NCBI GenBank assembly: GCA_000320545.1
Contig: ADNK01000583.1
Span: 31,459 to 95,458 of the forward strand
Reading direction: 5' to 3'
Source: Bigelowiella natans CCMP2755
Taxonomy: Eukaryota > Protista > Cercozoa
DNA: 64,000 bases
Part shown: one piece after another, positions 1 to 64,000 of the stretch
Layout: each line of letters opens with the position of its first letter
Numbering within the stretch: the stretch's first letter is position 1
Program-made: the position numbers and the translations under genes
Notes under the pieces: generated by a model
Seen by the model: only the letters and a program-made list of their open reading frames with translations
What the model was told of the DNA's origin: nothing
The model's database searches: none

Positions 1-188
1 TGCATTTATATTCCGCACTACCCGCAGTACAAGCGTTGGAGTACTCATACTCGAACTGAACAGAATCCATTGGGAGATTCGACGATTCATCCTGAGAGGG
101 GGGGACGGACAACCCACAACAACCTCTCCAGTTGCAAACACTTTTGATGTGTGACTGATATAGGGTCGTACTTTACGAAGTACCTTTC

Positions 189-1088
189 ATGACTCTGAAG
201 CACTTTTGCTTGCCAACATCGACATCGTCTGTCGCTCGGAAGGCGGAGAAAACGGAAAAAGTGAAATGTCCTCCTTTCGCCTCTCTCACCATCTCCGTTC
301 CAGGGGCTACACATTTTGACCGCGAGAACCTCTCGCTGGTTAGTTTTGAGAAGCTTGGGAACGCTCTGGGCAATAATAATCGGAAGCAGCAGCAGCAGCA
401 GCAGCAACGTGTCCTCTACGTAGGGTGCGGTACTGGCGTGTTAGGACTGTTGGCATTACGCTTCAAGCTCTGCAGCTATGTGCATTTCTCAGATGTCAAC
501 ACAGAGGCCCTAGAGTCTGCACGTCGAAATGCACAGAATAATGGATACGAGGAGGGAAAACACTTCCGTGCGTCGATTTTCGACCTCAACAACAACGATC
601 ATCCTTTGAACAACTATCCCCCTACGAGTTGCCGATTTGACGTAATTCTATGCAATCCGCCGCAAATGCCAGGTCCTAAAGACCTAGGCTACCGACGTCC
701 CGACAAGTATGCAGGGAAAGATGGGATGCTTTATTATCGAAGGTTGGCATATCTGGCTGGGAAGCTCTCGCCGACTCCCCGTGTTGTTTTCATGCAAACG
801 AGTTTCTCTTCCTTCTCTGAGGTTGATAGAATATTTCATGACATCGCCCGCCTTCACGTGCGCACAGTACATGTACAGGAGAGAAAAGTTTCCATTAAAG
901 CAGTTTCTGCCCTTTGTTCCGGTCAATTCAGATGGTTGCATGACCTTCAAAAGGTGGGAACAGCCTGCTTCAAGAAAAAGGAGGACAGTGTCATATATTC
1001 GCAAAGACTCGCTGCTGCATCATCACATAAAAAAGATGCGTACAATACTCATGCAAGGGCTACTGCTAGGATCTCATCGTCCCTTTGA
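189..1088 (+). CDS. Class I SAM-dependent methyltransferase, HemK/MTS-like, apparently intronless
   Basis: 299-aa ORF with motif I-like VLYVGCGTG, acidic post-I SDVN..ALESARRNAQNNG, FDVILCNPPQ (an NPPY-type motif IV variant) and AGKDG (cf. HemK GGxDG). Confidence 0.8.
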   Translation: MTLKHFCLPTSTSSVARKAEKTEKVKCPPFASLTISVPGATHFDRENLSLVSFEKLGNALGNNNRKQQQQQQQRVLYVGCGTGVLGLLALRFKLCSYVHFSDVNTEALESARRNAQNNGYEEGKHFRASIFDLNNNDHPLNNYPPTSCRFDVILCNPPQMPGPKDLGYRRPDKYAGKDGMLYYRRLAYLAGKLSPTPRVVFMQTSFSSFSEVDRIFHDIARLHVRTVHVQERKVSIKAVSALCSGQFRWLHDLQKVGTACFKKKEDSVIYSQRLAAASSHKKDAYNTHARATARISSSL

Positions 1089-1217
1089 CATAGTAGAACG
1101 TAGAAACTCAGCGTCCGATTGTTGAAGTAGTTCAATCATGAATGTATTGTTCCACCATTTAGACAACAACCGCAATGTATTTCAATTATTTTGGCTTGCA
1201 CGCATTTAACTATGCTG

Positions 1218-1219
<2 letters not shown>

Positions 1220-1295
<76 letters not shown>
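1220..1295. repeat. Compound (CA)n(TA)n microsatellite, representative of dozens of (TA)n, (CA)n, (GA)n, (CAT)n, (GAG)n and (TAG)n tracts in the window
   Basis: Direct reading. Confidence 0.95.
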
Positions 1296-1302
<7 letters not shown>

Positions 1303-1431
1303 CGTATAATGTATAAATCCATGCGAGACGGATGTATGGAAATAATTACAATTTTTTTAATGGTCATCGTAGATGTAGCTATGCAAAGCGGCATGCTATG
1401 CATATATTTATATATGTATATACATACATGT

Positions 1432-1467
<36 letters not shown>

Positions 1468-2018
1468 CATAAGATAGTAGCTCATGTAGCAACATACATT
1501 GTGTCCACAACCTAGCACAGTGTATGTTGTGCGCCCCATCCATGTGTGAATTGTTGTGGGTTCTGATCGGTCAAAGATGCGAGCATAAAGTAGTTGGAAA
1601 TCGCTGCATCACTCAAAGTTCATGAGCGCACACATTGCAGACACTGCATGTTCCTGGCAATGATTTGGCAGCCAGCGGCCAGCGATTGTCCATCGTCACA
1701 CTAGTATCGCACATGTGCACAATGTATATAAGTGTAAGACGAATGTAATCAATCATATTAAATTTGTTCTATGGCCATCCTCATGTAGCTGTGCAATGCA
1801 GCGGAAATGATAAAGCATATGAAGCATCCGAATTCAGCGTGCATCGTTCCACATGCGTCTATGCTATATGCGTCACATGTTGTACGCAGAATCGAGCTAG
1901 TGTTGGATATTAATAATGATAAAAAACACGCACAGACGATGCTGCGCAAGACTGGAGTCGATTTGGACAATTATATATGCAATAAATACCAATGAATCTG
2001 ACATCAACAATAGCTCGT

Positions 2019-5000
2019 TCATTTTAAACCCAACTTTACAAATCTCATGTTGTCCATGAAATCTTTGAAAGATTCCATCAGGAAGACCTTTTTGCGATTT
2101 GTTTGTATACCGCCTTCCTGTTCCTCTATTTGCTGTTCATCTAGAAGCTTTCGAATCATTTTAGGGTGTCTTGGATCAACTTCCATCCATAATTCTCCTT
2201 ATTATATAGTGCAAGAAGAAAGCACCACATTTAGAGGAATACGGTGTCAGTCACTCAGCATATAAAAGCTCACAAAAAAATATATTTACCAACCCACTCC
2301 CCCCCCTCACCCCTCTTCTCTCTCTCTCCCGCCCTCTTTAAATAACTGGAGGGAGGGAGAGAGAGAGAGAGAGAGAGAGAGGCAAACACACTCCTTACAA
2401 TACACATTCTTAAAAAAAAAAACACCCTCTGCTGATAATATCTATTGTTAGGCATACAATTCTCCTCCTTCACATAGGGCAGAAGAGTTCATGTCCATCA
2501 AACTTTTTTGGGTCATGATATGATGATTTGTGCTTGGTAACACACACGCACACGCACACACACACGCACACACACACGCACACACACGCGCACGCGCACC
2601 ACCCACATAGGCAATGCTAACAAACGATGCTAGGACGACGATGACGATTTTTGATATTGTTCTTAATACTAATCTCTACCCTGCTCGTTTAAAAGATCGG
2701 GAGTCTTCTCTATTATGTCTGTGATCAAATCCATGCCTTGGGGGGGTAAGGAGGAGGGAGGAAAGAGGAGGAGGGAACGTATGGTGGAAAGTGAGAAGAG
2801 TGAGTGATAGATAGCCGTGAGCGGTGTTCTCATCATCATGTCTATGTCATCAAAGTATTCCATCGCTGAACAATCATGTATTACAAGCCAATATATTCGC
2901 AACATACAATTACATACAAAAGATACAAATGCTGAAGTGCAGGTATGATATCCACAAACACGTATACACAAAGAATAGAGAGAAGTCGTGCGTGTGTATG
3001 TATGTGCATTTTAAACAAGTACAAAGCAATGGAGTCCCCTAAAGAACGCAGAAGAATGAGCAGGTGCGAGTAATATAAGACTAAATAGCGAATATATCTG
3101 AATCTCGACTACTCGCAGAAGATAAACCATTGCTGCTGCTGTCAAATGGCTGCTATCGTCTCGTCATCATCTATCATATTTTCCTACCTTCTTTTCCACC
3201 ATCCAAGGCTCTGTGGTCTTCATGATCCTTCATAGTAAGTACGACAAATCAATCATATATCGTACTATTTCTGGTCTTGACCCGTCATCTTTCTTGCGCC
3301 AACTATTACCGGTGGCGCTCATTCACATTATTACATACATGCTTCATTTGTAGGTGATATTGAAGATAGGAGTCAAACCACAGCTTTATTATTAGTTGGT
3401 GCAAGCAAAGCTAACCATTCCCTCCCTTCCTTCCTCCTCCAAAGCATTAGATGACCAACAGCCACCTTTACAACAGACTCTAGCATGTGCACTTCGTCGG
3501 TGGGGATATAAGGCGGGTTGGACACTATTAAGTCGTATCTTTGTTCCGGCTGCCTTAATTCCTCGCCACCCCCCTCAAATCTTTGGCAGAACTCAGCGAA
3601 GGCGATGCACTCCACCTTCAATGCATGCATATTAAGCCCAGGATGGATGGGTGACTCTCAATCACAGATATTTATGTAACACAAGAGCAATGTAAGCAGT
3701 GTGATAACATTATGATTCCAGGAAAAACGCACAGGATTTGCTCGAGGTTTTGTCGCTTATATAATATTCAATGCTAGTATTACCGTTGTGAAATTTGCTA
3801 GCCCGAACATTTCAGCGTTCTCGACGGTCAACTGCGGCGCAATACGATTGGCCATGAATCAAACGTATGGTGTGTGAAAGGATTATGATGACGACGTATA
3901 TTGATTGTGGTGAGGTCAGTAACACCGGTAGTAGCAGATGGATCAATCAATCAATCAATCAATCACCTTAGCGGCTACATCGGAGAGATCGATAGCAGTA
4001 AGATGTACGTGTTGGATCTTAGTGGCATGCACCCAGCTGTGTAAAATTGCCAAACCTGAACAATACGAATTAGCTTGTGAGGGTAAAACAACTATAATCA
4101 AGGTACGCTATTAAGTAATCGCCTTCATATTATGAGGGTAAAACAACTATAATCAAGTTACGCTATTAAGTAATCGCCTTCATATTAGGAGACTACTGGT
4201 TCAACCTGCTGCTAGGAGCAGCCAACAAATATTACCACGGCTAGTACTACAACTTTTAATACTTCAGACTGCTCATTTTACCAAGTGCGCCAGTTCCAGA
4301 GCCAATCTGGCAACACCATCAGCCAGCAAAAGAAGGGGGAGGAGGTAGGGTGAGAACACGACAGCATAATGGTACGGATAGGCAAAAGATAATATGACAA
4401 GAAAAGGACATTAGCATAGCCAGACAATGTCAAATGCTGCAGGGATGCACAACCCTGCCCTAAAGAGCACACAAGGGAAGAGAGAGGGAACAACGTACTT
4501 CCAAGACTCTGAACGTCGTCGGCGATGAAGATGACGATTCTTCCGCAAGCTGTTACAGTTATCATTTTAGAAACATGCAGTGTACAATAAAAGGTTTTCT
4601 TGTAGTATTTCATGATAAACGATGTCCTTATCGCCATTTCTGTTACCATGAGAATAATCGATAAGTTGTTATTGGTGTTACTCTGGAGTGGTATTCTGAG
4701 ATAATCATCTGGGCTAGTTCCTCCGTCTCTGGTCTTGGACAAAGACAAGGCCGTCTGATCCGTATTCCCTGCAAGAGAACAAATAATACTCAACCAATAC
4801 AACGAATACTAATTTCAGTCATCATTTTGGCAAAGCTGCCAAAACCACCATCACCACCACCACCACCACCTTGAGGTCGAGGAAATCCCATTCACCAATG
4901 ATGTATTGGAGAGGCGTCTGACGACAGAGCCGTTCCTCCAAAGCTTTATTGAGAATGGTGATAAAATTTTCTCGCTTTTTCTTCTCATCTTCCCATTTGT

Positions 5001-5541
5001 TCACTCTTTCGATGGTATTATCAATAATGCCTTCCTGATCATCTTCCCCCCGTACCCCTCCTCCTCCTCCTCCTCCTCCTCCTCCTCCTCCTCCTCCTCC
5101 TCCTCCTCCTCCTCCTCCTCCTCCTCTCCATGAGTAGCTCGAATCAACTCCTGATGACATTCGACGTGCATACTGAACGAGTTCCTTAGCAATCATGCGC
5201 GCTTCGCCTTCACTCTCACCGGAAGCAACTAGTCGTTCATATGCTGCAACTTTCTCAGAATCAAATATGTCATCATCTTGCATCTCATTTCTGTCCTGGC
5301 TTCGAACAAATGTGGTGGCATGCATAAAGGAGCGGTGGTGCGGCGGCATGTCCGCCGAAGTTTTCCTCAGACCAATCCTAGCTGCATTGAAGTTAAGAAT
5401 TCTCTTTCGTGTCACTGTTGGTACGTGCAGCTGTCGAGTGCAAGGGGAGGTAACTTTTCGCTGCGAAGCTATTCGTGTTCTGCTAGCAATCTCTTGCAAC
5501 GTGGCCATCAGTAGCATGGTCCGTGGCAGCGCGGAAGCCAT
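2019..5541 (-). CDS. hemK: Release factor glutamine methyltransferase HemK/PrmC family, probably organellar, about 10 exons
   Basis: Spliced motifs: TPLQYIIGEWDF (exon 1, ends 4871) / CPRPETEELA (~4690-4770) / RVLE / IGSGTGAL / AIDLSDVA / LTVENA / YDLIVSNPPYIP (~3470-3615) / HEDHRALDGGKE / GMDLI / ELWMEVDP...KDFMDNMRFVKL, stop at 2019-2021. The N-terminus is Arg/Ser/Thr-rich like a transit peptide. Confidence 0.9.
4078..4187. repeat. 55-bp direct tandem duplication inside a hemK intron
   Basis: tgagggtaaaacaactataatcaag(g/t)tacgctattaagtaatcgccttcatatta occurs twice with period 55. Confidence 0.95.
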
Positions 5542-6223
5542 TACCTCAGCAACTCCTCTTGTTTATATTTTACACGTTATAGCCACCAGTCCATCAGGGT
5601 TGTGATGGAAGTAGTTTGTTGTGCTATGATGCCCCCCCCTGCCCACCTTCTTCGGCCTTTCTGTATCCGACACGAAGAGAACTAATTCAGACATAAGATG
5701 TGTTGTTTGTGATTGCGAAACTCGAAATACCAGAATTTGATGAAATTTTTTCGAATATTTTCAATCTAAATATTGTCGTATAATATAAATCAGAATCTTT
5801 TCGTGATATGAAGAAAAAAGAGTGTTGGTTCTATTCACAGACACAATCATCCCAGTATTATCTAAATATTATTATCCAAATACTGAATTTCATTTGGTGG
5901 TTATTGTTGTGGTTTTCTGGTATCAGATTTATCGTTGGTGGTAATGTACAGCATTTCAATTCAGATGTTATATCGATTAAAATATGACTAATACATTCTT
6001 ATTTGCAGAACAATTAGCCAACAACAATCGAGAAAGAAGGTGGAAAAAGACACACAGCTTCCCGCCAATTCTGTGCTTCAATGCCCCTCCTCGTGCCCCC
6101 TCAGCCGGAAGCACGGATAGAATGAGCGGTGAAAAAGATTTGTGGGTGGGGTGACCAAGTTCGCAATTATAAGTTGGATCCCGGCAATGAAGCAGCCGTT
6201 GTAGGCAAGCTGGTTTCTAATTC

Positions 6224-7082
6224 ATGTTTATCAGCGCCTCCTCAGCTTCGAACGCTGCACGCACAGCTCCTCAGACTCGCCGTCCTGTGTGTCGTATTAG
6301 CTGTCCCAAATCATCGTCCAACCTATCTCTCTCCCCTTCTTCCTCTTCCCTGTTAACAAACTTGCTCGCTCTGTGCATCATACTAGTGGCCGCAGCTTGT
6401 TGTTATGTATTGCCTCAATACGAACGCTATCAGGTATGTTATCGTGTTTACGATCTAGATACGGACTTCATCTTTACGACGAGTTACGCATGTTTCAACA
6501 GTTTCAGACCAATCTCAAGATGGCAGCTGTTAGTGCTCAGGGCCCGTCATCAGTAGCAACAACACTGCATGAGTGCGGTGCTTGCTTCGGCGACCTTTGC
6601 TCCAAGCAGCAAGCTCTTTTGGTACGTCTATTTTGACGATGTTTTTTTCAGATCGAAACACGATCAATCAATATTATATGTGCCAACAATTAAGGTCCAT
6701 TACGATCCCAAAACAAAGACGTTGGAGAAGGTAGATAGGCGTGTGTGCTTGTAGATGTAAAAACTATATTGAAGCATTGTAAGCATTCCAATGAACGACC
6801 ATCTCCATTTATGAAAATGCACCGACATGCTACCCCCTCCCCCAAATACATTATGCTGTGTCTATGTGTGTCTGATTGTGTGTGTGTGTATTCCAGAATG
6901 TTGTCCTCCATTGTTTCCTAGCCTTATTTGTGAGAAATATTCCCTCTAATAACCCTCCTTTCTACTTCTCTGCCGTTCCTTCCTCAATTTCTGTACTCCT
7001 CCTGTGCTGTAGTGCTGCAACCATATAATCCATGCGGAGTGTGGTCGTCTTTTGCTACCGAATCATAACCTAAATCGGGTAA

Positions 7083-7120
<38 letters not shown>

Positions 7121-7719
7121 TACATTTGTATATAAATATGGAGACAGAAAAATAAGCGATCATGCCGAACACTGCTGTGTGTTTGTTACATCATGCTTAC
7201 AAGCACAGCCTTGTATGCTAAAAGCTGCGATGAAAATGTCAGCCACTGGTGTGATTGCTCCTTAAACTATTGATGAACCAGGTTGTTCCCCCTCCTGGGC
7301 TCTTTTACAACAAATGTCCTCGTTGCACCGCCACATTCTCCGACCTCTTGCTGCTACCGAATGCAAGATCGGACCCATCGCTTTTCTTACACTCACTCGT
7401 TCTGGATAAAACCAATGTAACAACGGAAATAAATTAAGGCCTAACAGATGCCATGCAATAATACTCAAAACCCTATATTTCCTCCTCCTCCTCCTCATTG
7501 TGCCTCCTTCTTGTGTTCCCCCCCCCCCCTTGTTTAAAGCGAGTTGGTGTGGCAGAACTCACAGAGGCTATTCAAAGCACGGTATACACTCGCTTCGTTG
7601 ACAATAAATACTTACGAATGCTCACCACAACCACAAACATCCTACTTTTTTGTGTATTTATCAACAAGGGGTGAGAGGGGGGAAAGGGATCAGCAGCACA
7701 GAAATACGGGTTGTTTGGG

Positions 7720-7772
<53 letters not shown>

Positions 7773-8943
7773 TCTTAGAGAGGAGGAACATCGTAATTAC
7801 GATCCTATCATCGTCCTCCCCCTCCTCCTCCTCCCCCCCCTCCTCCTCCTCATCATCATCATCATCATCATCATCACCATTACAATCATCTTTATGATAG
7901 TATGGTTCACTTCCTCGTCATCAATGTGATAATTTAAATGATGATGATGTTAACATCGATCGGCAGTTGGATGGTGTGGACCTGCAAAGACTTGGCAGAG
8001 CTCTCAAAGATTCCTTTCCGTCATTGACATTATCATCATCATCATCATCGTCGTCGTCACAATCTGTAGCAGAGAAAACCAAAGCAGAGGTAGGAGGCAG
8101 GAAGAATGGCTCCGAGGGCAGCAGCATCCTCATGCCCACCATCACTGCCAACAAGGACAAAAAAGCTAAGAAGAATAGCCGGATAAAGAAGAAGAAGAAA
8201 AAGAAGAAGATGACAGCAATGACCACAACAGCGTTAGCAGTAAAGGGGGGAGATGATGAGGAGGAGGATGAGGACGAGGACAACGATGGCGACGATGGGG
8301 AGGAGGGTGGTGCTAAAGCAGCAGCAGCTGCTGCAGTAACAACTGGTGATGGTGATGAGGAAGGAAACGGTGGAGATCAAGACAGAGATAACATCAACGC
8401 AACTATCCCCTCCCTACCACTGAAAGCTCTTGCAAGGGAATTGCCCAGGATCTTAAACTTCTCCATCACCCCCTCCTCATCTTCTGAATCCAAGTAGTAA
8501 GTTACAAGCGTAGTAGTGCACACAGCAGCAGCGTCTTTTGGGATTAGAAAGGCGGAAAGAGGAAATGATAACGCCTAATCAGGAAGAAAAAAAAGGGGGG
8601 GGGGGGAGGAGGAGGAGAAGGAGGAAGAAGAGGATACTTTATTTACATTGTTGCACACATACATCATTGTAACCATCATCAGCTTCTTCATTAAGATGTG
8701 ATCCTCTCATTTGCACTCTTCATAAGATGTGATCCTCTCATTTGCACCACGTGTGTTGTATTAGTGTCGGTCCTTCATCTTCTTCATCATCTTCATCTTC
8801 TCTACGTGCTGTTCTCACCAATTGGCCTCCCAGAGGCCATGCGACACAAGACGTACGACTTCTAATAACACTTCGGCAGATGGGGGAATGGGGAGGAGGG
8901 GTGGTTGGTGAGCTTATATGTGCGTGTGATGACCACCTAATAT

Positions 8944-8988
<45 letters not shown>

Positions 8989-9048
8989 TGAATTGTCTTT
9001 ATTCAATATGCGTGTGTGTATGTGTGTGCGTATCGCTCTTCCTCCCCT

Positions 9049-9083
<35 letters not shown>

Positions 9084-9627
9084 CTCCTCTTCTAAGGCAA
9101 TTCGAGCAATGCTGCGAGGAATGTTTCATGATCGATTTTCTGGGCGTCACCTCTTGGAAGCAAGGTTGGTGTTTGCTTTCGTTGGTGTAAAAAGTAGTAG
9201 TGAAAAGCAGCAGCAGCAGGAGGAGGAGGAGGAGGAGGAGAGTAATACTGTAGTCATGGTGATGGCCAATCTGATGATTCTCGTCTTATTCTCCCAGCGA
9301 TGTTTTCACTCACGCTTTGCTTCTATACTCTCCTTCTTCTTCTTCTCCTTCTTCTTCTTCATTTGGGCGCTGATCGATCATCAGGCGCAATTTGTCAATC
9401 TTATTCGGCAATTCTGGTGGTGATTGATAGAGAGATAATATAGTAGCAGAGGCATCAATGCAACAATTGCATGTCATATCACACGAGAAACCACGACAAC
9501 GACAACGATGATGATAATGATGATGATGATGATGATGATGATAATGATGATGATGATGATAATGATGATGATGATGGCAAGATGCCCCTTTCATTAAATT
9601 CAACAGCGGAAGGAAAAGCCGTTTATG

Positions 9628-9664
<37 letters not shown>

Positions 9665-9983
9665 TACTACTAAGAACAGCAAGCAGTAGCATCAACACCA
9701 ACACCATCTACAAACATCATCATCATCATCATCAACAACAACAACAACAATAACAATTTCACCATCTCTTTATAACCCAGCAAGCACTTACAATATTCAG
9801 ATCGAGTGTCGCCTTCTGCAGCCTTGCAAGCATCTGCGAACATCCCCCGCCCTACCCCTCCCTCCTCAAGAACTGCAAGTAAAACTCTTTCAGCCGGTGA
9901 TGAGGATCAGCATACAGCGACAGTGTCGGAAACGCAAATGCGCCATCGTCCACAAACGGAGAGAGGTAGTGATTATTCCTATT

Positions 9984-10015
<32 letters not shown>

Positions 10016-10890
10016 TTATCTTGGTTCACCATCATTATCATTATCCAGCAGCAAGGGAACGACAAGAGAACAACCCAAAAGAAGAACGAAGGACATCAAC
10101 ATCATCATCATCATCTACTAGTCCTGGTCTTTTGCGAGTCTCTCTGCCCGCATCGACTATCTCATCCAATACCACCACCACCACCACCACCACCACAACT
10201 ACTGCTACTACTAGTGAGAGAAATTTGACCAGCAGCAGCAGCAGCAGCAATAGCAACAACAACAAGAGAACTGGGCTTGGTGTTGATGATGATGATCAAA
10301 GACGGTCAAAGGATGCTAACGGAATCAACAAGAAGAACAATCTCGCATCTTTCTTTTCCACGTCATTTCTCTGGATGATAGGCCACAAAGGAAATGATAG
10401 TCATCATCATCATCATCATCATCATCATCACCGTCATCATCATTTGCTCCGTCCTCAGGGAACAAACAGCAGCTCTTTCCGCCGTTATTTACACCTATCT
10501 CCTTTTTCTTCTTCTTCTTCTTTAAGAGGAACTACTCCCTCCTCCCTCTTGTCCCTCTTCGGTTTCTTCAGCCATCTCACGCTGCCGGCATCACCATCAT
10601 CGATGATTTCAGCAGCACCAGCAGCAGCACCCGGAAAAGAGAATGACGATGATGATAATGATGATAATGACGCCCCTGTTATTATACGAGCATCATCACC
10701 ACAACCATCACCTCTTCCTCATCCCCCCCCCCCACCACAAGCTTCATCGTTGTCAGCAATGTCGTCATCGTCGTCATCGTCGTCATCACTACCAGCAGCA
10801 GTACGGGTTGCAGTTGAATCATCATTTGCTCCTTTACCACGACTGATGACAATGCCAACGATCATTCCCCAGTTCCGAGGCAGGAGTCGC

Positions 10891-10922
<32 letters not shown>

Positions 10923-11225
10923 CATCTGGAGGATGATGGGCAGTAGCAGTAGTACTGCTGATTCTGCTGCTGCCCTTCGTCGCCGACGCCATCATCGCCA
11001 TTACTACGTGAATCTGCTTCAATACGCGCTGCAGATGATGAGGGGAAGCAAAAAGAACTCGTCTTCTGTCATCAAGCACTCCGATAATGATGATAATGAT
11101 GACGATGATGACGATGATGATGATGACGAAGATGGCGATGAAGATGATGTTAAGGATGCTGACAACAGTACGACGTTCAAAAGAAAAAAGGCGGGTGATG
11201 ATACTACTGCTACTGCTACTTCTAT

Positions 11226-11256
<31 letters not shown>

Positions 11257-12225
11257 GAACGTGCAACAAAGCAGCTTTCGACAACAGATAACGAGAAGGA
11301 TGATGTGTTGGATAGAAGAAACGATACTTGTTTGGATAGGAAAATCAGCAATGGAAAGGCTGCTCAAAGCAACAGACCATGGTTCAAGATAGCATCATTA
11401 TCATCATCACCATCATCCTCCTCCTCCTCCTCCTTCTCCTTGATTTCATCGTTCCCGTTAATTCGTCGCATGCTTGATGGAGCTCGAGGTGACATCCATA
11501 GAACTATCGGCTCTATTGCCATGGGTATCAGAAGCAGCTCGGAAAAGGGAACAAGAAGAAGTAGTAGAACAAGAAGTAGAGCCATCATCGAGATGCTCCA
11601 GAGTAGGCGCAACAGGACGGAATCTTTATCGTCATCTTCATTATCATCACCATTAACATCATTATTGCCGTGGTCACCATTGTTCCACACGGCAATGAGG
11701 AAGAGGAAGATGAGCAGCAGCAGTAGTAGCAGTAGTAGCAGTAGTAGCAGTAGTAGCAGTAACATCGAAGAAGAAGAAGAAGAAGATTCCTCTGGATCAG
11801 GCAGCAAAAGGACCGAGTTCAAAGCAGCCAAAGGTCTGCTTTATGATAATGATGATGGTGATGATAATGATGACGGCGACGATGAATGAAAACAACCAAT
11901 TGTACCTTACGTGCGAGCCATTTGTTCATTAACCATTTGTAATTGCAACAGAAGAAGTTAGTCCATCGCTTCTCGTGTCCTTTTTCCTCCTATTTTAATC
12001 TCTCCTCATAGTCATCATCTTTTCTCCTCCTCCTCATCCACCTCCTCCTCCTCCTCGTCGTCCCATATTTACATAGATATGCTTGGAAGGAGAAGAACGA
12101 CGATGTGGCGTCATGGTACTACTGATGTAGGTGTTGCATTGCTCATTATCAGTACACAGTGAGCAGCATCCATTGTTCCTCTCATTCTCTCCCCTCTCCC
12201 CAGCTGCCACAACCACCACTACCAG

Positions 12226-12269
<44 letters not shown>

Positions 12270-12767
12270 ATGATGAGATGATAACAGCATCTTTACGACT
12301 TCAGTTTACTCTGCCGAAGGTGCTCGTGGGGTTGGCGTTGTCTTTGGAACAGCACCAAAAAACCTTACGTTTGCAAACAGTATCTCCATGTCAACAAGGT
12401 CTAAGCACTTCAATATCACTTCCCACATCGATGGCAAGGGTTGGCGAAATCAACTGATTTCATGCTTTGCCACCTTGTGACTTTCGCCTACAACTGTACT
12501 ATTACGCGGATTAAATCATATACACATATCGTTTATGTGTTTTAGAGTGGGTGTGCTCGTGTGCGTGTGTCATCGTTGCTCAACATTGTATTCGATTAAT
12601 ACTTGCCTTATATGTTCACCTCTTACTTCAGGATGTCAATATGGTTGGTGCGCGCGATGAAACGACGTTTGGGACACACGTACGATGTTAGCTATAACTC
12701 ATTACGACGGAGACAGCGGCAGCGGAGAAGTGGGCCAGAATCTTCGAAGAAAAATAGCGCACTTTGA
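6224..12767 (+). CDS. Multi-exon RING-H2 zinc finger protein (putative E3 ligase) with a long low-complexity C-terminal region; start and single-gene status uncertain
   Basis: Phase-0 splicing gives HECGAC-FGDLCSKQQALL|VHYDPKTKTLEK|CCNHIIHAEC-GRLLLPNHNLNR|VVPPPGLFYNKCPRC, i.e. C-x2-C...C-x-H-x2-H-x2-C...C-x2-C (6574-7326). Downstream exons at ~7960-8495, ~9095-9420 and 9800-11833, then phase-compatible exons to TGA at 12765-12767. Confidence 0.55.
8686..8747. repeat. Short tandem duplication (~31 bp), intronic
   Basis: taagatgtgatcctctcatttgcac occurs twice. Confidence 0.85.
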
Positions 12768-24789: not shown

Positions 24790-25260
24790 AGCGGCTCAAA
24801 GGTTCAAAGTCTGGTGTCAACATGCCTGAATTATCACATCTACATCCGATTATGTGGAAGACGTGGTCATCTGATGCTGTGGAAGTGCGCACAATGTAGA
24901 CCAAGCCTGTGGAAGCCATGATGACACGCGCAGCATGCAAGTGTCGCCGTGCAACGCATTCACAATGGACAACGTAATGTTGCACGCACATGCATGAAGT
25001 TTTGTGACAACAACTAGACAGCACAATGATTCAATTTGGTTCATGATTCGAATTGAAGTCATGCCTGGGCATGTCCCTAGAGAATCGTGCGTTTCAACAT
25101 CGCGCACAGTGCACATTGCCAATTGTTTTGCTAGTTTGTGTCTTTGGGGACAAGATGCGTGGGATGCGCGTTCGCGATGACATTGTTATTTGCCCACATG
25201 TCGGTCTAGCGATTTCCTAGCATGGCATGGTAGCATGCAGCATCACGAATTTAAAGCATC
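24790..25260. repeat. TpA-depleted tract
   Basis: TGCA/CATG-rich, few TA. Confidence 0.55.
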
Positions 25261-25702
25261 GACCTACTTCAAAATTGGAGCCAGGAAGCATGTTGACTCG
25301 CTATCTACGCGTGCCATTCGTTATGCAGCGGCGAACAATAAACATATATTTTGTTGTCCTAAAAATGAAATTTGGGTGATATGTGTGGCTTCAATAGTTG
25401 CGCATATTTGACTGGCGAAGAACGCACAGATCTGCTAACAAAATGTATATGCAGTAGGAACTTGGCGCCTCCAACTGCAAATTGCTACTTGTAGAACATC
25501 GTGGATTTTCGTAGTGAATCCGTGAGATTCGCTAGTTTTGTACCATGCCTACAATTCTGACTGAACTTCTTATTTCTGGCATTGTCTTCACAAATATGGA
25601 CAAGCCAGTTCCCATCACCTTCCCTAATCAACAATGCATTTTGGTAACCTTCCTGTGCATGTCAAAGTTGATGCACAACCTTCGATAATGCCCATATGCA
25701 AC

Positions 25703-28700
25703 TCATTTGGCATTAGCATTTGGACGGGGGAATTCATATCTCAGCCATTCTTCGTAAGTGCTATTTTTCTGTTTATGAAAGATAGGTTCTGCTCGCTCGA
25801 TCACTTCTTTCTGCAAGGCCAACATTTAAATGGGAATAAGCACAAATCTCATCACAAATACTTATGAATTGCATCGACTACGAATAGATTGTGATAATTC
25901 CCGTACATTTCCAGATTTTCTCCCTTGTGATTTGATTTCCCCCTCATAATTCTGGATGTGTGATCCTGGTGGTATGGCCTTGAATCAACCGAACTTGCCA
26001 TAGAGACACACAACCACACACGTACATGCATGCACTGCATGCACACACACGCAGAAACACACACACTCACGCGCGCGCGTGCACACACACACACACACAC
26101 ACATCTCTCATTAGTCTATATCCCGTGTCCTGTGAGTGCCCAAGAAAGGCGTGTATCACAACTACACAACTGCCTTTGTCATGTAAATGATGTGTACGTG
26201 GGAATAGTACTCAGTTTCTCCTTTGCGTCGTTAGCATTCTAATCGTGGAAATCTTGTTAGTCAACGAAACTTCAAATATGAACTAGAAGTAAAACCTGAA
26301 GCTTGAAGTAAATCATGTTCCAATATATAATGAAGACAAAGTATGCGAAATACTCTCGATACTGATCAAGTTGAAAAGGTTTCTCATTATAGTTAATGTG
26401 TGATATTGTACAAATGTGTAAGTGAGTAACCTTGTCTTCACTTCCTTCAATCCAAGAGTATCCTTTTTCGATCCATTTGTTGACAGCTTCCCTCGGAACT
26501 CTCATTTCCTTTTATTCACACAAATTTATCAGATAATCTGATCAAGCTAAAACGACGATTCCGTACAACCCGTGAAACACTCAGCATCCTCAAGATGCAT
26601 AAACCTTTAGTTCCACCTTAATTTAGAAGAAAATGAAAGTGAGGCTAATAGTGTAAGACAACTCGACAGAATACCTTCGCTTATTTCAGCTAATTTTTTA
26701 TAACAGTCGATCTTCAACTGAAATGGATCAACTTCGCTGATGAGTACGCATTGATCAATTTTAGAAGAACTTTTAGTCCTTAAGAATAGTTCAAATGATT
26801 GAGTTCACGCTGTCTTAATTTGCTCAGTCATCTCTTCATTATTCCATTTTCAAGTATGCATATATTATATATATTCTTCTCCTTTTTTTTCATTTGCATG
26901 CTAATGGTACGACCATTCCGTTGCAGCCGCTACCCATTCCCTTAACCGTTTCCATGCTTTCTTGGAAATTTCTTTGGCTTCCTGGAATAGAGGTTTGAAT
27001 AAGTAATCGTCATGAACTGCTTCTGCTCACTAAGTTGCACTTCAAAGACTTGTTATCAATAATATCCGCACCTTCCTAGAATCCTCACTGTAAGGTTTGG
27101 TATTTTTGATTTCCCTCTAACGTGTAGAAGGGTAAAAGAACATGCATCATATTTTTAAGGTTTGTGAGTAAGAATTGAAGTCTAGTACTGAAATATGATC
27201 AAACTTAAGGTTCGAACCAATTTCCCGAAGTATTTGCTTACATCTGTAAGGAAATCTTGTGTTAATTTATCGTATTTGCCGGATTTGGCCTCCACGGGGG
27301 ATTCTGGCTCCACGAAAAAAGGATCTTGTGGTGATATAGGCATCACAAGGCTCTGAAAAATTGCGTGTTGATGAATATTCAAGAGTAAATCTGCAACATC
27401 TCCAATGCATACGTGCAACGTATATTACTTGCTTGATGTTGGCCAAATATAATCCTGTCAATTTGCACATAAGATACATGAACAGATCCTCATTGTGATG
27501 AAATTTCATTGTGTAACTGTTTGAATTTTCACCTTCGATGAGATTTCCTTCAATTATTTTCTGTTTTTCTCCTTCGTTGTTTGTATCGCGACCCTTGTCA
27601 TTTCGTTCATTTTTACGGTCTAACACATCCATAGTGCACATATAACCGCTGTAACACAATCTTTCTAGAGACAAAAGCACCCTTTGCCATTGAAGATCCC
27701 AGTGTTGACCCATGGGCTCCACATCCTGACTCTTTCCTGTTGGATTCAGGCAGTTGTGGCTTGTACATGCTTGTTTTTTTCTCCTAGGGAGCACAGTCGG
27801 TTGGAATATCAACAGGACAAAATGACGTCCTCACCATAGGAATAGACGAACAATGGCTGAAATACGAACACAGTCTACCGTTTGTTGTTTGTTTTGAGGT
27901 GATGCTATCTCAAGGATCTGCGTTCCTCTCGTTTTTAACTCCATACGCGACTTGTACATTACCAATGTTGTTCTACCCTGAAATGCGGTTCGTCGGATGA
28001 CAACTCTCAGTCAAATATCATCTAACCCAAACAGAATTGACAAAGCATATTCGAAAACCGTGTTTCCCAGTTGCTTTTCATCTAAAATAGATCGAGGATT
28101 GAAACACTGGATGAGTACATTATGAATTAAGAAGTAGAAAAAAGGTACCGTCGATTGTGAGATATTTCTATCCGCGAACTTGTTCATATACTCTACATAG
28201 AACTTGCACTTAGTATTGGTAATATCAATCGAAAACCAAAATCATACTTCTTGAAGAGATCATCGTTTGCCTTCTGAAACTGCGCTGTACCTTGGTACAA
28301 TTTCTCAACGGAACTTGCGAGACTATTCGAAAATACAACTCACATCAACGGGAACTGCGGCATAACAAGTGTAACATTACTGAGAAAGATGAGATTTTTT
28401 TAGATATTTCATTCCGAGGCTCTATGGATACACATTAGAAACTGTCAGGTGTTGTCCATGTCACAAAACGAAAAGAAATTACATAATTGAGTGTGATTCC
28501 AGCCCTTCCACACAGATAATAAGAAGCTACGAACTTAATTTTCAGAAATAGAGCATAAGCAGGATTTTCGAATAAAAATTACCCAATCTCCAAGCTGAGT
28601 GACGGTGGCCATTGTCCGCAGCTGCGATAAATAATACCTTAAAAAAAACACGTTTGTGGAGGACATTCCTTCATGAAGGACCTTTCTGCAGGATTCCTGC

Positions 28701-31700
28701 CATTTTTTTGCGGATGCTCGCTTCTGGATCCAAACCATTCACTCTGGCAACCTTAAAACAACCAGAATCATCATGTTTTCTATTTCCTGTTAATTAGAAA
28801 TTAGAAACAAATATTCCAAACCCTCAACATCTCCGTCGCCCAGTTATATCTAAGAATATTCGAGCCCAACTTGTCACCGAGTTCTAACATTCAACGTAAT
28901 TAGTGAGCGACACGGACACGAACTTTATCTATCCTACAAGTGACACACCAAAATATCTTTGAGCGAGTGTTGGATTAAACCCGTCGGCATAAAGCATGCC
29001 TTAAAGGAATTGAAATTCAATGAGAAGGCTTTTGCAGAGAATATAATACGAAAATATCAGTATAATTGCAAATCTTTAGATCTTTAGATGATAAGTTAAC
29101 CAAGATGCTCGATTATGAATCTCCTACGAAACAAATGCATCCTGTAAGATATTAATACTATAATCTTGTTGTATGAACCATTTTGAATCCTTGATGTTTT
29201 CTTTTAGTCCTTGCCCATTCTTTTCTGTATAAGCCCAAAAAGTAGATTGCGCAATTTTATTTTGGATGCAAGCACCGAAATGCGGCATTATTACCATCAG
29301 GCTGTGTAGTATCAAGCTCTTGGTTGCCATCTTCATCTAAAGGAGGCGCTGAAGGCAGCACACCTGAATATTAGCGATACACTTACATTCATACTTTATT
29401 CACAATATGAACGTAGGAAAACCTGCACCTTGATACTGTTCCAGCCTAATTTGTTGCTCTATTGCAATAGACTCGGCCTTGTGAAGAAATGCCGCTTGCT
29501 AATAGATTGTTGATTTGTAATCGAAAACGAATGCTATTATAGTGCTTATTCTGACCTGTAGTAGCAAGTTCACGTTAGGGTCTGATTCAATCAATTGCGT
29601 GATGGCGCTCTTCCGGTCATGGGCACCCTTATCGCCACATTTTTTCTCTATCCGAATCATGTCCTGATGAAATTTAACGAAGTGAAATGATTTGAACAAA
29701 AACTAAAGCTAAAATCTCTATGAGATTTTAACTATTACTCTTTTATTCTTGAAAATGCTCTGACTATTGAGGATGGCCGGAAACACCTTTGAAGAAAATT
29801 TACAATATTTCCAAGTCCCCATTATCTTGAATGAATCATACATATTTTTGCCATTGTGTTTCGAAGAAGAGGTCGCCATCTTCCTTAACTTTCTCCGGGC
29901 TAGAATGGGTAGAATTAGTCTCATTAAAATCGAGCTGAGATTAATTGGCTCACAAAGATTCTTTAAGCGCTTCTTTTATTTTCTTCCACGAGTCAGCCTA
30001 CGTATGAGAAACATTTTAATGATTGTTCTCGACATGACTCTTGATTCCCCTATAAATATTAATGTTTTCTCTTTCCGGACCTTTCCTGTTTTTCCCTCAC
30101 GTAGCAGAAATCGAGGAGAAATAGGAGAATAGGAACCATGACCCTTATACCTAAGACATAAGGAAGAAGTTACGGTCTACATGTTCGATACACCTAGGAA
30201 AGAGGCACTTAGGTAAAGCTTCTGAATTGGACGCGGTCGCCTGGAAAATGATCTAATGAGCACCAAAATGGTTAACATAGTAAATCAGCCCCAAATACAA
30301 CGCAATCTTCATCGACAGGAACTTTGTACAGATTGTTTGGGACCTCCCCACACAATCCACATTACCATACGGACAAATAGACCGCACAAACTCGCGCACC
30401 CATACGCTCATAATTGGGTACATGGATCGTATCGGCAATTAGTCACCTTTGTGTCGTACAAAAACTTTGCTATTTTGAACCGTTCATATACGATATCCAA
30501 CCTTATTGAAACAAGTTACGATTAGGTAGGGTAGAAAATAGAGCATAATTGCGTCGAACCTTTTGACTAACGATTTTACTTTAGGGAATTGACTATAAGC
30601 AAATGCAATTTGATTTGCCCAATACAAAGTATTCTTGGACTGAGAAATACATTCGTCTGTCATTGTTGTAATCAAACCAACTCTATACTAAAAACGTGGT
30701 TGTGTGGTGCATGTTTGGGGAAAATATCACTTCGGGTGAGTAACCTCTTCTAACTTAAGTTCTAAGCCTCTTGCCTTGGACTCAACCCTCAGGTTCACAC
30801 TTGCAGCACCTCTCGAACCAGATCCCGATTTGAATCCGCTCTTATCGGCATAAAGAAAGAATTCCATTCGGTCCCACATATTCGCACCGTATTGAAGTCT
30901 GTATTGTTTTTCTTGTTGAATACATAAGATTTACAAGATACACCGCATCGAACTTACATTGCGCGAGGATCCACTTCATCGAATTCAAAAATGGCATCTC
31001 GAAGTTTTTCCTGAAAAAAAACGTGCATTCAAACAACTTCAACTTGCAACGACTGGTCAACACGAACCTCGGCCCTTGTCCAATCAATATCAGAGATAAT
31101 TTTTTGGTAGGCCTAATAACAATCGTCATGAATATTAATGTTCTTTTCCTGCTAAGTAACATACATCCAACCTCACAGAACTTCTTATTTGTTCCAAATA
31201 ATTCTCTTGTTAGGAGGGGACTTTTACTTTTTTCTAAGACGCATAGTCAATAAATTAAGAAGCGAATAGAATTATTCCACACTTGATTTACCCGCCTCTT
31301 CCCGAATCTTTCGCTTTTCTTCAATGAGCTCCACTTTCCAGAATAACGTCATCGCCGCCTCCAGGTGAAAAAATATTATCATTATTGTGTTGCTGTTCGT
31401 TGATTCTTACAAGACAAACTGACATCATAAGCTTGTACGCTCGACTGTGGCTGTGGATTTTCTTTCTCTTCACTGAAGTCATATAACAATGTTTATATTA
31501 TAACAATTTTATGCTGATAATAGCATAAATACAGAGTAGCTTCGATGGTACGTGCCAAGCTCTCTCTGTTTATCTTTGAAATACAACCAAATGGATCAAT
31601 TAGACCTCACCACAAATTCGTTGTGCAAGTCTCGACATTACCTTTTCCAATCGATCCTTAAGCATTTTCTTGTCGACACTTAGTTTGAAAATTAATCCTT

Positions 31701-34700
31701 CTAGAATAGCTTTCTGAGCTCCTTGAGTCCTTCAAGATTAGGTAGTTTCAAGGAAAAGAGTATGATGAAAGTTGTAATTTTTCACCTATTTTTTTCTCGT
31801 TTCATATTATCGACGATTCGTTTAACTTCCTTTAGTTCCCTAAAGGTCAAGATATGCCGCAGTCGATTATGTATGCACAAACATAATTACTTAATACGTT
31901 ACTTTTCTACGTCTTCTTTCTGGTTTTTTTCCCAGACGGTGGCTTCAGTTTCATACTGTTTAAGTTTCTCGAGAAGATCAACATCTAGTGGTAAAAAAAT
32001 GACCAAACCCTTCATGATCCATATTTCTCAATCTCTAAATCATGTACCTTGCCTGAACCAGTGGTTCGCTTCGTCAAAATGAAACTAAAAAAATTGCAAT
32101 AATTTCTTCATGTAGTTACATCAAATTTGAAAGCAAGATTCTCACCAAGCCATCTGTAGTCACAGAGTCTACATCGTTACAAGAGTCCAAGTAGTACTGT
32201 AGATTAATATCAAATCCCAAAGTATTAAAAATATATTATTGGTTATGTTTGTCAGAAAAACAATGACGCTTAGAAATTTGCCAACCAAAATCTTGACATA
32301 TCTTCCTTTCAAATGACTCCTCTCCGACAGATCATTCCGTCGCCGATCACTCTGTTCACACAGCCCAGAAAGATCAGGCTATGACATCTTCTGATATTGA
32401 AATAAGTACATCAGGAGCTTCTCTGTCTGTAGCATTACGACCATGCTTCGTGTCCATCAATCCTTTATTTTCCTGTCACATTAGACATTAGACTCGATAT
32501 TTCGCATTAAAGTTCTTCTGGATTTTTAATTTTAACTACCACACTATCCTTTTCGAGATTCAGCTTCCATTCAACTAGGGCGTTGCCCAAACTTTGGATT
32601 GATACCGATTTCTAATAGACGCTCAAATTTAGAATACGAAGCATATTAACACCTTCTTCATACCTGATTTGAAAATTGAATTTGCCAAATACCTCGCAAC
32701 TGCGGATTTCGGATTTTTTTGTGACATTGATATGTCTGCAACATGGAAAGAAGATTGTTTAATAATTTAATCAGCATTCGTAGAAGCAATAGACACCTTG
32801 TACATGCTGTCGAGAATGTGCTTGTTCGACTCAATTGCCTCCAATACCTACAAATACTGAAATCTTCGAAATGGTTCCAATAACTAAATCACTTTTGACC
32901 ATTAGAGTCGTTTTGAAATGCGTGGTTGAGAGGGAGTCGTTGAGTCTTCTTTTGACACTGATTTTACATTCGCATAAACATTATAATTCGAATGACTTCA
33001 ATTAATTCAGTACTTTGTGAGGAGTCTTTCGTGGTCTCTAGCCAGGTAGAGATTTTTCGCTCCCTGTCCTAAAAAAAATAATTATAATTTCAAAATAAAG
33101 AATATGTCACCGTGAATGTATGAGTCTGACTAAAGGAAGAGAGGCCAGTTCGAAGTTTGCTAAATTGCCTATTCCAAGAAAAATCAGAGCTTTATGTAAA
33201 GTAATTTTTGAGTGATAAGATGAAAGAGGACGTTCGTACGAAGCGCCGGCATTTGGTGATCAAATCTACACATCAAAACAACAATGATTCTTAAGTCAAG
33301 GATATCCATCATGGAATCCTGATTTTCATTCGTGGTAAATGTTGATTTCGTTTCCTAATTTCTCACTCTTAGTAGTGCCAGATTCGTTGTTTTCTCCTTT
33401 GACCTGTGATAGTTTCGTTTTTTCAATTTGAATGTACTTCAATGTGTAGTGAGACTCATACTCCAGAAGATGATTTAATGCTTTCCCTCAGTTCGAATAT
33501 GTATTCCTAATCGTAAATGAAAAGAAATAAAATGGACGCTCCAAGTAGATTATACATTTTATATCTTACTTTAAGTGGATCTCTTGCAATGAAGTCTGAG
33601 TCGGCGTCAAGAATGTCGGCATAGCTGAAGCTCAAGATCAATTTATTTATTGTTTTGTTTTGTCCCGATTCTGTAAATTTCCAAGAGTTGAATATTGAAT
33701 ATAAACCTTAAAGCAATAATATACCTGGAAAAAATTCTTCCACCAATAAACAGTCTAGCTTCAGAGGATCGGCCCGTGTCTTCGGAAATACCTTGAGAAA
33801 AAGGTATGTCTTTACGATGCTCCTACTGTTATACAACCTGGTAAAACCTTTATCCAGAATGCTACATTTTTGTTATCCTTAGCTTGATCCAACTCCGCCC
33901 TAGAAATTAGATATACTTTTATTGTTAGACTGGGAGGTAAACTATAACCGTAAATAAAATACATTAGCTTTCTGTAAAGAATCCAGAGCTGTCCCATGTT
34001 CTCCTAATGTTTAATTTTGTTGTGCTACTAATAGATGATGGTCGTTGTTTTTGATACTACTTTCAATTTAGCATATGTCGAGATATTCTCTTTTTCTTGC
34101 ATCTTCGCCAGTTTTTCAGATAGTCTGCAAAAAGAAATTGAATATGAATATGAACAACTCCTCCAGCTTATTCTGATGCATTGTTATCCTGAGCCGTTAT
34201 TTCCTTTCTAAATGCTAAAAGTATTACTTTCTATATTTCTGGATGACCCTCTTCAAGCGATATCTAAAACATGAATACCTCATAAAGCCGATGACGATAA
34301 AATGGTTCATCATGCATAAATAAAAATTACTGTAGAACTTGGATAGCTTCCTTTTGTCTCTCATCGATTAGTTCCTTCAAACACTTTTAAATGAAAATAG
34401 ACATAACTCAGCACACTCTACAGTCGTCATCAATATGCATGCTTTATTGGAAGAAACATAGGAAGATATAAACTCGTTTCTTTATTATGCGACCTGGATA
34501 TGAGCTTCAGTTTTGAGAATCTTCTTAGATTTTTTCTTGCCTTCTTTCTGTATTATTGCCTAAGTGGTTATAATTTTAAAATAATTAGGTGTATTTTGAT
34601 TCCACACAGCGCAGCAAACCTTGTCAAGTGCGCGATGCAATGTTGAAGCTCGAATGCGAATTCTCATAAAGGTTTTCTTGTTCTTGGCCTCTTTACTATA

Positions 34701-36027
34701 CTCTCCCTATTAATCAGTTTTAGTCAATATTCAACATGCCTACATTCCATAGAATTCGGATGGGATAACCAATGATTTTGTGTGAAACGCAATCAACATC
34801 GTGAGCACTGCGCGAACTTCATTTTTCAGACTATCGAACATCCCTTTTCAAAAAAAGACGGGTAAAAATTTTTTGGGTTATTTTCTGATTTTCTGCATGA
34901 TTTAAAATTTGTATTAACCTTCATTATTGTAAGTAAGAGTATTTGCTTCAAGTGCTCTGGCGCTAAGTCATAAAAGTACTCTGTGATGAGGTAGATTTCA
35001 CCAGGTAAATTATCTGAGCAACCTTTCAGCTACTCTGGAGAGTAGTATAGTCCAGATTTTATTAGCCAATGCCATCGTATCGGCCACTAAATCTTGTGAC
35101 TATTTTTCATCAAAGCAAATTAAAAAAGAGAAATAGGATCTTGTGGATTCATACTTTTTGGATGTGATCATCTGCTTCTCTATACCACTCGATCATGGTC
35201 TAAATTTGAAAAGAAATAAGTTGGTAATCATAAATTCAGATAAAGGTTTGTTACCATGATAGGTTTTGTGAGAAAGAAAACCGACGATATGCCTTGAATT
35301 ACGCTCAGCACTGCTCCTCCAACCTTATCTGTTGCAGCTTCGAAGGCTGAACCTAACTGATAAATTTGTTTTTGTGAGATAAGACTTTACATTTTCGAGT
35401 AGTAATCATACTTGCAAAGCTGCAGCAGGAGCCTCCATTGATTCTGATTGCCACAATCTCAGTATTAGAGATAACGACACATTGATTCTTAGAATTTTGC
35501 AAACCAAATGGTTTCAAGATCTCTAGGTTCCCAAGCAAGTCTCTGAAGGGGGTTTCTAACACATCCTCCCAGTAAGGGTAGCAAAATGAGGTGCTTGGAA
35601 CAGGAAACGTTTGTTCAAGCATTCGAACTACCCCTCCAGATCGAGAAGATAGTCCTTGAAATTCAGTGGTAAGTTTGTGCATCTAATCGTCCAAATTTCA
35701 TATATAAATTATACTTAAACGTTTCTTTACGTAATTATTGATCATGGACCAGTTTGATTGGCGAAGTCCCAAGTTCTTCCACTAATATTTGCAAGTGTTA
35801 ATCATTTAGAAACAAATAGAAATAAATTTTAAATTGCATACATTCATTGGATAAGCCAACGAAGAAATCAAATATATGCTCATTAGCCTGATAGTCTATG
35901 TTAATTGCGTCCAAAGGTCTGAAACAATCACTAATTGAAGTTCTGCATAAATATGTAGCGTATGTGCACAAATTATATGATAAGGGTCTCTCTCAATTTG
36001 TGTGAATGTGTTTGTGTTTGTGTTTGT

Positions 36028-36096
<69 letters not shown>

Positions 36097-36872
36097 TAGG
36101 ACCAGAGGAGAAAGAGAGCGGAGAAAAAGAGAGGAGAGAAATGAAGAGAGTAAAAAATGCAATGCTGTTGTCATATTTGGTGAACAATTTCTTTCACAAA
36201 TATACCCCATATTAGTCTTTAATTCTTCAAATTCTGCAAGTGCTGTGAGTACAAGTGTAAGCGAACGTGGCATGTTTTCAACGAAAAACAACTTTACTGA
36301 GAATTTGGATTCCAGCTTCTTTCAGTGCCCAATTGTCCCTGAATTATATCAAAAAGATCGGAGGATTTCTAAATCTACATACGATCAGAAAATTGAACTT
36401 CATGCTGGTAATTTTACCATATCAAGCGCCCTCTATCTTCCTCCTAAATGTAAGGATCATTAGTGGTGTTCTGATTGTGATTTAGAGAAATTCTTACACT
36501 CCCGATATCTGCTGGTTTAGGTGGAGCATTGTTTAGTCGCTGTTATTGTGACGGATGTAAGTTAAAATTGCAACGTGCGTTGGATGTTGTGCTACTTCTA
36601 AGGCCTGATCTTTGTCCCGGACATCACTTTTAACTTCACTCATCTGCACAGATGCCAATGAAACTTCATGAGGTAGCTCTATTTCACCAAAGGGGGACAA
36701 CGATTCCACTACCTTACGGAAGCTTTGATGAGTTTTTTGATTCTGTGCGAGAGCCCCGAAGATATTTTTGGTTCTCGTGTTCTAGTCCAATAGGAGTTTT
36801 GCAAGAATTGATTGGTTTTTTATTGTCGCAGCACCAAAATCAAGATAAAATCGTACGAATAATTTGTTCATT
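25703..36872 (-). CDS. Very large, intron-dense hypothetical protein containing Sel1-like repeats; boundaries approximate
   Basis: Dozens of short exons bounded by minus-strand GT/AG. Phase-consistent splicing at 28480-29000 gives LAQRYFELGDKLG...MAGILQKAADNGHRHSAWRLASYYLCGRAG (Sel1 consensus KAA..G...A...LG..Y..G). Last exon reads ...EWLRYEFPRPNANAK*. Confidence 0.5.
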
Positions 36873-36939
36873 TCAGCAAGCGTCAACGCTCCTTGCCGCC
36901 CTTCGTTCCAACCCCTTCATTTTAGTGGCGATTTGATGT

Positions 36940-37930
36940 GCAGGTAGCACATGTAGATGACTGCCAAACACTTTTCTTTTCATTAAAATCAATTTTTCGC
37001 ACACCCAATTTGACCTGGAAATTGGTTTGGTTGCAAGCATGATTTCGATTCAACCTTTGAAAGTGCTTCACTCATTCATCCATTCAAGCTGATTGGGGAG
37101 GACGTGGATGAGTTGGAACGTCTCATGATCCTTTCAGATCAGGCTCTGAACCAGTGAAAGTGCTTCGTTCGTCCACTCCATCGTGGAGTCAACTCACGTG
37201 CACCTCCACACACTCACTCGTTCGTTCGCTTGCGCTCACCATTGTGTTCATGCACTCTCACGCGAAGCAGAGCAGCCGAAGCATGACAACTGCGCGCGTC
37301 ACGCATGGGAACTCGTGTCAAGTCTGCAAGTTGGAGGGCATCGATGCACGCACGGATCGCTTTGAAGGACGTCCAAACGTGCAAAACACGCACTGTGGAC
37401 ATCACGCTTGCATTGTTTGGTGTGTTGGGTCGACTCTGCGCATCTGTGCGCAACGGTCTGTTGTGCACCAATGCACAATGCACCACACACCCACGCACTG
37501 CATCCGTTGCGCCCATTGCCGACAGCCGTGTCGTTTGAACAAACAAGCATGCAGTTTCATGGCAACCACTCTGGCACTGGCAACGCAACAATGACGGTGA
37601 AACAGAACGCGTTCGCAGCTGCTCGCTGAGGTGTGCTGTTCATCGATTGCACGCACCACAAACATTGCGTGCATCGCAATGCAAAGTGCCTGCGCTGGCG
37701 CGTCTGCACTCAATCATTCACATCAATTGTGATCTGCAACGCATGACCAGTCTAGCAGTCTGAAAGTGGTGCCATGCTCACAATGTCCAGACATCGATGG
37801 CGCGGCTGCGATGACCAGGTGACGTACCAACAACTCTAGACCTTGACACGGTCATTGCGTTGCGCGCAACGCCATTCTAGAATTGCACGACACACTGGGA
37901 TTGAAAACATGTCATGGCTACATAGTTAGT
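36940..37930. repeat. TpA-free tract (decayed repeat)
   Basis: No TA dinucleotide between 36986 and 37752. Confidence 0.8.
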
Positions 37931-37957
37931 GTGAACAGGCCATGCAATCTTGACAAA

Positions 37958-39806
37958 TCAAATCTCAATATGGATGACATCGCCAGCTTTGGTTCCTTCC
38001 GGAGCTTCAACCTCAAACTGCTGCCCATTTATTTCTACTGCGAAGGACTGGCCTGCACCCACGCACTCAGGTATCTGGACATCGTACAGCTGGGGATTCT
38101 CCGTGAAAGAAGAAGGGGGTGGTGGAGCGGTTGGAGTGGGAGAAGGGGTAGTCTTGGTCTCCAAATCAAGGTTCTGCATTTGTTTCTCTATGTTCTGCGG
38201 TGGGACTGTAGAAATCGTAGGTTTCTGGTTTTCCACCACCTTGGGTTGAACGATCTCAACCGACTGAGGCGCAACAATTTGATATTGAGCGGAAGAATTC
38301 GGTGTGGGCTGCACGACTTGCGCCTGCACGGTTTGTATTTCAACTGGAGGAGGGGGCTGGAACTGGATTTCGGAACCGGGACCCATACCCTTGTTTTACA
38401 GCATCGATTTTGATCATGTGAAAGCAAACGTGTTACGAGTTTCTCATTCTCGCCCATTTTCCTTTTAGTCCTTCAAATTTTATAATTCCCCTCCCTATCC
38501 CATATGTCACATACATAAAACTGGCTGACCTTTGGAACCACGAGAGATACAATTTGTCCATTAGCCTGGACCTGGAAGCTATGCCCAGCCGTTACACCTT
38601 GCGGAACGACTGCCCTCATCAGCGTTGGCGATGGCTTCTTAGAAGGAGGCGGTGGAGCAGCGTAGGTGGGAGCAGAAGGGGTGCTACTTTTCCCCTTAAA
38701 ATCTAGAATTTTTGATAAATTTATGCTTTCAGTGACATGTGATTGCAACGTATCAATGGTATGCTATCATCTTTTGGCATGTAGTCCGCACTCATAACGC
38801 ACCCGTTTTCACATTGACGACGGTTTTTGTGTTAGCAGGAGATGCTGCTACGTTGGGCTTGCTTTTGGCTCGTGGTTGTGCTATTGCTGCCCCAAGAGCA
38901 ACGCCCGCCGCGACAGCACCACCTCGACGACGCACAAGTGGCCTCACAACCCGAGCTCTGGGCCTAATCACAACCTGAAGGAGCAAGAGAGTTACCACTG
39001 ATGACTCTTTATTGGAGTTCCCTTGTTAAAAGAGAATGCTCTACACGCGAACGATTAATCGGGAAAACTTTATGATTACGTTATTGACTCTCCAACTGTC
39101 ACAGACGGTGTAGTGATGATGATGATGATTATTATTATTATGTTGATTAAGGTGGGGGTGGTGCTGGTCGCGACGGAGGAAGTGACGATGCGGAAAGGAG
39201 GGAGAAAAGATGGTATGATGGCGCGTGAACACTCTGTTAGTGGTACCGGGCGGCCAACAGGGCGGTGGACAACTACTGCGCGGCGTCCCAGGGGACGCAC
39301 GGCTGGGCGCCCAAGGACAGCTCGTACTACAGCTCGTGCAACTCGGACCGTTGGGCGCACCACAGCAGGGCGTACTACAGCAGGACGTACCACTACACCA
39401 CTGCGCCGATGCGCAACTCGATTTGCTTGCATGTGCAGCCGAGCCGCCTAAGAAGATGAGAAATGAACGATTGAGGAAGGAAGAAGGATAGGGTTTATAC
39501 ACAAGATTATAACTTACCCTCTGCACGTTACCCCGCGCGAGGGCACGCCCTGCCTTTCTTTCCAGCCTGTTTGCCCTTCGCTGATTTGCATAGAAAAACG
39601 GGACAGGCACATGAGAATTCCGAATTGCAGATGCAGCGATATTTTGTCTTCGAATGAAGAACATGAATGTATACATGTACCCGTGACAACATGTGCCCAT
39701 ACAACCAACAGCAATCAACATGTTAAGGAGGGGGCTACGTGAAGGCTTGTGGTGTTAATATGGTGTTAGGTTAGATCTATGGTACTGCTCTTCCACGCCG
39801 CCTCAT
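37958..39806 (-). CDS. Hypothetical protein: Arg/Val-rich basic N-terminus plus two copies of a VxVPxG..PG small beta domain; about 6 exons
   Basis: MRRRGRA|RRANRLERKAGRALARGNVQR|AARLH...VVVRPAVVRPAVVRP...|VVIRPRARVVRP...|MRAVVPQGVTAGHSFQVQANGQIVSLVVPK|GMGPGSEIQFQ...YDVQIPECVGAGQSFAVEINGQQFEVEAPEGTKAGDVIHIEI*. Confidence 0.75.
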
Positions 39807-40101
39807 GGATTCGGATCGGATGGAGCCCCTCTAGGCCTGCGACTCACCGACAAATATCGACTTACTTACAGTTGTCGCAGAAAGGTTTTCGCCCCCATTT
39901 TATCGAGGTGCGTGTGTACTGCACGCGTGCAGCACATCGCAGTTTCGAACTTCGGAAAACCTTGTATTTTTTTCGGTTATTTCAATGGCAACACGTGGAC
40001 AAGGGGGTTCCGAGCGGAATGCAGGTCGATTTTGTTTATATGTGGCTCATATTTGTTGTCGTAAGGACATATAAGGAACTTCTGCTTCGACAGAGCTCGT
40101 C

Positions 40102-41046
40102 ATGCGATCCCTTCCCTTCTTATGCCTCCTCGTCATCCGGAGGTCGTCGTTTGCTTCCGTTGGGTTCGAGGCGGTGGGGAGCGAGAGGAAATGGGTTACG
40201 ATTTCGGTGGTTCTCATTGTTGGGGGTTTTACTGGGACCCCGCAGATCGATAAAAAACAACTCCACCATTGAAAATTAGCACCACCACCACTTGTAGGTT
40301 CGCTCTTGGAGATGATACTAAAATTTACAAGAACGATACGTGCAAAGCGCAGCCAAGCCTGTGTAACCCACCACATGGGAGGTGTCAATTTCACGAACAG
40401 GTGTGTTCGTCGTTTCACAGCAGCACACGAAGTCCAACACAACGGAAGAAGATGCTAAGATGTATGTAGTTCGCGGTTTTTGGGTGGTGTAAGATGTTCT
40501 CGAGCGGCGAAAATAGCATGATATGAAATTATCTCTTACATTTTACTCAACACCTCCTACTATCGTGTAGTCGCTACTTATTTGCTTACACATTTTCCTT
40601 CATCATCATATTAGGTTGGGAACTATGTCTGTATTTGCGGATGCGGAATGCGCGGGGGTGGGTTCGATCTTTCATATATGAGATGGTTTCCATGTTTCCT
40701 TTGTAATTCATGGGAGCTGGTGGTATACGTTGACCAGAAGAGGGGCACATTTTCATCCTGTGAACATCACACGATTTGCTGGAACTAGATGCGAGCTTTT
40801 TATGTAGTCTGAAATGCAAGGTTTGTGTAAATTATTCTGGTGTATATTCATTCAGAAAACTGTACTGTACCGATATTCCCAGCGTGCGATATGACCACTA
40901 GCAATGCAGATGTAAGGACAGAAAACATAATCTATAGGAAGTCGCTTGCTAAAAGCGCACCCTTTAATATAATTTCATCACCCATTAACGGGCCAAAATG
41001 AGTAGAGGAATAATGATGCGTGTGAATAGAAAGCACGCACACTCTC

Positions 41047-41089
<43 letters not shown>

Positions 41090-41354
41090 TACGTTTACAT
41101 ATATATTTGTATTATTGCGTACGTATGTGTATGAAATATGTATGCGTGTATCTGGTCCATTCATAGTCGATATACACGTGTGCATTTAGTGTGGGGGCCA
41201 TGGAACTTGTAAAACGTACAAAGACACCTCGGTTATCGCCGGTCAAACTTGCAGCTACACAAAGTAAATAAACTTCAGCTTTGGCCAAGAAAATGAATAT
41301 GTTACTTTTTGTAGCGGTTTAGAATTTCCTCCATTCCTCCCTCCTTCTCTCCAC

Positions 41355-41386
<32 letters not shown>

Positions 41387-41485
41387 CCCTTCTTAACGTC
41401 ACTGTCAGATGCAAGTGCGATCCAGGTTTCCATGGCGGACATTGTGAAAAAGACTATGTGAGTAGCAGCGCATACTGTACACACA

Positions 41486-41539
<54 letters not shown>

Positions 41540-42057
41540 GAGAGAGGGAGGTGGGGGGAGGGGGGGTCCCTCTGCTGCCATTTTCGAGCCATTATTGTCC
41601 TTCACCAAAGGCTGACAGTTGAGTTTCTACATCTCACAGAGGCCTTGCTACGATTGCCCAGCTGATAAGGTAGCACACTCACGAAAGAACTCACACATGC
41701 ATTCTTTGTGCGGATTTCCCACTGCCTCCCACCTCCTCCTCCCGATCACACACGCAAACCAAACGCATTTCACAATTCGACCCTGAAACGAATGATGGAC
41801 AGCCTGGGTGCTACTCAAAGAACAGAATATGCAATGGAAACGGTGATATATTAATGTAAAGCGATGATGGCGTGGCAAAAGCTAAATACTATCATGCGTC
41901 CAAACGAGTAGCACATGGTGTGTATTCATTCTCCCGTCGTTAACAACACGATGTGTCTTTCCAGGAAATTGCATAAACTCCACCGAAGGCTTTCAGTGCT
42001 CTTGTAAGGTGGAAAGAGGAAGAGGAGTACAAATACCTAGAGGAAGGGAAAGAGAAT

Positions 42058-42088
<31 letters not shown>

Positions 42089-42112
42089 AGAGAAGCTGTA
42101 TAGCGAATAGAC

Positions 42113-42160
<48 letters not shown>

Positions 42161-42909
42161 TATTCAAACGTATATAACCTGCAAACTATATCATTAGAGG
42201 TATATTGTAATGTGCATTTATGTGTTTCTAAAATATAAATCAAAGGCCGGTTTTACTGCGGAGAGCAACTGCCGTGGAACGGTAGGGACAATGCTCTTGG
42301 ATATCAGTGCATAATATGTGGGGGGGGGGGGGGGTGAGATCATTGACTCGGAAAAAAGAAGCAGCAAAGAAGATTTGCATTGACTACCGATGATAGCCAG
42401 CTTTCCTCCCCCCTTCTGCATCCCTAAGACGCAACATCTTTTTCATCAAAATTGAGTAGGAGAGCGATCCTGAATCGTCGACGTGGGGCTGGTGGAAAGT
42501 CGGGCTCATCATCTTTGGCATCATTGCCGCATGTGCGTATTAGTATTAGTAGTAGTTGTAAGTAGTAGGTGGTAGTAGTGGTGATAGTGTAGTAGCAAAA
42601 TGCTGACAATAACCGTACTGTAGAATTAAGGTAGCGTGGATGTGCGAGCTAGATGCATATCTTCCTTCTGAATTCCCCCCCCCCCCTCTCATGCAAATGT
42701 ACGTGCACACAGCGGTGGTGCTGGAGCGCGTGTGGACATGTGGCAAGAAGACTATAACGAAGATGCAGGTTGACCTGTTGTTTCACAGCTTGTATGTGGC
42801 GTTTGTCTTAGCTTGGAGAAATATATGCAAACTTGAATGCGGATACAGAAATACGAATATAATATTATGTATATTATTTATTGTAAAAGGATCTAACTGT
42901 GTGTGTTTG

Positions 42910-42962
<53 letters not shown>

Positions 42963-43155
42963 AATGACATGCTTCTCTCTCACGCAATCGCAGGGGCGAG
43001 AGGGCTTTCGGCCAGTGTACAACGACGACGATGCTGACTTCGATGATGAAGTGCTCGATGCGAACATGCCCTCGGGTACCACAGGGGGGGGATTCACAGA
43101 AGTTGAAATCGGTCCCATTTCGCATCAAATCGAGGATCTAGATGACGAAAAGTAG
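40102..43155 (+). CDS. Type I membrane protein with about 3 EGF-like repeats, multi-exon
   Basis: Signal MRSLPFLCLLVIRR|FALG; CKAQPSLCNPPHGRC|YVCICGCGMRG|ENC; CGGHGTC...|CKCDPGFHGGHCE; ICNGNG|NCINSTEGFQCSCK|AGFTAESNC; TM WWKVGLIIFGIIAAC...VVL; acidic cytoplasmic tail ending DLDDEK*. Confidence 0.8.
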
Positions 43156-43259
43156 TCAGCATTAAAACGTAAATAAATTATGAGCACTTGTGTGTGCAAT
43201 GTGGGCATAGATGCACCCGTTATTCTTCTACAATTAAACCTATAGATACTACCATTGAC

Positions 43260-44300
43260 TGTGTACATGTCCACACACAGCAGACAGCCTACATGTGCAC
43301 ATGATCGACATCGCATCTGCTGCATGTCATGTGTGCGTCCATGCATGCATGCGCCAAGTTCACGTCGTGTTCCATGTGCATGATTGTTGGAAGAAGTGGT
43401 GGATGGTGGCGGTGGGCTGTTCAATGTCGCAAAATGCATTCATTGACGACGCTGGAGCATGTCGCAGTCGTTACATCCGTTGCCACATCTGCTACTGTGC
43501 TTGCTAGCTTGTCATCAGCATGTTGCACGTTAGCATGCTAGCATGCGGTGAAACCAAGCTGGGTAGCAAGCTACGCCAACACCAAGAAGAAACGCAGCAG
43601 CAACTCGAAAAAGCACGTCGATCGTTGTCATTGCACTTCAAAAGTGTGATGCATCAGTGGCTTCATCGCCCTTGTCGCACGTCTGCTGTGCTCTCACTCA
43701 CTAGCTCATGGCGCATTGCACGCTTCCACAACTCCGTCAAACCCTGTGACGACTGGGGTTTGCACAAAACATGCTTACGCGCGCGGCCTGGTGCGCTCAA
43801 TCGTTGCAACTGGACATTCGCAGCACACTGGAGCCTGTTTGAAGTTCAAGTTCAATTTTTTTCGAATTCATTCAGCTTCAAAACTTCACTTTTCAACGCC
43901 TGCGCCTGCGGAAATAGCTTGTCACTTCCGAAACAGCTAGCGCAGTTGCACTTGCTGTGCCAAAAGTTTTGCAACATCATGAGGGTGTGCGCACACCAGC
44001 TTCATGTCATTGTGAAATCAAAGCACAAAAACGCAAAAAAATTGCTCTCAATTGAGAGGTCATGCCACTCATCACAGGTTTGACGGAGTTGTGTCTGGAA
44101 AGCCACAGCTGCGCGCCTCTCTTGTCACATTGGTAGTAGTTGAAGAAGGATGTGCTTGTCAGCAACAGCAAATGAAAGTGCCATCAGCCAGGTGAACATG
44201 ATGCAATTGTTTTGTTGGAAAAAATCATGATGTTCACATGCATTTTCGCGCGGTGTGCTGCCATTGCTAGATTGGTGATGATGCCAAGTTTTGCCACTGC
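43260..44300. repeat. TpA-depleted tract
   Basis: Residual TA almost all in TAG/CTA contexts; ORFs are nearly Tyr-free and Cys/His-rich. Confidence 0.7.
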
Positions 44301-44303
44301 CTT

Positions 44304-47300
44304 TTAACCCCATTGTCCATGAGTGGACGCCAATTTCCATGCAGGATCTACTGCGATGTTCTGCCTGATGGCCTTATTGAAAATCTGATGGATCTGATTT
44401 TTAGAGAGATGGTTTGATCGGGTTATGATCGCATCAGGATCGGTTGCCAGAATGACAATGCCTATCTTTCGGACACGTGCTGGAGGTGTGGTCCAAGTCA
44501 ACGGAACCTTACCTCTAACCCCAGTCCAACCGACTGTGGCTGGCGATCCTGAGAATCTCTCAGAAGCTGTAGCTTTAGTGTATCTGTCGGCTCCGACCAG
44601 TTTCCAGGAGCCAAAATCATTGCAACCGATGTTTGGAAAATTGCCAGGGCTCGCCACCCTCTCCAATCGATTGAACGCATCTTCAGGCATTTTATACTCG
44701 CCGTCCAGTCCTGGGCCTAAACCCTTCAAAGTTGCTGACGTGGGGTAAGCAATTCCATGCGCAATCACGTTGTACTTTCCAGGCGGAAGTTCATTCTCGT
44801 GGGTAGCTACAATACATTGATTTTGCTGGCGTGACAACATGAATTCTGTGTTCCCACCGACGGTTTGGCCAGTTTGAGCATTGGTGATCAAAACATTCAG
44901 AAGTGCTTTTTTGGGATTGAGAGGATTTTTGGTAGTGGCTTGTGTCATCATAGCAACAACCTCGCAGCTCGACTTGAGCTCAATTGTTGCGGAGTTCCAA
45001 AAGGTGTACTTACTCGTCTGCATTTCCCATCTTTGCTGCGCCGCCCATGGTTTCCCATTTAGCGAGCTTGTCATGGCGAAACTTACAGTCTGGTACAGCT
45101 TTGTCCACATGCTGTATTCCATCCAAAACTCTCCATCATCACCACCAAATTTAGGCTGGAAGACTCGCTTTGCCTCAGCAGTCCAGCTAGGCGAACCTTC
45201 ACCCCATGCTAATCGATACTCAAAACTGCCATGCGGGTTTCGGAGATTAACTAGCTTCACGAGTCGGCCATTAACTGTTCCTTCTTTCGCGCCCAGAAAG
45301 CTGTATGCATGCCCAGGGTAGATTCCAATAGCTTGCTCCGCTCCATAGACAGAGTTGATAGCACCATTGTCTTTCCACTCATATTTGGACCCATACGTGC
45401 CCGAACACATGGGCAGTCCTAGTTTTGTTAGTCGAAGAAGCTGATTCCATAGGACTGATTTTCTGGGGCTTCTATCAGATCTTACGGGAACAATCGCAGC
45501 GGGATAGCCAGTTATATCTCTCAATGCATGATGTGCTATTCCACCTTTAAGATTCATATATCCTCCGCGAAGCTTTGCATAGGCCTTCTCGACTAATGTT
45601 GACCATAGCTCAGCTTGGCACTTAGAGGTTATGAAAACGGGACCTCCATATGGCCTGCATGGGATGTAATCGTCAATTACAACCGTGCGCCTGATACCAC
45701 GTTGTGTGATGTTGACCGCATACATGCCTGTTTTCGACTCTTCGCCATCGAAAAACATCCTGGGGACAAATCCCTTTTTCTCGGCCACAGTTGCTAACGC
45801 GGATACAAACCAACAGTCTCCTAAGCTGCCTTGGTTGACATCATCTGCCTCTTCTCCATTCACGAACACAGCAACTGGAAGTTCCCTCCGGAAACCGCCA
45901 TCTCGATCCGCATGGGGCCGACGCCACGCCACTTGTCTCCCGCCGAGGCTCTCTCTCTGGCGAGTGCCATTGATCACTCTTTCTCTACCCAAAGATCTTG
46001 AATCCGGTGGAAATTCGGCATCGTAAAAGAGTTTCTTGTCCTTCATAAGCTGTTCAACAGCTTTCTGATGCACCTCTTTAGTTACCTAAAGTTATGTCAC
46101 ATTGTATCATTCTACATACCCACACATACGCACGCAATCTACACGCTATGCTTGCATCACAAGTCGATGGTAACGGAATTCTCTGAATTACATGCGGGAT
46201 CTGGTTGCAGTGAAAAATGATTTCATCTAACAACCCTTGCACCATGCATGGAACGAGGATCAGATAGAAATCATTCAATTTTAGAGCTGAATTCAGAGCT
46301 CCGATCGGACTCCGGTGCATCGGGTCGTGAAGTGTGCGAAACATACATGACATGACCTGTCTCTTTTTCCCGTCTTCGATGAGATATGTGAGTGGATCGA
46401 GAGAAGGATCAGTAGGTTCATCCAATATTGTCCCTTCTGCAAACTTCCTTTCTAGCTCTTCGGCTTTCTTTCTGGCCTCCTCCGCTGCTTTCTTACGTGC
46501 AGCAAGCTTTTTTGCCCAGGCCCCTGGGTTCTTTCTTTTTTCTTCTTCGTCTAAAAGCCGCTGTCTTTCCGCCTCTGTAGAATGATATAAACAAATAAAA
46601 TGACGATGATAATGATGGTGGGTAGGTTTACAACAGCAAGGGCCGACAATAGTAAGACTGATGACGATATCATCATCACGCATATTCGGTGTGTCAGACG
46701 GAATCGAAAATTTAACAAACAAAATCAATTATTTTCAACTAATCCTTGCGGTGGCAAGCTTGCCGCGAGGATTATCTGAAAACAATCGAACTTTCTAGGT
46801 AACGATCATTATTCGCAGTTACAATTCGCACACACCATAACTTTAGATTTGCAATTTGTTTACGGAAGGAAAACAAGGGAACGATGATTAATATGATGGA
46901 TCGTGATGACGAGTGGTGATGATGAGCGGTGATGATGGATGGTGATGATAGGTGGTGATGATGGATGATGATCATTATATGTAGGCGACGGAGGTGATGA
47001 AGGTTTGAAAGATGATGGCGATAAAAGTGCAAAAATGAATGTTAAAAAAAATGATGTTTACCCTGCGCTATCCTCCTTGCTTCCTCTGCAGCTTTTCTTG
47101 CAGCCTCTGTGCGCTCTCTGTCAGCCTTTGCTTTTTCCTCAGCTGCTTTTTTGGCGAGCTCATCAGCCCTGGCTTTAGCTTCCGCAAGTAACTTGAGCAT
47201 GCGCTGCCTCTCTTCTTCTGCCTTTATCTTCGCCTCCTCGATTTCTTTCTGATATTTATCCACCAACGCCTTGATACCAGCCATCTCATCTGCTTTCATT

Positions 47301-50300
47301 TTATCCCTTTTTTTCTTCTCCTCGGCATAGATTATGTCCAGTTTTTGCTTTCGCTTCTTCATCTCTTCCTCCCCGCGTTTGTGTTCTTCCATCAACTCGC
47401 GGTTGGCTGCGCAGATTCCGACAAAGATCTCAGCTGGCCCGGTACCTCTGCCGCATGCATCCCACATGCCAAAACTAAACGGTGGGACGTCAAACTCAAA
47501 CGGCTTCGATTGGTATACTTTTCCGATTTTCTGGTTTTCAATCGCCCAACGGTCGGCACCGTATCGCCGTATCATGAATCCCGGTTTAACGCTCTTGAAG
47601 ACCATGGGACTTGATTTGGGGACAAGTTCATACTCACCGCCTCCAATGTTCGCGGCGACGGTAATTCGACAAGATGTAGTGATATGAGGGCACGGCTTCT
47701 CTCCATCGTGGTCGGCAAGGGAGAGATCCCAAGAATCGAGAGGGGGGGTTAGCCCTCCAACTGCGCTTTCATAGACAACAGAAAACAGGCCGCCATGCCC
47801 GATTCCGCCCATGAATTTCGTAATCTGCCAGGACTTTCCGTTTTTGAAACCACAGCGGTCAGACACCTGCTGGATGACGTATTTAAAGCCTGTGTTGGGG
47901 CTCTCTCTGAACCACATATACTCATGAGGGTCTCCCGACGGAGCATTTATGCCCATGTACTCGCCATTCACATCAGCTGTTCCCGCACCTAGAACGTACA
48001 GTTTGCCATCATGAGAGATCTGAGGGGGCTGGTTAAGTCCGTCTTTTTGTGTCGACCAGAGAGTCCATGGAGGGAGCTGGGGGTCCAGTTTTTTGAAAGC
48101 ATCGTAATCGCCGAAGTTATCCATCGCAATCTTTATAGCTATGCTGTTGACGTAATACAGCGAAAGCTTCTGTCTGCCGCCAAACCCGAGGATCCCCCAG
48201 TATTGTGCAGCTGGCCCGACCTCTATCTTTTCCACCTTCCCGTTCACGAGACGATAGCGCTCGTACGTCCTCTTACCATTCACTATTTTTATCTTTCCAT
48301 CGACTTTGGACACGTTGTAAAACCCGTTGATACCCGCCGACCCAGCTCCGATGACAAACAACGATTCACCAGTCAGTGCGGATTTCATCATATCTTTGGT
48401 GCTTCCAGCTGCGTGCTGAGCGAAAAGCAAGGCCTCCACATTCGTGATCAGCATTTTCTTGTCGAGCTGTGCGTTGTTGGGGAGAAAACGCCATCCTGAG
48501 GCCGGCGGAAACTCTCCGTTCGTTCCCTTCTCGCATTTAGCCACGTACCACAGCTTGTTTTGCCTGTGGATCTTCCAGTAGAGCCCGTCTTTCTCCATTG
48601 TCCTGAAAAGCTTATGCTCTACACCATCCACCTTCGCGTAGTAGGCGTTATGGTTGTTTACCGGGCTTCCAAGGAGGTAGTTCCCATTGCACTTTCCAGA
48701 AGAAAATTGCACGACCAGATGATCATAGTTTGTGAAAGTCGGCAGAGGTAGTTTCCCTCCTTGCAATGTCCCTCCCATGGATTCAGATATAAGGCTCCAG
48801 CCTCTGCTGGGAGGCAAAGCCCCGTCATTTGGGGAATAATACAGTGTCTTTACAACCTTAGCTGGACTCGTGCTTTTATCCATAACCACGATGTACCACA
48901 GAAATTTCTTACCGATGATTTCGTGTTCGTAGTGGTTCTTCTCGCGTTGAATCACATACATCATCTTCGCGTCCTCAGCGTCGTTGCGGACCAGCCGAAC
49001 CGCCTTGTTATACTTTTTGGACTCAATCGTGTAGCGACCGCAAATCTCCTTGTTCCCAGCGTCGGTGATGTGAAATTTCACGCTGCCCGCGACAAACCTG
49101 GGGCACGGATTCTGTCCTTTCCACCCAAAATTCTTGTGCGGTTCAAACTTTCTTCTCTCTCGCACTGCAGGGCCATCTGAATAAAGTATGGTGGTTTTCG
49201 GTCTTGACCTGTTAAGCGTGACCACGCTGCTGAGTGTCCACCCGTTGTCGTCGAGTGTTATGATATGCACGTAGCCGTCAATTAGTTTGTTGACCCATAT
49301 GTCTCCTGGGGAGATAGGTCATGTAGTATTAACACAATTTTGGCTTCCCAATGGCGTCGTTGCGTTAGCGAAAATGTGCTTACCATCGAGCTTGTACTCT
49401 CCATTCACAATATTACTTCCGGCGTCCAAAACGTACACTGTGTCTGGTTTGGATTTCAGCAACTGAATCCTAAAAAAAGGAGTGGATCCGGTGTATGCCT
49501 TAGCTTGAGTGTCGGGCTCCGGATCGTTGACTTTTCTCCTCTTTGGGAGATGTCTGCTTTTTGCTTTATGCTAATATCAAACAAGCTCAGGCTTAGTATG
49601 TCATATCCTCTTCATATCATCATTTTCATCAAAAGTAGGTTTTTATTACTTGTGGATCGTATATTTCCATCACTATGTCCTTTGCGACCTCGAGGCAGGA
49701 TATGGGACCTATTTCAACAATCTAAAATCGATCGTGTGCTAAAATTTACAACGAATCGGGAACAGAAACAGATATATTTGGAAATGAATGCTATAGTAAG
49801 GCAATATCTGACCGGTGAGAACGATTATCCTGGTGGGCATAGTAGTATTGTTTGGTGTTTGAGAAGCCTGAGACTTCCACTCTTCACAAGTGATCTTACA
49901 GAAGAGATTCTGAACCACAAGTAAAAAGAATAATATGTCATCAGCATATCGCAATTACATAACTAAAGCTAGACCGACTATTCTACACAAGCTATTCATG
50001 TGAAACGTGGTCAAAGCAGCAGTTTCCTTGTGTGCACTATGAGTGATAAAGATGATATTACAGTAGGTTTCGGAATAATAAACGGGTTCGATTTCGGCGA
50101 TTTTACCCAAAAAACCGCGCGAAAATCGGGCTTATTGTTTTGAAATCTTCTGTAGTAACCTCGATCTCTGGTTCGAGCGTCATCATTGAGTTGGCTTTAT
50201 TGTCGTCGACGAAAAAGTCACAGTGGTCAGTCTGAAAGAGAGTGGGGTGATAATTAGGTTAAGTTTTCACTCGAGCATCAAAAATTAGGCCTATGTACAC

Positions 50301-50800
50301 ATGCAACTCGTTTGGTGTGCTATTGTGTATGAATAACCTTCTCATCAACAATTTTTTTCACGAGGTCCGTCGCCTTTTGAAGAAGTGACGCTTTCGCATT
50401 GACCGTGATTTTTTTTTGATCGGGAGTGTTGGCGTCATTACAACAAATTTTAATATCTTCGCCGGGCTTGCCGATCTCTTCCTGTTTATCATCACACAGT
50501 ACATTTCAAGATATATATATGTAGACTTTATGAAATTCAGGGGCCGAATCGGAATGATACAATGGAGGTTATTTGGGTGTTAGAAGCAAAATACCTCAAT
50601 GTCACGTGCGTTGGCCATTATCCTACGGGCTACATCATTAAATACCCAAAAATAGTTGGATTCCACGTTCTCCTTTACTCTGTTGAAGATATCTTTCAAC
50701 ATGGCATGTGCTTGTTCAATGGTAGACACAGGACCTATGTATTTGCCATTCAAAACTCAGCGGTAACATGTTTTCGCAGCTTCAATATAGGCTATGCACC

Positions 50801-50846
<46 letters not shown>

Positions 50847-52374
50847 TATACAACATTTAGAAAATATATATTTACGAGAGGATATTGGAACATGATGATT
50901 GAGACATCCCTCACCAATGAGAGTGATTTTTTTGGAGGGGCCTTCATGGTTTGGCTTCTGGGGCTGCTTCGATTGGAAATCTTGACAAAAAATTTGGCAG
51001 AAGAGATTCTGGAATACATCATATGTGTGAAAGATTGATTGATTTTACGTGTAGTAAACACGTGAAGACAGATCAAGGTGAAGAAAGCGCATCTCTTCGA
51101 GTTGTATGTACGAACACAACGATAAGAGACGTCTAGGAATGAAGGACGTGTAGAGAGACACGTGTGGAGAGGGAATTACGAGTGCATCATAAGGGAAGGG
51201 AATGGGGACTATCAGGGTTAGGGTTAGGATTAGGAAAATTAATCAGGGAAGAAGAATAAATTGAGGGAGGGAGAATATAAATTGCAGGTTAGGGAGACGA
51301 ATATGAGATGAGAAATGAACCTCTATCTGTTCTTTTAGCTGCATCATTTCCGCAGCCTTCTCATTGTTGACGAAGAGCATGATGCTGTTGATCTGAAGAA
51401 TGATAATCGCTCAATGTTCAATTTGGGGGAGGAACAAACTAGTTTGCTGGCCACGTGCGTCCATGCATGTTGTGAGTGTGTGCGAATGTGTTTGTTAATT
51501 TGCACATCTTGCACATTTGTGAATGGCACGTCTGCGTGCATGTGTGTATGTAGTGTGCACACATGTGTGCGAACCTTTTCGTCGACAATATTTTTGACCA
51601 GATTGGTTGCCTTTTGAAGAATTGAAACCCTGGCACTCACTGTAATTTTTTTCCGTTCTGGATTGTCAATATTGCAAACGATCCGGATATCCTTGCCAGG
51701 CTTCCCACAAGCAGTCTGTTCATCATAGCACCATGTATGCTCGTGTGTGTTTATGTGTACTTTTCGTGTGGTAAAATTGAAACAACACAATGAACTTAGG
51801 GATTGGTCCTGTGCGGTTTTCATAGATGCTACGTTTGAATGCAGTGTATTGATGTTAAACACAAACATGAAACACACACTTGCATGTATTTGCATGTTGT
51901 ACCTCAATCTCTTTCGCTTTGGCCATAACCCTGCGGGCTACTTGATTCTTGACCCAGAAAAAATTTTCTTGGATAGGCTCGGGGACTTTGTCAAAGATTT
52001 TTTTTGCGATCTCGTATGCCTTCCGCGCCCAAGACATCGGGCCTATTTACCATTCAAAACATTCAATTTGGAGCATCAAATGTCATATTTTTGATGAAAA
52101 ATCTATCAGGAAGTTTTGATTCGAATTTTAGGAAGATCAGATTCTGGTCAGAAAACTGATGCTGGTGATGCTGCTCATCATGATCATGGCCAATTATGGC
52201 GACATTGATGAGAATGTTGATGGCAATGATTACAGTGATAGGTTTAATGTAGGATTTGATTCAAGGGGAGTGATGTGAATAAACCGATGATGGTAATCTT
52301 AGACTGGCCATGGTAGGGCTCACGCTTGATCGTACAGAAGGTCTTTAAAAAATGCAAAATGCAATTAAGAAATA

Positions 52375-52443
<69 letters not shown>

Positions 52444-53213
52444 GGGGTTAACTTCCGAAATGGATCTAATTGATGAAATTGAGCATCGGGGACAATAAGA
52501 AGATGATGGCACATAGTTTGTATTACCCCTCCAGCTGCCTGAGTGAACACAACAACACCATTAAATCAATATCGATCATTATGGACAAAATGAGGGCACA
52601 GGTTAGGAATAGGGTTTGGTTGATTATGCTGGGATTATTATAGTTGGGGCCGTGAGCAAAGTTCGAATTTGTAGAAACGATTGGTCATTGACCTCAATGT
52701 CCTTCTTTGCTTCCATAATCTCGTCTGCTTTCTCTTTATTGCACGTCATCATGAAATCGATTATCTGAAACACGAGCAAGAATATCTGAATGTGTGCACG
52801 TATACATACATAGATACATACATATATACATAAAAGATTCTAAATGAAGGAGCGGTGATATAGACAATTCTAACTTTACAAAGTGACATGTATGCTCACA
52901 TTTTTGTAAAAAAAACTTAACTTTCCTAACTCTACCGAAATTAATTTTGTGCTACGCTCGTCATCTTGACATGGTAAGTATGTTATAATCGAACACAGTG
53001 TCTCTAGATTGCATAATTACCCGCTCATCCGCGATTTTCTTTGCCATCTGCACTGCGATGCTGCATTTAGAAGCCCGTCCTAGTTTTAAAGTAAAAAAAA
53101 CAAAACACAAAAAGAGCGCAGGAGAAATAGTACAAATTAGCGAACAGACAAAATTTTGTGTAAGACTCTCATATTACGATAAAAATAAACGAAATCTCTT
53201 CGATAAAGTGCAT

Positions 53214-53249
<36 letters not shown>

Positions 53250-53326
53250 TTATTACATATATATTTGTTAGTTTAAGTCAATTTAAGTCAGTTTAAGTCA
53301 GTGTGTAGTTTAGGTCCTTATTTACC

Positions 53327-53368
<42 letters not shown>

Positions 53369-56260
53369 AATTCCACATCGAGGTAATTTTTCGGATTAGT
53401 GAGGAACATCTACGTGGATATGATATTTGCTAAACTTGAAATATAATCTCATAAAAATCTGACCCGAAATCTTGATCTGTTGTTTACCATTCCACATTTT
53501 AGTCGTAAACTTTGTTTCTGTCTTAGCCTAATCGCAGAAACACAAAATCCATTGATTCATTATACATCTATCTAACCGCATAAACAGAAAAAGGATGGGA
53601 TTTTAGAAATGCAATAAGTAAATGCAACATGCAATATGTAAGCTTGCCATGTAAGGTCGATACGTGGTGTATGGTGTATAATACATATATACAGTAGATT
53701 TCAAAATAACATCTCCGATTCTCTCGCGGTTTTTTGGGTAAAATCACCGAAATTAAACACATACCTCTATATCTTTGCAAGATGCCATGATTCTTCTGGC
53801 TATTTCGTGATTGGTGTATTGCATAAGCGAGTACGTCATCTAACAAAATCGAAACGTCATTAGACCCATCCCCTCTTGCTAGCCAACTTGGTTTCCTTGA
53901 CACAATCATCATTCTCATTATCAATCGTAATTATTATCACCACCACCACCACCACCACTACATCGTTATCTTCATCAGTATTATCATCATCGTCATTATC
54001 ATGATGATCAGTATCATCATCATCATCATCATCATCATCACCACCATTGTTATCATCATTATCATTATTAATCACGATCTACTTGAATAAAGAAAAATTA
54101 TGATGATCATAGCATGATATATTTACCGGATCCTGTTGTTGTACTGGCCTTTTTGGCTTCTGCTGTTGTTGAGGCCTCTGCTGTTGTTGCTGTGGTTAAT
54201 TTTCAATGATGATTTTAATGTTTTCTCACGAATCACATATTTTGCACCAAAAAAAATACGAAAAACACAAAAAATCAACAAAAGCGCGCAGAAGAACACA
54301 AAAACACTGACGGTGAAAAAACACAGTGAAAAGCAAGGCACACAAACACTTAGCTGTTTTTCGGTCAGTACCCCAGGAGGAGTTGGCGGTATAAAATTGG
54401 AGTTATACGCATGTTGGGTCTGGTAGAAGTTTATGACATTTTGACGGTCCTTAACTGACATATTGCCCAGTCCACCGATGTCCAGTCGTAGGTGATTTCC
54501 ATATACCTTGTTAAATGCTTAGTTCAAATCTTACTATGCTGAACCAATCATGATGCTCTACAATCTGCTGATCATAGTGTTATCGCCTTAGAGCATGCTC
54601 AATTCAAGTACATTAAGGAATTCATGAATCCAGACAAATCCATAGCATTTGCAATAATCATAATATGATAACCATAATGTAGCATGATGATTGTAATGTG
54701 GTGTGATTGATTATGTTGTAGTGCGATAACCATGATGTAACATAATGATCACAAAATAGCATGTATGATCACAGTGTAGTGTGATGATTACAGTGTATAA
54801 TGATCACAACGCAGTGTGATAATCACAATGTAGTATGATGATGATGACGCAGTACAATGATCATAATGTAGCATGAGGATATAATATAGCATGATGATCA
54901 TGATATAGCCTACATGATGATCATCATGTAGTATGATGATCACGATAAAATAGTATTGATGGTCATAGTACAGTATTGGTGGCCACAATATACTCTATGT
55001 TGTTCAAGTTTATCCTACCTCCCTAATGCAATACTTAAACCCACGAAATTGAGCCTCCTGATGACAAAAATAATAATCTTCTTCACATCTCCATGTGGGA
55101 AAAATCATAACATATCTCTGTCTAGGAAACATGAGACGATTGACTTGTCTGGATTCATAAATTTTTTCTTCATGTTAACCTTTTTTTTTCTCTTTAAAAA
55201 ACGAGTTCGACTTGAAATACAAAGGTCAAACATGCAGAAATTCCGGACAGACACCTGATGTACCCTAACTCTAACCTTAACCCTAACCCTAGCCTTGGAC
55301 TAGCCCTAACCCTTGACCCAATCACAAACTTAACCATGTTTTTCGCGGAATCAGCTATGTTCTTAAACCTAGCCTTAGGCACATAGAACGTCTTTGTCCC
55401 CTGTACATCATTAAACATGGTCACAATTTGCACACAGGCACGTGCTATGCTTGCTCAGCTCCATTCAAAATTGCACCCCCTAACATAGAGCCCAAACCTT
55501 ATATCTAAGAATCTAATTTTTATCACAAGTGAAATATTATTTTTAAGTTACCGGGGCGGTTAGGTAGAAGTTGGGGTTTACGTCGAACACGTTTGGTTTG
55601 CTGCTGAAGAGTCCAAAGAGCTTTGGAAGGTTTTGTTTTGGGACATTGTTTAACCCAAAGAGGTCAACTTGAATATAACCACCAGGGATCTGTTTCCATG
55701 TGTGTTTTAACCCCGGAAATTTGCTTCCCTGTGCGATAAGCCATTCAGTCAGCAGTTGTAGGATTTTTTTAAATTGTTAATGAAGTGGTGATGAGGTTTC
55801 AAAATTGAACTTCTTGTATTACAACAGATTTCAAAACAATGTATCCGATCCTTTTTTGGGCAAGATCACAGAAATTGAACCCATTTACTATTTTGAAATC
55901 CACTGTGAGGAATAACAGCGGGTAAAGAGAATGTAAAGGGTATGCAAAGGATGTCCTTTAAAATCCCTTCACACTCCCTTACCTGCCTTTGTTCCATATT
56001 GCTTCCATTTGGGAATCTAATCACTTTACATTTGTTTTTTAAAACTTTTTTACACTAGTTTTGACTGAACTATACCATCAGCATAGTCTTTGCCATGCAT
56101 TACAAATATTCATTAAGTATATCGAGACGACATATTTAAAAAACAAATGAGTACAAAAAGGAAAAAAGAGTCGTGGACAAATACCAATGCCATTGCAAGT
56201 CCAACAACATCGACTTTTTGTGACTCGGGAGCATAGAAAGTTTTCGACATCTGGTCATTT
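44304..56260 (-). CDS. Multidomain calpain-family (CysPc) cysteine protease; 5' extent uncertain (possibly to ~57.1 kb)
   Basis: Terminal exon 44304-46073 has FYDAEFPP, QGSLGDCWFVSAL (catalytic Cys), ELWSTLVEKAYAKL, GHAYS (His), LRNPHG (Asn) and DDGEFWM. Upstream are coiled-coil exons, a 742-aa repeat exon (47042-49270) and many small exons with repeated modules at 49655-53840. Joining all of them into one gene is inferred. Confidence 0.8.
54655..54965. repeat. Degenerate minisatellite (atgatcacaatgtagt-like units) in an intron
   Basis: Recurring gatcac/gatcat + aatgtag/agtgtag units. Confidence 0.6.
55262..55312. repeat. Degenerate interstitial (CCCTAA)n telomere-like tract in an intron
   Basis: accctaactctaaccttaaccctaaccctagcc...gccctaaccc. 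Confidence 0.65.
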
Positions 56261-56261
56261 G

Positions 56262-56330
<69 letters not shown>

Positions 56331-56430
56331 TATATGTACATCATAAACTCATGCATATATGATGACATATCATACTGATAGGTGTGTGTATGTGTGTATG
56401 TGTGTATATGTGCACATAGGTCATCTGTGA

Positions 56431-56465
<35 letters not shown>

Positions 56466-56551
56466 CACATGCACATGCACAAACCACGTGTGTGACAAAA
56501 CACCTCATCAACACGCAATTGTGAGTAAATTTGTGTGTATGTGTGTTCTTG

Positions 56552-56591
<40 letters not shown>

Positions 56592-56664
56592 AATTGATTT
56601 GATTTGATTTTGGTGTGTGGCAAAGTAAGTGGTCAAACTTTAGATGAAGAACAAACTGCTGCTC

Positions 56665-56742
56665 CTCACGGCGAAGATGGTGTGTGATGTAGATCGGCGA
56701 AGAACAGACCGCTCACGGCGAAGATGGCGTGTGATGTAGATC
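56665..56742. repeat. 31-bp direct repeat, period 47
   Basis: ctcacggcgaagatgg(t/c)gtgtgatgtagatc at 56665 and 56712. Confidence 0.9.
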
Positions 56743-57270
56743 TAGATGACAGTGACAATGACAATGATAACAGGCTCTGATTGGTGTGCGAAGGTGTGGC
56801 GACCGGAGGAATAAAATCTCCGATTTTGGCCCGGTTTTTTTTAGCAAGATCACCGAAATTGAACCCGTCGTACTACCTTCAACAAGTCTCAAGGCTAACC
56901 GAAATCTACCAAAACATCATGTTCGAGCATAAGGCCGGACTTACGGAACGGCGCGACAATTAGATCTAATCTGTGTGTCATACTTAAGATTGCCATGCTC
57001 CAGGAAAAATATCTGTAAGTTACATTAGGAAATACAGCCTAAAAAAAATATGTTGATATGAAGTCCAAATAATTTCTCGGAAAATCAGCACTAAAAAAGT
57101 ACCCCCCATGTTTGATCTTCCAGAAAATAACCTAGCTCGATTAGAAACAGCAAGTAAGTGAAATGACAGTAAAACCTGTTTTGCAGGTACAGAATTGCAC
57201 AATTTATACATCAGAAAACAAAATTTAATTCAAAAACTCAAGAGGTAATTATCCTTTCTTGGTAGGGGGC

Positions 57271-57493
57271 TAGGGAATCGAGGAAATCAGGAAATCCTAG
57301 GAAATCCAGGAAATCAGACACATTTGCCTAAAAAAAAATGAGAAATTTTGCCAATCTATTTTTAGAAAAGAAAAAGGAATTAAGGAGGAAATCCTAGGTA
57401 GGAAATCCTGGAATCCGTCACTTTTACTTTTTGGGAACCAAGGGAATTTAGGTAATTTAATGGATGATTCCCTAAAATTTCCTCGATTCCCTG
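57271..57493. mobile_element. Putative MITE, hAT-like ends
   Basis: 16-bp perfect inverted repeat agggaatcgaggaaat (57272-57287) / atttcctcgattccct (57477-57492); ends TAGGG...CCCTG; internal GGAAATCC repeats; no target-site duplication recognised. Confidence 0.5.
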
Positions 57494-57756
57494 AAAATCC
57501 TCGTTCCGTAAGACAAACCTAATGATTTGAGTTTTTTCAAATTTTGAATTCTTCCGTGCTCGGTACATTTCGAATTTGGATCTAAGGTTGGGCAAAATTC
57601 GGCAGGTTTTCTGCCGGTAGAGAACTCGCCTTCACCTCGTCCTTTGACCAATGATGAACTTTTGTCATTGTTTGGCTAATGATTGGAGGGTTTTGCCAAT
57701 CAATAAATTAATCGCTCGCTGCCGTGGACCACACGCTCAAAACTTGTTTGTCGCAC

Positions 57757-58664
57757 ATGGGTTTTCTCCTCCAAACACTGATGAAATGGACGGGATCGGT
57801 GGAGAAAATGGACAATGTGGATCTCCGGAGATCGATCCGAGATTGTCAAACATCGGCGATGGGAACCGGCCCCTCCGAACCCTCAAAAGAGGCCTCCGCT
57901 TCTACACCGGAAAGCGAAGCAGCCCTGAAGATCTTTACGACACTCGATCTCGCAGTTCACAATACCAGGTTGCCTAGAAACGAGATTTTGGGGGGGGGGG
58001 GGGGGTGATGGTCCCATTTTTTTCCGACCATGGAAGCAATGGCAGTGTTGCTCTTCTTCGTATTGGAGCGCTCGTGGTTAACGTTTGGTCACCATGTCCT
58101 GAAAGAATTCGGGAGGATAGATATTTAAAGACTTGAAAGTTTAGGGCGTCTAATTTGGGTTTCGACCATAAGCTTCGGCTCTGTTGTTTGGACGGGCGCT
58201 TCTCCACGCTCACCTCTATGTTCCCCGTAGGTCCGACTGCTTGATCGCAATCGACGGTTACGTCCTTGATGTAACAGACTATCTCAGCAAGCATCCTGGG
58301 GGGGCATCGATCATGCTGAAATATGGCGGGAAGGACGCAACAGAGGTTTGTTGAACAAGCCGTACCTTTGGTTAAGGGAAATGAGTCAAAATCATTGCAT
58401 GCAGGCATTTGAAGACATTCACCATTCCGCCGATGCACGCCAGATCCTCAAGTCTCTCATCGTCGGGAAGGTAAATAGTAGTAGTAGTAGTGGTGGTGGT
58501 GATGGTGGTAGTAGTGGTAGTAGTAGTAGTAGTAGTAGTTGTAGTTGACTTTCTTTGAGACAGAAGATAGCGGTGGGTAATTATTATACAAATATCATGC
58601 AACAAGCCAGTCACTAAGAAGAAACCATAGTTTAAGCTCTCTCTCCCTCTCTCTCCCTCTCTCT

Positions 58665-58723
<59 letters not shown>

Positions 58724-58957
58724 ATTCCCTCGTATCTTCTCGTTCTCTTGGGAAAGCTCCGAGCGGAAAGTGAGGCAACGAAGCTCGAAGCTGCCAACAG
58801 GGAAATAGCCGACGTGGAGGAGCAGAAATCTGGGATGAGAAGACGCCCAGCACCAGCGGGGGAGGAGAACAAGAAGTCATCGCACAGCAGCAGCGACACT
58901 CAAGGCAAAGTCCGTATTCTATACGGCTCTCAAAAGGGAAGGGTACTTCTGCCAATG

Positions 58958-58999
<42 letters not shown>

Positions 59000-60604
59000 T
59001 GATGCAGCAGTGCTGATAGACTATTTACATCAAACCACGATTCGTAGGGAAAGGCACTTGCCGAGAAGTTGGCCTCGTCGTGGGAGGGGGGTGCGGCGGT
59101 GGCATCCATGGCTGACTTCGACCCAGAGGATCTGCCAAAGGTGAAGAATGTAGCATTGATCATCAGCACGTACACTGACGGTACTGCCCCTGAACCTGCT
59201 AAATTCTTCACACAGGTAGTAGTAGTAGTAATAGTAGCAGTAGCAGTATATAATCAGTGCCTGCACCATGTGATGATGGAGTTAATGATAATGGCGATGG
59301 TGGCAATGAGAGATATAATGTGCATTTAACATAGATTCCTCTCTTTCTACCCTCCCTCCCTCCCTCCCTGCTATACGTGCCACACGTGCTTTGCTGCTGA
59401 TGCTCATGTGGATTGTGCTTCTTCTTCTTTCTTCTCCTTCCTCTCTCTTCTCTTTAGTGGCTGAAGGATGCGAGACACGACTGGCGGGTTGACAAGAAGG
59501 TGGTGCCGATATTGATGGAAGCTACTCACGAACGAAAGCCGTGAAGGGGGAAGGGGGAGGAGGAGGAGGAGTACAGGAAAGGGAGGGAGGGATGATGGTT
59601 GGTTCGTGGGGTCACTAGCTCTGTTGATGTGTGTTGGCATCGCACCAAAAAGGACGTCATTTGACTCTTATCTTGATTGTGATGATCATCGACACATCCA
59701 TACGCACGCACTTAAAGTTGCAGCCCCCCCCCCCCCCCCCCCCTCCTCTCTCTCGCCTCCGCCTCCCTCTCAGATCTTGTCTGGCACCAATATTGCCGTG
59801 TTCGGGCTGGGCAATTCCGACTACGCCGACGATTACAACAAGGCGGCTAAAGACCTCAGCGAGTAACGACAGTGATGGATTTTGTACATGATCATGCATG
59901 AGTTTGCTTGTTGCTGGTGGGTGTGTTCTGGCGTTATTGGAGTCGTCATCTTGCTGGATTGAGGCACTTACTTCTCTCTTCCGCCGCCTCCAATGACCCA
60001 CGTTGGCCGCCACCATGATCCCCCACCTTTCTTTGCATTGTTTCTTTCGTACGTTCCAGCACTAACTGTAAAGCCGTTGGTCCTGGCGTTTTAGGTCTCT
60101 CGAGAGCTTGGGCGCTCGGCGTGTTCTTCCGCTCGTCCTGGCCGATGAGCAAGCGGGTGAGATAGAAGGCAAGTTTGCGGCGTGGGGGAGTGGACTGCCA
60201 GATGCTTTCATCAAAGCCGGAGCAGACTCGGCGGCGGTGGCAGCTTCCTCGAAAATAGGCCTTAGCGGCAGCAGCAGCAGCAGCAGCAGCGTTCCGAATA
60301 CGGCAGCACCAACACCACCCGCAGCAGTAGCCAAGGAGAAAGATGGCGGCAAAGAAGGAGAGGATAAGGAGGCGATGACGCCGAGGAGGAACAAAAAGAA
60401 CAACGTGAAGGAGGAGGAGGAAAATAAGCAGCCGAAGGCTGATGGTGATGGGCTTATCGATATGGAAGATTTAGGTCAGCAGCTGGCTGTGTGTAGTAGA
60501 AACGATATCATCTTCATCATCGTCTTCGCTGCTGCTGCCATCAAAGCCACAGCGCGCACACACAAACGCAGCGGAAGAGAATTTATGCATAATCACCAGC
60601 ATAG

Positions 60605-60640
<36 letters not shown>

Positions 60641-60875
60641 AGCGTGTATCACCGAGGTCTTTTTCGCGCCAACATGGCTCTCTTCTCCCCCCCCCCCCCC
60701 CCTCTCCATAAAATGGCAGGAAGAGTAATGGTGCAGCAGGGTAACCAGAATCGAGGGAAGGGCGAGGATGAGAAGAAGCTTAACGGCAAAGTACGCTTTG
60801 CATTCGTTTTGCATCTGCATCACTATTGTCGTTATGTTGTTCCACCGATCTCTGCGCTTGTGGTGTTTCTGGATA

Positions 60876-60906
<31 letters not shown>

Positions 60907-61699
60907 GGATGATGATGATGAGGATGATGATGGTAGTGATGATTGTAGTGATGATGATGGTGACGATGATCATGAGGAGAAGGAGGAGAAGAGGAGGATG
61001 AAGATTGGCAGCTCCCTTCCCTGCACTGTGTTGCCATGCGAGATATCTACCCGCCATCATCGTAAAAGTGCATCTTCCTCTTTCCGCCTTACCCTCCTCC
61101 TCCTCCTCCTCCTCCTCCTCCTCCTCCTTATCCCCTCACCCTCTTCTCACCGCCCGTTCCTTCCTTCGCTCCTCAGGCTGCCGCTGCTACTGCTGCTGCT
61201 CCAAGAGAGATGCTCACGCCAGCACTCCGAAAGAACCTCGAAAAACAGAAATATAAACTGATCGGTAAGTGGGGGGAGAGAGAGAGACGACGCAGCAGTA
61301 CAGAGAGGAATAAGGGGGAGGGGGAGGGAGAGGAGGAGGAGGAGGAGGAGGAGGAGGAGGAGGAGGGGCTATCATAGCATAGCATAGCATGAATCCCCCA
61401 TCGTCGTTAAAACAAAGAGAAAGAGAGGGGGGGGGGATAGAGCTATGTAAATGAATGATTATTATTCTGTAAGTGAAAGGAGAACAACTACATATTAGTA
61501 CCCCCGATGGATGAATGCTACAACCCATTACGACTACTACTGCTGCTACTACTATTGCCTACTGCCTACTACCTATCACCACTGATAGTAATGACTGTAA
61601 TAACAATGATGACGATGAGAATGAAGCTGATAGTTGCCAGAATGAGGAGAATTTCAGCTTGCACGCATATTATATATTATATATGCATATTTATATACG

Positions 61700-61742
<43 letters not shown>

Positions 61743-61767
61743 ACATACACACACATATATGTAAACA

Positions 61768-61820
<53 letters not shown>

Positions 61821-62729
61821 AAAAATATATATGTATAAAAATATCAATATGTGTATCTATTATATGGTGGTAGGGTCGCACTCCGGTGTGAAGCTGTGCC
61901 GATGGACAAAGGCCATGCTTCGTGGGAGGGGGGGCTGCTACAAGCACACGTTTTATGGCATAAAGAGCTATCAATGCATGGTTGCTTATGCGCGCCAATG
62001 ACGCTGCACAATGATGATGATGACGACGACGACGATGATGATGATGATGATGTTCTTGATGAAGGTGATGAGCGCATTTCTCTCGTTTCCTTCTTCTTCT
62101 TCTTCTTCTCCTTCTTGCACTCGCCCCTCCGCCACCCTCCTCGTCTTCTTTGCCATCATTCCCATGACGGTCGCATCCTTTTGTTCGGGGGGTAAAAATC
62201 GTTGGTTTCTTTACGCTTTTGAACTGGCGCCATCCCATCATGATGAGCAGGAAACCACGCCGAGCCTGGCATGCGCAAACAAGTGCGTCTTCTGCTGGCG
62301 TCATCACACAAACCCGTAATTGCCACGCCTCTCCTCGCAATATTCATTCATCGAGAGTGGGGCCGGAGAACACCACTATTTTTCCTTATTCGTTTGGTGA
62401 TATGGGCGGAGAGAAGATGTGCCAAAAACCCAACCCCCCCCCTCCCCTTTCCCTCGGTCTTGTTTGCCTGTTTGACTCTGTGTTCTCTGGTGGCGGCAGT
62501 GTGGGGAGGGAATGGCGATGGAAAATGGATGATGCGAAGATGCTGGTTGATGGGGTATTAGTAGTAGTAGTAGAAGAAGAAGAAGTTGTTGTTGTTGTTG
62601 TTGTTGTGGTGTGTGGTGGTGTGAGGGCTATAGTGGTGCTGGTAGCCGTTCCAGCATCTTCAGTGGTGCTTGATTCATTGTATATATGATGATGATGATG
62701 ATGATGATGATGAGTAGAGTTTGGTGTAA

Positions 62730-62786
<57 letters not shown>

Positions 62787-63357
62787 AACATGATTGTGTG
62801 TGTGTCCAAGCTTTGTATTCCTGCTCTCAAACTAGTAGTACTTGCTACTTCCTCGTAGTATTAATTGCCTCTTTCGTTCCCCCCTCTCTGCTCCTCCTCC
62901 CTTCCCCCCCTCACCCCCCGCCCTGATCAGGCGATCGAGAAGCACCAGAAGATGATAAAGCAGATGAGGGGCGTGCCCGGAGTCCAGCCAGAGCGTTTCA
63001 AGGAGGCGTTTACTGTTCGGTAAGAAAGTCGTTATTAGTCGTTATTACACGCATTGCGAGAGTAGTAGTATTATTTAATAAATTGCATTGTATTTATTGC
63101 TAGTGGCAGCAGCAGTAGACGTAGTAGCGGTGGTAGAAGTATCCGCAGCAGGCGTCCAGATCTTTGCTAGTTATTTTAGCTTCCTTCGATATATATATAT
63201 ATATATATTTATTTATTTATTATATATCGCCGCCCCTCTTCCATATCCATATTACTACCTTATCTCTATCATCACCACCATCATCATCATCATCAGGCAC
63301 TGTGCTTTATCCCTCGTGGGTGAACCTATCATGTACCCAGAGGTCTCTAGTAGTAGT

Positions 63358-63396
<39 letters not shown>

Positions 63397-64000
63397 GAAT
63401 AGGAGCCCTCTAGGGTTATGTTTGTAGAGAAATGGTTTATGATAGAGCTGAGGAAGAGGCTGTGTTTGGGATTAGGGTTAGCATTTATGGCATCCATAAT
63501 CACCATCGCCATCATCATCATCGTTTTTAAGATAAACAAGTTCCTGGACCTCCTGCATGCAAAGAGTATCTCCTCCTTCCTGGTGATGCCAGTTACTTGC
63601 GCGGGGGGGGGGGGCACGAGCAACGCCTTCGCCCTCTCCTCACCACCACCACCACCACCATGTATGCATGTGTACCAAACTGTCATGAGAGCGTATGAGT
63701 ATCATCGGGAGAGGGGGAAAAGAAAAAGAGAAAGGAGGGGGGAGGAGGAGGAAAAGAAGATGTAATGAGACCCCCAATAATTTTTCTTCAATCAGTTCAC
63801 AAACGCCCAGTTTCCAGAGCGCTTCCCCCAGCAACTTCCGTCCACTCGGGTATGCCTTAACCCCCCCCCCCCCCCCCCCCCCTCCGGTCTGAGCCTCTCA
63901 TTTTATTGTGCCGATAGTTTATAAGCTTCCTCATCATCATCGTCGTGATCGTCATCATCACCATTATCGTCATTATCACCATTATCGTCATTATCATTAA
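57757..64000 (+). CDS. TYW1: tRNA 4-demethylwyosine synthase TYW1 (flavodoxin + radical SAM) with an N-terminal cytochrome b5 domain; truncated by the window end
   Basis: b5: IFTTLDLAVHNTR|SDCLIAIDGYVLDVTDYLSKHPGGASIMLKYGGKDATE|AFEDIHHSADARQILKSLIVGK. Flavodoxin: VRILYGSQKG, IISTYTDGTAP, AVFGLGNSDY. Radical SAM: YKLIG|SHSGVKLCRWTKAMLRGRGGCYKHTFYGI, TPSLACANKCVFCWRHHTNP, HCALSLVGEPIMYP. Confidence 0.93.

Follow-up and report, generated by a model that had tools for sequence, protein, structure and literature searches.

Localised, dinucleotide-specific transitions that affect both strands and degrade mobile DNA are produced in fungi by RIP (RID/DIM-2). RIP requires duplicated sequences and a sexual cycle, and its chemistry is C to T at CpA, so that TpA is created. 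Conversion of adenine to inosine, which is read as an A to G change, is carried out by TadA/ADAT2 deaminases and by laboratory-evolved TadA editors; TadA-type enzymes prefer a 5′ T. Deamination-based hypermutation of selfish nucleic acids is also represented by ADAR hyper-editing, whose targets are retroelements and viruses, and by APOBEC3. ADAR takes RNA as a substrate, changes A to G on one strand and favours UAG, while APOBEC edits C.

A process much closer to the subject of this study has been measured in Bigelowiella natans itself. Using mutation accumulation, Mettrop et al. (bioRxiv 10.64898/2026.01.13.699255) found hypermutation of TpA to TpG/CpA in this species: in 15 lines 231 of 302 substitutions fell in two virus-derived regions, where the rate was ~1000-fold over background and almost all changes were TpA to TpG or CpA. 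The hypermutation arose in clonal lines, and its largest target was transcriptionally silent. The same authors registered 124 TpA-depleted clusters across the genome, defined as three 1-kb windows with TpA observed/expected ratio (o/e) ≤0.43 and CpA+TpG ≥1.52, found that TpA-poor genes are enriched for transposon domains and proposed the ADAT2-like protein Bn78255 as a candidate enzyme (bioRxiv 10.64898/2026.01.13.699255). A DNA-acting ADAT2 derivative, BjADAT2, is cited in this preprint, and its main text makes no mention of CTAG sparing, short repeats or directionality. Two other publications, on “transition hypermutation” in Rhizoctonia (PMC7884421) and on the ChlorV methylome, which is without a CTAG motif (10.1101/2025.11.19.688996), proved not relevant here.

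The tract studied here lies in a 64,000-nt stretch of B. natans DNA (“the window”), to which all coordinates refer. The genome searched comprised 91,405,885 bases in 3736 contigs with 45% GC; the published assembly is of 91.4 Mb and 3,736 contigs (PMC12730881). For a gene of the window, the nearest named matches were proteins of chlorarachniophytes. The tract and its surroundings contain the following features:

36200–36670, minus strand: 5′ part of the left flanking gene, with four CT..AC introns and a gene start near 36670
36596–37003, plus strand: spliced transcript with a GT..AG intron at ~36673–36876, reaching at least 37003
36985–37753, no strand: strictly TpA-free core, a 769-nt TA gap
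36985–37918, no strand: full TpA-erased domain, 4 TA left
36996–37085, plus strand: second family A unit, degenerate, at ~97-nt spacing, matching copies L019, L007 and L025
37098–37135, plus strand: family A core, a 7-bp stem with a 10-nt loop, then a (TTCA/TTCG)n-like tail
37150–37960, no strand: tract body, single-copy at BLAST sensitivity
37901–39357, minus strand: right flanking expressed gene of 4 exons, from RNA data

The original prediction stated that TpA is absent from 36986 to 37752 in spite of several dozen expected, that TG and CA are abundant and that CpG is not depleted, and the counts bear this out. Successive TA dinucleotides stand at 36984–36985 and 37753–37754. With 185 T and 182 A between 36986 and 37752, composition predicts 43.9 TA, and 32.9 are expected at the window-wide TA o/e of 0.75 (Poisson P0 5e-15). 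The second-longest TA gap within the 64-kb window is 206 nt, and the maximum gap in 64-kb third-order Markov simulations (n = 30) was 185 nt against the 769 nt observed, so chance was rejected. The o/e values in the tract are 1.71 for TG, 1.84 for CA and 1.0 for CG. The erased domain, ~0.93 kb long, continues beyond the TA-free segment noticed originally and retains 4 TA versus 53.5 expected, three of them within CTAG (37753, 37837 and 37878) and one within GTAC (37825). Its TG and CA counts (93 vs 112, p = 0.21) make the footprint symmetric with respect to strands. Coding bias is ruled out as the cause, since TA o/e is 0.56–0.65 in the window's long ORFs, where no TA gap exceeds 164 nt. An assembly artefact was rejected because contigs of two DNA runs cross the tract with 0 differences, though both runs may be of the same strain. 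These runs show no new mutation in the tract either, where only 4 TA are left as targets. Three other stretches of the window are also TpA-depleted, namely 17251–17900 (12 TA vs 47 expected), 22251–23600 (18 vs 84) and 43551–44400 (12 vs 58), and CTAG accounts for 25–50% of the TA surviving in them.

RNA data place the tract between two genes. The left flank (36200–36984) has normal TpA content (o/e 0.63). On the other side the 3′ end of the right gene (~37901) coincides with the right edge of the erased domain, and TpA o/e of this gene is 0.61 in exons and 0.70 in introns. The spliced plus-strand transcript originates close to the 5′ end of the left gene, which it overlaps on the opposite strand, and enters the tract, its contig ending in adapter sequence; it is possibly non-coding and divergent. 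Fewer than 10 plus-strand reads cover ~36900–37612 (depth 0.3–0.9), and the tract seems to be weakly transcribed, unlike the silent largest target of Mettrop et al. Elsewhere the window carries ordinary host genes, among them a methyltransferase (189–1088, plus strand), a plastid-targeted ribosomal protein L4 with two in-frame introns (18572–19711, minus strand) and a calpain-family protease (44304–46073, minus strand).

As to a foreign origin, the left end of the tract is a dispersed repeat, family A being represented in the first 200 nt by a clear unit and a degenerate one. In the ORFs of the body the Pfam search found no domain, and a search for TIR, LTR and TSD at the tract edges gave none that was convincing. 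Nor did a genome-wide search find an intact copy of 37150–37960, which is single-copy today. Transition-tolerant alignment against 51 loci gave a best score of 152, diffuse and close to the null maximum of 137.5, with nothing convincing. The tract shares with the system of Mettrop et al. the species, a probable conversion of TpA to TpG/CpA that hits either strand and a TpA-depleted, CpA+TpG-enriched footprint (TpA 0.0 and CpA+TpG 1.78, which lie within both of their cut-offs). It differs in being smaller than their three-window cluster, not recognisably viral and fully saturated.

The hairpin repeat at the left end, family A, occupies at least ~45 genomic sites. In the tract its stem is formed by 37100–37106 and 37117–37123. 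Across copies 96.8% of stem cells pair, 4 of 7 pairs vary on both sides, and the covariation score, inflated by relatedness of the copies, was equalled by 0 of 500 shuffles. Rfam and ARAGORN gave no structured-RNA or tRNA match for the motif, and inspection by eye revealed no conserved hammerhead core in the hairpin. Features of a non-LTR 3′ end are present in the form of the covarying stem-loop followed by a tail; none of 150 scored reverse transcriptase matches lay, by eye, just upstream of a same-strand motif site. Several direct units are often found per locus (L010–L031). Some family A copies seem to be transcribed, since three RNA reads lying on the plus strand of the motif in the window show a base that is a variant of other copies. 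Two family A loci share, in opposite orientation, a nested element that contains a palindromic array of short tandem units (motif offsets +128 to +304 in L013 and +327 to +443 in L028).

Depletion is oriented relative to this motif. Non-CTAG TpA was lower downstream than upstream in all 24 loci compared, with medians of 0.11 and 0.58, and the median domain edges were at −158 and +825. Strong downstream depletion characterised 21 of these 24 loci versus only 3 of 27 beyond the ends of another repeat, family B. The sequences downstream of family A do not align with each other, the exceptions being additional units of family A and a single nested insertion. Probably the motif represents the best preserved end of a ~1-kb element of some age, the body of which has decayed or carried variable cargo. 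Oriented insertion of family A at the edges of pre-existing domains appears unlikely. More doubtful still is that family A serves as a cis-acting nucleation signal (or transcript marker), from which hypermutation spreads one way for ~0.5–1.4 kb into single-copy host DNA up to the next gene. The weights given to these three readings are our own judgement. The oriented hairpin repeat, previously undescribed, is a modest new lead.

Composition of TpA-poor DNA was compared with the outcome of simulated TpA to TpG/CpA conversion of flanking DNA, using 31 kb of tracts. The simulation gave TA 0.11, CA 1.60, CC 0.71, AT 0.96 and GC content of 0.495, while the observed values were 0.13, 1.62, 0.66, 0.94 and 0.495. 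The CC/GG deficit of the tracts was reproduced as well; CG came out too low (0.72 vs 0.85 observed). In aligned copies TA was the least conserved dinucleotide (0.465 vs 0.71–0.82 for the others), and its partners were TG and CA with 0.184 each, these symmetric counts being unpolarised by themselves.

Polarisation came from family B, a high-copy repeat resembling a SINE/LINE 3′ end, unrelated to family A and provided with a short tandem tail as well as an inverted repeat in its interior (window positions 1733–1804, 16767–16815 and 22022–22093; also L032–L061). A first look at the genome yielded 1478 candidates. With direction taken from the majority base in 28 copies with 10 TAH sites, A to G changes were registered in 37 of 251 cases at TAH (0.147) versus 0.047 at other A (p = 5e-9), and TA loss per copy was negatively correlated with the TA o/e measured just downstream of the copy (rho −0.60, p = 0.0009), both p-values being optimistic because the copies share kinship and the sites are few. 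Copies of this single family range from TA-intact to TA-erased depending on their neighbourhood, so that attack is directed at genomic domains rather than at sequence families. For the tract body, which has no unmutated copy or orthologue that we could find, we infer the direction TA to TG/CA, with family B as support from a second family. A retroelement of recent origin, whose open frame spans 1659 aa, is present in >100 copies with identical reverse transcriptase scores, which might mean that its abundance by itself has not yet triggered hypermutation.

These data agree with the original prediction in that TpA is converted locally to TpG/CpA on either strand, as composition, copy comparison and the measurements of Mettrop et al. 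all indicate; the polarised repeat alignment that it called for shows A to G about 3 times commoner at TpA than elsewhere. The process is real and was already known in B. natans, although the original prediction could name no described pathway: the system envisaged from the sequence is the one measured in the mutation-accumulation lines. Its characterisation as RIP-like action against repeats holds only in part, as the tract is mostly single-copy and loss follows neighbourhood rather than family.

The motif CTAG makes an exception to TpA loss, which is new relative to the main text of the preprint. In tracts CTAG is kept at its background rate (ratio 1.10), while the ratio is down to 0.20 for CTAA and CTAC and to 0.03–0.09 for the other NTAN tetranucleotides. 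Accordingly, CTAG makes up 41% of surviving TA in tracts vs 5% outside (p = 6e-62). The simplest rule, where a 3′ G blocks editing (“TAH”), found partial support at most. TAG sites of family B mutate at 0.112, not differing from TAH (p = 0.32), and an additive model misfits CTAT/ATAG, which drop to 0.063 (−ln 1.91 fitted vs 2.72 observed). TAG is also hit de novo. A hand count in the A-strand reading of the NCLDV list (Table S2 of bioRxiv 10.64898/2026.01.13.699255) gave 67 changes at TAT, 67 at TAA, 52 at TAC, 20 at TAG and 5 in other contexts, with 206 of 210 A:T to G:C changes at TpA; four such changes in Table S2 lie outside TpA. The TAG share of 20/206 (0.097) is about half of the 0.21 expected from non-tract DNA rather than from the region's own composition (p = 1e-5). 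On the reference strand the TAG hits split into 17 T to C changes at CTA and only 3 A to G at TAG, perhaps for compositional reasons. Since TAG is halved de novo, yet mutated in family B, a 3′ G slows the change without blocking it. Sparing of CTAG then means either that both neighbours count or that the palindrome itself is protected.

Based on this data one can assume with considerable confidence that B. natans TpA hypermutation has left this tract as a saturated scar. The contrary view, that the element or spacer is inherently TpA-poor owing to selection or donor style and bears no mutation scar, draws on the failure to find a TA-rich sequence from which the body could have descended. It is nevertheless very improbable: the 24 tract bodies are mostly unrelated, yet 21 of them are strongly TpA-poor downstream of the motif, the pooled tracts spare CTAG, copies of one family pass from TA-intact to TA-erased with their surroundings, and the process has been measured de novo in this species (bioRxiv 10.64898/2026.01.13.699255). 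The tracts are thus not near-identical copies of one TA-poor element, and an excess of TA to TG/CA changes among copies is present. Enrichment of TG and CA might also recall ordinary 5mC decay at CpG or RIP of the fungal type, and CG to TG/CA changes are slightly elevated in family B (0.078 vs 0.055). Neither process removes TpA. CG o/e of 1.0 together with a TA o/e of zero is not what CpG decay leaves, and its simulation (TA 0.67, CG 0.22) did not reproduce the tract profile. Fungal RIP runs in the opposite direction, creating the dinucleotide that is missing here at the expense of CpA, which is enriched. Moreover, RIP needs duplication over several hundred bases, while the body is single-copy today, even if it may have been duplicated in the distant past, and hypermutation in B. 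natans was seen in clonal lines. The chance that either CpG decay or RIP is responsible is negligible.

What converts the A of TpA is a separate question. Error-prone local repair synthesis by a Y-family polymerase of the polymerase eta type (WA to WG) would leave a strand-symmetric footprint like the one observed, and this polymerase produces A to G changes at WA, chiefly at TA. Its WA signature is ruled out, since ApA is untouched: in family B A to G changes occur at 0.052 in AA, 0.045 in CA and 0.043 in GA, AA o/e in tracts reaches 1.16 as in the simulation where TA alone was converted, and 206 of 210 de novo A:T to G:C changes are at TpA. Participation of such a polymerase is accordingly highly improbable. 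RNA editing of the ADAR type, fixed by reverse transcription, was rejected because the tract is strand-symmetric, CTAG is spared and TAG is under-represented de novo; ADAR is one-stranded and favours a 3′ G, which is disfavoured here, and APOBEC edits C, while the footprint is at the A of TpA. More serious, though still the less probable option, is that TpA bears an adenine or thymine mark which is misrepaired or miscoded, CTAG being shielded by a competing mark or protein. Sparing of CTAG beyond a simple 3′-G rule, mutation of TAG in family B and the 20 TAG hits among 206 de novo events all speak in its favour. Against it stand the deficit of TAG among de novo changes, the preference of TadA-type enzymes for a 5′ T and the fact that the literature examined documents no modification of this kind.

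We therefore lean, with some reserve, towards deamination of A to inosine in DNA by a recruited TadA/ADAT2-like enzyme. According to this scheme a local non-genic domain of ~0.93 kb, at whose start an old repeat with a hairpin survives as a relic, would become a target when the enzyme is recruited to silenced or foreign chromatin. There the enzyme would deaminate the A of TpA, and replication would fix inosine as G, so that A of TpA would turn into G on either strand and leave TpG or CpA. Repeated rounds would saturate old domains until almost only CTAG is left. For TadA/ADAT2 the B. natans genome offers candidate loci only: six CDA-fold deaminase loci (PF00383/PF14437) were found along with one A_deamin locus, and they add little weight, since a genome needs such a number in any case for its tRNA and nucleotide metabolism. 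Both the enzyme and a function in genome defence are hypotheses, in the preprint as well.

Since the process was reported for B. natans in 2026, the tract is mainly one more example of it. As a saturated read-out it indicates that the process acts on sub-kilobase intergenic domains and halts at expressed genes. Immunity of CTAG constrains the enzyme and speaks against an ADAR-like one. The depletion is also oriented relative to a small hairpin repeat. With these features the questions of enzyme and target choice become somewhat easier to test. If family A does nucleate the depletion, the system would gain its first targeting element, which, combined with the CTAG exception, would open both target choice and enzyme specificity to direct tests. 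As a genome mutator directed at adenine and specific for TpA, the process is a striking parallel to fungal RIP.
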